From positions 6,421-70,420 of the forward strand of contig JAEOTO010000008.1 in NCBI GenBank assembly GCA_016839805.1: a stretch of DNA of 64,000 nt. The letters are read 5' to 3'. This document shows positions 1-64,000 of the stretch, one piece after another (the first letter of the stretch is position 1; the number at the start of each line of letters is the position of its first letter). Both the position numbers and the translations under genes were made by a program. The notes under the pieces are model-generated. The model searched no databases, had not been told where the DNA came from, and saw only the letters and a program-made list of their open reading frames with translations. This DNA comes from Candidatus Hermodarchaeota archaeon (lineage in GTDB: Archaea; Asgardarchaeota; Hermodarchaeia; Hermodarchaeales; Hermodarchaeaceae).

Positions 1-43
1 TTTTTCCCATTTTCATTGTTTTTTATCTTATTCTCAAGTGTTG

Positions 44-586
44 TCAGGCACCCTCATCTAGAAATTCTTGGCGTCTTGTACGTCTCCTGATTACAACTAT
101 TACAATTACTACTGCAACTATGACAATAATTCCAATGGGTACCGCAATTAGCAGAAGTGCTCCAAATGGGAAATTACCGAAGGGATTAAATTGGGTCTCA
201 ATGAGATACTGAATGACCACATCTTCGTTTTGATCATTAATGAAGACCACAGCATAATTTCCCTCTGTGAGGACTGTATACCTCCAATGACCTTCTGATG
301 AATCAGCGTCAAAGAGAATATGGTCAGATGGGGGACCGAGTAGGAGGGTGATGAATCCTTCGCATAGATAGGCATCAATGCTTGGACCAGATGTTACTCG
401 ATAAGTGACATCGATTACCATTTCTTCAAAACAGTCTACGATGTTGACAACGCGCGCCGTATCGGGCCCCAAAGTGTCTTGTTCCCATTGGGCATTCACA
501 ATTCCAGTTTTCTGAGACAAGCTAATACCAAAAATGACTAAAAAGAACAGCAATAACAGACTTTTCCAATGTTGGAGTTTTACCAT
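44..586 (-). CDS. membrane-anchored protein: N-terminal signal/TM segment, about 120-aa extracytoplasmic domain, C-terminal TM helix followed by a basic RRRTRRQ tail
   Basis: The ORF track gives a 180-aa ORF. It has a hydrophobic N-terminus (LLLLFFLVIFGISL) and a C-terminal hydrophobic stretch (LLLIAVPIGIIVIVAVVIVIVVI) followed by positively charged residues. I did not recognise a family. Confidence 0.45.
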   Translation of the reverse strand: MVKLQHWKSLLLLFFLVIFGISLSQKTGIVNAQWEQDTLGPDTARVVNIVDCFEEMVIDVTYRVTSGPSIDAYLCEGFITLLLGPPSDHILFDADSSEGHWRYTVLTEGNYAVVFINDQNEDVVIQYLIETQFNPFGNFPFGALLLIAVPIGIIVIVAVVIVIVVIRRRTRRQEFLDEGA

Positions 587-727
587 TACGATTTATCTCC
601 ACTCCATGAGAAACCGTAGTTTCAGATTGTCGTGCTTAGGCTATTAGGCTTATATTGTATATAAATTACATTTACTCTGCATGTCTTTATTTTCACTAAT
701 ACTGATTTGAATTGGATGGTGATTGGA

Positions 728-2023
728 ATGGCATTTGATGTGGTTATTATTGGTGGTGGGATTGCGGGGCTCAGTTGTGGTGCCCTTCTTTCAAAGAAGG
801 GGTACCGAGTTTTGCTTTTAGAAGCGAAGCAGATTCTGGGTGGTCGGGCAAACTCGCAATCACTTCAACCTAGCTATATTGTAGATTGGGGGATTCATTC
901 CCTTAGGGCAGGAGACGCTGGTGTTGCCGCAACTGTGTTTCAGAGGTTAGGTTTGGAGCTTGATATCTTGCCTTCAGGCGAGGGGCAGCTATTCCATGAC
1001 GGAAAGTGGTATTCTTTACCGACTTCGGTTTCAGCATTAATGGCTACACCACTCCTTAGTGATGCAGATCGATCAGTGATTGGTACCTTGTTTACTAGTA
1101 TTATGAGTGCGGATCCTGAGGATCTGTTAACAACCTCGGTTGCCAGTTGGCTTGCTGAGTTTGAAGTGTCGGAAACGATACGGTGGATTTTCCAATTGTA
1201 TGCAGGACTGATTTTAATTGAGCCCGATTTGACTGTCGCATCGATGGGGGAGATGCTCGATATTATGAATACAATTCTTCGGAGTGGCAAAGCTGCTGGG
1301 TACCCGAAGGGAGGTTGGAGAGTTCTGCTTCAAGCCTTAAGGGAACAGATTGAGGTTATGGGTGAGGTTCGATTAGGAAAAACTGTAAACAAAATTCACT
1401 TGCAGGATAGGGCTGCTGAAGCAATACAGATTGGGAATGACAGGATATCGTGTGATACTATTATCGCCGCAGTTCCACCAGATGTACTTTCATCTTTTTT
1501 ACCACGAGCTGATTCAGATTGTAAGAAAATCATTAAACTGGCAAAGCAGCTTATTCCTACAGCGGGTGTGAGCCTCGATTTGGGATTTGCAGAACCGATT
1601 ACCGATGCACCAGGTTTGATTGTCAGTGCGAACCCCTTTATCATGGGACAAGCAACATCAAATATCGACTCCAGCGTTTCCCCCGCCGGAGAGCAGCTTC
1701 TAACATTTTATTATCCACTCCCAGCCAAAGAGATACAGAAGGATCCCTCAGCAGCAATTGCAATGAAGCAACTCGAGGCGTTAGTGTATCAGATGTTTCC
1801 TAAGGCTCCCAAACCAAAGTGGACTCGCCGACTGGTCCTTCCAGTGGTTGATGGAGCAGCACCTAGAATAAACCAAAACCGCAATCAACGACTTCCTATT
1901 CAAACGCCGATTAAAGGTCTTTACTTAGCGGGTGACGCGCATAATGCTCCTGGAGCTGGCAGTGACATCGCCTTCAACGCTGCACTGGCGTGTGCAGATA
2001 AGATCGCTTCAATACTGGAATGA
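728..2023 (+). CDS. FAD/NAD(P)-binding oxidoreductase of the phytoene-desaturase / amine-oxidase type
   Basis: An N-terminal Rossmann dinucleotide motif DVVIIGGGIAGLSCG is followed by LLLEAKQILGGRANS. A C-terminal GDAHNAPGAGSDIAFNAA motif is typical of this family. The ORF as listed starts at 707, but the fold begins at the MAFDVV Met at 728. Confidence 0.7.
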   Translation: MAFDVVIIGGGIAGLSCGALLSKKGYRVLLLEAKQILGGRANSQSLQPSYIVDWGIHSLRAGDAGVAATVFQRLGLELDILPSGEGQLFHDGKWYSLPTSVSALMATPLLSDADRSVIGTLFTSIMSADPEDLLTTSVASWLAEFEVSETIRWIFQLYAGLILIEPDLTVASMGEMLDIMNTILRSGKAAGYPKGGWRVLLQALREQIEVMGEVRLGKTVNKIHLQDRAAEAIQIGNDRISCDTIIAAVPPDVLSSFLPRADSDCKKIIKLAKQLIPTAGVSLDLGFAEPITDAPGLIVSANPFIMGQATSNIDSSVSPAGEQLLTFYYPLPAKEIQKDPSAAIAMKQLEALVYQMFPKAPKPKWTRRLVLPVVDGAAPRINQNRNQRLPIQTPIKGLYLAGDAHNAPGAGSDIAFNAALACADKIASILE

Positions 2024-2073
2024 ATAAGCTTTCAAGGAAGCTTTGATACTCAGATGATTGTAGGATATGAATT

Positions 2074-2742
2074 CTAGCTAACTTTCAATTCGGGGAAGTC
2101 AGGATTTTCTTCGATTTGCTGTATGAATTTGTCAAGCCATTGAATTTCTGCTTGTATTAAGTTGTAAGGTCGATCGAAAAGAGCATGAATGACTCCAATA
2201 TTTTTTATCGGGATGTTGGAGATTGGGGTTTTTCCGATAAGCCGTGTGGGTTCAGATTCACGGATCTCGGTAATGTGTTCGAGAGTTTCTACAATATTTT
2301 GGAGATATTTACACCGTTGATTTAGGTAGTTTCGGTGTGTGGAGAGGGCTTTGAGAAGTTGGTCTCGTTCTAACACGGTCAAAGCTGAGACACCAAGCTC
2401 AAAAAGGGATCTAGATTGTGATGGTTGACTTAGAATGTTGAAGATTTGGGTAGAATATACTTTCTGACCAAGCGGTGTAATGGTGTAGACACGCTGAGCA
2501 CTCTGCGAGGCTCGTTTTTTAATTTCGCTTGATATGAGGCCACGTTTTTCTAGTTGGTGAAGGCTTCGGTATATGGCTGAGTCCTTGATATCGAGCCATT
2601 CGCGATAATTACGTTTTTTCAAGAGCTGAATAATCTGATACCCATATTTGGGTCCATTTGCGATGAAATATAGGGTGATTAAGTACGAGGGAGTAAGAGG
2701 TTTTTCAGATTCATTTTCAGTGTTCAATTCTGAGGATTTCAT
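2074..2742 (-). CDS. PadR-family winged-helix transcriptional regulator
   Basis: GPKYGYQI...YRSLHQLEKRGLI...RVYTITPLG matches the PadR HTH plus wing pattern. The listed ORF extends to 2814 and overlaps the upstream gene's stop. The internal Met (MKSSELN) at 2742 gives a clean 28-nt gap instead. Confidence 0.65.
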   Translation of the reverse strand: MKSSELNTENESEKPLTPSYLITLYFIANGPKYGYQIIQLLKKRNYREWLDIKDSAIYRSLHQLEKRGLISSEIKKRASQSAQRVYTITPLGQKVYSTQIFNILSQPSQSRSLFELGVSALTVLERDQLLKALSTHRNYLNQRCKYLQNIVETLEHITEIRESEPTRLIGKTPISNIPIKNIGVIHALFDRPYNLIQAEIQWLDKFIQQIEENPDFPELKVS

Positions 2743-2770
2743 ATGTATCCCCTTGCAGGTGTTTTTGTGG

Positions 2771-5700
2771 TTATTTTGCGAGGTTAACGAAGTCCTCGGA
2801 AAGAACCCGATCAAGCGTGGTTACCAGATGGTTGGCGTTTTCTTTGGTAAATACCAATGGGGGTTTTATTTTGAGCACATTATGGAGTGGTCCATCGATA
2901 CTGATGAGGATGCCGAGATTCTTCATGCGTTCAATGATGTACTTTGCCTCTTCTTTAGCGGGTGTCAATGTCTTGTGATTCTGAACAAGTTCTACACCAA
3001 TAAAGAGTCCGAGGCCACGGACATCGCCAATTATAGGATGCTTGTCTTTGAGCTGAGTTAATTGCTGCTTGAGGTAATTGCCTACCTCTAAAGCGTGTTT
3101 TTGAAGCTCTTCTTCTTTGATAACGTCTAAAACTGCCATACCGACTGCACAGGACACGGGATTGCCCCCTGTTGTGCTGAAGAATTCCATACCTGTATTG
3201 AAGGAGTTCGCAATCTCTGGGGTTGTGATGACAGCGGCTAAGGGATGACCATTTCCTATTGGTTTACCTAAGGTTATGATGTCGGGAACCACGTTTTGGG
3301 TTTGGAACCCCCACCAGTTTGTGCCGACGCGTCCAAAACCCACCTGGACCTCGTCCACAATACAGATTCCGCCAGCTTGGCGGACATAGCGGAATGTTTC
3401 ACGAAGATAATTTTTGGGAAGGACAATTTGTCCGCCACAACTCATTAAGGGTTCACAAATGAAGGCTGCAATTCCGCGTCCACCCTTGTTGATTTGGTCG
3501 ATTACACCAGATATTTCTCGGGCATACTTTTCGCCAGCTTTAGGATCGGAGGCACGATATTTCCCACGATATACATCTGGCATTGTAATTTTGTGGACAT
3601 GGGGTGGAGTACCCTTGCCTCCTGGTCCATCGGATTTGTAGGGACTGATATCAACGAGGTTACTAGTATTGCCATGATAGGCGCCATCAATGACGATTAG
3701 GTCACGTTGTTTAGTGTGAGTGAAGGCTAGTCGGAGGGCAAGTTCATTAGCTTCACTACCACTGTTGACAAAGAAACAAACCTGGAGCGGTTCGGGTAAG
3801 GTTGCACAGAGTTGTTGGGCATATTTGATGAGATTCTTGTGGAGATAACGGGTATTTGTGTTTAGAACAGCTGCTTGCTCTCGCAACTTCTTGACAACAT
3901 GAGGGTGGCAATGACCTACATGAGGAACGTTATTCACAGCGTCAAGATAGGCTTTGCCTGTATCATCAAAAAGGTATTGCATTAGTCCACGTACAATGTG
4001 CAGGGGTTTTTGGTAAGCAACACTCAAAGTGTTACTGATATGATGATCTCTAATACGAAGGATGTCGGTGGTTTTCAGAGGCTCTGAAGGAAACGCTTCG
4101 GAGGGAATCCCTAAAATGAGATTGGGGTTGGGACAGAGGTTCAGCCAGACCTCTCTCTGACTCGATTTGGCCATATTCGGGAAAACGCCCGTGTGATCCA
4201 GTAAATCTAAAATGATTTGAAAATGTAGATGCGATAATTTCTTACCATCAATTTTGAACTCGCCTAGGGTACCAATCTTATCGCCTTTTTTCACCAGGCT
4301 TCCGAGTTCAAGTTCTCGAATCGAGTCCTTATTCATATTTCCATACATGGTGAAAAACTTGAGTTTCGTTTTTGTTTGATGCTCAAGGATAATGGTTGGC
4401 CCAGGAGTGTGGTTTGTAGCGTGTGTTTGGAGACTATGAATCCGCCCAGCCATTGGAGCGAGTATGTGTGTGCCTGGCTCCAGAAATATATCCATTCCGA
4501 GATGAATGTTGCGTTCTTCTTTTCCAGGAGTAATAGTGGCAAGGGATTGCCTAGTGAGGTAAATCCATCGGACTTCATCGTATCTGCCAATTCCTGCACA
4601 ACTATTTTCAGTCTTTAATTTGTGGACTACGATATCAGCAATGTTTGATGTATTATCGGCGTAAAGTAGGCTACTGAATGTGGAACTGCCGACACTGAGA
4701 TCAAGAACGGTTAAAGGAGCTGTTCGTAGGTTTAGGTCAACTATGAACCCAATTTGCTTGCGATTGGCTTGTAACCATTTGACTATCTCCTTGTTTTGCG
4801 GTAAAGGAGCCAAATTACATGCGTGTCTAAAAGTATAGGTTGCGAATTGGGGGTGAACCTCTTTAAGCCGGAAGAGAAGTGTCCAGGCAGATTGCTCTGA
4901 AATGCGCAGATATTCATTTTCTGGTTCAAGTTTTTGTTGATAAGCACAGATTGAGACACTCATTGTGAGCCGCGTACAAATCAGATAAAATAGCAATTCG
5001 ATTTCCTGTTCAGTGAGTGGGAAAACGGAGTGAAACCCGCTGATAACTCGGGCTGCAGCTGTGATTGGATCAGGTTTATCCATTATGGCATAAGCTGTTG
5101 CGACAGCTAGTTCAAACACTGTATGACTTGCTACCATGTCTCCAAAATCAATAATCCCAAATCTGCGTTCTTGTGGATTATGGGCTTTGTCGATGATAAT
5201 GTTGTAATCATTACCATCGTTATGAATCACGCTTGTTCGTAACAGAGATAATATTGGTTGCACATGAGCCTCAAAGAGTTGTTGGAAGTGTTCTACGAGG
5301 CTTCGTTTATCTGGATCCGTGATAAGTTCTTTGTGTTGTTTAATTACTGAAGTTGCATTCTTTAGGTCCCAATAGAGGTCTCTTTGTGTTGCTGGATGAG
5401 AGAAGCCCGTTAAATCGTGACTCATTTGACCAATGAATTTTCCCAAATCAAAGAGCAAATCGAGCGTATGTGGAGTGACTTTAGCAAAAACCTTACCAGG
5501 CAAATAGGAGAGTACGCGAATGAAATGCGGTCTTCCCTTCGTATCTGAGACTGTGACTATTGATTCTCCCGTTCGAGCTTTGTGAACTTGAGGATAATTT
5601 ACCGTACTTCCTTGTTTCCTTAGATGCTTCATTGTCGCATTCTGAAAGTCAAGGATTTCACGCTGTTCAGAAGTTGCAGCAATTTTAAGAACGTACTCTT

Positions 5701-5845
5701 CGCCTGATTTCGTTTTAATGTAAAAGTTGCGATCTCGCTCACTTGGTAGTTCCTGAACAACGCCTTGAATGTTAAATAACTCGTCTGCGAATCGAACTGC
5801 ATCTTGATCAGTGAAATCGGGACGATCCTGGTCCTTTGTTGACAT
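2771..5845 (-). CDS. tripartite fusion protein: N-terminal aminoglycoside-phosphotransferase-like kinase, central M23-peptidase-like domain, C-terminal class-III (PLP) aminotransferase-fold domain
   Basis: The kinase region has a Brenner motif [12 protein letters not shown] and a DFG motif GIIDFGDM. The middle region has an M23-like HLHFQI (HxH) motif. The C-terminus has class-III aminotransferase hallmarks GHCHPHVV and [11 protein letters not shown]. Overall this resembles fused hydroxylysine-kinase / phospho-lyase-type enzymes. Confidence 0.85.
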
Positions 5846-5946
5846 CTATTAGCACCTCACGCTGAATTAACTATTCAAATGGATGATGAAAGGAGCTTTA
5901 GGTTAATATGTGCTGTCAATTCTATATGAGAATAGTTTTGGAACCT

Positions 5947-6762
5947 TTATTGTCGGATGCCGCAACCCTTCTTTTTGAGCATATTAAGCCAGGTTTGGAT
6001 TTTTTTTGGAAGAGTTTGTAATCGATTTTTCTCTAGTCTAAGAATCGTTAGTGATGTTAACCGAGTTATGCTTACTGGAAGACTCGTTAGTTGATTTGTA
6101 TGCAGAGAGAGTAGTTCGAGTTGTCGTAAATCGCCTAGACTATCAGGAAGAGACTGGAGTTGATTATTATGAAGCACAAGGCGTTTCAATTTGGTTAAAT
6201 TACCTATTGTATGAGGAACGGAGGTGAGTTGGTTGATAGAGGCAATAAAGTCCCAAAGATTGCTGAGTTTACCGATTGTGTCAGGTATGGTTTTCAATTC
6301 GACGTTGAGAAGCCCTAGCCGTTCTAATGAATTGAGGTCGCCGATACTTGGGGGAAGGGCATGGAGATAGTTGCGTGACAGGTCGAAGCGGTGAAGTTTG
6401 TGAAGATTACCGATACTGGAGGGGAGCGTTTTGATTTGATTATTGAAGACATCAAGGTTTTCGAGATTCACTAGATTACCGATGCTTTCGGGGAGGGTGG
6501 TCAGCTGATTGTCGCGGAGATAAAGTCGTTTTAGGTTTCGAAGATGGTCAATTGAGTCTGGGAGTGATTTGAGACCCTTTTCGCGAATGCTTAAGCCAGT
6601 TACCTGATGCTTGGAGTGAACGAAGCCAGTTCGGTAAAATCCGATACCTGTACTGGGTATTGGTTCTCCAATGATCTCTTCAAGTTTGTGGAGAAATGCA
6701 GCCTCTGCTTGTTGCAGAGTTATGCCATGATAGTCGGAGATAGTGTTATTTTTTGGTGTCAT
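5947..6762 (-). CDS. leucine-rich repeat (LRR) protein
   Basis: At least nine tandem 23-residue repeats of the form LxxLPxSIGNLxxLxxLxLxxNxL are present. The C-terminus ends in a polybasic-Cys tail, LKKKGCGIRQ. The gene overlaps the upstream gene by 4 nt. Confidence 0.8.
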   Translation of the reverse strand: MTPKNNTISDYHGITLQQAEAAFLHKLEEIIGEPIPSTGIGFYRTGFVHSKHQVTGLSIREKGLKSLPDSIDHLRNLKRLYLRDNQLTTLPESIGNLVNLENLDVFNNQIKTLPSSIGNLHKLHRFDLSRNYLHALPPSIGDLNSLERLGLLNVELKTIPDTIGKLSNLWDFIASINQLTSVPHTIGNLTKLKRLVLHNNQLQSLPDSLGDLRQLELLSLHTNQLTSLPVSITRLTSLTILRLEKNRLQTLPKKIQTWLNMLKKKGCGIRQ

Positions 6763-7412
6763 TTTGAATTCTCAATTCCCTGATCTGAATCAGAGATTTT
6801 CACTTGTCGGAGACTAGGAAGGAAGCGACCGGTTCGTTGGATATAGTCGCGGTATTCGTCACCAAATTGGTCCAGCATCATTTCCTCTTCTTTTATGGAG
6901 ATGGGATAGAACATTAGAATAACAATGATGGCAAATACGGTGACGAAGAGATTAGAAGCTATAAGGAGAGCTGAGAGAGTGAAAAGGATGAAGACCGTAT
7001 ACATCGGATGGCGAATCCGTGAATAAGGCCCACTGGTCATGAGGGTATGGTCCTCCTTGATTTCCAAGTCGGCAGCCCAGAATCGACCAAGCGTTCGATG
7101 AATCCACACAAGAAAGGGAACTGTACAGAAGCCAAGAATGACACCAATCCATCTTACAAGTGAGGGCAGAGGTATGGGAAACCAGAGAATCCACAGTGGC
7201 ATTAGGAGATAGACAATGATTGAAATTATCATGCCAAGAATCCCAATGGAAAGAACGAGTAGCATCCACCCAAGCTTCTGTTTTTTCTTTATCTGAGGTG
7301 CATCTCCGGTGTCTGTGGGTTTTGTACTTTTACGACGATAATAAATCCGGACACCAGCAAATATAGTCCATATCGCCACGAAAAGAATTCGAAAGAGCAG
7401 TTCCTCAACCAT
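6759..7412 (-). CDS. isoprenylcysteine carboxyl methyltransferase (ICMT)/phospholipid-methyltransferase-family membrane methyltransferase
   Basis: A multi-TM protein carrying the conserved RHPMYxxxxL segment (GPYSRIRHPMYTVFILFTL) typical of the ICMT / PEMT-like family. Its stop overlaps the start of the LRR gene. Confidence 0.65.
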   Translation of the reverse strand: MVEELLFRILFVAIWTIFAGVRIYYRRKSTKPTDTGDAPQIKKKQKLGWMLLVLSIGILGMIISIIVYLLMPLWILWFPIPLPSLVRWIGVILGFCTVPFLVWIHRTLGRFWAADLEIKEDHTLMTSGPYSRIRHPMYTVFILFTLSALLIASNLFVTVFAIIVILMFYPISIKEEEMMLDQFGDEYRDYIQRTGRFLPSLRQVKISDSDQGIENSK

Positions 7413-7562
7413 TTACATACACCCCTATCCGCAATCAGCTTTATTTCAAGAATCTCAGTAATTACATACAATTATCTCTTTTTGTAGCCAATAACTTATC
7501 ACTAGTGGAGGATGTGACCGGTGGTGCTAAGTAATTTAGGAGATTATCACATTTGGACGGGA

Positions 7563-7996
7563 ATGCAAATTCGCCTGCTTATTGAGCAATTAACAAGGAA
7601 GAATTTACACGCAACCTTGGCAATTTTAGTGCAAAATCCATTACTGAACATATTGTTCTTGCCCCGGAAACCTGCTTCTTGATTGCGACCAAATCTACTG
7701 ATGAACGCGTGATTATAAAGACTTTGAAAGCCTCGAAGAATCAACTTCTTGCTCGGTGGAAAGAACTCGATTGACAACTAGCCCAAACGATTCGACAAAA
7801 TCTCAAGGGTCAAATCACGGTTCCCCACATTACTGAAGAACCCTTCGATGTTAATGCTGTTGATTTCTATCTCCAGTACATATTCCATACTACGCATCAT
7901 CATGGACAACTTGCTATAACTCTCCGGAAACTCGGTAAAGATGTTCCTGGTACCGATTATCTCATGTACCTGGCTCAAAAAGACAAACAAACTTAA
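7563..7996 (+). pseudogene. degraded DinB/YfiT-like (DinB_2) damage-inducible protein gene, broken by one frameshift (near 7680) and one in-frame TGA (7772-7774)
   Basis: My manual translation gives MQIRLLIEQLTRKNLHATLAILVQNPLLN..(stop 7680-82). In the +2 frame it continues LIATKSTDERVIIKTLKASKNQLLARWKELD-TGA-QLAQTIRQ...YIFHTTHHHGQLAITLRKLG...(stop 7994-96). The HHxGQL motif is a DinB_2 hallmark. The combined length of about 145 aa fits the family. Confidence 0.4.
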
Positions 7997-8092
7997 TGTC
8001 AATAGCTATCCTAATCTTCTAGAACAATGAATAAGTCTAATCAACTTCTTCAGATTCAAATGCTAAAATAAGAGAATATTTGGTGATTATTT

Positions 8093-8500
8093 ATGAAAAC
8101 GAAGACCGCACTTCTGAAGCAAGATTTCGATTTGATTAAGGCTGCCCGAGAAACTGCAGATCGTTTGTATGTCAAAGATAAACATGAGGTAGCGGCGGCC
8201 TTGAGAACCATGGATGGCCGTGTCTTTACGGGAATTCATATAGAGGCGAGTGTAGGGTTTGCTGATGTTTGTGGTGAAGTCGCCGCAATATGCACAGCTG
8301 TTTCGCATGGTTGTCGTGATTTCCAGACGATAGTGGCAATTTGGCGGGATCAAGAGGGAAGGCATCATCTCTGTAGTCCGTGTGGACGCTGTCGGGAGGT
8401 AATTCGTGATTTCAATGAGGATGCCTGGGTAATTGTAGGGTCCCTTGAAGAGCCCTATAAGGTGAAAGTGTCCGAATTGCTACCTTTAAAAAACGATTAG
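8093..8500 (+). CDS. cytidine/deoxycytidylate deaminase-family (CDA fold) protein
   Basis: Zinc-ligand motifs VCGEVAA (the H/C-A-E position) and SPCGRCREVI (PCxxC) are present. A GGTGAT Shine-Dalgarno-like element sits 6 nt upstream of the ATG. Confidence 0.6.
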   Translation: MKTKTALLKQDFDLIKAARETADRLYVKDKHEVAAALRTMDGRVFTGIHIEASVGFADVCGEVAAICTAVSHGCRDFQTIVAIWRDQEGRHHLCSPCGRCREVIRDFNEDAWVIVGSLEEPYKVKVSELLPLKND

Positions 8501-8505
8501 GAAGG

Positions 8506-9582
8506 TCAGGTTCCATAAAGCCGTTGAGCGTTTCGCCAATACAAATCGCTTAGAACCTTTTTTGGTAGGTTAAGCCCATTGATGAAAGTTCCGCCAAGAT
8601 CCTCTGTATCTGGATCGGGAAAGGGCAAGGGAGTGTTGCGTTCATTCGTTTCCCAAAGGATACGTTGAGCCACAAAACGTGCCATATATGGAGAAAGTGG
8701 TGACTGATTGTCCGTAGTGGGAGAAGTATTCAATGTGGCGTCCGTACCGAAAAGAACACGTTTAGAAAATCGAATGAGAAATTTACGGGCGACATCTGGA
8801 TCCTTGCTGAGTTCCCGAGCCATCCAGCGTGATGACGCTGTATCCACGACAATGTTATCGTATTTCTCAAACCATTCGGCGAGATGGGGAAGCCGGTGGA
8901 TTTCGGGTTGAGCGGCAAAATGGGCTAATTGGAATTGAAGGTCCGGATGATTCTGGATTAGTATTTCCAAATCGCTTAGATGTTCGTCTTTGGTGCCGTA
9001 AATTTTTGAGTTTGCATAGGTAGTTGCGTAATAGGTATCAGGATCTGCCATATGAAGGAGTAGCGGAAAGCCTTCAGATGCTAATTTCTCGAAAATCGGT
9101 GTGTATCGTTGGTCTGTTAGTTGAAAGATTCCTTCATAATTCTTCAAGTAATTCCGCCAGCCTGGTGCTACCCACATTTTTGCTAGCGTGAAACCGTTTT
9201 CCCGCATCGTATCGATTTCAAACAAGATGCGTTCAACTCGTGAACCGATGATATCTTGGGTTGATAGATATTTAGCAAAAATAAATTTCCCTGGAAATTG
9301 AGCTTCAACGATGGCTCGGACCTCGAAGTGATGAGCAATCACCAGCTGAGATTCTATGCCCAATTGTATTTGTTCATTAATAGTCTGAGCTAGATGTGTA
9401 GTGTTCCAAACATGGGTATGTGCATCGAAAATTGGACTCGTGTATTTCCAGGTATGAGCTTTCAATGGATAATTCGCCATGGAACTGTTCGAATCGGATG
9501 GAAAAGTATGTCGGATTGTACTAATTCTACACTTTAAGAGTAATACCTCTAGAATCCAGTCAAATGTTCCATCAAAAAACAC
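8506..9582 (-). CDS. amidohydrolase-family (TIM-barrel metal-dependent hydrolase) protein
   Basis: An N-terminal HTHVWN metal-binding motif and later His/Asp positions (HMADPD, FGTDA) are typical of amidohydrolase_2. Confidence 0.65.
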   Translation of the reverse strand: MFFDGTFDWILEVLLLKCRISTIRHTFPSDSNSSMANYPLKAHTWKYTSPIFDAHTHVWNTTHLAQTINEQIQLGIESQLVIAHHFEVRAIVEAQFPGKFIFAKYLSTQDIIGSRVERILFEIDTMRENGFTLAKMWVAPGWRNYLKNYEGIFQLTDQRYTPIFEKLASEGFPLLLHMADPDTYYATTYANSKIYGTKDEHLSDLEILIQNHPDLQFQLAHFAAQPEIHRLPHLAEWFEKYDNIVVDTASSRWMARELSKDPDVARKFLIRFSKRVLFGTDATLNTSPTTDNQSPLSPYMARFVAQRILWETNERNTPLPFPDPDTEDLGGTFINGLNLPKKVLSDLYWRNAQRLYGT

Positions 9583-9590
9583 TGATGCGT

Positions 9591-9962
9591 TTAGTCACCC
9601 CGTGGATTAAGAACCGTAGGCTCGAACATCAAAACATAGGAGGGTTCTATGCTCTTTGGGGAATGTTCAATCCCTCTGGGGATGACCGTCATTTTTCCCT
9701 CGGTTAAAGTGATATCGGGTTGATCTTTGACTCGAATAGTAATTTGTCCTTTCAGAACGAAGAAAAGCTCATCAGCGTTAGTATGTTTATGCATTGGAAA
9801 CTCGCCATCAAACAAGGCAAGTCGAATCACTTGATCGTTAACCTGAAGAATTTCGATCGGCGACCAGGGCTTCTTGAGCGTGCGAATTTGTTCCCAGACA
9901 TCGATGATTGGGACCATGAGGGCATCTCCATGAGTTAAGTAAATGTTTCTTTGTGTTCGCAT
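9591..9962 (-). CDS. cupin-domain protein
   Basis: A 123-aa protein with the cupin motifs HKHTNADELFFVLKG and IPRGIEHSP. Confidence 0.55.
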   Translation of the reverse strand: MRTQRNIYLTHGDALMVPIIDVWEQIRTLKKPWSPIEILQVNDQVIRLALFDGEFPMHKHTNADELFFVLKGQITIRVKDQPDITLTEGKMTVIPRGIEHSPKSIEPSYVLMFEPTVLNPRGD

Positions 9963-10095
9963 CTTATACTCCTTTCTGTGTTCATTATTTTTTTCAGTTG
10001 ACTAGTACATGAAACTAAAAAAGGACAAGCAGGACACTGAGCTATTCCACCCAGACATCCTGCTCGCTTTAGTGAATTGTCTATTAACGCCGATA

Positions 10096-10923
10096 TTACT
10101 CTAGATAGAAGTCGATGAACTTGTGCTTCTTGATGAAAGGTATGATCAGCAATATTATGACGAGAATGATGGCTACGGCTATTGCAGTATAGGCAATGAC
10201 GGGAATAGCAAGCCATTTGGCTGCGATACCAACTGAAGCCCAAATAACCACCAGGGGAAAGCCGAATTCACGACGGAGATAAACCATGAGAATTGTTAGA
10301 AGGAGTGCCACTATGAGTAAAGCAGCGGTTGCGAGATGTTGGGTTTCTGAGGGAAGACCTGGGATCAAGATATTCAGAGCTGAGGCGATACCTGCAATAG
10401 AAGCTACGGATATCCAGGCGAGATATACGCTGAAGTGTAGATGCACAGCTAATTTTTCCCCTCGACTAACAGCCTCTTTGCCAACTCCTAGCCGTAGATA
10501 GGCTAGCAGTAGCAGGATAAAGACGAGTAAGAGAATTCCTACAGATGCGAGGAAGAAAGGTGGATTTGCAATAGTATATGCGTAGGAGAAATGAAAGACG
10601 AAAATCCATGCTATGTTGGCTAGACCGGCAAAGAGGTAAAAGAAGCTAATTTTTGGTAGATAGGATTCATTACGTTGGCTTGCGCGGGCTTGGTAGATTA
10701 TGAAGATGATGGCTTGGAGGTAGATGATGAACCAGATTGAGAAGACGTATCCGGCGGGTGTGAAGAAATTCGGGTATGCATCAGAAATTTGTCCTGTGTT
10801 GACACCGAAGATTGGCAGCACATTAGCGAGGATATTAACGATGATCACTGAAATGACGGTGATGATGTTGAGAATCTGGTAGATTACGGGATTTATTTTC
10901 GTGGGCATGGGTAATAGTGGCAT
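10096..10923 (-). CDS. polytopic membrane protein, possibly TspO/MBR-related
   Basis: At least seven predicted TM helices. The N-terminal segment ILANVLPIFGVNTGQISDAYPNFFTPAGYVFSIWFIIY is reminiscent of tryptophan-rich sensory protein families. The family assignment is tentative. Confidence 0.5.
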   Translation of the reverse strand: MPLLPMPTKINPVIYQILNIITVISVIIVNILANVLPIFGVNTGQISDAYPNFFTPAGYVFSIWFIIYLQAIIFIIYQARASQRNESYLPKISFFYLFAGLANIAWIFVFHFSYAYTIANPPFFLASVGILLLVFILLLLAYLRLGVGKEAVSRGEKLAVHLHFSVYLAWISVASIAGIASALNILIPGLPSETQHLATAALLIVALLLTILMVYLRREFGFPLVVIWASVGIAAKWLAIPVIAYTAIAVAIILVIILLIIPFIKKHKFIDFYLE

Positions 10924-11225
10924 AGATGTGCCTTAAATTTACATCGAGTTTGCTAGAATTTAGGTAAAACACAGAAATCCTCGTTGAGAAAGTAAAGAAA
11001 TTATATTTTAAAAGATTGAAACTCCATTCTGTTGTACCACGAATAAATACCCGGATTGCGATTAACTTGAATTCACTTATGAAACATCTTTTTTATTATT
11101 TTAGTTAGCTTGGGATGCACCGATGTAAGATGCTTTTGGTCATTTCTTTGCGCAGGCACTAGACTTTTCTACCATCGGAACAAGTTTGAAAAATCATTGA
11201 GAACAATTACGGTATGAGGAGCTCT

Positions 11226-12530
11226 ATGACGAAAAAAATTGGAATTCGGCGTGAGGACAAGGCTTTCGAACTTCGGACACCAATTGTTCCAGCCGATGTA
11301 CAAGCTCTTATGAAAAAATTCGATTTTGCATTCGTTGTCGAACCCTCTGAACAACGTACGTTTACAGAAGCTGCTTATACAAACATTGGTGCCTCTGTGG
11401 GAAGCCTCAAAGAGTGTCCCGTTATTTTTGGCATTAAAGAAATTCCTAAAGAGGTGTTTGAACCTGGGAAAGTCTATCTCTTTTTTGCCCATGTCATTAA
11501 GGGTCAATCCTACAACATGGAGATGCTTCAACAAATGTTGGATGTAGGTGCGACATTGATTGATTATGAACGCATCGTTGAAGTCGATTCAGGTCGTCGA
11601 CTTGTCTTTTTTGGTAACTGGGCCGGATATGCGGGGATGGCGGAAACCCTTCGAGGATTAGGTGAACGGTTAAAGGTTCAAGAAATCGCACCAAATCCCT
11701 TTGCCGTTTTACAATCTACTTATGAATATGGCGGGATGGATGAGTTACAAGCGGCTATTATGGCTGTTGGAGAACGAATCAAAGATGAAGGATTTGCTTC
11801 TGAGCTAGCACCATTGTGTGTGGGCTTTATTGGCTATGGAAATACCTCCCGTGGCGCACAAACCATCTTCGATTTACTCCCCCATAAGACAGTATCACCA
11901 CAAGAACTGGCAGGTCTACCATCAGATAATCATCTCCTGTATAAGGTCGTGTTTCGTGAGGAGAATACGGTTCGTCCCAAAGATCCATCAACAACCTTTG
12001 AGTTGCAGCATTACTATAACCACGGGAAAGCATTGTATGAATCGAACTTTTTCCAATATCTGTCCCACCTCACGGTATTGATGAATTGCATTTACTGGAC
12101 AGATGAATATCCGCGTATGGTTACCAAAACCGAGCTTAAGCAGTTATGGGAACAGACCGGAGGAAACCCACGCTTGAAAATCGTGGGGGATATCAGTTGC
12201 GATGTTGAAGGTGCCATTGAGTTCACCGTTGATTGTACCAAACCGGATAAGCCTACCTTTGTGTTTGACCCGATTCGTGGAGCAATGCAGTTGGGAATTA
12301 AAGGACGTGGTGTAGTGGTGATGGCGGTGGATAACCTGCCCACGGAATTGCCGCGGGAAGCATCAACGTCTTTCAGTGAAACACTCCGGCAATTCATTCC
12401 ATCTATCGTAAAGGCGGATTACACTGTTCCCTTTGAAAATTTAGACCTTCCATCTGAAGTGAAGAAAGCTGTGATTGTCTATCAAGGGAAGCTGACACCA
12501 GAATATGAATATCTCAAAAAGTATTTGTAA
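11226..12530 (+). CDS. lysine-ketoglutarate reductase / saccharopine dehydrogenase (L-lysine-forming)-like, AlaDH/PNT-fold
   Basis: The N-terminal IGIRREDKAFELRTPIVP and the NAD-binding GFIGYGNTSRGAQ are characteristic of the LKR domain of AASS. GAGGAG lies 8 nt upstream of the ATG at 11226. The listed ORF starts at 11214. Confidence 0.7.
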   Translation: MTKKIGIRREDKAFELRTPIVPADVQALMKKFDFAFVVEPSEQRTFTEAAYTNIGASVGSLKECPVIFGIKEIPKEVFEPGKVYLFFAHVIKGQSYNMEMLQQMLDVGATLIDYERIVEVDSGRRLVFFGNWAGYAGMAETLRGLGERLKVQEIAPNPFAVLQSTYEYGGMDELQAAIMAVGERIKDEGFASELAPLCVGFIGYGNTSRGAQTIFDLLPHKTVSPQELAGLPSDNHLLYKVVFREENTVRPKDPSTTFELQHYYNHGKALYESNFFQYLSHLTVLMNCIYWTDEYPRMVTKTELKQLWEQTGGNPRLKIVGDISCDVEGAIEFTVDCTKPDKPTFVFDPIRGAMQLGIKGRGVVVMAVDNLPTELPREASTSFSETLRQFIPSIVKADYTVPFENLDLPSEVKKAVIVYQGKLTPEYEYLKKYL

Positions 12531-12568
12531 CGAGACATAACCAAACGAAGAGTGGATGGGATTATTAG

Positions 12569-13891
12569 ATGAAACACGTACTTGTCCTGGGTGCTGGATT
12601 GGTCGCCCGACCTTATGTCCAGTATATGCTCGATCATAACTATCTTGTGACTGTTGCCAGCCGAACTGTAAGTAAGGCGATGCAGTTGATTGGTGACCAC
12701 CCTAATGGGGAAGCCCGAGCTTTTGATATTACACGCCAGTCTAAAGAGTTAAAGGAACTGATAAAACCGGTCAATCTTGTTGTTTCCCTTTTACCGTATA
12801 CCTTCCATGTGCAGGTAGCTAGAGAATGTTTACGTTATAAAGTGGATATGGTAACAACATCATATGTTTCTGATGAAATGCGATCGTTAGATGAACAGGC
12901 TAGACGCGCTGATATCATCTTGTTGAATGAATGTGGTGTGGACCCAGGCCAAGATCATATGTCAGCGATGAAAATCATTCATCAAGCAAAAGCTGCAGGT
13001 GGAAAAGTTGTCTCGTTCACGAGTTTCACTGGCGGATTACCAGCCCCTGATGCGAACACGAACCCTTTTGGATATAAACTCTCTTGGAGCCCACGAGGTG
13101 TGCTTCTAGCTGGACGAAACTCAGCACAATTTTTGAAAGATGGGAAGATAGTAGAAATTCCATCTGAAGAACTTTTCAATAGCTGTCATGTTGAACAGGT
13201 ACCTGAACTAGGAGATTTCGAAGGGTATCCGAATCGAGATTCGCTCCAGTATATCGATATCTATGGTTTGCGGGGAATAAAGACGATGCTACGTGGAACA
13301 CTCCGGTTCCCTGGTTGGTGTAAGATTATGTATAATATGGGCCAATTAGGTCTCTTCGAGCTCGATGAACAACAATTGAGCGATCTGACTTACGCGGACT
13401 TTATGCAAAAATACCTTAATTTGCCAACGGGTACCAATTTGAAAGAACAGGTAGCCAAGCGATTAAGTCTCTCTAGCGATGATGAAGTAATTGATCGGTA
13501 CGAATGGTTGGGGCTCTTCAGTAACCATGCAATCCCCATTGATCGTGGAGCACCAATAGATGTGCTGGTTTCACTCTTTGAAGAGAAACTCCAATATTCA
13601 CCTGGGGAACGTGACATGATAGTAATGCAGCATAAGTTCACAATTGAACATAAGGATAATTCCCAAGAACATGTAAGCTCAACCCTCATTGATTATGGCA
13701 TTCCGAACCGTGATAGCTCCATGAGTCGTACTGTCGCTCTGCCAGCTGCTATCGCCTCACATCTTATCCTAACCGGTGAGGTCCAATTAAAAGGCGTGCA
13801 GATTCCCATTGTGCCAGAACTTTATGAGCCTGTCCTCGAGGAACTCGTGTCTTTAGGTATTCAATTCAAAGAAGAATCCACAAGAACCTAG
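12569..13891 (+). CDS. saccharopine dehydrogenase (NADP+, L-glutamate-forming)-like (LYS9 / AASS SDH domain type)
   Basis: An N-terminal Rossmann motif VLVLGAGLVARP and the overall length (440 aa) fit. It is co-linear with the LKR gene 38 nt upstream. Confidence 0.75.
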   Translation: MKHVLVLGAGLVARPYVQYMLDHNYLVTVASRTVSKAMQLIGDHPNGEARAFDITRQSKELKELIKPVNLVVSLLPYTFHVQVARECLRYKVDMVTTSYVSDEMRSLDEQARRADIILLNECGVDPGQDHMSAMKIIHQAKAAGGKVVSFTSFTGGLPAPDANTNPFGYKLSWSPRGVLLAGRNSAQFLKDGKIVEIPSEELFNSCHVEQVPELGDFEGYPNRDSLQYIDIYGLRGIKTMLRGTLRFPGWCKIMYNMGQLGLFELDEQQLSDLTYADFMQKYLNLPTGTNLKEQVAKRLSLSSDDEVIDRYEWLGLFSNHAIPIDRGAPIDVLVSLFEEKLQYSPGERDMIVMQHKFTIEHKDNSQEHVSSTLIDYGIPNRDSSMSRTVALPAAIASHLILTGEVQLKGVQIPIVPELYEPVLEELVSLGIQFKEESTRT

Positions 13892-13970
13892 ATAAGCACG
13901 CCCAGCATCAAGAACCTTTTTGTAGCTCGCAGCACCTTGCTAGATAGCGGGTAATGAGAGGTGCCAATTC

Positions 13971-14939
13971 ATGGAACGGAAGACTCTCCTCGTCGTGATA
14001 TTTGTCATGGCGTTTGTCATCATGTTAGATGTCATCTGGGCTATACTCAACTACATTTTTCCGCTTTTAATTTACGGATGGATTGACATTTCTCCAATTA
14101 TCGCGGGCAGTGGTGTCACTGACTGGATCGTCCTCTTTTATCTAATTCCTATATTGGCGATTCCGTTCTATTTACTAATGGCAATCATTACTCCTCGGTG
14201 GCTCGTATTACCCTTAAACCGACTCCTCAACCCAGGAAGCGAAGTCTACTATTATGGCGTTGATACGAAAAAACCATCTCCCCTCTACACTGTCTTTCGG
14301 AGAGCTATTTTCGCGTTGCTCCTAACCTTTGGTCTATCACTTACAGTAGCAACAACCATTGGTCAATATTTCATCATCTGGAACCCTACGCTTCCATTAT
14401 CAATTAATGTATGGAACACAGCAGCGGTCATTTTCCCACTGGTCTTTTTTGCCCTTGGAGTCATTCTGCCCTCATCATGGCTGATAGATGACACCAAGAT
14501 TCTGTTTCACAGCCAGCCACCCAGTGGTTCTCAAGAACTTTTCAGCGCAGGACGCGTACTAACCTATCTGTTAGCGGGATACGCAGGAATCTCGGTTCTC
14601 ATCTTCTATGGGTATATCATCATCTATATCGGTATTATCTATGCTACAGCTGTCATTACGCCACCCTGGCCATGGGTCCCTCCAAGCTTTGTAGTGTTAA
14701 TCACCCTCCTGAATCCCTTCATTTTCATCTATATGCCACTAATAATGCTCCTAGCATATGACCACTTTCTTCCCCAACTCAAAAAACATCTCGAATCCTA
14801 CATGGACTCACGAGGAACACAACAACTCTCAACCATGTGCATCGTAGATGTAGATATTTCCGACTTTCTTGGATCTGACAAACCTAGCGAATCAACAGAT
14901 TCTAGTGAAGCCCAAACAAGTATGAATGACGAAGAATAA
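13971..14939 (+). CDS. polytopic membrane protein with an acidic C-terminal tail
   Basis: At least eight hydrophobic segments and a C-terminal SDKPSESTDSSEAQTSMNDEE tail. GAGAGGTG is an SD-like element upstream. Confidence 0.5.
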   Translation: MERKTLLVVIFVMAFVIMLDVIWAILNYIFPLLIYGWIDISPIIAGSGVTDWIVLFYLIPILAIPFYLLMAIITPRWLVLPLNRLLNPGSEVYYYGVDTKKPSPLYTVFRRAIFALLLTFGLSLTVATTIGQYFIIWNPTLPLSINVWNTAAVIFPLVFFALGVILPSSWLIDDTKILFHSQPPSGSQELFSAGRVLTYLLAGYAGISVLIFYGYIIIYIGIIYATAVITPPWPWVPPSFVVLITLLNPFIFIYMPLIMLLAYDHFLPQLKKHLESYMDSRGTQQLSTMCIVDVDISDFLGSDKPSESTDSSEAQTSMNDEE

Positions 14940-14992
14940 CCAACCCTATTCGTCCGACAAAGCAATATGCACCCTCAACTCTTGTACCCCCT

Positions 14993-15586
14993 ATGGATCC
15001 TGTTCGTCTCTCCCAACAAATAGAATTCATTGCGGAAATTGACAAGCTTAAACGCGTAATCCGCGAATCCTGGCTAGTAGATGCAAGTCGTAAAGAAACA
15101 GACGCCGAACACTCCTGGCATATCACCGTCATGGCACTCCTACTTCAGGAATATGCCAATGAAACTGATGTTGACATTCTAAAAGTCATGAAAATGCTCC
15201 TCATCCATGATATTGTCGAAATTGACGCCGGTGACACATTCATTTACGATAAAGAACACGCCCAGGACCAAAACGAACGTGAGACCAGGGCTGCGAACCG
15301 AATTTTTGGGTTATTACCTGCAGATCAACAAGCGGAATTCTTTGCCCTGTGGGAGGAGTTCGAAAATGTTAAAACCCCAGAGGCTAGGTTTGCTCGAACT
15401 ATCGATTCGATGCAACCCCTTCTCCTCGCTTATCTCAATGAAGGAATGTCCTGGAAAATTCATAATATCATTCGATCTCAAGTCATTGACATGAAAAAAC
15501 ACATGGGAAATGGATCCAGCGTTCTTTGGGAATATACCCTAGAACTCCTTGAGGATGCCATTAAGAAAGGTATCCTTAAAGATTGA
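14993..15586 (+). CDS. HD-domain phosphohydrolase (YfbR-like 5'-deoxynucleotidase family)
   Basis: HD metal-ligand motifs are present: HSWH...LIHDIVEIDAGD. Confidence 0.7.
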   Translation: MDPVRLSQQIEFIAEIDKLKRVIRESWLVDASRKETDAEHSWHITVMALLLQEYANETDVDILKVMKMLLIHDIVEIDAGDTFIYDKEHAQDQNERETRAANRIFGLLPADQQAEFFALWEEFENVKTPEARFARTIDSMQPLLLAYLNEGMSWKIHNIIRSQVIDMKKHMGNGSSVLWEYTLELLEDAIKKGILKD

Positions 15587-15668
15587 TATCCGGGTCATCC
15601 ATCAATCTTCAGTACGTCAATGTTTTGCATCCGAAACATTCAAACAATCCAAGAGTGACCCCTTACAC

Positions 15669-16622
15669 ATGAAGCTTGGAGAAATCTATCGAATGATAGT
15701 CGACATGGGGATTAAGGCAGATCCCCGCGGCGAAAAGAAAGTCAAGAAGGTACTTGAATCTTCGAAAAAAAAGTATGAAAAAATGGAAGGCAAAAAGAAA
15801 GAGCTAGCAGATAAGGATATCATCTGGAATCCTTACACGGACTGTCGGCTTTTATACGGCGATCCTGACCATGACATCAAAAGTGTTCTCGCTGGTATAG
15901 ACATAACTCCTGGTGAAATTGTCCTCGCAGATCGGCTGGGTGACAAAGGTAAGAAAATTAACCTCGTTTTAGCTCACCATCCACATGGCATTGGCACCTC
16001 ACGTTTAGACTTCGTGATGCGCCTTCAACCCGAACATTGGGCACAGGTGGGTGTACCTATTGCACAAGCCGAGTCAGCCATGGCAAAACGCCTCAAAGAA
16101 GTCCATTGGGCAACCAAAGCACGAAACCACACTCAAACCATCGATGCCGCACGGCTCCTGGACATGCCTTTTATGTGTGCACACACCCCTGCGGACTCAC
16201 TCGGTTATCAGTTCCTCACGAACTTCCTCAAAGAGAAGGACCCGCTCACCCTCGGTGATTTGGTCGATACGCTTCTAGAAATTCCTGAATACCAAGAAGC
16301 CGAAAAAGTCGGTGCAGGACCCGAAATCCTGATAGGAAACACTGAAGGAAGCGTTGGCGATAAATTCGTATTCTTCACTGGGGGAACCAGCCCCGGACCG
16401 GAATCCATTCCCAAACTTGCCCGAGCAGGTGTCAGCACCGTCGTAACCATGCACTGGACCGACAAGCTCAAAGAAGCCACTGAAAAAGAAGGAATTTACG
16501 TCGTGATTGCAGGACATGATAGCTCCGATTCCATCGGCATGAACTTGATTCTCGATGAGCTCGAAAAGAAAGGCATCACACCTTACGCCTGCTCAGGTTT
16601 CTTCCGATACAAGCGAAGTTAA
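15669..16622 (+). CDS. NIF3-family dinuclear-metal-centre protein
   Basis: The NIF3 signature INLVLAHHPHGI (vithHP) is present with overall NIF3-like spacing. The Met at 15669 avoids overlap with the HD gene; the listed ORF starts at 15549. Confidence 0.65.
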   Translation: MKLGEIYRMIVDMGIKADPRGEKKVKKVLESSKKKYEKMEGKKKELADKDIIWNPYTDCRLLYGDPDHDIKSVLAGIDITPGEIVLADRLGDKGKKINLVLAHHPHGIGTSRLDFVMRLQPEHWAQVGVPIAQAESAMAKRLKEVHWATKARNHTQTIDAARLLDMPFMCAHTPADSLGYQFLTNFLKEKDPLTLGDLVDTLLEIPEYQEAEKVGAGPEILIGNTEGSVGDKFVFFTGGTSPGPESIPKLARAGVSTVVTMHWTDKLKEATEKEGIYVVIAGHDSSDSIGMNLILDELEKKGITPYACSGFFRYKRS

Positions 16623-16727
16623 CGTGATTACTCAACCTTACTCCTGTGCTCCGGAGCTTGCGACAAAATAGGTGGGAAGCCGGTTGAAAAAAAGTGTTCA
16701 ACCGGCAATACATATCGTCATTTGCAG

Positions 16728-17966
16728 TTACTTTTCTTCGTCGATGGTTTCGAGTTCCTTGCCCTTCGTTTCATAGGGTTTCGTAAGAAATGAGATAAGC
16801 GGGAATATCATGAATACTCCGCCAATAACCCAGAACGCCATCCAATTCCCAGGTAAGGCCAGGAATACCAATACAGCGATCATTGGAGCAAGTACGTATC
16901 CGAGACGGGATGCCGTTACCGCAATACCCACACTCGATGAACGAACCTTGGTTGGAAAAATTTCAGTCACATAGACATAGATCCAAGCTAGAACCATTGC
17001 CATGAAGAAGTAGATGCCCCAGAAGAATGCGGGTAATCCTGATAGTCCTAAACCTACAAAGGAAATTATCGAGCCGAATGTTCCGATGATTAAGGTAATG
17101 TTTCGACCCACCCTTTCTAGGAGGACTCCGGATACGATTGCGCTAATTGGTAGCATTAATCCTCCGATTATCAGAATGGTGTTCCACTGTGCAGCGTAAG
17201 GAGAAGAGGTGAAGAATATTCCAGACCAGGTTGTGCCCAGTTTGAAGGATATGGTCCAGGCTAGATATACTAGTGATGCGATACCGACGTATAACGCATC
17301 TCTTCTTCCCAATGATTTGATTGCTTCAATGATTCCGAGTCGTTTCTGTGCCCGCCCCTCTTGAACATCGGTCCAGCGTTTGGTTTCTTTCATGAAGACT
17401 AGGAGAACGAGGATAACGATTAGGAAGATTGCCATGATGCCGTATCCCCATCGCCAGCCTAGTAGGCTCATGACCCTAGGACCTAGAAGTGCATAGAGTG
17501 GGATAACGCTGATTAGAAAGGCAAGGCTTCCATACAGGCCACGCCGTTTCGCGGGTGATTCTTCGGTGATTGGTACTTCCCAGAGATTTGATGTTGTTCC
17601 CATGATAAGTAACGAGTATAATAGCATGAACATATACCAGCTAAGTGAACCGACTGTCATTGGATAGGGAATTAAGATGATGAGTCCTGCAGGGATACCC
17701 ATTACTAGTGTTAGTGCTAAGATGCCTTTTCGACGTCCGAATGCGTCTGAGAAATAGCCAATGAAGAAGACTAGAAAGACGACTATTCCAAAGACGCCTT
17801 GCCAAAATCCGAAGAGCCATTGAGTTGTTATGTCGAGACCTGCCTCAGCGAATATGAGTGGTGCTGCGGGTGTTTCGATGAGTGAGAGCCAGACATCCAT
17901 TTGTCCGACGAGACCCATGAAAATGACGAGGAAGGCTAAATAGCCACGTGAACGTTTTTCTGCCAT
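16728..17966 (-). CDS. major-facilitator-superfamily transporter
   Basis: Twelve TM-like segments and a GRRKG loop motif (FGRRKGIL) after TM2. Confidence 0.8.
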   Translation of the reverse strand: MAEKRSRGYLAFLVIFMGLVGQMDVWLSLIETPAAPLIFAEAGLDITTQWLFGFWQGVFGIVVFLVFFIGYFSDAFGRRKGILALTLVMGIPAGLIILIPYPMTVGSLSWYMFMLLYSLLIMGTTSNLWEVPITEESPAKRRGLYGSLAFLISVIPLYALLGPRVMSLLGWRWGYGIMAIFLIVILVLLVFMKETKRWTDVQEGRAQKRLGIIEAIKSLGRRDALYVGIASLVYLAWTISFKLGTTWSGIFFTSSPYAAQWNTILIIGGLMLPISAIVSGVLLERVGRNITLIIGTFGSIISFVGLGLSGLPAFFWGIYFFMAMVLAWIYVYVTEIFPTKVRSSSVGIAVTASRLGYVLAPMIAVLVFLALPGNWMAFWVIGGVFMIFPLISFLTKPYETKGKELETIDEEK

Positions 17967-18188
17967 TGTTGGTCCCTCGTAAACCCCTCTTTAGCAAGGT
18001 CTTGTTATATAAACACGATATATTGGCACTCTTTCAACATATTCATCATAGAATGACCGCGTGGAGAGATGAGAGCATGTTCCATTTTCTAGAATAGTGT
18101 CCCCCCCCCAGGTGTTCTAATCCTTAGGATATTATCCGACGATATCCTATACAGAACTAGATCCACTCTGTATTGGAAGTAATAGGTA

Positions 18189-18665
18189 ATGGAAACTAAA
18201 ACAAAACTGATTGCCACACTTACATTGGTTGCTGTAGTTTCCGCAAGCCTCATAACAGCAGGAATCATCACCTATGTTAATTCCCCCGGTCTAACTTTGA
18301 CTGGCAGTTTATACTTCAACGATTCGGGAGAACACCACGGCGGCTTTGAAGCTGCCATGCAATGGAACGTTACATTATCCGTGAAAGTCGGTTATGGATT
18401 ATTAATTGTTACACCAGAACCAGGTTATATGAACAATGAACGATTGCAAAAATGGAGTTATAGCATAAGTGGTTTTCAAATCACTGAGGAGCGTATTGTA
18501 ATGGCAATTGATGGTCATCAAGTTGTCCTAGAGTTTGTTGAAAATGACACGATATGGAATACGTATGATAACCATTACATTAGTGCCACTCCCGCTATTT
18601 CACCAACTATCTTTCCAGGATTCATCAGTCATTTCTATGTTGAATTGCGTTTGTCTGGAAATTAA
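18189..18665 (+). CDS. secreted / membrane-anchored hypothetical protein
   Basis: An N-terminal TM / signal anchor (LIATLTLVAVVSASLITAGII). No recognisable family. Confidence 0.45.
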   Translation: METKTKLIATLTLVAVVSASLITAGIITYVNSPGLTLTGSLYFNDSGEHHGGFEAAMQWNVTLSVKVGYGLLIVTPEPGYMNNERLQKWSYSISGFQITEERIVMAIDGHQVVLEFVENDTIWNTYDNHYISATPAISPTIFPGFISHFYVELRLSGN

Positions 18666-18715
18666 TGGTATTAACTGCACCTACGAATGAGGTATGGAAA
18701 ATATCAGTGGATTTT

Positions 18716-19276
18716 CTACCAAGGTATTGTGCTACCGAACCAACCAAATGTGAAGGCCCAAACAACTTGTATTCCAATGAAGAAGTTGATTACGGCTATT
18801 GCTGAACCTAAAGTAATCTCATGGAGACGATTCAACGCAATAACATACAAGTAACCTGCCCATAGTCCAGATATTAACCCAAAATAAGGAATCCAGCCAA
18901 AAACTAACGTAGGAGCAACGGCATAGGTCCCCACCTTAAATGAGTTAAGAAGGGATCCTGAGCCTCGAAGGAGCTTTGCGATTATATGATATATGAGTCC
19001 AATGAGCGGAAATTTGAGGACATTTAAGAGGTAAGTGAGAACTCCAACCCAGAGGTAACGGGAGATTCCGGTGGCGGCTTCAAAGAGGGGCGCATACACG
19101 TAAGCTCCCATTTGCGCGTTGGTCCCCGAATGAATGATATTCGCTGGAAAACCAAACCAGCAGACGAAGGGAGTCAAAATAGCTGGAATTACATTGAGGA
19201 GTAAAAACCAACGCAGAATGGACCAATAACCACTAATCTCCCCTTCAGCATCAAAAGTTTGTTTGGGTCGAGCCAT
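18716..19276 (-). CDS. Yip1-domain-like multi-pass membrane protein
   Basis: A hydrophilic N-terminus is followed by 4-5 TM helices, with topology and length like the Yip1 / DUF1282 family. The assignment is tentative. Confidence 0.45.
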   Translation of the reverse strand: MARPKQTFDAEGEISGYWSILRWFLLLNVIPAILTPFVCWFGFPANIIHSGTNAQMGAYVYAPLFEAATGISRYLWVGVLTYLLNVLKFPLIGLIYHIIAKLLRGSGSLLNSFKVGTYAVAPTLVFGWIPYFGLISGLWAGYLYVIALNRLHEITLGSAIAVINFFIGIQVVWAFTFGWFGSTIPW

Positions 19277-19406
19277 GACATCCCATGCTTTTTCAAATCA
19301 GTAACAAGATACATCGTCCCATTCACCAATTCTATCTCGGTCAGGTAAAATATGAAGGCACCCTTTGAGGCATTTTAAGAATTTGACAAAAGATCGCTAG
19401 TCCCTT

Positions 19407-19994
19407 TCATTGCTTCAGTTTATTAAAACAAGTTTCACAGTATTTGGCTGGCTTTTGATCTGTATCAGCAAGGGTATTTGAAAATCGCATGACGCAGTAA
19501 TTTTCGCAATGCCCGAGTCCAAGTACATGTCCGAGCTCGTGTACCGCCTCGATTACGATACGCTGAAAATATAATGCATCATTGGAGGGAAGTTGGTAGA
19601 AGCTGGGGCGGAGTCGTGGAAGTGCCACAAGGGCATTCCCGCCAAGTTGGGCAAGTCCGAAGATAAAATTTAGCCGTGGAACAAAAAGATCTGAATTCAC
19701 CAAGGCTAGACCATGTAGATTGGGTGGCACATGGTCATCAAGGACTTTGAGAAATAAGCCTGCTAAATATTGACGTCGCTGTGAATCATAGCCTTCTTCA
19801 GGCATTGGCAGCAAATCTGCATGTACGCTTACTGGAGCGAAAAGGGACGAATACTGGTCATCCAAGGACTTCTTGAGTCCGACCAAGAGCTTTCGGGGTG
19901 TGTTTATAAAACCAAAGATACGGAGTCCAACCACTGAGTTCACCAGCAAAGGTAGACAGGACTTCCCTGCTTTTGCAAAGTAATTTAGTCTCAT
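19407..19994 (-). CDS. amzA: archaemetzincin (zinc metalloprotease AmzA)
   Basis: The full archaemetzincin signature is present: HELGHVLGLGHCENYCVMRF...KYCETC, that is HExxHxxGxxHCxxxxCxM plus the CxxC zinc ribbon. Confidence 0.8.
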   Translation of the reverse strand: MRLNYFAKAGKSCLPLLVNSVVGLRIFGFINTPRKLLVGLKKSLDDQYSSLFAPVSVHADLLPMPEEGYDSQRRQYLAGLFLKVLDDHVPPNLHGLALVNSDLFVPRLNFIFGLAQLGGNALVALPRLRPSFYQLPSNDALYFQRIVIEAVHELGHVLGLGHCENYCVMRFSNTLADTDQKPAKYCETCFNKLKQ

Positions 19995-20020
19995 AATGTC
20001 GATTGTAAATATATTGTAGG

Positions 20021-20365
20021 TTAGCAGGTGAGATGGAGCGCAGATACCACATTTCGACTAGCTTGCATCATAGAATTGAAGAGCGAACACGCTGTTTGTG
20101 TCTTCTTAGCAATAAGTTGAATATGGTGTTTATCTAATTGCCGTCGGGTCTCTTCAGGTATTCGAAGCGCTCCAGTATACCCAGTACCGACAATGAGCAC
20201 TTCTGGCTGCGCTGCTAACACGCATTTAAGATCTTCTATGACTAGTTCATGCCCTTTTTGTCGCCACCATTGGTCACGGACTCGGTCAGGAAAGACTAAG
20301 ATATCAGTGTGATACGTCTCCCCGTCAATGACAATTTTACCAAACTCATACTCCTCAATTAACAT
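20021..20365 (-). CDS. Mth938-like (DUF498) domain protein
   Basis: A 114-aa protein with LIVGTGYTG....ALHLTC, characteristic of the Mth938 fold. Confidence 0.55.
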   Translation of the reverse strand: MLIEEYEFGKIVIDGETYHTDILVFPDRVRDQWWRQKGHELVIEDLKCVLAAQPEVLIVGTGYTGALRIPEETRRQLDKHHIQLIAKKTQTACSLFNSMMQASRNVVSALHLTC

Positions 20366-20476
20366 AGTAGCTTTGATCCTCGACCTATCTTTACTGAAAT
20401 AACTATACTGAATCGGGTAAAAAAGTCATTATGATTTCGAAGCAATTTAGTGGTGAGTAATGAGTTCTTGAACTAT

Positions 20477-20953
20477 TTACAGTTGAGCACCACATCTCCA
20501 GCAGAATCGATCTTCACCGGTAGTGTTAGCTCCACAACTGGGGCAACGTGATACTGGTAGAGTTGTTGGCATTCTTACTGGTTCATAGCCACGATACTCA
20601 GATGGCGAAGGGATGATGGCTCCGGCTATCAGTGCTAGGATTCCGGGAACCGTGCCAAGGAAGAGCATTGCGATGATTCCGGATGCAATTAACCCAGCTT
20701 TGTGTTCACTGGGGTTATGTCGCCAATTAAACCATAATATGGATACAATCAGTCCAATGAACCCCCACACGCCGAATAGAAGTAAGGGGAGAAATATCCA
20801 CCATCCCATGATCATCCAAAGGTAAGGATCATACATTAATGGCAAAAACAATAGGGATAGGAATACCCCGAGAATGATGAATATTACGCTGATAATGATT
20901 TGAATAATTGCGGCAACTAAGGTTAGTGTTGAGGCTGTTTGTTGATCACCCAT
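20477..20953 (-). CDS. membrane protein with a C-terminal zinc ribbon
   Basis: Four TM segments followed by CPSCG...CWRCG. Confidence 0.5.
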   Translation of the reverse strand: MGDQQTASTLTLVAAIIQIIISVIFIILGVFLSLLFLPLMYDPYLWMIMGWWIFLPLLLFGVWGFIGLIVSILWFNWRHNPSEHKAGLIASGIIAMLFLGTVPGILALIAGAIIPSPSEYRGYEPVRMPTTLPVSRCPSCGANTTGEDRFCWRCGAQL

Positions 20954-21176
20954 TCACAACATATCTCCGACTAAGTATTGCTAAGTATTTTACAAAATTC
21001 ACCCTTTTTAGTTATTGGAATTAGGACTCGATATTATATCGTTTAATTCAAGGAGAAATTAATAGTAGCCACCCCAAGTATGCTTAAAGATTTTAAGGAT
21101 TACAGCTGTATCCGATGGCTGAAAGCATCAAATGAGCATCCTGATTCCAACTTAACCACATTTTTAATTTTGCGCA

Positions 21177-21740
21177 TTAGGTACGAGTCTTTTTAGCCAG
21201 TTTTTTGGTCCAGGTTCGGATGGCAGTCCAGTCTCGGGTATCATAGGTACCATTCTTCTTTTCAAAACCAGCTTCTTCAAATTTTCTCCAAAGCTGTCCC
21301 ACAGTCTTTTTTGTCATCCAACCCATATCATCATAGGGGAAAACCCCACCAAAAATTGCCATATCGATGGGATTCAAAGAATATTTTTCCGCTTTTTCTA
21401 CAAGGTATTTCTTCCACATTTCCTCCATCTCCTCCGTATTCCCCTCATACTCAAATATGGCTCTTATGGCTGAAGAAATAAAGATCGCAACGTTCTTCTT
21501 GACCAACTCATGTTTAAACTGTTTCAGAAAATTTTCCGGCTCTTTGGTCCACTTACCAATCTTCATACCGCTCCCAACGATAATCAGTTCGTACTCAGAG
21601 ATGGCATTCACTTTCTCTTTCTTGGCATTCACAACATTAACGTCAAAACCTTCATCGCGAAGAACTTTCGCTATCTCCTCAGAGGTTCCCGCCGTAGCCC
21701 CATACCGAGTCCCATACACAATCAATGCTTTCATTTTCAT
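21177..21740 (-). CDS. flavodoxin-like domain protein
   Basis: An N-terminal ALIVYGTRYGATAGTSEEIA FMN-binding loop. Confidence 0.65.
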   Translation of the reverse strand: MKMKALIVYGTRYGATAGTSEEIAKVLRDEGFDVNVVNAKKEKVNAISEYELIIVGSGMKIGKWTKEPENFLKQFKHELVKKNVAIFISSAIRAIFEYEGNTEEMEEMWKKYLVEKAEKYSLNPIDMAIFGGVFPYDDMGWMTKKTVGQLWRKFEEAGFEKKNGTYDTRDWTAIRTWTKKLAKKTRT

Positions 21741-21904
21741 GTTCCATTCCTGAGAGGTATCCCTTACCGTTCATTTCTTTGTTAGTTCTAAGAGACGCAC
21801 TAGTAGATTTCATACACACCCTTGGAGAAATCACACTTCAGAACTACTTACAAGGTAAAACCTATACTGCATATAAAGTCAATTGAAAAACTACATGAAG
21901 CGAG

Positions 21905-22888
21905 CTAGCCCATATTCGAGAGCTTCTGAATAAACGCCCAATCTTCATCAGTGAGTCGCTGAAAATCGGCAATGAGATCGTCCCGTCGTTTCGGACGGAA
22001 CAAATGTCGGAACCGACCCTGGAGTTCTAACCACTCTTCGACTGGTTTTTTCTTCTCCGGTTTCAAGGCGAAGACTCGACTTGGTGCTGATAAAATATAT
22101 TTTCGTGTTTCGCCTTCATATTCCCATAAGGGGTGGAAACAGGTTTCTACCGCAAGTTTTGCCATTTGCATCCCTTGTTCTTCAGGATAGCGCCAATTTC
22201 GATGGCAGGGTGATAATACGTGAATCACTGCAGGACCTTCAACCTCCATGCCCTTACGGACCTTTTTCATGAAGTCCCTCCAATGATACACCGATGCCGT
22301 CGCACAATAAGCTGGATCATGAGCAGCATAGACTAATGCGATAGGTTTCTTCCACAATAACTTCCCAGGTTCCTTTTTGCCCACCTCACTCGTTGTCGTC
22401 CATGCATATTTGGGCGTCGCACCAGACCGTTGGATTCCAGTGTTTTGGTAGGCATGGTTGTCATAGATGATGTAGAGGAAGTTGTGTCGGCGTTCGATGG
22501 CGCCGCTGGCGGCTTGGACGCCGATATCGAATCCGCTACCATCGCCGCTGAAGACGAGGAGGTCAGGGATATCGTCTTCGAGGCCTTGGCGTTTGCGGGC
22601 TTTGTAGGCGGCTTCGATACCGCTGGCGTTAGCGGGAGCGTTTTCGAAGAGGCTGTGCATCCAGGGGACACGCCAGGCGGTGTAGGGGTAGATAGTGGAG
22701 GCGACTTCAAGGCAGCCCGTTGCTTGGCTGACGATGGTATTTTTGGGCCGGGGGAGGGCGTGCATGGCCATACGGGCCATGGAGCCGGCTGGGCAGCCTG
22801 CACAGAGACGCTGACCGCTGGTGAAGAGTTCTTCTTGGTTGGCGATGTCCTTAAGTCGGGGTCGCCATTGGGGAGTTTCTTGGGTCAT
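21905..22888 (-). CDS. porB: pyruvate:ferredoxin oxidoreductase, beta (TPP-binding) subunit
   Basis: A TPP-binding region GDGSGFDIG and the Cys motif CAGCPAG are present. The position is downstream of porA. Confidence 0.9.
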   Translation of the reverse strand: MTQETPQWRPRLKDIANQEELFTSGQRLCAGCPAGSMARMAMHALPRPKNTIVSQATGCLEVASTIYPYTAWRVPWMHSLFENAPANASGIEAAYKARKRQGLEDDIPDLLVFSGDGSGFDIGVQAASGAIERRHNFLYIIYDNHAYQNTGIQRSGATPKYAWTTTSEVGKKEPGKLLWKKPIALVYAAHDPAYCATASVYHWRDFMKKVRKGMEVEGPAVIHVLSPCHRNWRYPEEQGMQMAKLAVETCFHPLWEYEGETRKYILSAPSRVFALKPEKKKPVEEWLELQGRFRHLFRPKRRDDLIADFQRLTDEDWAFIQKLSNMG

Positions 22889-22904
22889 CTTTTTTCCTCC
22901 GGGG

Positions 22905-24140
22905 TTATTTCCTCACGGTGATGTATTTGATGGGGTAACGGGGGGCTTTGCCCGTGTCCTTGATTTTAAGGAGTTCTTTGTAGATAGATTTGAAGTGTTC
23001 GGGAGTGACATCCCGTCCTCCGAGCCCGCCATAGTATCCGAGGATAATGGGACGGGGGTCGTGGTCGTAGAGGGCACTGCGAATCTCATTGAAGAGAGGT
23101 CCACCGAGACTGCCGGTGGTGTGGGTGCGTTCGAAGATGCCAACGACCGGGACGTCTGCAAGGAGTTTGGCGAGTTTCTTGTCAGGGAAAGGACGGAAGG
23201 TGCGGAGTTTGAGAAGGCCTACTTTTTTACCTTGGGCACGGAGTTGTCGGGTGACAAATCGGGCAGTACCCGCGGAGCTACCACTGGTGACGATGACAGC
23301 ATCAGCATCGTTAACTTTGAAGGGTTGGAGGTAGCCATCACCGTATTTGCGTCCAGTGAGTTCAGCCCATTCGTTGTTGATTTGGGAAATGACGGGACGA
23401 GCCTTTTCCATGGCTTCGCTATGTTGGAGCTTGGATTCCATGTAATAATCAAAAAGTTGGAGAGGGCCAATTGTGATTGGAGTTTTAGGGTCAAGTTTGA
23501 GTGGGACCTGTTTGCCGTCGATGGTGATCATCATTGGTTCGCGGCGTCCGACGAATTTGTGAGCATCGGTTTCATCCAATAGATAAACATTTTCGAGGGT
23601 GTGGGTGAGTACAAAGCCATCTAACATGGTCATTACGGGAAGTTGGACATCAGGGTGTTCGCCGATGCGGAAAGCCTGTAAGGTGGAATCGTAGGCTTCC
23701 TGGGAGTTTTCGCAGTACATCATGATCCAGCCGGTGTCGCGTTGGGCGAGAGAGACGGTTTGGTCGCCGTGGATGTTGATGGGTCCGCTGGGGGAACGGT
23801 CAGCGACAGCCATGACAACGGGTTGACGTATGGATGAAGTGAGGAAGATGACTTCATGCATGAGTTCGATACCGTTCGCTGCACTAGCCGTGAAGGTACG
23901 AGCGCCGGCTGCGGAAGCACCTAGACAGGCGCTAAGCGCACTGTGCTCGGATTCAACGCGGACGAATTCGGTTTCTACTTCGCCGTTGGCGACGAACTCA
24001 GCGAACTTTTCTACAATAATTGTTTGTGGGGTAATTGGGTAGGCGGCACAGACATCGACGAGTGCATGCTTGGCTGCATAGGCGACAGCTTCGTCACCGT
24101 TGATACCCATAAGAATTTGTTTAGCGGGCATGTTACTCAC
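22905..24140 (-). CDS. porA: pyruvate:ferredoxin oxidoreductase, alpha subunit
   Basis: Typical PorA length and motifs ([12 protein letters not shown]...YPITPQT). Confidence 0.9.
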
Positions 24141-24427
24141 TCATCCTCCATTTCGATACAGTTGACTGGGCACTCTTCGGCGCAAATGCCACAGCCTTTG
24201 CAGTAATTCAAGTCGAAGTGAATGTCTTGTCCATCCCAACTGATAGCAGCATCAGGGCAGAAGATCCAGCAGGTAAGACAGCGGGTGCATTTTTCCTCAT
24301 CACGGATTGGGCGTTTGCTGCGCCAGTCACCAGTTCTGTATTCGGTGGCTGGTTTCCAAGTGACTCCAGCTGGGGGGATGTCTTTAGATCCGGGTAGTTT
24401 CTTAGGCATCTTTTTCCACCTCACCAT
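24137..24427 (-). CDS. porD: pyruvate:ferredoxin oxidoreductase, delta subunit (2x[4Fe-4S] ferredoxin)
   Basis: Two CxxCxxCxxxCP motifs. Overlaps porA by 4 nt. Confidence 0.85.
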
Positions 24428-24971
24428 GAGCGCGTTTAATGACGGTTACATTTCGCTCTCCTATGCGGTCACCAAACTGCCTGTTCACCTCTGTGAATAG
24501 GCTTTCAAGTTTTACGAGATTAGTCACTCGAATTAAGGCACCTAACATGGCTGTGTTGGCGATGGGACGTCCAATGATTTCTCGGGCTAAGTCTGTCGCA
24601 GCTAGCGTCCAGACTTCTCCTTTGAATCCAAGGGTTTTAGCCACTTTTTGGCCATCTTCTCGGGTGTTAACAATGAGTTTGGTGGTTTTATTAGTACCAG
24701 CGATAATGGTGTCCGGTACTTGAGCAAGAAGTGTCGGATCTATGACCACGACAAAGTCGGGTTCATAGACTTTGCTATGCAGTTCGATTTCCTCGCTACT
24801 TATCCGGGCAAAAGCTTCTACTGGTGCTCCGCTCCGTTCGGGTCCAAAAAAGGGAAAAGATTGAGCGTATTTGCCCTCATGAATGGCCGCTCGAGCAAGG
24901 AGGATTGAGGCTGTCCAAGCGCCCTGGCCTCCACGACCATGAAACCGAAGGTCAATGATTCGTTCCGTCAT
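24402..24971 (-). CDS. porG: pyruvate:ferredoxin oxidoreductase, gamma subunit
   Basis: An [13 protein letters not shown] motif. The gene order porG-porD-porA-porB is canonical. Confidence 0.85.
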
Positions 24972-25243
24972 GAGATTCTACACCCCGTACAATTTTTGAG
25001 TGAAATTCGCTTCGATGGAGAGCTTCAAGTCTTTTATGCTTTGCTCATCCTTAGTAAATTATCTAGCTCCTAGATTTTTCTGTAAATTCCATCAAAACAC
25101 GTAATATTGCAACCCAAGTGGGATTTTATTTACCGAAAGGTTTAGAAGCGCTTAAGCTCTTGTAGAGCGTGTCTAATTTGATGATTCCAGAAAAAATGGT
25201 GTTATTGGCGAGTTTTGGAGTGAAATGCTTCGGGTGACCTAGA

Positions 25244-26152
25244 TTGTATATGAAGTATCAGGACCGGTTTGATCAACTGGAAGAATTAGGAAACCCAAGC
25301 ATGGGACGTTTCATGTTATCTGAAGTACTCACAAAAATGGCGACAACATGTAAACAATGCCAAAGGGATCGAATGCGATGCACTCTACGACCGTTATGCC
25401 CAGATCGTATTTTCTTGAACATTTTAATCACTCTTGGTGCTAAAACAGCTGACTTCCCAACATTTTGTTACCAGGTCCATCTCCGTAATCTACAGTCGTA
25501 CCTCAAATCTGGAGCAAAACGAGACCATCCACTAGAACCCCGCTTCCCACTGAGTTACTTCCGTCGATTTGTGCAATTTAAAAAAGATGATCCAGAAGCG
25601 AATTTTCATGCGTTTAAAAAATATCTGGAACAGGTTACAAAGCAACCCGTTCATGGATATTCAATAGACAATCGATGGTATTTTGGTGTCGGGAGTGGAG
25701 TATTCATTGTCGATTTAAAGCGAAATCTCGTCAGTTTAGATCCTGATGGAGATATCATTCGAAGGCCGGCTCTTGAACCCCTGATTACATTTTTAATGGA
25801 GACACAAAGAATCCAAGGAGAGATCCTAAAGGATATGCAGGATACGTGGTATCTTCGCGTTGTTTTTCCTAAATTAACTGATACACAATTTGCTGAAACC
25901 GTACAACCAAATTTACAGAAATTAGAAGAATACTGGGCTTTTGTTCGGGTACATAACATCAACAAAAACACCCAATTTCTGATCAGTCTTGATCCTGCCC
26001 CTAACTTAGCTATTCGTCTCCAGGCGTTACGAGAAACAATAAATGTTCTCGCAGAGATTGCGAAAGCTGTTCCTAAACCGAGAAAACAGGATCAAACCAT
26101 TAAAGAAAAACCTGACACAAGAATTGAATCCCCTTCAAAACCTGTCAGTTAG
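25244..26152 (+). CDS. hypothetical protein (no family recognised)
   Basis: A 302-aa ORF with no overlap with neighbours. It contains a CKQCQ...C Cys cluster near the N-terminus. Confidence 0.4.
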   Translation: MYMKYQDRFDQLEELGNPSMGRFMLSEVLTKMATTCKQCQRDRMRCTLRPLCPDRIFLNILITLGAKTADFPTFCYQVHLRNLQSYLKSGAKRDHPLEPRFPLSYFRRFVQFKKDDPEANFHAFKKYLEQVTKQPVHGYSIDNRWYFGVGSGVFIVDLKRNLVSLDPDGDIIRRPALEPLITFLMETQRIQGEILKDMQDTWYLRVVFPKLTDTQFAETVQPNLQKLEEYWAFVRVHNINKNTQFLISLDPAPNLAIRLQALRETINVLAEIAKAVPKPRKQDQTIKEKPDTRIESPSKPVS

Positions 26153-26197
26153 ATAGTGTTTGTATTTTTCGCTTAGGACCATCGGCTTGATATCATG

Positions 26198-26878
26198 TTA
26201 GTACTCTGATTCGGGTTTTTCCAATTCATCTTCGTCCTCAAAGCGACCTCCCAATCGTTTACCGAAATTATCAATTCCACGTTTAGCGGATTTTTGGATG
26301 GATTTCGCCAAATCGTAGAGAAATGAGAGTACGAAGAATAATACAATGGACACTGCAAGAATTTGGAAGTAGGGTTGAAGAATGGAAATGGGAAAGGCTC
26401 CAGGTAAGAAAATGGGTGAAATGAGGATATACACAACGACTGTGAAGAAAATATAGATGAGATCTAGAGGAATTCTTCGTGGGTGAGCCCGATCAGTGGA
26501 CCGCATGCCAGGAAGTCGACTCATAATAAAATCAACGAATGCATCGGCGGATTTTGCCAATTGTAATAAGGCCTCAACACCAAAAAGGAGGATGACTAGC
26601 AGCACCCCGATTTGGATGAGTGAATACCCCGTCAAAATTTCCTGCCCGGGTGGAATAGCTGTCTCGAGAATTATTACCGGATATTGATCAAGAAAAAAGA
26701 AGAAGGGCACAATGAAAATGTAAAAGAGCCCAAGACAAATCACAATTAATCCATTCACCAAGAATTTGGGAAATGATGTAGCTAATTGTTTGGCGACGTT
26801 GCGTTTTTCTTCCCTTGCTTTTTTCTCTTCCAATTCGGCTTTGGCTTCTTCCGACATTTCCAGTGACCTCTTTTTCAA
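26198..26878 (-). CDS. membrane protein with N-terminal charged coiled-coil region
   Basis: An EEAKAELEEKKAREEKR region followed by 4-5 TM helices. Confidence 0.5.
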   Translation of the reverse strand: MKKRSLEMSEEAKAELEEKKAREEKRNVAKQLATSFPKFLVNGLIVICLGLFYIFIVPFFFFLDQYPVIILETAIPPGQEILTGYSLIQIGVLLVILLFGVEALLQLAKSADAFVDFIMSRLPGMRSTDRAHPRRIPLDLIYIFFTVVVYILISPIFLPGAFPISILQPYFQILAVSIVLFFVLSFLYDLAKSIQKSAKRGIDNFGKRLGGRFEDEDELEKPESEY

Positions 26879-26958
26879 TGTTATTAGAGCACGGAGTAGA
26901 CAATTAGCGTTTAAGGCTAAAAGCCTAGCTCCTCCAATACTATTGAGTGAACTAGAAG

Positions 26959-27639
26959 TTATTTCTTTTCTTCTACTTTCCCTGTTTCAAGATCAATTTG
27001 GAGTTGCCGGGAACCTTTTTGACTCGGTATATTCACAACAAGTTTATCTTCCGTCTGTTCGACTTCAACCCAGCGTACCCATTTTCCTGTTTTATCATCA
27101 AATTTGTGAGTTTCAGCGTCTTTAACTTTTTTGAGGAAGTCTTTCAGTTCTTGTAATGTTCTGAAAGTGTATTCGCCCTTGGCACTTACAGCCTTGTAGG
27201 GGCGTAATGCAAAGGTATCTGCCACAGCTTCTCCTCCACGTGCTGGATAAGCTAGATCATGAAGGGTTACAACGCGATTTCTTTCTGAGAATTCAATAGA
27301 ACAGGTTAATCGAAGACGCCCTGTTTCTCCAAAACCAGCTTTTCCAGCTAATTTTCGACAGATTGTGATGATATCAGAGGCTTCAACGGTCCCATAATGG
27401 AGCCAAAGATTGGTCAAGTTATTGATACCTGAGGCAAGCTCTCCCCAGACTACAACAACACGCCCTCGGGGTTGGTTAAACCCTTCACCGAGAATAGCCT
27501 CCGTGGTTTTGAAGAAATCAACATCATTAGAACTTTCTGTGATTCGCACTTGAATTGAAGCGGAAACCACTTGACCCCCCGCACTTTTGGCACCACGAAT
27601 CATTTCCCAAGCTTTTTCTTGTTCGATAACCTGCTTCAT
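26959..27639 (-). CDS. hypothetical soluble protein
   Basis: A clean 226-aa ORF with a lysine/glutamate-rich C-terminus. No family recognised. Confidence 0.5.
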   Translation of the reverse strand: MKQVIEQEKAWEMIRGAKSAGGQVVSASIQVRITESSNDVDFFKTTEAILGEGFNQPRGRVVVVWGELASGINNLTNLWLHYGTVEASDIITICRKLAGKAGFGETGRLRLTCSIEFSERNRVVTLHDLAYPARGGEAVADTFALRPYKAVSAKGEYTFRTLQELKDFLKKVKDAETHKFDDKTGKWVRWVEVEQTEDKLVVNIPSQKGSRQLQIDLETGKVEEKK

Positions 27640-27782
27640 ATTAATTATCCCCGTTCTCGCTTACACCAAAGACATACGCTTAAACTTTCCGTATCAGAAA
27701 CAAAAGAATTAAGGCATAGCAAATCAGATTGAGGAAAGAACAAGTTTCCGTTAATATAAATCGCATAAATGTGAAGCTGTAA

Positions 27783-28331
27783 ATGTCATCTCGAATTAGA
27801 AGCCTTGTGCGTCTCGTTTCACGATTGCGTCGTTCAGGTCGCGTAGCTCTACTTATCGATGGCCCCAACGTTTTACGACGAGAATTTGAAGTTCGTTTAG
27901 ATGACTTGAAAAACAGTATTGAAGAACTAGGGAAAATTGGTGTTGCGAAAGTTTATTTGAATGAGAGAGCAAGCGTTAAATTACTGGAGGCTATATCAAA
28001 TAGTGGTTTCACGCCAGTGATAACGACTTCAGATGTTCACCTTCACATGGCTGTGGATTCTATAGATCTTGTTCTTGGTGACGCGACAAAGCTTCTCGCG
28101 ATTTTTAGTCGCCATGCCCGAGTGGCACCCATACTTCGCCGTGCTCGTGAACATGGGCTCGAAACTATTACAATCGGTTTCGAACCTGGTTTTAGTGTTG
28201 CAGTCCAAAATGCTGCTGATCATGTGCTCCGACTGGATCGCCCGCTTGAATACCAAATTCGTGTAATCAAAGGGAAGGAAAAGAAGGATAACAAAGAAGA
28301 TCAAGGCGATGATTGGGACCTTGATGCCTAG
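27783..28331 (+). CDS. NYN-domain (LabA-like, PIN-like nuclease fold) protein
   Basis: VALLIDGPNV...VITTSDVHLHMAVDSIDLV follows the NYN acidic-residue pattern. Confidence 0.65.
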   Translation: MSSRIRSLVRLVSRLRRSGRVALLIDGPNVLRREFEVRLDDLKNSIEELGKIGVAKVYLNERASVKLLEAISNSGFTPVITTSDVHLHMAVDSIDLVLGDATKLLAIFSRHARVAPILRRAREHGLETITIGFEPGFSVAVQNAADHVLRLDRPLEYQIRVIKGKEKKDNKEDQGDDWDLDA

Positions 28332-28392
28332 ATTCTGCTCCTGACTCCATAAGCTTGAATAATGAGGGGTTCATGGGAGTAATTGTTATGTG

Positions 28393-29103
28393 TTAGACGA
28401 GTACGCTGCGGATTTCTTCTTTTGTAAGCTGTGTGAATTCTCGCTTGTCAGTATCTACAATTGAGATTTCCATGGCTTCTTCGTCGAGCTTCTCTTCGAC
28501 AACCTGTCGGAGCGTATCGATGCATAACTTGACTGCTGCAGGCATCAGTTTCATTGTTGGCTTGTAATTCTTTGCCAAGTATTCCCGAGCAGCTTCAGAA
28601 TTATAGCCGATCGCGGTTGCCCGCCAACTCCAATAGGAACCAGAAGGATCAGTGGTAAAGATTTGTGGACCTTGTGAGTCCACACCAGCAATCAATAATG
28701 AAACACCAAAGGGTCGAATACCACCAACCTGTGTATAGTTCTGTTTCAGATCACATACCTTCTTGGTCAGAACTTCTACATCAATGGGTTCACCATAAGT
28801 AATGAGGTTAATTTGACTCTGTACCCGAGAAAAATCCACAAGAACACGAGCATCCGCATGAAGCCCAGCAATTGCACACCCTATATGCTTATCCACAACA
28901 TAGATTTTCTGAATCTGATCCAAGTCCATTAAGGGTGAAGTAGCTTCTTTATGGACACCAATAACAGCACCATTGGCAGCTTTAATCCCAATAGCAGTCT
29001 TTCCTCGACGTACAGCTTCGAGAGCATACTCAACTTGATACAATCTACCTTCAGGGGAAAAGATAGTAATTGCACGATCGTAAGCGAGACTTCGTTCCAT
29101 CAT
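28393..29103 (-). CDS. psmA: proteasome alpha subunit
   Basis: The N-terminal YDRAITIFSPEGRLYQVEYALEAV is the canonical proteasome alpha-subunit signature. Confidence 0.9.
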   Translation of the reverse strand: MMERSLAYDRAITIFSPEGRLYQVEYALEAVRRGKTAIGIKAANGAVIGVHKEATSPLMDLDQIQKIYVVDKHIGCAIAGLHADARVLVDFSRVQSQINLITYGEPIDVEVLTKKVCDLKQNYTQVGGIRPFGVSLLIAGVDSQGPQIFTTDPSGSYWSWRATAIGYNSEAAREYLAKNYKPTMKLMPAAVKLCIDTLRQVVEEKLDEEAMEISIVDTDKREFTQLTKEEIRSVLV

Positions 29104-29144
29104 TGCAGTTCGACCTCTGGTAATGGCACGTTCACTCTGTGGAG

Positions 29145-29152
29145 TTATAAAA
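29145..29152 (-). promoter_or_regulatory. putative archaeal TATA box for psmA
   Basis: Read on the minus strand the sequence is TTTTATAA, about 45 nt upstream of the psmA ATG, preceded by an A-rich BRE-like stretch. Confidence 0.3.
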
Positions 29153-29661
29153 GTTTGTCTCTAACATCAATAGAGCTTCTGTAAAATTGAAAATAGAATG
29201 AAAGGAAAAGAGAATCAACTGGGATGAAGCACAGTGAAAAAAAACTTCATCCCAATTGGATTGGAATTATCCTCGTTTTGATTCCCTGAGAAAGGGAGTA
29301 AGCAGTATTTTGAGGATTCGCAAGCCGATTAAGAGAGTGCTTTTGCTGTGTTTTTCCCGCATGGAACACACCCTCACTAGCAAGGAGCTGGTAAACGGTG
29401 ACTTTTATTTGTTTTTTGCCAGTTCTTGTCTTCAAAAAGAGGATTTAGGAGGTCGCAATACCACTCTAAACCTGAATTTTTGAGCGCCAAAGCTTTGCTT
29501 TCCCCATCACTACGAAAAACCAAAACAGACATTCGCCTTTTAGCTAGCTTGTCAACCATCAACCTCAGAAATTCATTCGAATATTATATGACTTTCTGAT
29601 GAAACGTAATGCTTTTACTGAGGAGGCACAACCGTGCCCATTATTGGATGTGTAATCGACT

Positions 29662-30981
29662 ATGGCACGAACACGCGTAATTATCATGGGTGCAGCTGGA
29701 CGCGACTTCCATAACTTCAATGTCTATTTTCGAGACAATGAGAAATATGAAGTTGTGGCATTCACAGCCACCCAAATTCCAGGTATTGAAGAACGTAACT
29801 ACCCCCCAGTTCTTGCTGGAAAACTCTATCCAAAAGGTATTCCAATTTTTCCTGAAGAACAGCTGCCAAAGCTCGTAAAGGAATTTGATGTGGAGCAGGT
29901 GATTTTTGCCTATAGTGATATTGCTCACCTAGATGTTATGCATCTTGCCTCTTGGGTTCATTCAATAGGTGCTGATTTCCGGTTAATGGGACCAAGTACT
30001 ACAATGATAGAGAGTAAGAAACCGCTCGTAGCGATTTGTGCGGTTCGGACGGGTTCAGGAAAGAGCCAGACTAGCCGCCGAGTCGTTCAAATTCTTCGTG
30101 AAAAGGGCTTGAAGGTTGTAGTAATTCGACATCCTATGCCTTATGGGGACCTAGCAGAACAAGTCTGTCAACGCTTTGAAACTATTGATGATCTCAAGAA
30201 GCATAAGACCACCATAGAAGAAATGGAAGAATACGAACCTCATATCGATCGAGGAGCCATTGTCTATGCTGGAGTCGATTATGGAAAAATCCTTGAGGAA
30301 GCTGAAAAGGAAGCAGACGTCATTATCTTCGATGGTGGCAATAACGACTTTCCATTTTACGTGCCAGACATCCACATTGTAATAGCCGATCCACATCGAG
30401 CAGGCCATGAAGTCATGTATCACCCAGGCGAAACGAATCTTCGAATGGCCGATGTTGTAATCATCAACAAGGTCGACACGGCTGAACCTGAGTGTATTGA
30501 ACAGGTTCGTCGGACAATTCGCGTGGTAAATCCACGGACTACCATTATTGATGCGGCCTCACCTCTCTTTGTTGATAATCCTGAAGCCATCCGTGGAAAA
30601 CGGGCTCTTGTCGTCGAGGATGGTCCAACACTGACTCATGGTGAGATGGAATTTGGGGCTGGATGGGTGGCTGCTGAGAAGTATGGAGCTGCAGAGATTA
30701 TTGATCCTCGTCCGTATGCTGTGGGGTCAATTAAGGCTACCTTCGAGAAATATGGTCATCTTAGCGAAATCTTACCAGCCATGGGTTATGGTGATAAGCA
30801 GGTCAAAGAACTCGAACAAACGATTGATGCGGTTGATGCTGATGTTGTTGTGATTGGTACTCCAATCGATTTAGGTCGCGTTGTCAAAATAAACAAACCC
30901 TCAGTTCGAGTCCGCTATGAGCTCCAAGAAATCGGTAAACCAACCCTCATAGATGTCTTCAAAGACTTTCCGAAGAAGTAG
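29662..30981 (+). CDS. cyclic 2,3-diphosphoglycerate synthetase-like P-loop protein
   Basis: A P-loop (CAVRTGSGKSQTSRR) with overall size and architecture resembling archaeal cPGS-family proteins. Recognition is from memory only. Confidence 0.5.
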   Translation: MARTRVIIMGAAGRDFHNFNVYFRDNEKYEVVAFTATQIPGIEERNYPPVLAGKLYPKGIPIFPEEQLPKLVKEFDVEQVIFAYSDIAHLDVMHLASWVHSIGADFRLMGPSTTMIESKKPLVAICAVRTGSGKSQTSRRVVQILREKGLKVVVIRHPMPYGDLAEQVCQRFETIDDLKKHKTTIEEMEEYEPHIDRGAIVYAGVDYGKILEEAEKEADVIIFDGGNNDFPFYVPDIHIVIADPHRAGHEVMYHPGETNLRMADVVIINKVDTAEPECIEQVRRTIRVVNPRTTIIDAASPLFVDNPEAIRGKRALVVEDGPTLTHGEMEFGAGWVAAEKYGAAEIIDPRPYAVGSIKATFEKYGHLSEILPAMGYGDKQVKELEQTIDAVDADVVVIGTPIDLGRVVKINKPSVRVRYELQEIGKPTLIDVFKDFPKK

Positions 30982-30997
30982 GCAAAACCGTCTGAAT

Positions 30998-31936
30998 CTA
31001 TGCATTAGTAATCCGTAACCCACGCAGAGTGAGCCAAGGACTACCAATTTGCTTTCCTCGTTGTGGAGGTAATATTGTGAGAGGCCAGTGCTTTTTAATG
31101 TACTGAGGTTTCCAAGTGATACCATTCAAACAACGTGATCCAATGGCATTCAAGGTTTTTTTGAGTACTGGGTGATTTTTCAATCCACTAAGGATCAGAG
31201 CTTCGGCGGCTTCGAAAATACTGCTTTGATAAGAACGGAAGTATCCAAACTTCATCCAATTAACATTAGGTTCTGGATTACGTCGTGGGAAATCAGCGGT
31301 TGAGAGATCATAACCAAGAAGGTAGTCTTGGATGTTCTTCACAGCGGTCTTGTAGGTTTTTCCTCGCCAATGGGATGGATATTCGTTTAACCAACGGAGT
31401 GTATGAACCATGACATAAGCGCATGGATTACCGTCGGTACGTACATGACATTCACCCGCACGATTCACATTAAATTCAAGATATTCTTCACAAGCCTGCT
31501 TCACGAAATCTTCTTGCGCAAAGCCTAAGGCGAGAACAGCACGGAGAAATCGCATATTCGCACATTTATTGATTTTACCACTGCTTGCAAGAAAAGCCCC
31601 ATCTCCTCTTTTATAATTTAAAAACGGATGATTCACTGCATTAACGAGTTGCGGGATATACGTACCATTAAGACCCAAATATCCGAAGAAAGAAATGACC
31701 TCTTGAAAACTGATAAACGTCCGCTGACGGTTTTTTTCGATCCAAGGACCGAGTGCATTCTTAAGATGAGGTAGTAATTTTTCTTGTTGTTCCAGGAACG
31801 CTGAATCGTTTGTCACGACTTTTTGGATGTCACGAAGATGAAGAAGCTTAACGAACTCACCAATTATTGGATGCTCATAATTGATGAGATATTCTTCAGC
31901 TTTGTTTGGAAAAAACCCAGTCAGGGTAACAGACAT
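30998..31936 (-). CDS. hypothetical protein
   Basis: A 312-aa clean ORF. No family recognised. Confidence 0.45.
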   Translation of the reverse strand: MSVTLTGFFPNKAEEYLINYEHPIIGEFVKLLHLRDIQKVVTNDSAFLEQQEKLLPHLKNALGPWIEKNRQRTFISFQEVISFFGYLGLNGTYIPQLVNAVNHPFLNYKRGDGAFLASSGKINKCANMRFLRAVLALGFAQEDFVKQACEEYLEFNVNRAGECHVRTDGNPCAYVMVHTLRWLNEYPSHWRGKTYKTAVKNIQDYLLGYDLSTADFPRRNPEPNVNWMKFGYFRSYQSSIFEAAEALILSGLKNHPVLKKTLNAIGSRCLNGITWKPQYIKKHWPLTILPPQRGKQIGSPWLTLRGLRITNA

Positions 31937-32142
31937 GGAGATTCCCTCGGCAAGAATTTACAAAGTCTATCTCTGATTAAGGTCTTAATATTTGTGAGAG
32001 TTCGAAGCTGAGTTCCTTTTCAACGGGTCTCTTGATGTCAAAAATTATGTAAATTGATCATTCTTAGAGGTCTTTTAGGAATTACTGAGTACCATTCGTT
32101 AATTCATTGACTTTTTGAAGCGAAAAATCAACGAGGTCTAGT

Positions 32143-32718
32143 ATGAATAAAGAACAGAAATCGAAGAAGATGACTGCACTGAGTACTGCGACTCTTGGAG
32201 GTGGCTGTTTTTGGTGCACAGAAGCAGTGTTTAACCGAATAAATGGTGTATTGAAAGTTGAGTCAGGGTATTCAGGAGGCACCGTAGAAAATCCGACTTA
32301 TCAACAGGTTAGTACTGGACGTACTGGGCATGTTGAAGTAATTCAGATTACCTTTGATCCCACGGTTATCACCTTTCGAGAGATACTGGAAATCTTCTTT
32401 GCAACACATGATCCTACTACGTTGAATCGGCAGGGAAACGATTTTGGTACGCAATATAGATCAGTCATTTTTTATCACGATCAAGAACAGAGGAACGTTG
32501 CTGATGAAATGATTAAGGAATTGGACCGGTCAAAGACCTACAAGGCGCCTATTGTAACAACTGTTGAGCCCTTTACCACTTTTTATCCTGCGGAGGATTA
32601 TCATAAGGACTATTTTAAACGGAATCCAAATGAGGGTTATAGCCAATTTGTGATTGCTCCCAAACTTGTGAAACTCGAAAAAGGGTTTTTGGATAAGTTA
32701 CAAGAGTATTCAGAATGA
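32143..32718 (+). CDS. msrA: peptide methionine sulfoxide reductase MsrA
   Basis: The active-site motif [12 protein letters not shown] is present. Confidence 0.9.
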
Positions 32719-32728
32719 GTTTCAAATG

Positions 32729-34600
32729 TTAAATTCGTTCTAATGGCGTTATTCCCAGTAAAGTGAGGGCATTTGAGAGAACTTGCCGACAAAGATCCAC
32801 AAGGAGTAAACGGGCCGCTTTGAGTTCCTCGGTTTCTGCTTTGAGTACGGGACAATGATTGTAAAAGGAATTGAAGGCTATGCAGAGAGCGTGGGTGTAT
32901 TCAGTGAGGTGGAAAAGCTCAATTCGTGTGCCCCAGATTTCTCGTTTTATTCCTTGAACGATTTCGAGGAGAACTTCTGGATACCGACCGAGGAGCTTTA
33001 TGAGTTCGCTTTCAAAGGGGTTAGTTAATTCGCTGATTCGTGCAGCGGTTGGTGCGGGTTCTTTGCGGAGAATAGAACTAGCGCGAGCGTGGGTATACAT
33101 AAGATAGGGAGCTGTATTGCCATCAAAGTTGAGCATGTCATCCCATTTGAAAATTATTTGTTTTTCTACTGCTACTTTGAGAAGGGAGTATCTGACTGCA
33201 GCAGACCCAATGGCATCTGCTACATGCCGGAGGAAGCTCGAATCAGCTTCGGGGTTTCGTTTTTTCACTTCTTTCCGGGCACGGCGTGTGGCTTCGCGGA
33301 TAACAGCATCAGTACTGAATCCAATCCATGTTCCTTTTCTTCCTGAGAATCGTGCATCTGGGAGGGTTACAAATTCATAAGCAAGATGATAGTAATTTGC
33401 TGAGGCATCCTCATATCCCAAGGTCTTCAGAGTCAGATAGACTGTGCGTTGAGGTTGACTTTGAGGCATTCCAATTACATTAAAAATTATGTCAGCAGGA
33501 TGGTAATGGCCCGTCTCTCCTTTTTTCGCGGTTGTCCAAATGGCCTTTTCGTTGGTTTTGGGGCTTTTGAATGGCTTGTATTTGAATGGATCTTTGATGA
33601 TACCGAATTTCCAAAAATGAAATGCGATATCTTTTCCAGTATATGTGGCGACTCCATCGGAGCGGACTAACACTTTTTCGGTATCTTTCAAATGTTGAAA
33701 TTCTTCGTATGCGCCGAGGTCAACGATAACGCATCCAGCTTTATTACCTTTGGTTGGTCGTAACGTGGTTGGAGCTTCTAACATTTTCTCCAAGGCTTGG
33801 GCAAAAAGGCCAGAATGTGCGATATCACTTTCCCAAACTAAAAGATCATGATGTACATTTAGCCGATCATGGGTTTTATGATGGGCTCGAAGCACGCGTT
33901 GAGTCATCTTTTGGACTTCTGAAGCCACCTCGTTATTCCCCCGTTCCATGAGTTTCAAGTATTTACGAACCTGAGTTTCATCATATTTTTCCTGGGCATC
34001 AACATAAAGGCGACCGATGACTTGGTCATACTTCCCTTTGTATTTTAGCGCATCTAAGTGTTTCAGGGCCCAATAAGCTACGGCGATTTGTAATCCCAAA
34101 TCATTGATGTAATCCATTCGTGTAACATCATAACCGACGTTTTTCATTAACCGTGCAACTGTATCACCCAAGACAGCGTTTCGGGCATGACCAATATGTA
34201 ACGGATTATTCGGATTCACGGCAGGATATTCGACTACGACATGTTTTCCCGCAAACATTGTAGATTTTCCATATGACTCACCACTTGCTTGAATTGCATC
34301 AAAGACAGCGCGGCGATATGGGATGATGTTAATGTAGAAGTTCACATAAGGACCCTGAGCAACTACCTGTTCAATGAGAGGAAACTTAACAGGATCAAAC
34401 ACCGCCAGCTCTTGCGCTATCTTCGGAGGGCTTTTCTTCAACTCTTGTGCTAAATGGAAGGCAGCAGTACAAGCGAGATCTCCATGAAGTTGATCAGCTG
34501 GTCGCTCTAGATAGTGACTTAGGTCTCTGCCACTGGAAAGGCTGAGTGCTTCTATAACTTGTTTTTTAAACTCTGTCCAGGGGTTTGAATTAATCACCAT
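32729..34600 (-). CDS. argS: arginine--tRNA ligase
   Basis: A HIGH motif PNNPLHIGHARN, a class-I fold, and DALR-like C-terminal anticodon-binding region. Confidence 0.9.
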   Translation of the reverse strand: MVINSNPWTEFKKQVIEALSLSSGRDLSHYLERPADQLHGDLACTAAFHLAQELKKSPPKIAQELAVFDPVKFPLIEQVVAQGPYVNFYINIIPYRRAVFDAIQASGESYGKSTMFAGKHVVVEYPAVNPNNPLHIGHARNAVLGDTVARLMKNVGYDVTRMDYINDLGLQIAVAYWALKHLDALKYKGKYDQVIGRLYVDAQEKYDETQVRKYLKLMERGNNEVASEVQKMTQRVLRAHHKTHDRLNVHHDLLVWESDIAHSGLFAQALEKMLEAPTTLRPTKGNKAGCVIVDLGAYEEFQHLKDTEKVLVRSDGVATYTGKDIAFHFWKFGIIKDPFKYKPFKSPKTNEKAIWTTAKKGETGHYHPADIIFNVIGMPQSQPQRTVYLTLKTLGYEDASANYYHLAYEFVTLPDARFSGRKGTWIGFSTDAVIREATRRARKEVKKRNPEADSSFLRHVADAIGSAAVRYSLLKVAVEKQIIFKWDDMLNFDGNTAPYLMYTHARASSILRKEPAPTAARISELTNPFESELIKLLGRYPEVLLEIVQGIKREIWGTRIELFHLTEYTHALCIAFNSFYNHCPVLKAETEELKAARLLLVDLCRQVLSNALTLLGITPLERI

Positions 34601-34733
34601 TATCCGAATCCTGTTCAGTGTAGGTGGAGACCGCTTTTTTCTCTTTCGTCTTTCGGATTTTACCCTGTTTCATTTGAGAAGATGAACGAAATGGTTAAAC
34701 GGAGGTGTACAATAAATCGGGTGCATTTAAAGT

Positions 34734-34809
34734 GGGCCCGTGGCCAAGTGGATACGGCGACAGGCTTCGGACCTGTAGATCCGGGGTTCAAATCCCTGCG
34801 GGCCCGCCA
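34734..34809 (+). tRNA. tRNA-Arg (anticodon UCG), CCA encoded
   Basis: A 7-bp acceptor stem GGGCCCG/CGGGCCC, a T-arm GGGGTTCAAATCCCTG, and an anticodon stem ACAGG/CCTGT with loop CUUCGGA give anticodon UCG. The molecule ends in GCCA. Confidence 0.85.
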
Positions 34810-34819
34810 TTTTTGTTTA
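34810..34819 (+). terminator. oligo-T archaeal terminator after tRNA-Arg
   Basis: TTTTTGTTT lies immediately 3' of the CCA end. Confidence 0.5.
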
Positions 34820-34929
34820 CTTAAACAGTGTTATGCTAGCTATGTTGATTTTTGCAGAGAACAGCTTATGCCTTTTGTAACCTCCACTGATTACGGGGTA
34901 TAAGCTTGTGGGTTTTGGGGGCATGGAGA

Positions 34930-36039
34930 TTACTTAACGGGTTTGAAGCGTGCTTTTAGTTTATTCAGTACGTTGGGTAAGGTGGTGTATTCCATTGAGG
35001 AGGGTGGTAGTCGATGTGGTTCGAAGGGTCCATGTCGTCGGAGGTAATCGGCGACGTACATGCATTGGTCGCGAGTAAGGTCCCAGGCGGGATCGTCAAA
35101 GACATCAATAGGTTCGGTGAGTTTGCCATCTTTCATGCTGAATGCAAGTCCGGTGACACGGGGTGGACCATCAAACCGGGTACATTGTGAGTAATGGAGT
35201 GGAACGGGCATGAGTGGACCGTTGTGGCTACCACGCATCCATCCCGTGACGAGATGTCCAAGGGCGAATCCTTCGAGGATTTCACCTGTGGCGGGGAAAC
35301 CACTTTGTGCTCGGACAATAGCGGCAGGGTCATCTTTTCCGATGTATTTACCCGCAACCGCATAGAGTTTTTCAGTGGATATCGCTGCTGCAATCCCTCG
35401 AGATTTGTCCTTGGAGTGCACGCGTTTGATGACATAATCTTCTGTAGCTCCAATTAGAGCTAAGAGGTCGTAGACTTCTGATGGCGTGTCCATCGTGACC
35501 ATCTTATCATTTTTGATGTCATACACTTCGAAAAGGAATCCGTCATGCAGCTTAGGGTCGATGATCAAACCCGCAGTGTTGAATGGGTCAGCAAAGACCC
35601 GGAAAATTGGGTAATTAAAGGCGCCCGGTGCTGTCTTATCAGCAGCAAATACGACGAAAGGATCAGCAGGACGTTCTTTAAATTCCATTTCCGCGACGCC
35701 AGGTCCCATTCCCCGGACATTTCCACTGAAGGCCTCCTTCAGGATATCTTGTCCGGCACCATAAAGTCCACGTTCCTTGGCGTTTTTAGTGCCGTCCATG
35801 AGTGCATCAAAAGCCAGTTTATGGATTTCTTCATCATCGACACCACGTGTGTGGGTCATTAATATCTCCGTGTCATCGCCGGCATTCCAAATCTTATAAT
35901 CGATTATGAGTCCGGATTGATGAGCTTTGTCAATTCGTTGACATACAACGTCGGTAGTCACGTCGCAGGTGCGTACGTGTCCACCAATGCTCCCAATATC
36001 TGCTTTGATGAGGGTGATTGTAGTTTTCACTGCTGCCAC
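34930..36039 (-). CDS. fbp: fructose-1,6-bisphosphate aldolase/phosphatase (archaeal class V FBPase)
   Basis: The N-terminal TTITLIKADIGSIGGH is the hallmark of the bifunctional FBP aldolase/phosphatase. Confidence 0.9.
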   Translation of the reverse strand: MAAVKTTITLIKADIGSIGGHVRTCDVTTDVVCQRIDKAHQSGLIIDYKIWNAGDDTEILMTHTRGVDDEEIHKLAFDALMDGTKNAKERGLYGAGQDILKEAFSGNVRGMGPGVAEMEFKERPADPFVVFAADKTAPGAFNYPIFRVFADPFNTAGLIIDPKLHDGFLFEVYDIKNDKMVTMDTPSEVYDLLALIGATEDYVIKRVHSKDKSRGIAAAISTEKLYAVAGKYIGKDDPAAIVRAQSGFPATGEILEGFALGHLVTGWMRGSHNGPLMPVPLHYSQCTRFDGPPRVTGLAFSMKDGKLTEPIDVFDDPAWDLTRDQCMYVADYLRRHGPFEPHRLPPSSMEYTTLPNVLNKLKARFKPVK

Positions 36040-36158
36040 CTAGCATGGTGCTTTCGCGAGGTCTTGGTAGCCACTCAACTAATAATGTTGTGTTGCTGCC
36101 AACGGGAGTCAGATTATCTTATCACTATTAAATATATTCTCCCTGGTCAGAAAAACGT

Positions 36159-36740
36159 TCAATCTTCGCCCGAATTTTTGTGTAATTCTTCGAGGTATCG
36201 TCGGCTTAGTTCCACGTAGATTTTCCAATTTGACTCGAGTTCCATTAGATCATCCGCTGTCAATGAACGGACTACTTTACCGGGTACACCCATAACCAAG
36301 TTTTTGGGTGGTATCTTCTTACCCGGTGTTATGACGCTTCCTGCACCAACAATGCAGTGATGACCAATGTGGACATCATTGAGAATTATCGCTCCGATTC
36401 CCACCATCACGTTGTCGTCGATGGTACAACCATGAGCTACTGAATTGTGACCCATGGTTACGCGATTGCCGATTTTTGTGGGGAATCGAACGTCACAATG
36501 AACCGTGCAATTATCTTGGATACTGGTGTCTGTGCCGATAGTAATTGCGTTGTAATCGGCGCGTACGGTGGCATGTTCCCATACGCTGCTTCGTGCACCA
36601 ATAGTGGCTTGGCCGATGATGGATGCACGTGGAGATATGTATGCGTCCTTGGCGATGACTGGTATATTTCCTTGGTAACTGAAAAGAGGCATGGTTTTCA
36701 CTTTCTTCATGTTTGGAGATGGTTGGTAATTCATTCCCAA
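36159..36740 (-). CDS. gamma-class carbonic anhydrase / left-handed beta-helix (hexapeptide) family protein
   Basis: Hexapeptide repeats and His ligands (HATV...HCD...HNSVAHGC). Confidence 0.8.
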   Translation of the reverse strand: MGMNYQPSPNMKKVKTMPLFSYQGNIPVIAKDAYISPRASIIGQATIGARSSVWEHATVRADYNAITIGTDTSIQDNCTVHCDVRFPTKIGNRVTMGHNSVAHGCTIDDNVMVGIGAIILNDVHIGHHCIVGAGSVITPGKKIPPKNLVMGVPGKVVRSLTADDLMELESNWKIYVELSRRYLEELHKNSGED

Positions 36741-36749
36741 AACTGTTAC

Positions 36750-37538
36750 TCATTCTCTGGTATTCATTGCAAGAATGGCAGCGCCTAGTGCGCCTGTGTA
36801 TTGAGGTTCTTCAGGCACCCAGAGATTAGCATCGAGTTGTTTAGCCAGATAAAAACGGAACCCTGGATTGAGTGCTACGCCACCTGTGATAGCAATAGGT
36901 TTCTTGACTCCTACTCGATGAGATAAGGTAGCAATTTTTGCAGCCATAGCCTTGTGTACACCCGCAGCAATATTCGCGGGTTTGTCACCAGCTCCAATTC
37001 GACCAATAACTTCGCTTTCGGCAAAAACCGTGCATGTACTACTGATGATGGATGGCGCTTTAGCTTGCAAAGCAAGAGTTCCTATGTCTTCAATAGAGGT
37101 TTCCAGTACTTGAGCCATAACTTCTAAAAATCGCCCGGTACCCGCGCTGCATTTATCATTTAATTCGAAGTCCGTGGGGCGTCCTTCGGAGCCGATTCGA
37201 ATGACCTTGGAATCTTGTCCTCCTACATCAATAAGAGTTCGGATCTCTGAGTTCTGAAAGTGAACGCCAATACTATGACACGTAATTTCTGTTACTGATT
37301 TGGCAGCGTTGAGAGCTTGACGGCGTCCATAACCAGTACTTATCGTAGGTATGTTTGAAAGGTCTTGTTGGGATTGAACTTTTAACTCGTCTAGACATCG
37401 TTGCGCAGATTTTTTCGCAGATGCTCCCGTGGCTATTAAGAACTTGGCGATAATAGTCCCTTCGGTGTTAATGAGGATAGCCTTAGTGGTTGTTGACCCG
37501 ATGTCGATTCCAATGCCATGGGAGGGTTGAGAGGACAC
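36750..37538 (-). CDS. BadF/BadG/BcrA/BcrD-type ATPase: CoA-substrate-specific enzyme activase (HgdC-like)
   Basis: An actin-like ATPase N-terminus GIDIGSTTTKAIL and a C-terminal CSAGTGRFLE Fe-S bridging motif. Confidence 0.8.
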   Translation of the reverse strand: MSSQPSHGIGIDIGSTTTKAILINTEGTIIAKFLIATGASAKKSAQRCLDELKVQSQQDLSNIPTISTGYGRRQALNAAKSVTEITCHSIGVHFQNSEIRTLIDVGGQDSKVIRIGSEGRPTDFELNDKCSAGTGRFLEVMAQVLETSIEDIGTLALQAKAPSIISSTCTVFAESEVIGRIGAGDKPANIAAGVHKAMAAKIATLSHRVGVKKPIAITGGVALNPGFRFYLAKQLDANLWVPEEPQYTGALGAAILAMNTRE

Positions 37539-37549
37539 GCCATCACATC

Positions 37550-38809
37550 TTACACGATCATTTCTATGAGAGCTTCCATGCGGGTTTTGGCTTGAGCTTC
37601 ATTATATTGTTGGCTATCGACCATATCACCTTCAATAATGACACCCGGGACTCCGGTTCGACGTGTGATTTCCTCTTTGGTTACCATTTGTCCGATGGAA
37701 TAGCGTTTACAGGAGCGAACGGAGAAGAGGACAAAACCATCGAGGTCGTAATCCTTAATGAGTGAACACATCTTGTCAATCTTGGCTGAGAGTCCTTTAT
37801 TGAGATAGACGTTGCTGTAGACTTTTGCGATACTTTCTATTATTTCTCCACGAGGGATGGCCGCAGACCAAGCGTGAGTGTAAGAATCGGCGGGAAAAAC
37901 AACGCCTTGTTTTGCGAGCGTGTTGAAGAAGTTGTAGATTGTGAACCAGGGTGGGATGTTATCCCAGAGTAGTCGTACCCGTTCTTCACGGATAGCTCCG
38001 ATGCCTTGCTTGACTCGTTCTTCTACCTCTGCGAAAAAGGCCTGATAGAAGTTAATGGCCTGCTGGGTTCCACGTAGGGCAACAATAGGGGCCATTGAAA
38101 GAAAGCGATCCGCGCAGTTAAGGGGCGATGGTTTGTTCTTACAAGCCTCCAGTGCTTTTGTCCAAAGACTGACAGCATCATTTGAAAGCTTAGCAACTTG
38201 GATGAGTTGTTTTTCATCGTATTCATGGTTAAAGTTTTGACTCATGAATTCGATTAACCCGTTGAGATTAGATTTTACATAGGCTAGATGGTGAGACGGT
38301 TGTTCACCCTCGAGGGGTGGTGTATCAACGAGATACACTGGAGCACCAGTCATTTCAGATACGGCTTCATACCATGGAAGCACGGTTCCACAGATATTGT
38401 TGCAGGCGAGAAGTGCTTGAGGTTTGGGGAGTCCAGTAAGTGGGCTTTGCTCTGGTTGTTGAACAGAGCCAATGCTAGACCGAGCATAAGAACAGAGTTC
38501 TTGGGAGAAACCAAGTTCTTCAGCAAACCCACAAAGAAGTGGTCCACATTTTTCTGATCCAACAATAGCACCATATTGTTCTGGATAAGCCGCAACAGTG
38601 TTGAAGGCAACCGGAATTTCAACAGGGAATCCGGATGTTACCCACACTAGACGTCCTTCTTGAGAGGCAGTCTTCGTACTTAAGATATGGAGGGTCATGG
38701 TTTCACGAAGAAGCTTACTGGTGTAGAGCTTTCGATAGGCTTTTTCTTTGGAAGGAGCTGGAGAAGTTTCTGGAGACATCTTTACACACCATTCCTTATC
38801 GTCTTGCAC
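37550..38809 (-). CDS. 2-hydroxyacyl-CoA dehydratase / benzoyl-CoA reductase subunit family protein (HGD-D)
   Basis: Conserved Cys in CGPLLCGF...CSYAR and typical 419-aa size. Adjacent to the activase. Confidence 0.7.
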   Translation of the reverse strand: MQDDKEWCVKMSPETSPAPSKEKAYRKLYTSKLLRETMTLHILSTKTASQEGRLVWVTSGFPVEIPVAFNTVAAYPEQYGAIVGSEKCGPLLCGFAEELGFSQELCSYARSSIGSVQQPEQSPLTGLPKPQALLACNNICGTVLPWYEAVSEMTGAPVYLVDTPPLEGEQPSHHLAYVKSNLNGLIEFMSQNFNHEYDEKQLIQVAKLSNDAVSLWTKALEACKNKPSPLNCADRFLSMAPIVALRGTQQAINFYQAFFAEVEERVKQGIGAIREERVRLLWDNIPPWFTIYNFFNTLAKQGVVFPADSYTHAWSAAIPRGEIIESIAKVYSNVYLNKGLSAKIDKMCSLIKDYDLDGFVLFSVRSCKRYSIGQMVTKEEITRRTGVPGVIIEGDMVDSQQYNEAQAKTRMEALIEMIV

Positions 38810-40019
38810 TCAAGGTTTCGAGAAAACTTTGTAGTCGTCCTTCGATACGAGCTTGATCAGAAAATTCAGGATCCAATGGTAAGCGAACAGTGAGCATCTT
38901 CTTTTTTCCTGCGAGCTTAAGCATATCAGGCACTTCAAACTGGTCTGGATCACAAAATGATTGTTCGCAAATAATTAATCCATCGATTGCGAATTGGTCA
39001 AAAACATGTTGTAGGAACTGCAGCCGATTGGGCAATCCTTCTTGAGTGGGTTCAGCAGGGGCCGAGAGAATGCTTTGGGCAAGTTCGTGAAAGGGATTCC
39101 CCTGAAGACTGGGTGATGAAGTAAAGACAGTTCGATAAGTAAAAGATAGAAGATCCAACACTATTTCAGCGGATTCGATATCAGCGCTTGTTTTCGCGTT
39201 TTCAAATAGTACAGCAATTCCCTCTGGGTCAATCATTCCACCTACTACCATAATACGGGGGCCTTGCTTACTGAGCGGAATTGAGAGGTCAGCTAAGTTG
39301 TTTTGTAGTATACCATATCGAAGTGCTTCAACTGAAGGAATGAGTTGCTCATTTCGCAATGCACTTTGTACTTGTATCACGGTTTGTTCAATTAATTGAA
39401 GAGCTTGAGGACCAGGAGCAGTTAAAAATTGACGGATTAGTTTTGTATGTTCGGTGTATGGGAGACATTCAGGTTGGATGATACGTGCTGCGGTAATAAA
39501 TTGTGTAGCGGCACGAAATTCAGCAAGGAGTGCAACAGCTTCATTGTATTTTTTCATCGAAAATTTGTGACCTAATGATACTTCTATATATTTGCTAAAG
39601 TTTTGAATCTCTTCAGTGAAGTAGGTTAAGGCCGTTTCGTCTCGTGCTACTGGGTAGGTGAGTCGAAGCACGGTATCTTCCGGAAATCGTGCCTGCCAAA
39701 TATCTCCAAGATTTTGCAGTGAGTCACAAGTGCCACCTGGAAAGACTATTGCTGTTAGAGTAGGTAAGTGATTTTTGGCTCGTTGACTGAAAAGGTTTCG
39801 TGAATATGAGCAGCAAAATGTTTGTAGACTGGCTTCGTAGGCTCCTGGGACTTTGGGTTCAGCCCATAGAAGTGTGGGGATTAGTTGATGAGCAAAGAAT
39901 AGTTCAAGAGGTGCATGCGGGTAAATATACCCAATAATGGGATTCTCTGCTGCAATGAGAGGTTGTAGATATTGGTGTCTTTCGGCAACAAGGGTATCAT
40001 AACTAAGAGAAGCGCTCAT
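38796..40019 (-). CDS. 2-hydroxyacyl-CoA dehydratase subunit family protein (HGD-D)
   Basis: A paralogous partner of the preceding gene, overlapping it by 14 nt. Confidence 0.7.
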   Translation of the reverse strand: MSASLSYDTLVAERHQYLQPLIAAENPIIGYIYPHAPLELFFAHQLIPTLLWAEPKVPGAYEASLQTFCCSYSRNLFSQRAKNHLPTLTAIVFPGGTCDSLQNLGDIWQARFPEDTVLRLTYPVARDETALTYFTEEIQNFSKYIEVSLGHKFSMKKYNEAVALLAEFRAATQFITAARIIQPECLPYTEHTKLIRQFLTAPGPQALQLIEQTVIQVQSALRNEQLIPSVEALRYGILQNNLADLSIPLSKQGPRIMVVGGMIDPEGIAVLFENAKTSADIESAEIVLDLLSFTYRTVFTSSPSLQGNPFHELAQSILSAPAEPTQEGLPNRLQFLQHVFDQFAIDGLIICEQSFCDPDQFEVPDMLKLAGKKKMLTVRLPLDPEFSDQARIEGRLQSFLETLSARR

Positions 40020-40122
40020 TGGAACCCACCAAATCTTTGAGGTATCTATCGGCTTTTGCCTTAAGTCTTCGCACCTTTCAATGAACTGGAAAGGTATTTT
40101 TTGTACGTACGAGATGTGGTGA

Positions 40123-43107
40123 CTAAAGGTTGCGAAGGAGAGTATTAACTTGAACCTGCCCTGCCCGTCGGGCTGGGAGATAAGCCCCTGTTAATAATCC
40201 CAGGGTGACTAACCCTAATACTGAAAGCAAGAGACTGAGGGGATAGATGATTGTGAAAGGGACGATGAAAGGTTGAGGGAAGAGTCTGATTATAACAAAC
40301 ATGAGAATCCAGGAGAATGCGCTACCAACTATTAAGCTAAAGAGAAATGCGAACATAATAAGGCTTACAAACTCAGCAAGGACTATTACCGTGATATCGC
40401 GACGCGTCCCTCCAAGAGCACGCATGATGGCAAATTCTGTTTTCCGTTGTGATACGATAGTGCTTACAAAAACCGTGAGTGCAACAATACTTATTGCTAG
40501 AGATGCAAGGAATCCTACCGAAAGGAGGCTAATGATTCCTTGGGAAAACAGGTAACCTTCAGTGTAGACACTGGCTAGATCAAATGTATACGGTGACCAA
40601 GTGGTATAAACGAAGTTTAGGGACTCTACAGCATTTTGAGCTGTTTCAATATCGGAAGATGGGTTAATATTAGCAAGGAAAAACTGGGTTGAATCCACAG
40701 AGGCATAAGGCCAGCGAGAAGGAATTTCTACGAGCATATAATGTTGATGACACAAAGCAAAGGAATCGTCCATTTGGAACCCGAACCCAGGATTTGGTGA
40801 CACCGAAGCATGGGGATCGGATGGATTCGCGTAACCTAACCCGGGAGCCGTTCGAATAATTCCGACAATATCGAAATTCTTTCCTTCGATTTCAAAGGTA
40901 TATTGATCGTATACTCGAAGGTTGATGGTTTGACCAACTCTTTTATTATAACGTAAGGCGAGGTGCTCAGGTAAGATAATTCCATTTGTGTTTGCATCTA
41001 ATCGAGCAAGAACCGTTTGATAACTTTCACCTACCATGCTTGATTCGTCCCAGTTTCCTACCTGTGCATACGCTGAAGGGTCTACACCAAGAAGCCGAAA
41101 TTCTGATTGTCCAACTTCTACAGGGACTTCGATAAAAGCTGTGGCGGTATTGATTGAGGGAAGTGAGGCGATTTGATTCACTTGCGTGGCTGGAACCCGA
41201 CTTGAGAAGACGCGGATGTCGCTGCCAACATAGTAGTGAATTTGTTGGTTAAGATGAGTGTGATAAGTTTGGGCTTCAACAGCTGAAAAAATCGTAATTG
41301 AGAAGGTTAGAAGCAAAATCATCAGTAGTGGGACGACCCGAGTACGGCGTATTCTCACGCCATTAGCAAAAATTTGGCTTTTTTGACCAATGACTGGGGT
41401 AAATAATTTCGAAACGCCTGCCATACCTGGTCGAATAATTCGGGCAATAGCATCGGCGAGAAGTATCCAAAATCCAACGACAAGAAGAAAGAAGAGGAGG
41501 GCGATTTCCACGGAGAAAGGTACAGACAGAACCACATAGAATAACGGCAAAGAAAGTAATATGATACCAACAGCATATGCTACTTGTAGTCGAGGACTTC
41601 TTTTCCAGCGAGAATTATTTTCACGGAGTTCTGAATACAGTTCCGATTTTAGAAAGGATCGTGTATTTATCATCGTGTAGATTGCTGCGGGTAAAATACA
41701 TACAAATCCTGCAATAGCCCACGTCACCAGGTTGATTGAGGTTAATTTAAGGTGATGCAGAAAGAGAATTAAATCAAAAAGTAGGAACGCGGAGGCCGAG
41801 GGAATCATACACCCGAGCAAAATGCCGAGAAAACCTCCAAATACTAGCCCAATGATAGCGAGAATGATGAATTCGTACATGAGAATGGAATAGAGCTGTT
41901 GATAACTTGCTCCACGAGATCGTAAAATTGCCAATTCTACACGGCGATTCGAAAGAAAAAGTGACGTGGTAAAAGTTGTTAAAAGGATGGATAAGATAAC
42001 CATGGGTAAAAGTATGATAATCATCGTTTGCCTTTCATAGAATGATGCTATGTAGTCTTGTAAAAAGAAGAGTTGATCACGACCACCAATGATAACGTTG
42101 TGATGCAATTGTATGTCTGTAAATAAACGTTCTAAAATTGCAATTATTTCTTCCATTGGCACAAAATATAGAGGAGCCGCATTAACTTCTACCAGTAATC
42201 GAGGAAACATAACTTGTAGCGATATTTGATCATAGATGTCAGCGCCAAGTGCATTATTGGAGATGATAATACTATCAAACCAGCCGAAGACCGGTTCGTC
42301 CCCACGATAACTGCCCCAGTTGTTACGGATTTCTAATGGAAAAGCTTCAAAAATAGGCTCCAAACCAACTATAGCTTCATAGATACCCGCAACTCGCAAT
42401 CCGTTGATATCATAGCCATTGATAGAACCAATATTGTAGACCCCACGATAATTACGTGCAATCGACACATCAATAACGCTTCCCACCGAAACCTGTAATC
42501 CCATTACTCGATCCAAGTCATCAACCACCCGTTGACTCAGAAGAACAGACCCCGGGGACACCCGAAATTGCCCTTCAATTATTCGAAACGATCGCTCAGC
42601 ACGTTCAAGAAAATCATTATCAGTGAAGATGACTTGGCAATCCTTAATACCTCTCAAATAGGGGTAAGGGAGATAAATATCAGTGGGATCCCGCTGATTG
42701 GCTTCAATCAAGGCAAATGAACTATAAACAATATTAGACGCCTGGGTCGTTACCTGAGTATCCACGAAATCTTTAACCGGAAAAATTGTTCGCGGATTAT
42801 CGTTAGGCGGATTCGCACGTTGTATGCAATAATAATGAAAGGGCATACTGGCAAAATAATCGTCGATGGCAACACGTGCCCCAGTTTCAGTCCACACAAA
42901 GACAGAGCTAACGAGAGCAACACCAATCATGATACCAATTAACAAACTAATAGAACGACGTTTATGACGACGAATTCCATGGGAAACATATCTAGCTACA
43001 TAAAGGCGACTCCCCAAACCACTTTGTTGTGGTACTCTTCGGTGAATGTCTTCACTTGACTCCTCGCTATTGAGCAATTGACCAGCCGTTCTGGATTCAT
43101 TTACCAA
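40123..43107 (-). CDS. ABC transporter permease with two FtsX (MacB-like) modules and large extracytoplasmic domains
   Basis: 994 aa. N-terminal TM, large loop, 3 TM, second large loop, 3 TM. The FtsX-type C-terminus GAYLPARRAGQVQVNTLLRNL is present. It is a paralogue of the gene at 46701..49610. Confidence 0.8.
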   Translation of the reverse strand: MVNESRTAGQLLNSEESSEDIHRRVPQQSGLGSRLYVARYVSHGIRRHKRRSISLLIGIMIGVALVSSVFVWTETGARVAIDDYFASMPFHYYCIQRANPPNDNPRTIFPVKDFVDTQVTTQASNIVYSSFALIEANQRDPTDIYLPYPYLRGIKDCQVIFTDNDFLERAERSFRIIEGQFRVSPGSVLLSQRVVDDLDRVMGLQVSVGSVIDVSIARNYRGVYNIGSINGYDINGLRVAGIYEAIVGLEPIFEAFPLEIRNNWGSYRGDEPVFGWFDSIIISNNALGADIYDQISLQVMFPRLLVEVNAAPLYFVPMEEIIAILERLFTDIQLHHNVIIGGRDQLFFLQDYIASFYERQTMIIILLPMVILSILLTTFTTSLFLSNRRVELAILRSRGASYQQLYSILMYEFIILAIIGLVFGGFLGILLGCMIPSASAFLLFDLILFLHHLKLTSINLVTWAIAGFVCILPAAIYTMINTRSFLKSELYSELRENNSRWKRSPRLQVAYAVGIILLSLPLFYVVLSVPFSVEIALLFFLLVVGFWILLADAIARIIRPGMAGVSKLFTPVIGQKSQIFANGVRIRRTRVVPLLMILLLTFSITIFSAVEAQTYHTHLNQQIHYYVGSDIRVFSSRVPATQVNQIASLPSINTATAFIEVPVEVGQSEFRLLGVDPSAYAQVGNWDESSMVGESYQTVLARLDANTNGIILPEHLALRYNKRVGQTINLRVYDQYTFEIEGKNFDIVGIIRTAPGLGYANPSDPHASVSPNPGFGFQMDDSFALCHQHYMLVEIPSRWPYASVDSTQFFLANINPSSDIETAQNAVESLNFVYTTWSPYTFDLASVYTEGYLFSQGIISLLSVGFLASLAISIVALTVFVSTIVSQRKTEFAIMRALGGTRRDITVIVLAEFVSLIMFAFLFSLIVGSAFSWILMFVIIRLFPQPFIVPFTIIYPLSLLLSVLGLVTLGLLTGAYLPARRAGQVQVNTLLRNL

Positions 43108-43329
43108 TAACTTCTGTGCTCCTTTCTAGCTACCTAGGTGTTATTTGATAACATGGTTTGATGTAGTTGGGTTCTTTAATCTGATGCAAAACTACATCGT
43201 CTAACTGAACGACAAAGCTTGAAACCTCTAAAATATTTTGGAAAAGACAAAAAAAATCTTAGCAACAGTGTTTGTCTCTAACCAAAACGTCCTTAAGAAG
43301 ATCAGTCTAAATGCGGTTGAGGGTTCTTA

Positions 43330-44271
43330 TTGACTGAATCAATTGAAATTTCTGAGTTAACGAAAAAATTCGAAAAGATCACAGCGGTTGATGGCGTTTC
43401 TTTAGATGTTCGACGGGGAGAAGTCTTTGGATTTTTAGGACCTAACGCAGCGGGTAAGTCTACGACTGTTAAAATTGCAGCAACTCTTTTAGAGCCGACC
43501 AAGGGTACTATTCAAGTTGAAGGGCATGATGTTCAGAATGAACCTGTCAGCGTACGAGCGATTACTGGGCTCCTTCCTGAAGACGGAGCCAATACTCATT
43601 ATGACCGACTCTCCGCCTATAAGAACTTAGAGTACTTTGGACATCTTTATGATGTTCCAGCAGAGAAACTCCATGACCGAATTGAACGACTTTTAGAATT
43701 TCTTGAGTTAAAAGACCGTCGTGATGAGTCTCCTGCTACTTTTTCAACAGGATTGAAACAGAAGCTATCTATTGCACGCTCTATGATCCATGATCCAAGT
43801 GTCGTTTTCTTAGATGAACCGACGTCTAGTCTTGACCCGATAATGTCCAAAAGGGTGAGGGAGTTTATTGATACTCAGGCAGAGGGAGGAAAACAAACCT
43901 TCTTTTTGTGTACGCACTTACTTTCAGAAGTCGAAGCTTTATGTGATCGAGTTGGGTTTATTTCCCGTGGTGTACTCGTTGAAGTCGGTCGTCCGAAGGA
44001 CCTACGACGGAAGTTCTGGACGCTGCGAACTTTTGAAGTGAAACTCACCGATCCCAATCTTCAAAAGAGCGTAGATATTATTTCTTCAACAGGACTTGTT
44101 CAGTCTGTAAGCATCGAAGGTAAACGGGTTATTTTTGAAGTAGAGGATGCAGAAACGAAGAATCCCCAAATTATTCGAGCCCTTATGGAAGCTGGACATC
44201 AAGTCGTTGAGGTACGTGAGCATGTTCCGGATCTTGAAGCGGTCTATCTCAAAGTAATTGGAGGAAACTAA
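43330..44271 (+). CDS. ABC transporter ATP-binding protein (ABC-2 subtype)
   Basis: Walker A GPNAAGKST, signature LSTGLKQKLSIA, Walker B VVFLDEPTSSLD. Confidence 0.85.
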   Translation: MTESIEISELTKKFEKITAVDGVSLDVRRGEVFGFLGPNAAGKSTTVKIAATLLEPTKGTIQVEGHDVQNEPVSVRAITGLLPEDGANTHYDRLSAYKNLEYFGHLYDVPAEKLHDRIERLLEFLELKDRRDESPATFSTGLKQKLSIARSMIHDPSVVFLDEPTSSLDPIMSKRVREFIDTQAEGGKQTFFLCTHLLSEVEALCDRVGFISRGVLVEVGRPKDLRRKFWTLRTFEVKLTDPNLQKSVDIISSTGLVQSVSIEGKRVIFEVEDAETKNPQIIRALMEAGHQVVEVREHVPDLEAVYLKVIGGN

Positions 44272-45013
44272 GATGTGGAAAAAGGCTTGGTTAATGGCAC
44301 GTACAGAAATTCGCATGGTTTTCAAAAGCCGACAAGTTAAAACTATACCCATAATGGTAGTAATAATGTCCGTGATTTTTGGTGGATTGTGGACCTATTG
44401 GACACTTCTGATGGGATTGACAAATCCAGCAGATTTCAATTTCATGACGTCAACCATCATGAGCATAGTGATTATCATGCTTCCCATAATGCTCCCAGTG
44501 TTGATTGCTGCAGATTCTATTGTTGGAGAGAAAGAACGCCATACCCTCGTTCCCCTATTAGCTACACCGTTAACCGATGGAGAGCTGTTATTAGGAAAAT
44601 ATCTCACAGCGCTTATACCTGGATTGTTGGTGGCCTATGGAAACCTTCTATTAGCCGTTGCTGTGGTCAATGGCATCGTCTTGCTATTTGCCCCACATCT
44701 TCTCTGGGTTTGGCCAGATACGCTATCACTGCTTCAGGCCCTCATTCTGCCCCTTCTATTCGCGTTTCTAGCCGTGGGCATGATGGTCATCATCTCAGGA
44801 AGAGCCAATACGGTCTATGAAGCCTATCAAACTGGCGGGTTTATCATCTTACCTGCAATGGTTTTCGCGTATTCAGGATTCCTCGCCGGACTTGGACTGA
44901 ATTGGATGATTTTCTATCTCGGAATAATCATCCTTGTCATTGCAGACTTCGTGTTATATCGAGTGGCAGTGAAACTCTTCAACCGAGATAACCTCATTGT
45001 GCGTTCTGGATAA
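44258..45013 (+). CDS. ABC-2 family transporter permease
   Basis: Six TM segments. Overlaps the ATPase gene by 14 nt. Confidence 0.7.
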   Translation: MEETKMWKKAWLMARTEIRMVFKSRQVKTIPIMVVIMSVIFGGLWTYWTLLMGLTNPADFNFMTSTIMSIVIIMLPIMLPVLIAADSIVGEKERHTLVPLLATPLTDGELLLGKYLTALIPGLLVAYGNLLLAVAVVNGIVLLFAPHLLWVWPDTLSLLQALILPLLFAFLAVGMMVIISGRANTVYEAYQTGGFIILPAMVFAYSGFLAGLGLNWMIFYLGIIILVIADFVLYRVAVKLFNRDNLIVRSG

Positions 45014-45082
45014 TGAATCATGACAGGAAGGCTATGATTAAAAGAAGAAGTAGCTTAATGAAAGAACTGTGAGTGCATTATT

Positions 45083-45385
45083 ATGACAGGAGCTTTTCGT
45101 ATCATTGCACGAGTCCATGAATTACGGTCCCAACCAGGGAAAAGCCCTTGCCGGCTTTACAAGGTTGGAGACGAATTTGATTTATCAAAACCTGAGGAAA
45201 AAGAGAAAATTTGTCGCTGGGCGTATAACGCCATGTTTCCGTTTCTCACCGTGTTAGAATTTGGTGGAGCGCTTCCCTGGGAACCGGACCCTGAGAAAGC
45301 ATATGTGGCTTGTCCTGACCCACATAATATTGTGGTTTTTGAACTACGCAAAGCTGGCGAACTGGTAAAAAGACCTTCACCTTAG
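45083..45385 (+). CDS. TIGR04076-family-like small Cys protein
   Basis: CRLYKVGDEFDL...CRWAYNAMFPFLTVLEFGGALPWE...CPDPHNIVVFELRK matches the C..GDeF...C.WAw...fGg.PW...C.D...v.F..R pattern I recall for TIGR04076. Confidence 0.5.
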   Translation: MTGAFRIIARVHELRSQPGKSPCRLYKVGDEFDLSKPEEKEKICRWAYNAMFPFLTVLEFGGALPWEPDPEKAYVACPDPHNIVVFELRKAGELVKRPSP

Positions 45386-45655
45386 CTCGAAATTTCGAGA
45401 GAAGGATCTTCTGGATGGAGGAAGCAAGAGGGATCCGCGGCGAGATAGTCTCCCGTGACAGCGAATGCTCGTCCACGACAGCCACCACACAATGTCTTGT
45501 ACTGACAGTCGCCACATTGACCTTTAAGGCGAGATTCCCGTTCACGTAAGTCTTTGAAGATCTGGGTGTATTCCAAATTTCTGAAAATGATTTATCCCAG
45601 ATATTACCGCAGGAGATTTCAACAAAGGGACAAGGCGATGTTGAGAACCTAGTGG
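45382..45655 (-). pseudogene. truncated, frameshifted C-terminal remnant of a radical-SAM SPASM-domain enzyme
   Basis: Two minus-strand frames together read ...CPFVEISCGNIWDKSFSEIWN... then ...CGDCQYKTLCGGCRGRAFAVTGDYLAADPSCFL. These are the SPASM GNI..SLxEIW and CxxCxxxxxCGGGCxAxA....DP.C motifs. No radical-SAM core (CxxxCxxC) lies upstream, because the ABC ATPase gene abuts it. Confidence 0.45.
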
Positions 45656-45663
45656 TCGAAGGT

Positions 45664-46695
45664 TCACAGTGCTGTGCCACAATTGGGGCAGGTAACACGA
45701 TTTGAGGCAACAAGTTTACCGCAAATCCGGCAGGTGACAAGTCGCACTTCAACTGCTACTGCATCTTCAACCATCGAAGGTGTGAGTACAATTCGTCCCT
45801 CATCAACTTGCACTTGGAATCGGCGGGGATGCCCCAATTCCCGTAAGATATTCTCAGGAAGTGGTAACCGATCTTGATTATCAACTTCCAGCACGCGAGT
45901 CCGTTCCAGTTGTTTTAGATGAACACCAGCATCGTGTGTCCCGCTAATGATTCCATCGCGAAGTTCCAAGGTTCGTCGTGCTTTGGAGGCTATTAATTGG
46001 CTGTGGGTAACGATGAGGAAGGCTGTCCCGTATTGTTCATTGAGTTCTTTGAAGAGGTCAAGGATTTCTTCAGCGTTGATCAAGTCGAGATCACCGGTAG
46101 GTTCATCAGCAAGAATGACAGCGGGGTTATTCATAAGGGCAGAGGCGATGGCTACTCGTTGACGTTCTCCACCAGATAATTTTGCAGGGATATGTTTCAT
46201 TCGTTGCTTAAGTCCCACTGCATCAAGAAGTTCTGTTGACCGTTTTTCTCGCCAAGTTTTGGGAAGCCCAGCAATTCGGGCACTAAGTTCAACATTTTGC
46301 TGAGCTGTTAAGTGATGAAGCAAATTGTCAACTTGAAATACAAATCCGATGAACCCTCGTCGAGCGTTGGTAATTGTTCGGTCATCGAGCTTGGCAATGT
46401 CTTGTTTGATATTCGACCAATAGACTTGACCAGCACTGGGACGGAGGGTTCCACCAAGAAGATTTACCAGAGTAGTTTTTCCGCTTCCTGATGGTCCAAC
46501 AACGGCTACAATTTCACCTTGGAAAATTTGAAAGGAAACGCCACGCAAAGCGACCGTTTCAATCTCTCCCGTTTGATAGATTTTATAGACATCATTAGCC
46601 ATCAAAACTAGATTTTCAGGAACTTCTGCAAATTCTTCTTCTTTGACGAGGCCGCTGATGAGGTTATTGGGGACTGTCACGATTTTATTCACCAT
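45664..46695 (-). CDS. ABC transporter ATP-binding protein (MacB/LolD-like) with C-terminal zinc-ribbon extension
   Basis: Walker A GPSGSGKTT, signature LSGGERQRVAIA, Walker B ILADEPTGDLD. The C-terminal extension is about 90 aa and ends CRICG...CPNCG. Confidence 0.85.
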   Translation of the reverse strand: MVNKIVTVPNNLISGLVKEEEFAEVPENLVLMANDVYKIYQTGEIETVALRGVSFQIFQGEIVAVVGPSGSGKTTLVNLLGGTLRPSAGQVYWSNIKQDIAKLDDRTITNARRGFIGFVFQVDNLLHHLTAQQNVELSARIAGLPKTWREKRSTELLDAVGLKQRMKHIPAKLSGGERQRVAIASALMNNPAVILADEPTGDLDLINAEEILDLFKELNEQYGTAFLIVTHSQLIASKARRTLELRDGIISGTHDAGVHLKQLERTRVLEVDNQDRLPLPENILRELGHPRRFQVQVDEGRIVLTPSMVEDAVAVEVRLVTCRICGKLVASNRVTCPNCGTAL

Positions 46696-46700
46696 TTTAA

Positions 46701-49610
46701 TTAGAGATTGCGGAGAACTTGTCCAACATTAGTTCGCCCTGCCCGTCGTGCAGGGATATAGGTTCCGATACTCATTCCTATAAGTACTACTCCAAGCACA
46801 AGAAGTAACAACAGTAAGGGAATGCCCAGTTGGAAGGGAATTATGTATGGGAAAGGAAAGAGGTTAAGCAGGATTGCCATTAAGATCCATGAGAAGAAGA
46901 AGCCGAGTATTAACGCAACGAAGAAGGATGTCAGGATTAAACCAATAAATTCGCCCACAACAATTGCAGTTATTTGTCGTTGGGTGCTACCCACTGCACG
47001 CATAATAGCATATTCAGTTTGTCGTTCAGTGACGATTATTCCTACAAAAAGGATGAGAGCAATGATACTAATAATTACACATGCTAAGAAGCCAATTGAA
47101 AGAATACTAATTATACCTCGGTTGAAAAGATGTCCTTCAGGATAGGCGTCTTCTAAAGAAAAGGTCATAGGAGAGTATACCGCGGATGGAAAATCAAGAT
47201 TGCTTATCTGGAGTTGAACATCTTCAACATTTGCACTTTCAGTAATTCTTGCTAGCATAAGCTTGGTATTATTCATATTCCGGTTTACCATGAAGTTGTA
47301 ATTTATTAACGCATAAGCTTGCGATGCTTGAAAACCAAACCCATTTGTTGAATCTGGTGGTCGATTGGGATCATCAGGATCAAAGTAGCCTAATCCAGGA
47401 GCACTGTGACCTAAGCCTACAATGCGGAATAAAGCCTGCCCTGACACGCCACCTCCTTGCTCGTGAACGGTAATATCAAGGCTGTTTCCAACTCCTCGCC
47501 CCAATCGTTCAGCAGTTGTATGAGGAAATATGATTCCGTTTGATGTGTTATGAAGGTGTTGTAGAACTGTGTACGGATCTTCCCCTATCGTACTCGTAAG
47601 ATCCCAATTTCCATTATTGGCATAGGATTCTGCATCTATTCCATAGATTGTAAAGGAGACAGGTCCAATGGTAGCTGTTGTGGAAAGTATTGGTGTAACA
47701 GAAGCAACTCCAGGAATGGATAACACCTCACTTATTCGATTGTGAGGAATCGGTCCACTTTCAATCCGTATATCTGCACCAACATAGTAACCAACTTGCG
47801 TTACGACGTTATCTTGAACAGTTTGAGCTTCAACCACTGCAAAGACAGTAACTGAAAATGTTAAGGTTAAAATAAGGAGAAGGGGAACGATGCGTTGGCG
47901 ACGAGAACGCATACTTTTTTCAAAGAGAAAGGTTTTTTCTCCAAAGAGAGGGCGAAAACCACGTGTTATTCCCGCCACGATTTGCCGTACAATCCGAGAG
48001 CCGATATCACTGAGTAGTGCCCAAACTGCAATGGCGTAGGCAAATTGCATAATGCCAATCAAAGGGGTTCCTGGGATAAGTATAACCGTGACAATTAGAA
48101 ACCCGAGTAAGGCTACACCACCTATGAAGTAAATGATTGTGACGCCTAGATCAGCTTCAGCAGGTGGGGCTGTACCAACCATGGCTTGATAAATTTCAGT
48201 TCGTAAAAAGGATTGTACGTAGATCATTGTAAAAACTAAGGGGGGGAGAAGACAAGTTAGAAATGCAATAATCCAAGTGAGGGGTTCGAGTCTGACGTTG
48301 ATAAAGAATTGAATAAAAATTTCTGGGTCAAATTGTAAGAAGCCCACGGATGCGGGGATCAAGGATCCAATGAAAAGACTAACGAAGACACCCAAACAAA
48401 GTGCGATTATTCCGATAATTACAAATTCCATGATGAAAGCCGCATATAGTTGGCGAAAACTCGCTCCGCGGGAGCGAAGAATTGCTACCTCTGGTCGACG
48501 CCCACTTAGAAAAATGTTGGTAGCAAAAATTGTCAGGAAAATTGAAAGAAGGATGACAGGAAGCACGATAAGAGCCATGGTTTGACGAGATTGATAGGCT
48601 CCAATATACTGCTCAAGAAGAAAAACCTGATCTTCTCCTTCCACTGCTAATCTCCGTGGATACTGATATTCCAGCTCGAGTTGTATCTCGCGAATGACAG
48701 ATGGCACACTTTCTAATCCTGCTACAGAAAGTTCAGTGGGATTTAATTGAACGAGAAGTTTTGGAAAAAGGGAATTTTCTGTAAGATTATCTCGTTGAGT
48801 CGAGTTCAATTGATTATACTGCATGATAATTCCATCATTCCAGCCAAAAATTCGTTCTAAACCAGATACTGGATAGTTCGATCGAGCAGTGCCTCTAAAG
48901 GATCTATAAAGGACTACGTCACTACTTGTGATATTGTAAGTGCCTACTACAAGGAGATTGGTTATGTTTAGGGGTTGCAAATCACCGATCGTTATGGGAT
49001 CATCATACATGGTGGCAATTGTGACGTTGATGACACTACCAATGCCAATAGTTTGGTTCAGAAGGGTTTCAGCATCCTCAACAACTCTTGTGCTCACTAA
49101 ACATTCACCAGGTGATAGTTCAAAAACGCCAGTAAATTGAAACTGGTGTGCAACTCGGTGAAGAAAAGTATTGTTTACAAAGAAGGTCTGGAAATCCTTT
49201 ATGCCCTTGATATAAGGATGTGGCAGATAGGGAGTACTTGAGTTCCAATTGGTGGCATTTAGTAATCCAACTGAATGGTAAATGACATCAGAACCTTGAT
49301 ACGCTGATTGTTCTGTGAACCAATTTTGCACATTAAAAATTAGCTGACTGTCAACTGAGGGTTCGTCTAATTGTTGAATGCCGAGTTGGTAGAGATTTGC
49401 TTCAAAATAATCGATGGTTGCCACTTGTGCACCGGTATCTGTCCATACAAAAATTGATGCGACTAAAGAGACGCCAATTATTATTCCGATGAGGAGACTG
49501 AAGAATCGTGTTCTATGTTTTCGCATGCTATTTCCGACATAGCTAGCAATATACCACCGACTTCCTGAGGTATATGGCGATATTTTAGGTGGAGTAGACT
49601 CTGAGCTCAC
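46701..49610 (-). CDS. ABC transporter permease with two FtsX (MacB-like) modules
   Basis: 969 aa with the same architecture and conserved N- and C-termini as 40123..43107 (GTYIPARRAGRTNVGQVLRNL). Confidence 0.8.
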   Translation of the reverse strand: MSSESTPPKISPYTSGSRWYIASYVGNSMRKHRTRFFSLLIGIIIGVSLVASIFVWTDTGAQVATIDYFEANLYQLGIQQLDEPSVDSQLIFNVQNWFTEQSAYQGSDVIYHSVGLLNATNWNSSTPYLPHPYIKGIKDFQTFFVNNTFLHRVAHQFQFTGVFELSPGECLVSTRVVEDAETLLNQTIGIGSVINVTIATMYDDPITIGDLQPLNITNLLVVGTYNITSSDVVLYRSFRGTARSNYPVSGLERIFGWNDGIIMQYNQLNSTQRDNLTENSLFPKLLVQLNPTELSVAGLESVPSVIREIQLELEYQYPRRLAVEGEDQVFLLEQYIGAYQSRQTMALIVLPVILLSIFLTIFATNIFLSGRRPEVAILRSRGASFRQLYAAFIMEFVIIGIIALCLGVFVSLFIGSLIPASVGFLQFDPEIFIQFFINVRLEPLTWIIAFLTCLLPPLVFTMIYVQSFLRTEIYQAMVGTAPPAEADLGVTIIYFIGGVALLGFLIVTVILIPGTPLIGIMQFAYAIAVWALLSDIGSRIVRQIVAGITRGFRPLFGEKTFLFEKSMRSRRQRIVPLLLILTLTFSVTVFAVVEAQTVQDNVVTQVGYYVGADIRIESGPIPHNRISEVLSIPGVASVTPILSTTATIGPVSFTIYGIDAESYANNGNWDLTSTIGEDPYTVLQHLHNTSNGIIFPHTTAERLGRGVGNSLDITVHEQGGGVSGQALFRIVGLGHSAPGLGYFDPDDPNRPPDSTNGFGFQASQAYALINYNFMVNRNMNNTKLMLARITESANVEDVQLQISNLDFPSAVYSPMTFSLEDAYPEGHLFNRGIISILSIGFLACVIISIIALILFVGIIVTERQTEYAIMRAVGSTQRQITAIVVGEFIGLILTSFFVALILGFFFSWILMAILLNLFPFPYIIPFQLGIPLLLLLLVLGVVLIGMSIGTYIPARRAGRTNVGQVLRNL

Positions 49611-50338
49611 GATGGCTCCTCCTCGGAATCGCTGTCCCGTCCGTACATGGAGGTATCAGTGTGGAGTTTTCCGTAGCGGAGTACAAGTATACGATCGGCT
49701 GAACTGGCCACCTCAGGGTCATGCGTGGCAACTACTACGGCTTTATTGTAATTATGTGCTAATTCTTGGAATAACCGGATGATTTCGATTCCAGTGGTTG
49801 TATCTAGATTACCTGTAGGTTCATCCGCAAGAAGAAGGATTGGTTCATTTGCTATGGCTCGAGCGAGGGCAATGCGTTGCATTTGTCCCCCAGACATTTC
49901 CATCGGGTATTGCTCTGCAAAGTCTCGCATTCCTACTAAATCCAGTAGATCTAAGGCACGTTGAACACGTTCTTCCCTTGATTTATCAGCAAATATCATA
50001 GGAACTTCTACATTTTCACGGGCATTCATGATGTCCAATAGGTAGAAGCCCTGAAAGACGATGCCAACTTTATCACGACGAAGCCGAGAAAGCTCTTTAT
50101 CGTTTAAACCATTCAGAGATTGCCCGTCGATGCTAATTTCTCCATCTGTTGGTGAGTCTAAAAGAGCCATAAGGTTGATCAGAGTGGTTTTACCACTTCC
50201 ACTAGCGCCCACAATAGCGACGAATTCTCCTGCTTTAACGGTGAAATCAAGACCCTTTAACACTTCAACTTTGAGGTCTCCATCTTCATATGTTTTGAAG
50301 ACACTGTTACATTTAACGACAATGTTATTGGATGCCAA
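49607..50338 (-). CDS. ABC transporter ATP-binding protein (MacB/LolD-like)
   Basis: Walker A GASGSGKTT, signature MSGGQMQRIALA, Walker B LLADEPTGNLD. The stop overlaps the permease start by 4 nt. Confidence 0.85.
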   Translation of the reverse strand: MASNNIVVKCNSVFKTYEDGDLKVEVLKGLDFTVKAGEFVAIVGASGSGKTTLINLMALLDSPTDGEISIDGQSLNGLNDKELSRLRRDKVGIVFQGFYLLDIMNARENVEVPMIFADKSREERVQRALDLLDLVGMRDFAEQYPMEMSGGQMQRIALARAIANEPILLLADEPTGNLDTTTGIEIIRLFQELAHNYNKAVVVATHDPEVASSADRILVLRYGKLHTDTSMYGRDSDSEEEPS

Positions 50339-50533
50339 CCTCTACACCTACGATTACCAGCAGGAGTTACCTCGAGTGGGAAACGGGTCCAGCATATCCG
50401 ATTTCAGTTTTAAGTGGCTGGCATGTACAAATTTTCCCATTAGAAGTTTCCGGTATATGCAGAAAGAACTAATTGAATGCTAATTTGCGATTGTTGAACC
50501 ATAGTATTCATAATATTATGAAAATAAGACATT

Positions 50534-51475
50534 CTATAGTTTTGAAATCACTGATTTTCCTATGGTTTTGATATGCTCGATTTCTTCTTTATGAGGAAAC
50601 ATAAGTACGACGTGTGAAACGCCTATCTGCTTGAATTCACGAAGCCTAGATAGCATATGATTTGTTGATCCCCAGAGTGCTTGAGAAATCCGTTTTCGAT
50701 AATCACTCGCTGACACCTTCCTTGCTTTGGCATTTTCGATGATTGCTGTTTCCATATCTTCCTCTGTTTCGAAAGCCCTCGTCCACAATCCTACTGACTT
50801 CATGATGTCAGCGGCATTACGTTTATACTGCTTGCAATATTGCGCCAAATGTTGGAATCGTTTGTCTAAATCTTTAGGGGTAGTCATCCAAGCGACGTTT
50901 ATTCCATCGCCATATTTCGCTGTGGTCCGAAGTATCATTTCTTTGCCTTCTTGGGCACCTATCCAAATAGGCATGGGTTTCTGTACGGGTTTGGGATAAG
51001 AAATTACATCTTCAACGTGGTAATGGTCTCCTTTGAAGGTAAATCGTTCATTTGTCCAGATACCGCGAATAATTTGTACAGCATCTTCTAGCTGTTTAAT
51101 CCGTGTTTTTCCTGAAGGGAACGGGTATCCATAAGCTTTGTATTCGATTTCTTTCCAGCCTGCACCGATTCCAAACTCGAATCGCCCATTTGACAGTACA
51201 TCTAATGAGGCTGCCATTTTCGCGGTTAGCGCTGGATTTCGATAACTCTGGCAAAAAACCATGCTACCTACTCGTACCTTTGTATTGTGCTGAGTAAGTG
51301 CAGCCATAACTAACCAGGGATCAAGTAGAACCCGATCAATAGAATCCTTGTCGAGCATGAAATGATCAGAAAACCACACCGTTGAAAATCCATTTTGTAA
51401 CGCAGCCTCAGTTATTTCAAGAATATCTTCAAACGTGTAACTGAATTGAGGTTCGATTTGTACACCAAATTCCAT
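50534..51475 (-). CDS. luciferase-like monooxygenase-family (LLM, probably F420-dependent) oxidoreductase
   Basis: TIM-barrel LLM motifs: FSTVWFSDHF and GRFEFGIGAGW. Confidence 0.75.
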   Translation of the reverse strand: MEFGVQIEPQFSYTFEDILEITEAALQNGFSTVWFSDHFMLDKDSIDRVLLDPWLVMAALTQHNTKVRVGSMVFCQSYRNPALTAKMAASLDVLSNGRFEFGIGAGWKEIEYKAYGYPFPSGKTRIKQLEDAVQIIRGIWTNERFTFKGDHYHVEDVISYPKPVQKPMPIWIGAQEGKEMILRTTAKYGDGINVAWMTTPKDLDKRFQHLAQYCKQYKRNAADIMKSVGLWTRAFETEEDMETAIIENAKARKVSASDYRKRISQALWGSTNHMLSRLREFKQIGVSHVVLMFPHKEEIEHIKTIGKSVISKL

Positions 51476-51592
51476 CAGTATAACACCTTTCCTTTAAAAT
51501 ATCAAGAACACAAACACGGTTGGTGAGGACACCTTAAATAGTATTATTTTACAAGCGCTAAGTCGATTCAATAACTAAAGGGGCGAGCCATT

Positions 51593-53017
51593 ATGCTGGA
51601 AACGCTACAAGCGGCCGTTTCGTATGGTGAGAAACTGGGCGCTGATTTTGTTGAGGCACGATTTGATGATTTGACATTACGAACATTAAGACGAATCAAT
51701 GATACTTGGAAAGATATCATCCTAAAATCTCGAACTGGAGTCGGGATAACATGTTACTATGATGCAACACCGGGCTATTCCTTTACTGCAAGTGAGGACA
51801 AAGAGGATGTAAACGAGACTGTAAAACGAGCGTATAAAATGGCAAAGGCGGCTTCTACTGCTGCGTCCTTGAAATTAGATTTTAATGAACGACCTGCAGT
51901 AAAAAGCCAACCGTCAGATACTTTCAATGTCAAAGTCCATCCCAGAACTAAAGATTTAGATTTTAAAATGGATTTGATTAATCGGATGGTGGAATCTGCG
52001 CGTGAAGCGGGTAAAGATATTCAAAATGTCACAGGTCGCTATGGAGAACTTTTTGGTCAAAAAATCTTCACAAATAGTGAGGGATCTGATATCAACTGGG
52101 ATTTCCTTGTAGTTGATTTACCCTGTCGTGTCACCTCAAAAACCAGTACTGGCGCATTGGTATTTGGTTCTGAACGAAAGGCTGGAACTCTAGGCTTAGA
52201 AATTTACAAACAGAAGGGGTTTACTCCAGAAGAAATCGGAAAAGCTGCTGGAGAATTTGCCGCTGAGCAAATCACTGCTAAGGCGTGTCCTGCAGGGAAA
52301 TTTACAGCATTAACGGATAACGATTTGACAGGCGTATTAGCTCATGAATCCTTTGGGCACCTCAGTGAAGCGGATTTCGTGGTGATGGGGATGTCACCAC
52401 TTGTAGATAAGATTGGTACGCGACTGGGAACCAAGCATGCCACTATCGTAGATGGAGGAGTTCCTAATATCACGAAGAACGGTGGATTATGGATTCCTTA
52501 TGATGACCAGGGAACAAAGGCGAATATGACTACAATTCTCGATAAAGGAATTCTTCGGCATTATCTCCAGAACCGTGGAACCGCCAAGAATTTGAATCAA
52601 GAACCGACTGGTAATTGTCGAGCAGTCCACTTTGGGTTTATACCTATTCCACGCATGACTAATACCTATTTTATGCCAGGCGATTTAACCAAAGAAGAAG
52701 CTCTTGAACAACTCGGAACTGGAATCTATGCCATCCAGACCTCAGGTGGACAAGTAGAAGGAGATGGCAGTTTTCTTTTCAAGGCAGATAGGGGATATTG
52801 GGTCGAACATGGAAAAATTCAACACCCAATTCGCGAGGTGTCATTATCTGGCAATATCCTTCAACTTCTGACACAAGTCGAAGGTGCAACCCGGGATCTG
52901 TCCCTTATGGGAACATATTTTGGTGGTTGTGGCAAGGGGGGACAACACCCACTCCCATGTGGATTAGGAGGACCAAAACTCTTGATCAAGGATGTAACAT
53001 TTGGAGGACAAGCTTAG
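51593..53017 (+). CDS. tldD: TldD-family metalloprotease
   Basis: An HESFGH zinc motif (LAHESFGHLSEADF) and a C-terminal GGxGxG-rich region. Confidence 0.85.
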   Translation: MLETLQAAVSYGEKLGADFVEARFDDLTLRTLRRINDTWKDIILKSRTGVGITCYYDATPGYSFTASEDKEDVNETVKRAYKMAKAASTAASLKLDFNERPAVKSQPSDTFNVKVHPRTKDLDFKMDLINRMVESAREAGKDIQNVTGRYGELFGQKIFTNSEGSDINWDFLVVDLPCRVTSKTSTGALVFGSERKAGTLGLEIYKQKGFTPEEIGKAAGEFAAEQITAKACPAGKFTALTDNDLTGVLAHESFGHLSEADFVVMGMSPLVDKIGTRLGTKHATIVDGGVPNITKNGGLWIPYDDQGTKANMTTILDKGILRHYLQNRGTAKNLNQEPTGNCRAVHFGFIPIPRMTNTYFMPGDLTKEEALEQLGTGIYAIQTSGGQVEGDGSFLFKADRGYWVEHGKIQHPIREVSLSGNILQLLTQVEGATRDLSLMGTYFGGCGKGGQHPLPCGLGGPKLLIKDVTFGGQA

Positions 53018-53035
53018 AGGAAGGAGGCAGCAACC

Positions 53036-54427
53036 ATGAAATATGATAAAATTAAGGATACATTACTATCGGAAGTGGATAGTGGACTCAAATTTGCGCA
53101 GTCTCTAGATAATGCAGCGGAGTTTGAGCTATTTCTTTATTATCGGAGTAATTCAAACGTCGAGATTCGACAGGGCGTAGTCAAGGCTACAGATGGAATT
53201 GTAGCAGGGAACGCTATTCGTGCTGCGAAAGACCAGAGAGTAAGCTTCTCTTCATCGAGTGGAATTACTCCTGATCGCATCAAAAGGAGTGTGCGAGAAG
53301 CCATTGCTAGCCTCAAAGCTACTTCAGAAAAAGATACCCGTTTTCAAGGATTCTGTGAACCTAAACCACCCGGAAAAGAAGGGAAATTTGCTTCTAAGAT
53401 TCTTGAGTTAACTACTGATGATTTAGTGAAATTCACGTTACAAATCATTGGTGATATGAGCACCGTGAATGGTCGCATCCTTGCGGCAGCTGATTCAAAT
53501 ATTAGCTGGGGGGGATTTGCCATTGGTAACACTCGAGGTCTTCAAGAGGTATCATGTTCTGTATATAATGCCGGTAGTGCATATGCGATGGCAATTGATG
53601 GTGAAGAACGCCGAACGGCTTGGGAGGCATTAGTTACGAGAGAAAAGCCCCTGGATGTAACAGGATTAGGTGAAAAAGCAGCAACCAAAGCAAGGAGTTT
53701 ACTTGGAGCTAAGAAGCTAAACCAAACCACTGTGTTACCAACTCTTTGGGTGCCAGAGGCTGCAGCTAGTTACGTTCTATCAAGTCTGCAACAGTCAGCG
53801 AAGGGAAACAATGTTGTTGAAGGATTATCTCCAATAGCAGAGAAACTTGGAGAAAAAATTGCCGGATCCAGTTTCACTTTAGTTGATGATGGACAAAATC
53901 CGCTGGGTATCGAGACAGAAGCCATTGACGCAGAGGGATACCCACAGAAGCGAACTACCATCATTAAACAGGGAGTTCTCAAGCAGTTTCTATTCGATTC
54001 ATATTATGGTCAGATTGCTGAAAAACCTCTAACAGGAAATAGTTCCCGAGCAGGAGGACCATTTGGTTCTAGCTTGTGTTATGAATACACTCCAACAATT
54101 ATTGGAAAGAATTTGGAGGTCTCCCCAGGAACGAAGACAGAAGATGAACTTATCGCATCAATTGATGGACAGGCACTTCTCATTGTTGATGTGCCAATAG
54201 GTATTTTTCATAGCGATGTAGCCACAGGTGAATTCTCGGCTGTAGCAAGTTCAGTTTTTCTTATTGAAAATGGCGAGAAAAAAATGCCGCTAGAGCCAAT
54301 ATCAGTTGCAGGAAGTTTCTACAAAGGTCTAGAGCAATTACAAGGAATTGGAAACAACGCGGTTATGACTTCACTCCTCGTAAAAACACCCAGTCTCCTC
54401 ATAGATGGCTTCTCAGTTACCGGCTAA
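53036..54427 (+). CDS. pmbA: PmbA/TldE-family protein (TldD partner)
   Basis: Paralogous fold lacking the HExxxH motif, 18 nt downstream of tldD. Confidence 0.8.
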   Translation: MKYDKIKDTLLSEVDSGLKFAQSLDNAAEFELFLYYRSNSNVEIRQGVVKATDGIVAGNAIRAAKDQRVSFSSSSGITPDRIKRSVREAIASLKATSEKDTRFQGFCEPKPPGKEGKFASKILELTTDDLVKFTLQIIGDMSTVNGRILAAADSNISWGGFAIGNTRGLQEVSCSVYNAGSAYAMAIDGEERRTAWEALVTREKPLDVTGLGEKAATKARSLLGAKKLNQTTVLPTLWVPEAAASYVLSSLQQSAKGNNVVEGLSPIAEKLGEKIAGSSFTLVDDGQNPLGIETEAIDAEGYPQKRTTIIKQGVLKQFLFDSYYGQIAEKPLTGNSSRAGGPFGSSLCYEYTPTIIGKNLEVSPGTKTEDELIASIDGQALLIVDVPIGIFHSDVATGEFSAVASSVFLIENGEKKMPLEPISVAGSFYKGLEQLQGIGNNAVMTSLLVKTPSLLIDGFSVTG

Positions 54428-54534
54428 ATTCTCCGATTCCATTAAAACTCCTCCTGTCACCGGATGAACCGATTGGAAACCATAATTTTTATCGAAGTAG
54501 AAGTACTCGGTTCACCTAGAGGAGTTATATCCCG

Positions 54535-55590
54535 ATGCCCTTATCGCTTGGTCAAATTGTTTCAGAGGTTAAAGATTATTGGGGATTACGACGAAAACAG
54601 CCCATTGGGAAATTAGTAAAAATTCTACGGAAAGAGGGGTTCAAATGTCCTCACGTTTTATCCTCAATTGGTGAAGATTCCGCTGCGATAGACCTCGGTG
54701 GAGACCGCTTAATTCTGCTTTCCACCGATGCTGTGATACCAGAACTTGCGAAATCTCATCCGTATATTGCTGGCTACGCAGCGATCTTAGTAAATGTCAA
54801 TGACATCTATGCCGCAGGGGGTCGTCCAATCGTCGCCATGGTTAACATTGCCTTTACAAAAATTAATGATGGCGTTGAAATCATGGAGGGTATATGTGAA
54901 GCAGGTCGAAAATTTCATGTTGAAGTAGTCCGCGGGCACACCACCCCTAACGCTCCGGTTAATGGTGTAAGTGCGTCTATATGCGGAACCGTTCCTCGTG
55001 ATGCTTACATTAGTGCAGGTGGGGCTAAGCTCGCAGATCGCCTAATCTTAGCATTAGATTTGGAGGGACGAGTCTCACCTAATTATGAGTATGGTTGGGA
55101 TACAACAGCTCTCAAAACCTCTGATGCCATTCTTCAACGCTATGAATCGATGCGTCTCCTTGCCGAAAAACGACTTCTTCATGCATCCAAGGATTTGAGT
55201 AATGGTGGGATTATTGGCACCACTCTTCTTATGTTAGAATATGCACAAAAGGGAGCAATAATCGATTTAGCATCAATTGCTACTCCAGTTGATTTGGATT
55301 TGGCGACATGGTTGAAGATGTATATTTCTACGGGGTTTATCGTTACAACACCAAAAGGTAACGTCGAAGAAGTTGTGGGAATCTTCGAGGATCATAGTCT
55401 TAGCGCAACGGATATTGGAGAGATCAATGAGAGTAAAAAAATGGTCGTTGAACTGGGTGAAGAATCCACTACAATTTTTGATTTCGAAAAAGAGTCAATC
55501 GTTGCACCTCCACCACCTCCTCAACTGGACCGTCTGACGACACAAAAACTAAAGCGACAAAAAAGAAAAAGTGACCCTAACAATAAATAA
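54535..55590 (+). CDS. AIR-synthase-related (PurM/ThiL/HypE superfamily) protein with C-terminal Pro-rich/basic tail
   Basis: SSIGEDSAAIDLGGDRLILLSTDAV..., then AILVNVNDIYAAGGRPI..., then RGHTT match the PurM-like N-domain motifs. The tail reads PPPPPQLDRLTTQKLKRQKRKSDPNNK. Confidence 0.65.
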   Translation: MPLSLGQIVSEVKDYWGLRRKQPIGKLVKILRKEGFKCPHVLSSIGEDSAAIDLGGDRLILLSTDAVIPELAKSHPYIAGYAAILVNVNDIYAAGGRPIVAMVNIAFTKINDGVEIMEGICEAGRKFHVEVVRGHTTPNAPVNGVSASICGTVPRDAYISAGGAKLADRLILALDLEGRVSPNYEYGWDTTALKTSDAILQRYESMRLLAEKRLLHASKDLSNGGIIGTTLLMLEYAQKGAIIDLASIATPVDLDLATWLKMYISTGFIVTTPKGNVEEVVGIFEDHSLSATDIGEINESKKMVVELGEESTTIFDFEKESIVAPPPPPQLDRLTTQKLKRQKRKSDPNNK

Positions 55591-55624
55591 TAGAAACAGT
55601 AATCACTGTACATATGGACAGCGA

Positions 55625-56236
55625 ATGGTGAGAACAATGGCTGCTAAAGAAAATGAGCGAGATTACCCAGCTGAAGCATCTAAAGCTGTAAAGAAAGTTC
55701 AGACAATCGTTAAACAGATGAACAAAGAACTTGTAGAACAGCGGAGCCTTAGGGCTACGGCTGAAGCTCGTGTTGAAGAACTTATGAAAGAAATTCAACT
55801 TCAGGCTTCAAAAGGTGAACGCTTAGAACGGACTATTAGTGAATTAAGAGAAACCGCGAACCAAAGCTCTGAATTGATAACGAAAAATCGTGCTCTTCAG
55901 GCAGAAGTTGATGCTATTCAAACCCAGCTAGAAAAAATGTCAAAAACGTATAAAGAACTAGTTTCTGAAACAGAAGCTTCAATTCCCGTTCAAGAGCTTC
56001 TTGCCTTATACATTGCTCTACTTGAAGACGTCTTCTACGCCCAGCCCCACGCCAAGACTCTGTTCCTTCTACATGGAAGAAAGAAGGAGATGAGCCGTGA
56101 TGAAATAACAAAGACAGCAGGCCATGAAGCAACAGCTATTAGAAAGGCACTTGGTGATCTCTCGCGGGCAGAACTAATCGATTATGATGTGGAAACAGGA
56201 AGGGCTAGCCTAAAGAAACGCTTGTATCCAACTTAA
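55625..56236 (+). CDS. coiled-coil protein with C-terminal winged helix-turn-helix
   Basis: Residues about 30-130 have heptad-like charged repeats (EELMKEIQLQASKGERLERTISELRETANQ...). The C-terminus EMSRDEITKTAGHEATAIRKALGDLSRAELIDYDVETG has a wHTH pattern. The listed ORF starts at 55571, and the start was chosen at the MVRTMAAKE Met. Confidence 0.5.
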   Translation: MVRTMAAKENERDYPAEASKAVKKVQTIVKQMNKELVEQRSLRATAEARVEELMKEIQLQASKGERLERTISELRETANQSSELITKNRALQAEVDAIQTQLEKMSKTYKELVSETEASIPVQELLALYIALLEDVFYAQPHAKTLFLLHGRKKEMSRDEITKTAGHEATAIRKALGDLSRAELIDYDVETGRASLKKRLYPT

Positions 56237-57243
56237 ACCTTCATATCCGCGAGAAGCTGATTGAAACGCGGTAAACTGTGTAGACTAGCCGCAAGGGAGC
56301 AGATATACCGACTGAGCTCTAGATTTATTATGCGCTCCACATCAGAAAGGGTTTTACTTTCAGTAGCACGATCTACGAGTTCTCTAGCACTGCGATAAAT
56401 GACCCCCACGACACGCTTCTCTATATCAGGAGGCCCCCAATCAAAGCCGCCAAGGTTTCGTTTTGCCTCGTTGAGGCTGGGTTTCAATGAATTGTTTTTC
56501 AATGCATTAGCTAACTGTTCGTAGAATTCGGTTGCAACACTAACGATTTTGTTGCGTTCACGACTAGTCAAATCTGTTCCTATAGAACCTTTCCTGGCCA
56601 ACTCTTGAAGGAGCCCCGCACAGGGTGCTTCAGCAAGAAATCGTCGGATAAGATCATAGAATAGCTGGCTTGCAATCCGAGAAACCTCTGTAATTACCTC
56701 ACGGGGTTCACTATATCGGAAAAGCTCACGACAACTTTCAAACCAAAAATTTGGTAAGAGAATATGACTCCGGCTTGAATATTTATCTATTAATTGCTGA
56801 AGTGGGGGAAGGAGTTTTTCAGGATCATGAATTGAAAGCCGGCGCTGGAATGGTTTTCCGGTAAGACCAGCAAGATCCTGGGTTGCTTCCATAACTAATT
56901 GTTGAGCCGTAGCAATAGGTTCTTTTACTTTCTCTTTTGAAACTTTAACTTCTCGGGATTCAGCTAACGAATCTAAAGCTTGCTCAATTCGACCGAGGTG
57001 AGTTAAAATGACATTAATGGTGTCATCAACGAAGGAGGAGCCCGATATTGCAGTATTGTTCTTTGATTCAGCAAGAGTTTGCTTTACTGAATCGCGAACA
57101 GCTCGAACGCCATTAGAAAGTTGATTAATCTGTTGAGGGCTTAGGTCCCCTTCCGCTTCAATTGTGATCAGCGCATGAATTAATGTGGAATTCACTGTTG
57201 TGAGGATTAGGATACGTTCCAGCAATTCTTCTGCTGTTATCAT
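56233..57243 (-). CDS. alpha-helical hypothetical protein, third gene of the tubulin-like operon
   Basis: 336 aa. A strong SD-like element GGGGAGG lies 10 nt upstream of the ATG at 57243. It is 26 nt downstream of the GTPase gene. No family recognised. Confidence 0.55.
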   Translation of the reverse strand: MITAEELLERILILTTVNSTLIHALITIEAEGDLSPQQINQLSNGVRAVRDSVKQTLAESKNNTAISGSSFVDDTINVILTHLGRIEQALDSLAESREVKVSKEKVKEPIATAQQLVMEATQDLAGLTGKPFQRRLSIHDPEKLLPPLQQLIDKYSSRSHILLPNFWFESCRELFRYSEPREVITEVSRIASQLFYDLIRRFLAEAPCAGLLQELARKGSIGTDLTSRERNKIVSVATEFYEQLANALKNNSLKPSLNEAKRNLGGFDWGPPDIEKRVVGVIYRSARELVDRATESKTLSDVERIINLELSRYICSLAASLHSLPRFNQLLADMKV

Positions 57244-57269
57244 CCTTTTTCCTCCCCTTTAACACAAAG

Positions 57270-58625
57270 CTATTTCAGTTCAAGATTGAAAAGTTCGGCA
57301 ACATCTCGTATGGCTGCACGGAGAACTTCTTCGGTGACGCCCTTGGATTTCTTAAACCATCCTCTACGGAGTGGCGATGGGCCAGCATGTAGGTCAACAA
57401 GTTCTGTTGCAGAGTTGACAAGATCTGCAATTTCAGGGATTTGTGGAAGTCCTAAGAGAAGAAGAAGGTCTGTTGGATGAACTTCCTCCTCATAGGAGAT
57501 AAAACAGGGTGTAACTGCGGCTCCCTTGGCTGTGTAGGGACGGAGTGCGCTTTTGATATGAGGATCATATTCAGCTCGTGCATAATCACGTGTACCTGAG
57601 AAATTATAGTAGGCTGATGAAGCTCCAGGTTCTGAGCCTATTTCAGCAAAACTACAGTGTTCAACTGCGTATTTGACCATGGTCTTCAGTTGGGTGGGGA
57701 TATTACCTGCAGTAGGGATTAAACTAACATCTGTATAAAGACAGGGGACTACGATGGGATCTAGTTTTCGCGCATAATCAGCTATGTCAGTTGTTGGAAA
57801 GACTTCTTTTCCAGGTTCTACAACACCGGGGCTTAGCATATGCTCCACGAAGCGAAGTGCCAGTGGGTTAACCAGTTCTACAAAGGCTGATTCTTGAGCT
57901 TTCGAGATTTCATCAGCACCATCTACTGTGGAGGGAACCATTCCTTCAACATCAGTGACTTTTGCGACATCAATTTGTAACTGGCGTTGTAAGAAGTCCG
58001 CCACTTCTCCTTCGCGCCATGCTAGGATCCGTCGTAACATTGCGCGGTTACTTAGGAGACATACGAGATCAGCTCCTCGATCCTCAAGTTGACCGCGGAG
58101 AAGTTTGGAAAGAGACCACATAGTATTGAGAGCTTCTGAGGTTTGATCTTTGAAGGGAAGAACGGTAAACACGTAAACAAAGATTCGTCGACCTTCTTCC
58201 TCCTGGAAACGTTCTTTGAGAATTTCAATGAGAGCTGGAGCACCACCACAGCCTGTGCCACCTCCAGAAGAAGTGAAGATCACGAATCCTGAGACGCCTT
58301 CAAAACCAAGCTGAGTAAGTTGGCCCATTATTACCTCTTTGAAGTCGTGGACGTAATTATAACCGTCAGTAAAGTTACCACCACAACCAATATCTGAAGC
58401 ACCGTAAAGTAACGTGTTTTCTTTGGGGATTCCGTACTTGTGACGTAATTTTAGAATATCTGAGCGATCAGTATTTATGCAAAGATAACCACGAATACGA
58501 GGTGGTAACATTCGTTCGCGAGCCTGTTTAAGATAGGCACCAACGAGATTACTTCCACATTCACCAATTCCGATGGCAAATACTTCTGCTATCCGGGGAG
58601 CATCATCTGTTGCTTCCATAGTCAA
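57270..58625 (-). CDS. divergent FtsZ/tubulin-superfamily GTPase
   Basis: T1 is AIGIGECGSNLVG (tubulin-like GxCGxN). An NTD segment reads CINTDRSDIL. T3 is GASDIGCGGNFTDGY. T4 is FTSSGGGTGCGGAPALIEILKE. T5/H5 is TVLPFKDQ...ADLVCLLSNRAML (FtsZ PNDKLL equivalent). T7 is GMVPSTVDGADE, with both Asp of NxDxxD retained. There is a divergent C-terminal domain of about 200 aa. The start is either TTG at 58625 or ATG two codons downstream. Confidence 0.8.
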   Translation of the reverse strand: MTMEATDDAPRIAEVFAIGIGECGSNLVGAYLKQARERMLPPRIRGYLCINTDRSDILKLRHKYGIPKENTLLYGASDIGCGGNFTDGYNYVHDFKEVIMGQLTQLGFEGVSGFVIFTSSGGGTGCGGAPALIEILKERFQEEEGRRIFVYVFTVLPFKDQTSEALNTMWSLSKLLRGQLEDRGADLVCLLSNRAMLRRILAWREGEVADFLQRQLQIDVAKVTDVEGMVPSTVDGADEISKAQESAFVELVNPLALRFVEHMLSPGVVEPGKEVFPTTDIADYARKLDPIVVPCLYTDVSLIPTAGNIPTQLKTMVKYAVEHCSFAEIGSEPGASSAYYNFSGTRDYARAEYDPHIKSALRPYTAKGAAVTPCFISYEEEVHPTDLLLLLGLPQIPEIADLVNSATELVDLHAGPSPLRRGWFKKSKGVTEEVLRAAIRDVAELFNLELK

Positions 58626-58631
58626 TCAACT

Positions 58632-61331
58632 CTATTTCTTCTTGGCTTTCTTACTCTTTTCAGACATTACGGCTGCTAATTCACGAGCAGCCCAAACTAG
58701 GTAGCTTGCTGTATCTTCTCTAGTATATGTTTCTCGAATTCGTTTTTCGATTTCGTTGAGCTGTCGGTTTCGTTCAGCTTTCGGCGCTGCGGGGTTATAG
58801 TCAGCAAGGAATACCCGAAGCGCCTTGTGCCATTCATCAAGTTCCTTAATTTTGTCCAACCATTGTGATTCTAAATCACGGATAGTTGTGAAGATATTAA
58901 TCGCCTCTGGCAAGGAATTCGCGGTTTCTAACTTTTCACGTAGGTTTGAAAGTGTATCCATTGGAAAAATAATTTTACTGAATTCGCGAGGTCTGGCATC
59001 GTAAACGCGTTTAATCGTCGAATAGTATTCAGTGGTATTTTCAAGAAGCCCTTCGAAGGCTTTAGCAGTTTTTTGCTCCATATTACGGAGAATGTCTATT
59101 ACGCTTTTTTGAGCCTCAACTAATGCCATACAAATTTCTAAGACTGTAGTAACCTGTTCCGTTTCTAACGCATCAGGCACCCGGGCAAGTAGTTCTTTTA
59201 ATTTAATTACTATTTCAGCCTGCCCATGTCGTTCAAGAAGATCTGTTACAGAATTTAGATTACGCCAAACTTCATTCGCTTTGGCTCGTAAATCCTTGAG
59301 TAATTTAGCTTCGGTAAGTAGTTCACGGAGTTCGTCGAACCGATCGGGAAGTTCTTCAATTGTCGCCGGCAGTTTATCTTGGAGTTTGACACATTTTTTC
59401 ACGTAAATATCTGCATTAATTCCGAGGGTTGCAGCTACACTAGTCAGTTCTGAGTATGCTTTAATTTGTTCATTGAGGGTTTGGTTGAAATAACCGACGA
59501 TACGTTTTTCGAAAAGTTCAACAACATGATGAGCTTTGCGGATAGCTTCTTCATATGTCTCACTGGCAGGCACTATGGTAGTCAGTTCCTGGATTGCCGA
59601 TTGAACTTCTGGCGGAATAGTCAAATTCATTCCAAGAAGCTTTGATACTGCTAGCCGAAGTTTAAGGTCTAGACGATACTTGAGGTTCTCGATTGCATCT
59701 TGGGCCTTATATAGAGCATCGCCCTGAGCTTCCCGAGCAACCTCCTCTATTTCTTCGAAGCTTTTGCTAGCACGGATTTGCGTTATGGCGCTTTCCAGAA
59801 ATTCTTCCATGGTTTTGAAAGATTCACGATAGGTGGGTTTAATGACCTGAATTTCAGCTAATAGCGCGTTCAGTTCGCGTTCCCAAGCTTTCCGGAAGAG
59901 ATCGATTCGATTCTCCACATGTTTGCTAAGCCGGGCAAAAGCTTCAACAAGCTCTGTAAAAGTAATATCAGAGCTGCGAACAGGAGCTGGAGCCGCGCCC
60001 ATAGTCGTTTTATCTAATATCGTAGTAGCCGTCTCAGATATTCGGGTAAGGAGTGCCTCCTGGGTTCTAATTTCTGCGAGAAGTCTACCATGTTCGTCAA
60101 TGATTCGCGCAGCAACTTCAGAGTACACTTTCACGAGAACTTTAAGATCACCTTTCTGAACCTTTTTTGAGGAATTCTTCACAAATTTATCCAGTTCCTT
60201 TGTTTGGGGAAGGACAGCTCGTTTGACGGCCCGTGTGAGATCATCAATAATTCGCATGGTTTCGCTTCGAATAGCGGTTTCCACGTTTGTCTTATACGCC
60301 TGTAAGCGTTCGTAACTTGCAATTAAAGTGGCCAGATCTGCATCCTTGGGGATTTCAGGGGGTGGAGGGGGAAGAAATGTCGCCTCATTTGAGATATTAG
60401 CACTGGCCAAGGTTCGGTTTAATCCATGTTCAAATTCAAGAATCTGACTACGAATTTCGCTTGAAGCTTTGAGCACTTGACCATCATACTGTTGGACTAA
60501 ACCAAGCAATGTGGTAAGACTAGAATCGTCTTTTAATTGTTTTTTGATGGCTTCTAATGAAGTTGAGATAGCCATGGGAACATTTAGGTTCAGGCTACGG
60601 GCTGTTTCTAAGAGAGAAAGGGTTGATTCAATGCTGCTTTCTAATTTTGCCCGTAAGGTGTCGACCACTTCACCACGTCTACTTGTCAGATATTCATGTT
60701 CTTTACGTAGTGTTTGACGCATCTCAAACAGATCGGTGATGTTATTAACTTGAATGGATTCACGTTCAGCACTGAGAGAAACATCGCTGGTATCAATTCC
60801 AACAAAACGATCATAGGTTTTTATCAGAGCGCGATTCTGTTCAAGCATATCATTAGTTTGCTTCAGTAATGCATCGCGAAGTTGTTTAGAAATTCCTTCG
60901 AGATTTGATACAAACCTGGCTAATACTGGGAGAACTACTGAAAATCCTCCTTGAGTTGAGGGAAAAGAGAGTTTATTCAGATCACGACCCAACTTGAGAT
61001 CGAAAGTCATAATTGTGGCTTTCAACTCTTCAAGTTCAGTCATGTAAGTTCGTAGGAGCCCAATATGAAGCTGTAATGCACGAGATAGATTACTCTCGAT
61101 TTGGGGAAGTCCTTCTTGTATTTGTTTATTTAAACGGCGTTTCTTTGGACTTAACGACCAGCTAGTCTTTGCATCTCTATCAAAACCTTCAAGAGTCACT
61201 AATTCGCGACCAACATCCTCAAGAGCTGTTTCCGGCTCAGATGGCAGCACGCCCATAATAGTCCTACATTTTGCGTTAATATCCTTGAGTGTTGAATAGT
61301 GTTTTCGTAACTCTGCTAATGATGCAGTCAC
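58632..61331 (-). CDS. 899-aa coiled-coil / alpha-helical protein, first gene of the tubulin-like operon
   Basis: A long ORF rich in E/K/R/L/Q heptad-like sequence, with a PPPPPE linker near residue 330 and a basic C-terminal tail KSKKAKKK. It uses a GTG start with GGGGG 8 nt upstream. Its stop lies 6 nt from the GTPase gene start. Confidence 0.7.
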   Translation of the reverse strand: MTASLAELRKHYSTLKDINAKCRTIMGVLPSEPETALEDVGRELVTLEGFDRDAKTSWSLSPKKRRLNKQIQEGLPQIESNLSRALQLHIGLLRTYMTELEELKATIMTFDLKLGRDLNKLSFPSTQGGFSVVLPVLARFVSNLEGISKQLRDALLKQTNDMLEQNRALIKTYDRFVGIDTSDVSLSAERESIQVNNITDLFEMRQTLRKEHEYLTSRRGEVVDTLRAKLESSIESTLSLLETARSLNLNVPMAISTSLEAIKKQLKDDSSLTTLLGLVQQYDGQVLKASSEIRSQILEFEHGLNRTLASANISNEATFLPPPPPEIPKDADLATLIASYERLQAYKTNVETAIRSETMRIIDDLTRAVKRAVLPQTKELDKFVKNSSKKVQKGDLKVLVKVYSEVAARIIDEHGRLLAEIRTQEALLTRISETATTILDKTTMGAAPAPVRSSDITFTELVEAFARLSKHVENRIDLFRKAWERELNALLAEIQVIKPTYRESFKTMEEFLESAITQIRASKSFEEIEEVAREAQGDALYKAQDAIENLKYRLDLKLRLAVSKLLGMNLTIPPEVQSAIQELTTIVPASETYEEAIRKAHHVVELFEKRIVGYFNQTLNEQIKAYSELTSVAATLGINADIYVKKCVKLQDKLPATIEELPDRFDELRELLTEAKLLKDLRAKANEVWRNLNSVTDLLERHGQAEIVIKLKELLARVPDALETEQVTTVLEICMALVEAQKSVIDILRNMEQKTAKAFEGLLENTTEYYSTIKRVYDARPREFSKIIFPMDTLSNLREKLETANSLPEAINIFTTIRDLESQWLDKIKELDEWHKALRVFLADYNPAAPKAERNRQLNEIEKRIRETYTREDTASYLVWAARELAAVMSEKSKKAKKK

Positions 61332-61494
61332 TTTCGAACCCCCAGGGTAAGTAGCTTACACTCACCGGTCTAGAAACATTGGAAAGTTAGTTCTTAACTC
61401 TTTTGAGCCAAACCAAATTAAGGAACAAGAGCTAAATTAAAGCCAAAGTTCATTTTTCATAACTATCTACTATACACACTGTTGACAAACAAGT

Positions 61495-62451
61495 ATGGAC
61501 CTCTGCATCATGACTGACCCGAAAAAAATAATGATGGCCCGAAAAAAACTGCTTCAGGCTGGAAAAATCGCCTCGAAGGCTTTAGCCTTTACTTGCGGAT
61601 TGGTGAAACCAAGTGCATCTCTATTAGATATAGTTGAAGCTGGTGAGACAAAAATAAAGGAACTAGGAGCGCAGCCTGCATTCCCCATCAATATCTCCAT
61701 GAATCACCACGCTGCCCATTACACACCTAGCCAAGAGGATGACACAACAGTACCAGAACGAGCTCTTGTAAAGGTTGATTTGGGTGCTCATATTGATGGA
61801 TATATTGCAGATAATGCCCTAACCGTCTTAGTCGGTAATGATGAAAAACTACAAACACTAGTCAAGGCTGCTGAAGCCGGACTACAGGCCGCAATTCACA
61901 CAATTCGAGCAGGCCTTCGAGTCTGGAACGTTTCCAAAGCGATATCAGAAGCCATGCGGAAATTAAAAACTCGTCCCATTGAAAATTTAACTGGACATAG
62001 CATTGAGATGTTTAACCTTCATGCAGGTATATCCGTACCAGCGGTAGCCCGCTCAAGCGAGCGATTCGCTTCACCACGACTTAAAGATCATATGGTAGTG
62101 GCCATCGAACCCTTTGCTACGTATAGTCAGAATCCCCGTGTGGAGAATCTGGAACCTGGTCACATCTTTGGGTTTGCCCGATCACGGAATCCAGGTAATG
62201 CAAAACTTAGGTCACTCTTCAGTCAGATGAAGGTAAAGTTCGCTCAGTTACCTTTCGCATCACGATGGATGGCAGAGTTAATTCCTACGGATCAGATTTC
62301 CTTAACTCTTAACAGGCTTCGAAAAGAAGGGTGCATTCATAATTATCCTTTGTTGGGATTACGAGATAGAAGTTTTATTGCTCAGGCGGAGCATACTGTG
62401 ATTGTTGAGCGAAACGGGTGTATAGTAACTACTAAGCGACATAAGAAATGA
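61495..62451 (+). CDS. map: methionine aminopeptidase (type 2, archaeal)
   Basis: Pita-bread fold motifs: VDLGAHIDGYIAD, the HSIE...H metal ligands, and EHTVIV. Confidence 0.85.
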   Translation: MDLCIMTDPKKIMMARKKLLQAGKIASKALAFTCGLVKPSASLLDIVEAGETKIKELGAQPAFPINISMNHHAAHYTPSQEDDTTVPERALVKVDLGAHIDGYIADNALTVLVGNDEKLQTLVKAAEAGLQAAIHTIRAGLRVWNVSKAISEAMRKLKTRPIENLTGHSIEMFNLHAGISVPAVARSSERFASPRLKDHMVVAIEPFATYSQNPRVENLEPGHIFGFARSRNPGNAKLRSLFSQMKVKFAQLPFASRWMAELIPTDQISLTLNRLRKEGCIHNYPLLGLRDRSFIAQAEHTVIVERNGCIVTTKRHKK

Positions 62452-62461
62452 GGATAACGGT

Positions 62462-63799
62462 ATGGATTATGTCAGTTTACTTCGACATCTTGTTGCTTTT
62501 CCAACAATAAATAATCCTGCTCAAGATATTCGCCCTACTCGTGAATGCCCTGAATTCCTAAAAAATCAGCTAACAGAGTTGGACCTCAATGCCCAGATTC
62601 TAAAACAAAAGGGTTTTTTTTCTGTACTTGCCACTCATGGAACTGGACGTCCGGTAACCCTTTTTCTTGCACACTTTGATGTGGTTCCGATTGGTCAAGG
62701 CTGGAACAGCGACCCCTTCGAACTAACCATTAATAACGAATTGGGATATGGTCGTGGTACAGCAGATGACAAGGGAAACGTTGTTGCCTTACTGCTCACA
62801 GCTGAGGCTCTCGCAAAACAAGATTTGTCTGGAACCGTAGCATTTGCAATGACAGGTGATGAAGAAATTGGTGGAGCAAATGGTGCTAGTTTAGTACGAA
62901 AAACTCTTGAGAAACAAAACTTGTTTCCCGATTACTTAATCACTGCCGATGGCGTAGGAATGCAAATTGTTACACGACGCCGAAACACCTGTGGAATCAC
63001 TATCTCAGTACCTAAAGCAGAAGAAATCCGCCAGGGAACCCCTGAAAAGCATCGGTTTACCACCGACTATGTTGGACGCCAATCTCGTCATTCTGCCTAC
63101 TTTTTGCCTGGTGTTGATCGCCATGCCCTTCTTACAGCCTCGAGTTTTTTACTCCACCATCCCCAAATCAAAGTTTCACAAGTGACCGGTGGTTTTGTTA
63201 AAAGCAATGTGGTTCCTGATTGGTTTGAAATAGACGGACTAAATCTTGCCAATATAACTAACTCCGAGGAACTTTCTTGTAATGTGAATCTCACTCGCTT
63301 AATACAGACGCTTCTTCCACTTTCTCGAATTCAATTTCCAACAAGACTTAGCGACTATGGAATAACCTTATGCCCCAATCTCCTCTATGAAAAGAAGAAT
63401 CGATGGGAAGCTTATTTTGATGGACGGGCAATGACCACTAATACCGAAGTTGTAGAAGCCGCAATCGAAGCAATTCTTAACGAAAAACTTCACGATATCA
63501 AGTACCAGACCATCGTCCGAATGGGTAAGGCTTTCATGAACACTCCCACTGATTCCCATCTAGTGAAAACCGCTCAAAAGGTAGCCCTCAGACAAGATTT
63601 GAAAACCCAACCTATCGAATTGGGTGGAGCCAGTGACACACGCCATTTCTCAGATCGCCCTATCGAAGCAATTGATTTTGGACCAATAGGCTTTGGCGTC
63701 CATGGCTCAAACGAACATGTTGTTTTAGAATCAATTCCACAAACTGCACAGTTCTACATTCAATTGGCAGTAGCCCTCCACAGCGTAAAAAGAGCTTAG
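62462..63799 (+). CDS. M20-family metallopeptidase (ArgE/DapE/CPS-like)
   Basis: HFDVVP...GRGTADDKG...TGDEEIGG metal-binding motifs typical of peptidase M20. Confidence 0.8.
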   Translation: MDYVSLLRHLVAFPTINNPAQDIRPTRECPEFLKNQLTELDLNAQILKQKGFFSVLATHGTGRPVTLFLAHFDVVPIGQGWNSDPFELTINNELGYGRGTADDKGNVVALLLTAEALAKQDLSGTVAFAMTGDEEIGGANGASLVRKTLEKQNLFPDYLITADGVGMQIVTRRRNTCGITISVPKAEEIRQGTPEKHRFTTDYVGRQSRHSAYFLPGVDRHALLTASSFLLHHPQIKVSQVTGGFVKSNVVPDWFEIDGLNLANITNSEELSCNVNLTRLIQTLLPLSRIQFPTRLSDYGITLCPNLLYEKKNRWEAYFDGRAMTTNTEVVEAAIEAILNEKLHDIKYQTIVRMGKAFMNTPTDSHLVKTAQKVALRQDLKTQPIELGGASDTRHFSDRPIEAIDFGPIGFGVHGSNEHVVLESIPQTAQFYIQLAVALHSVKRA

Positions 63800-64000
63800 G
63801 GTGCCCTCTCGGGACCAGGGATGCGGGGTATAGTTGGAGCAGGAGTTTTCACTAAAGTTTCATTTATTGTAAGATATCCCATTGACACGATAATGCGTAT
63901 AAATACTATTGTGAGCATCATTAGGATAACAGCGGTGGTGTAGGGCAATAGAAGTGAGATGTAATCTAGCACAAATCCAGAAACCATTGCTGCTGCAAAA

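Follow-up and report, generated by a model that had tools for sequence, protein, structure and literature searches.

A tubulin-superfamily GTPase gene in a conserved three-gene array, a candidate cytoskeletal system of Asgard archaea

The window analyzed here, a 64,000-nucleotide stretch of a contig from a "Candidatus Hermodarchaeota" archaeon, carries on its reverse strand a gene for a predicted tubulin-superfamily GTPase between two genes for predicted helical proteins. The features are listed below, with residues of the GTPase numbered from the TTG at 58625, that is, from the first codon of the 451-aa frame 57270..58625 (-) given by the ORF finder.

58632..61331 (-): upstream partner gene, GTG start, 899 aa; product rich in Leu, Glu, Ala, and Lys, with no TM segment
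58620..58631 (-): 12-nt spacer from the upstream-gene stop to the ATG, holding an in-frame TGA and an apparently spurious TTG
57270..58619 (-): tubulin-superfamily GTPase gene, probably of the Asg.Tub family, 449 aa, with a conserved ATG at 58619-58617
58548..58571 (-): predicted T1 loop GIGECGSN (residues 19-26), family signature G-x-G-E-[CA]-G-S-N
58359..58388 (-): predicted T3 loop GCGGNFTDGY (residues 80-89), from the family alignment
58242..58265 (-): predicted T4 signature GGGTGCGG (residues 121-128), near-invariant in the family alignment
58035..58058 (-): predicted S6/T6 LLSNRAML (residues 190-197)
57909..57932 (-): STVDGADE (residues 232-239), a variable linker between H6 and H7 rather than T7, from AF2 and the family alignment
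57834..57911 (-): predicted core helix H7 (residues 239-264), from DSSP of the AF2 model
57774..57800 (-): predicted T7 loop and start of H8, FPTTDIADY (residues 276-284), between H7 (239-264) and H8 (281-287)
56233..57243 (-): downstream partner gene, 336 aa; helical product with a conserved C-terminal domain

The stop codon of the upstream 899-aa gene lies 6 nt before the TTG and 12 nt before the ATG, as an earlier reading of the sequence alone had reported. The non-canonical TTG start named in that reading is unsupported. Among 13 close Hermodarchaeia relatives compared at the start site, the ATG is kept in all, whereas at the position of the TTG a single relative has a start codon and the other 12 have ATA, AAC, ACT, GAA, or other codons that are not start codons; the database entry of the identical protein is 449 aa long, starting at the ATG. 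On these grounds the TTG start is most simply taken as an ORF-finder artefact, and the start codon for an expression construct is corrected to ATG. An SD-like GGTGA/GGATGA is found 6 to 9 nt 5' of the ATG in the relatives, and GAGTTGA is present in the window.

The gene product is predicted from its sequence to be a genuine GTPase of the tubulin/FtsZ superfamily. This initial call is upheld, well beyond chance, by a Pfam PF00091 match at 65.9 bits (cut-off 33, E 7.7e-18) and by more than 200 distinct full-length homologues. The AF2 model (pTM 0.85) has the element order S1-S6/H7/H8-S10/H11-H12, with two domains joined by core helix H7 and with the T7 loop and H8 following it. Foldseek placed the model equally close to OdinTubulin and CetZ2 (E ~1e-18), and its structural-neighbor scores were 28.3 for FtsZ, 26 to 28 for TubZ, and 20 to 22 for PhuZ. 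FtsZ identity was rejected, the protein scoring 25.8 bits on the NCBIfam equivalog TIGR00065 against a cut-off of 295.2. The C-terminal ~200 aa, thought at first to align to nothing, are largely covered by the hhalign match to a CetZ-type profile, which spans residues 13 to 413 (353 columns, probability 99.85, E 1e-30), and the C-terminal half is modeled as an ordinary tubulin-fold C-terminal domain. A family-profile search of 1.84 billion representatives returned two family clusters at 688 and 493 bits, after which scores fell to 157 and to below 80 bits, a gap that marks the clade as isolated.

Motif conservation was counted over 202 distinct family sequences. All of the strings quoted in the sequence-only reading are present in the protein: GIGECGSN (19-26), INTD (50-53), GCGGNFTDGY (80-89), GGGTGCG (121-127), ADLVCLLSNRAML (185-197), and STVDGADE (232-239). 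The mosaic character that it ascribed to them is also borne out, as T1 combines a tubulin/CetZ-like [QE]-[CA]-G core with a subsequent FtsZ-like Asn, and T4 fits the CetZ/tubulin GGGTGSG(G). Its equation of the T1 Cys-Gly-x-Asn with tubulin GQCGNQ is loose, because tubulin has C-G-N rather than C-G-x-N. In T1, G21, E22, and G24 occur in all 198 sequences ungapped at these positions and N26 in 197 of them, with Glu throughout the family signature where tubulin and CetZ have Gln. Cys126 of T4, found in 199/202 sequences, stands for the Ser/Thr of the GGGTG[ST]G G-box, while Cys81 and Asn84 of T3 are lineage-specific variants (20/202 each) of the family norm GVGG[RK]F. S192 and N193 of S6/T6 are invariant (202/202), N193 occupying the expected position of the guanine-contacting Asn and aligning with the CetZ "DN" motif; equally invariant are F248, N253, and P254 of H7, of which N253 aligns with the Asn of the CetZ H7 "IN." The predicted nucleotide-binding set of T1, T3, T4, T5, T6, and the H7 Asn is complete.

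The T7 loop had been placed at STVDGADE, an assignment that fails. This string precedes H7, overlaps a segment with pLDDT <50 (residues 222-236), and falls in columns that are variable or gapped, with D235 in 110 and D238 in 36 of the 202 sequences. According to the AF2 secondary structure, the H7-H8 loop comprises residues 265-280, and in FPTTDIADY the residues P277, D280, and D283 are invariant (202/202). In the same columns a bridging relative, P0217, shows a canonical N-I-D-P-S-E-Y. D280 and D283 are 27 and 30 residues from the H7 Asn, compared with 28 and 31 for D215 and E218 of CetZ1, and T7 carries Thr where tubulin and FtsZ carry Asn. Full-length hhalign set the CetZ T7 in a different register with low confidence, and MAFFT paired the CetZ catalytic Glu with D280, not D283. 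Since that full-length register was unreliable and hhalign of the H7-T7-H8 sub-alignments alone (family versus CetZ) gave no signal, the T7 register was taken from predicted secondary structure, loop spacing, the bridging sequence, and conservation. In this register, D280 and D283 are assigned as the T7 acidic pair of catalytic type. The conclusion that the catalytic pair is intact therefore survives by virtue of their invariance, although the site lies ~45 residues downstream of the residues first named. With the pair present and invariant, a polymerization-activated GTPase is a reasonable reading of the sequence, and the T7 targets for mutagenesis become D280 and D283 rather than D235 and D238.

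A relative is encoded by 131 GTDB species representatives. The 80 loci that were kept bear Hermod-, Thor-, Borr-, Sif-, or Hodarchaeota titles or the taxon-free "uncultured archaeon," and among the 120 matches listed all taxon-bearing source names are Asgard lineages. Asg.Tub was named by Santana-Molina et al. (2023, PMC9871819) as a CetZ-like Asgardarchaeota group; the published group consists of four sequences from Heimdall and Thor MAGs (OLS26264.1, OLS30664.1, KXH77455.1, and PWI48967.1) and received phylogenetic treatment only. Its C-terminus "matched nothing," its neighboring coiled-coil genes were noted as having no assigned function, and the trees placed it, unstably, between CetZ and tubulins (PMC9871819). 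OLS26264.1, one of the four sequences in the published C-terminal alignment (PMC9871819), was recovered here as P0085, with 50% identity, 97% coverage, and an E value of 2.8e-142 to the window protein. The family shares with Asg.Tub full-length similarity to the founding sequences, an Asgard-only occurrence, and conserved partner neighbors. We consider it probable that the gene belongs to Asg.Tub, a clade specific to Asgard archaea and a CetZ-like lineage about equidistant from CetZ and true tubulins. A literature search found no biochemical or cell-biological work on any Asg.Tub member, whether purified, imaged, or deleted.

The protein might instead be a plain CetZ, a euryarchaeal tubulin-like cell-shape protein working like Haloferax volcanii CetZ1. 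Its top PDB sequence matches are CetZ1 4b46 (2.8e-10) and CetZ 3zid (3e-5), it aligns with the CetZ-type profile as described above, its T7 lacks Asn like the CetZ VVDxxE motif, and one homologue is automatically annotated "Tubulin-like protein CetZ"; moreover, Santana-Molina et al. judge Asg.Tub to be nearer CetZ than tubulins (PMC9871819). However, the CetZ1 match covers only 127 residues, compared with a full-length match at 3e-113 for a true CetZ (P0222), and published trees set Asg.Tub outside canonical CetZ (PMC9871819), both of which agree with the initial view that this is not a routine CetZ. T1 reads GECGSN against a CetZ consensus, taken from an alignment, of GQAGG[KR], and extra C-terminal helices are predicted at residues 418-445. 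The gene lies in a different context that is strictly conserved, the contexts of the CetZ and Asg.Tub-type groups being unrelated according to the same authors (PMC9871819), and the family occurs in Asgard archaea only. We regard a plain CetZ as unlikely.

Even less likely is that the protein sits on the stem to eukaryotic tubulin as a genuine tubulin relative, comparable to OdinTubulin or AtubA/B and perhaps forming tubules. Some published trees do have Asg.Tub basal to tubulins (PMC9871819), and a resemblance to the tubulin H11'-H12 region is seen in the C-terminal motif WF..SKG....EL..A..D...LF..Y, where 6 of 2000 shuffles reached the score that the family's tail profile has against a fragment of OdinTubulin; this resemblance is kept as no more than a lead. 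Against alpha or beta tubulin, however, the tail motif is non-significant, identity to tubulins in structure alignments is 12 to 21%, and sequence matches (1e-5 to 1e-6) lie wholly within the N-terminal GTPase domain, none running past residue ~210. The gene is also single, with no A/B pair, and an affiliation with tubulins is rejected by Santana-Molina et al., who describe indels of the CetZ type (PMC9871819).

The probable Asg.Tub gene is the middle one of a three-gene array that is conserved across Asgard groups, with two predicted soluble partners flanking it. Of the 70 loci with room for it, 69 have a homologue of the upstream partner immediately 5' of the GTPase gene in the same orientation, and 78/80 loci have a downstream partner homologue; family-wide, the upstream product is a helical protein of 870 to 1170 aa and the downstream product one of ~300 to 360 aa. 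The spacers in the window are 12 nt (upstream-tub) and 26 nt (tub-downstream). The upstream gap measures 14, 11, 11, and -8 nt in four other lineages (L002-L005), and tight upstream spacing, which the sequence-only reading had remarked upon, is kept across five lineages including that of the window (-8 to +14 nt). Between classes the tub gene shows 48 to 64% identity, compared with 19 to 33% for the partners. In an AF2 model built on a shallower alignment without locus-derived sequences, the downstream partner has low-confidence helices in its N-terminal ~130 aa and a conserved C-terminal helical domain (135-336, pLDDT ~90). The window partners gave nothing meaningful in Pfam, NCBIfam, PADLOC, or PHROGs, the upstream partner profile had no meaningful match in the PDB, and partners from four other lineages had no Pfam match. 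The longest Pro/Gly-free runs in the upstream gene product are ≤49 residues, so that helical bundles or repeats would probably suit it better than a single long coiled-coil rod. What is new here is the fixed three-gene array, quantified and found in several named Asgard groups, which names two candidate interaction partners for the GTPase.

In L003, L004, and L005, genes for Arf-like GTPases lie close to the module. With the L005 Arf as the seed, jackhmmer recovered such genes at just 2 of 86 loci, a count that is too low as it misses L003 and L004. Because no general association was shown, the Arf-like GTPase was left out of the system.

A degenerate, non-polymerizing scaffold GTPase, or a TubZ/PhuZ-type partition component of a mobile element, would be in keeping with the Q-to-E change in T1, the N-to-T change in T7, and partner genes lacking an assigned function. 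Beside the module there is also a convergent gene (55571-56236) whose coiled-coil product has a weak winged-helix match. Across 202 sequences, neither the nucleotide-contact motifs nor the T7 acidic pair vary, a degree of constraint not expected of a dead enzyme. The locus occurs in the genomes of 131 species, its flanks are housekeeping genes, and it has no PADLOC (defense) or PHROG (phage) matches. A TubR-like adaptor role for 55571-56236 was rejected because this gene adjoins the module in Hermodarchaeia only, and the combination that marks TubZ/PhuZ, a mobile-element location with an adjacent TubR-like centromere-binding adaptor, is not seen here. Taken with these observations, the scaffold or partition reading appears very improbable.

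Asgard archaea are the closest prokaryotic relatives of eukaryotes. As a tubulin/CetZ-like GTPase that is restricted to them and nearly always encoded between the same two helical-protein genes, Asg.Tub makes its array a good candidate for a cytoskeletal system in these archaea. The protein would bind GTP and form protofilaments by head-to-tail assembly. As in FtsZ, CetZ, and tubulin, each GTPase site would be completed by the T7 loop of the adjoining subunit. The short spacers suggest that all three proteins may be produced together, and the partners could be adaptors or regulators dedicated to anchoring, bundling, or nucleating the polymer. In the cell, the role would be cytoskeletal, in shape or membrane organization, rather than in division. 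It is tempting, though decidedly tentative, to assume that up-tub-dn forms an Asgard cytoskeletal system of its own, self-contained and not described before, in which a polymer-forming GTPase of a lineage splitting between CetZ and tubulin has retained tubulin-like C-terminal helices and is served by two fast-evolving helical proteins dedicated to it as nucleator, bundler, or anchor. If so, the filament architecture and the partners would inform the pre-eukaryotic rise of tubulin-type polymers and their associated proteins. In the Asgard groups sampled, the family is far more widespread than the handful of "true" Asgard tubulins examined to date, and its strong constraint across classes, its invariant GTPase and T7 residues, and its near-constant pair of partners recommend it for study.

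Compared with known systems, the Asg.Tub protein shares with CetZ (CetZ1/CetZ2, 4b46/4b45; M. thermophila, 3zid) the two-domain tubulin fold with helix H11, the T4 GGGTG[SC]GG, and a T7 x-x-D-x-x-[DE] without Asn. It differs in its 18 to 23% identity, a variable insert of ~35 residues ahead of H7, and two additional predicted C-terminal helices, and whereas CetZ belongs to Euryarchaeota, Asg.Tub belongs to Asgard archaea and to a putative obligate operon with two partner genes. With tubulins (OdinTubulin 7evg, AtubA/B 9f6t, BtubA 2bto, and alpha/beta/gamma) it has in common the T1 Cys, the T5 E-x-x-N, and predicted post-H11 C-terminal helices, but it is without GQ[AC]GNQ, GxxNxDxxE, and a heterodimer gene pair. 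FtsZ resembles it in superfamily fold, the Asn ending T1, the NTD motif after S2, and a T7 pair of the D-x-x-D type; Asg.Tub is longer and has predicted C-terminal helices that FtsZ has not, and no division-gene context was seen at the six loci with flanking genes inspected. The published Asg.Tub alignment and the family described here have the C-terminal motifs PTTDLADY and WF.RSKG in common. Compared with that published group, the family now has more than 200 sequences and extends to further groups including Hermod-, Borr-, Sif-, and Hodarchaeota, and it gains a fold model predicting a normal tubulin-type C-terminal domain, a putative location for the T7 pair, and a quantified array.

The motif strings quoted in the sequence-only reading are all present in the translated ORF 57270..58625, a single frame on the minus strand between two genes of the same strand (residues are numbered from the TTG at 58625).

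58632-61331, minus strand: upstream (large) partner gene, 899 aa
57270-58625, minus strand: tubulin-like (tub) gene, 451 aa if read from TTG
56233-57243, minus strand: downstream (small) partner gene, 336 aa
tub residues 19-26: GIGECGSN
tub residues 50-53: INTD
tub residues 80-89 (window 58359-58388): GCGGNFTDGY (T3)
tub residues 121-127: GGGTGCG
tub residues 185-197: ADLVCLLSNRAML
tub residues 232-239: STVDGADE

Pfam PF00091 (Tubulin/FtsZ GTPase domain) matches the tub protein with an E value of 7.7e-18 and 65.9 bits (gathering score, 33), while the NCBI FtsZ model gives only 25.8 bits against a cut-off of 295. Judged from the Pfam match, this is a genuine tubulin-superfamily gene, and a chance motif pattern is ruled out. 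The earlier descriptions of a mosaic GTPase of this superfamily, with its mixed T1 loop (family consensus G-x-G-E-[CA]-G-S-N), and of a protein that is neither a routine CetZ nor a routine FtsZ both hold.

The TTG lies 6 nt and an ATG 12 nt past the stop of the upstream gene. The ATG is kept in 13/13 Hermodarchaeia relatives (proteins 78 to 99% identical), while the TTG position reads ATA, AAC, ACT, GAA, or similar in 12 of them, and the public entry of the identical protein has 449 aa. Because the ATG is conserved, the TTG position is not, and the public protein has this length, we assign the start to the ATG at 58619-58617; the non-canonical TTG start proposed earlier is an ORF-finder artifact. 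Several relatives carry GGTGA or GGATGA 6 to 9 nt before the ATG, presumably Shine-Dalgarno-like, judging by archaeal 16S 3′ ends. The tight linkage to the upstream gene was correctly noted; four further lineages keep it, with gaps of 14, 11, 11, and −8 nt, and coupled expression of the two genes is plausible. The upstream gene itself is predicted to start with GTG at 61331, with GGGGGT 7 to 8 nt before it. Between the array and the divergent M24 peptidase gene lies an intergenic region of 163 bp (61332-61494), in which AT-rich TTTAATTT/CTTAATTT elements are candidate TATA boxes.

A search of 5.8 billion proteins with the tub protein returned 131 matches. Among the 120 matches listed, identity is 47 to 100%, most are full length (~440 to 480 aa) with a few partial, nearly all are annotated as "hypothetical", and every taxon-bearing source name is Asgard (Thor-, Hod-, Heimdall-, Hermod-, and Promethearchaeota, Asgardarchaeia). 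The nearest genome match (99% identical) is isolate H03M_Hermod_104. When 1.84 billion cluster representatives were searched by profile without filters, the two family clusters scored 688 and 493 bits, followed by a sister group at 157 bits and then by scores below 80 bits, a drop that shows an isolated clade. The "Asg.Tub" C-terminal alignment of Santana-Molina et al. 2023 (PMC9871819) has four sequences, among them the homologue P0085 (OLS26264.1, Heimdallarchaeota LC_3); therefore, this kind of gene is already known and named. Asg.Tub was described there as a new CetZ-like Asgard group of unstable branching position between CetZ and tubulins, with a C terminus matching no other family by HMM and unknown coiled-coil genes as neighbors (PMC9871819). 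We found no functional or structural work on Asg.Tub in the literature. The window's tub gene is thus a new Hermodarchaeia-type member of a named, unstudied family.

More distant tubulin-like proteins (P0205, at L006:6001-7374, and P0215, P0216, and P0217) have some of the unusual family motifs: GIGEGG in T1 (P0205, P0217), [AL]AGGTGCG (P0205, P0216, P0217), and [VT]N[PS] in H7 (P0205, P0217). The P0205 locus, the only one of the four fetched, is without the large upstream partner. In an Asgardarchaeia MAG (GCA_052584985, L005:7001-8323), the tub gene is broken into two ORFs of 389 and 42 aa, the shorter of which matches the family C terminus; the cause is either a frameshift/pseudogene or an assembly error.

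With one genome taken per GTDB species, relatives occurred in 131 species, and 80 loci were kept and scanned with HMMs of both neighbor proteins. Of the 70 loci with room for it, 69 have a large-partner homologue as the immediate upstream neighbor on the same strand, and in 78/80 loci a small-partner homologue is the immediate downstream neighbor. L004 and L006 depart from this order: in L004 the downstream position is taken by an Arf-family gene on the opposite strand, and L006 belongs to the sister family. As far as we found, this near-universal array across Asgard groups is quantified nowhere in the literature; it makes the system attractive for experiments. Identity between classes is 48 to 64% for the tub protein, 19 to 29% for the upstream partner, and 26 to 33% for the downstream partner, the pattern that would be expected if a constrained polymer had accessory proteins that evolve faster. 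Transmembrane segments are absent from both partners, and neither has relatives in Pfam, NCBIfam, PADLOC, PHROG, or PDB. For the small partner, a C-terminal helical domain (residues 135 to 336, pLDDT ~90) is modeled with confidence and resembles generic helical bundles only. In the large partner the longest run free of Pro and Gly is ≤49 residues, and helical bundles or repeats may be a better reading than "coiled-coil".

The array is flanked by a TldD/PmbA pair, an AIR-synthase-related protein, M24 family and M20 peptidases, and ABC/FtsX transporters. Because these are housekeeping genes, a mobile element seems unlikely, and the same flanks argue against a partition system. Several neighbors merit mention. 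The plus-strand gene at 55571-56236 encodes a coiled-coil protein of 221 aa whose C-terminal part weakly matches a winged-helix/TFIIE-alpha-like domain; this gene is convergent with that of the downstream partner, the ends overlapping by 4 nt. A homologue adjoins the array in 12 Hermodarchaeia loci; beyond Hermodarchaeia the single hit is in L005, ~5 kb downstream of the array. Arf-family small GTPase genes lie beside the array in three lineages (L004:8383-10605, minus strand; L003:1-37; L005:3532-4113), that of L004 encoding the 740-aa Arf-domain protein in the downstream partner's place. No general Arf-array association was shown, a jackhmmer search with the L005 Arf seed giving 2/86 loci, an undercount that missed L003 and L004. 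The AIR-synthase-related protein (54535-55590, plus strand; PF00586/PF02769) has an unusual C-terminal PPPPPQ followed by a basic tail, KLKRQKRKSDPNNK. Two paralogous FtsX/MacB-type permeases of ~970 to 990 aa are encoded at 40123-43107 and 46701-49610 (both minus strand), an ABC ATPase gene (49607-50338) adjoining the second.

The AlphaFold2 model of the tub protein, built on an alignment of 31 family members, has a mean pLDDT of 83.4 and a pTM of 0.85. It runs from S1-H1 through S6-H6 to a low-confidence insert (204-236), a 26-residue helix (239-264), a loop, and a short helix (281-287), and then to four strands and two helices and three C-terminal helices (397-445). As modeled, this order is the tubulin/CetZ topology, so that the last 200 aa, earlier said to align to nothing, form an ordinary C-terminal domain of that fold. 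Foldseek against PDB gives E ~1e-18 for OdinTubulin and likewise for CetZ2.

Structural comparison scores to the tub model
Tubulin beta chain (4ffb_B): 35.4
BtubA: 35.1
OdinTubulin: 34.6
CetZ (two entries): 33.9, 33.6
AtubB2: 33.5
Alpha-tubulin: 32.8
Gamma-tubulin: 32.3
FtsZ: 28.3
TubZ: 26.4-27.9
PhuZ: 19.7-22.0
Next unrelated fold: ~10

In the model, the protein groups with tubulins and CetZ at equal distance from each. Profile against profile (hhalign), residues 13 to 413 significantly match a CetZ-type alignment (probability 99.85, E 1e-30). Among the rival explanations, a plain CetZ is improbable, and a stem tubulin is somewhat less probable still. The family C termini conserve W-F-x-[RK]-S-K-G-x(4)-E-L-x-x-A-x-x-D-x(3)-L-F-x-x-Y (window 57270-57359, residues 423-451), collinear with the tubulin H11′-H12 region, which reads WY..EGM.E.EF.EA..N...L..EY; the final Tyr is lost in the window's lineage. 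The tail profile scores 5.3 bits against an OdinTubulin fragment, a score reached by 6/2,000 shuffles, and has no significant match to alpha or beta tubulin.

T7 is by definition the loop joining H7 and H8. STVDGADE, previously taken for it, precedes H7, overlaps a segment of pLDDT <50, and falls in the most variable, gapped stretch of the family alignment, with D235 in 110 and D238 in 36 of 202 distinct sequences. The H7-H8 loop is residues 265-280, with the motif F-P-T-T-D280-I-A-D283-Y, in which P277, D280, and D283 are present in 202/202 sequences without exception. In P0217, a more distant relative from the profile search, the same columns hold the canonical tubulin-type N-I-D-P-S-E-Y. 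Counted from the invariant H7 N253, D280 and D283 come 27 and 30 residues later; for the equivalent D215 and E218 of Haloferax volcanii CetZ1, the distances from the conserved H7 Asn are 28 and 31 residues. The published CetZ1 mutant that lacks GTPase activity is reportedly altered at E218. The exact register differs between hhalign and MAFFT in this low-similarity stretch, with an invariant Asp at the catalytic position in both. Four lines (invariance, the P0217 columns, CetZ1 spacing, and the E218 mutant) thus support this as the true T7 motif. An intact synergy loop, as concluded earlier, therefore holds good for the acidic pair, at a different site. Beside the invariant pair and the housekeeping flanks, a dead scaffold or partition system is very hard to credit.

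The original observation is real and was partly mis-annotated, in three respects: T7 position, TTG start, and unalignable C terminus. The nucleotide-binding and T7 residues are all present and invariant, the fold is that of tubulin/CetZ, and the gene keeps a fixed place in an array beside its two partners. The explanation that we consider probable is an Asg.Tub GTPase that would assemble head to tail in a GTP-dependent manner, T7 of one subunit activating hydrolysis in the next, and that would be co-expressed with the two partners, its dedicated adaptors or regulators in this view. We are more confident of the family identity than of this whole, and less so of the partner roles.

The consensus of the 202 sequences also places the motifs. 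The T3 norm is G-V-G-G-[RK]-F; Cys81 and Asn84 of the window's GCGGNF each occur in 20/202, among aligned members its closest relatives, and the form is apparently specific to this lineage. T4 is GGGTGCGG, T5 LPF..QSSEA.N, and T6 LLSN[RKN][TA]ML, and H7 bears F248 and N253-P254. T1 has an invariant Glu where tubulin and CetZ have Gln, and its [QE]-[CA]-G core is as in tubulin/CetZ, while its last Asn is as in FtsZ. To call the motifs intermediate was fair, although equating the C-G-x-N of T1 with tubulin C-G-N-Q was loose.
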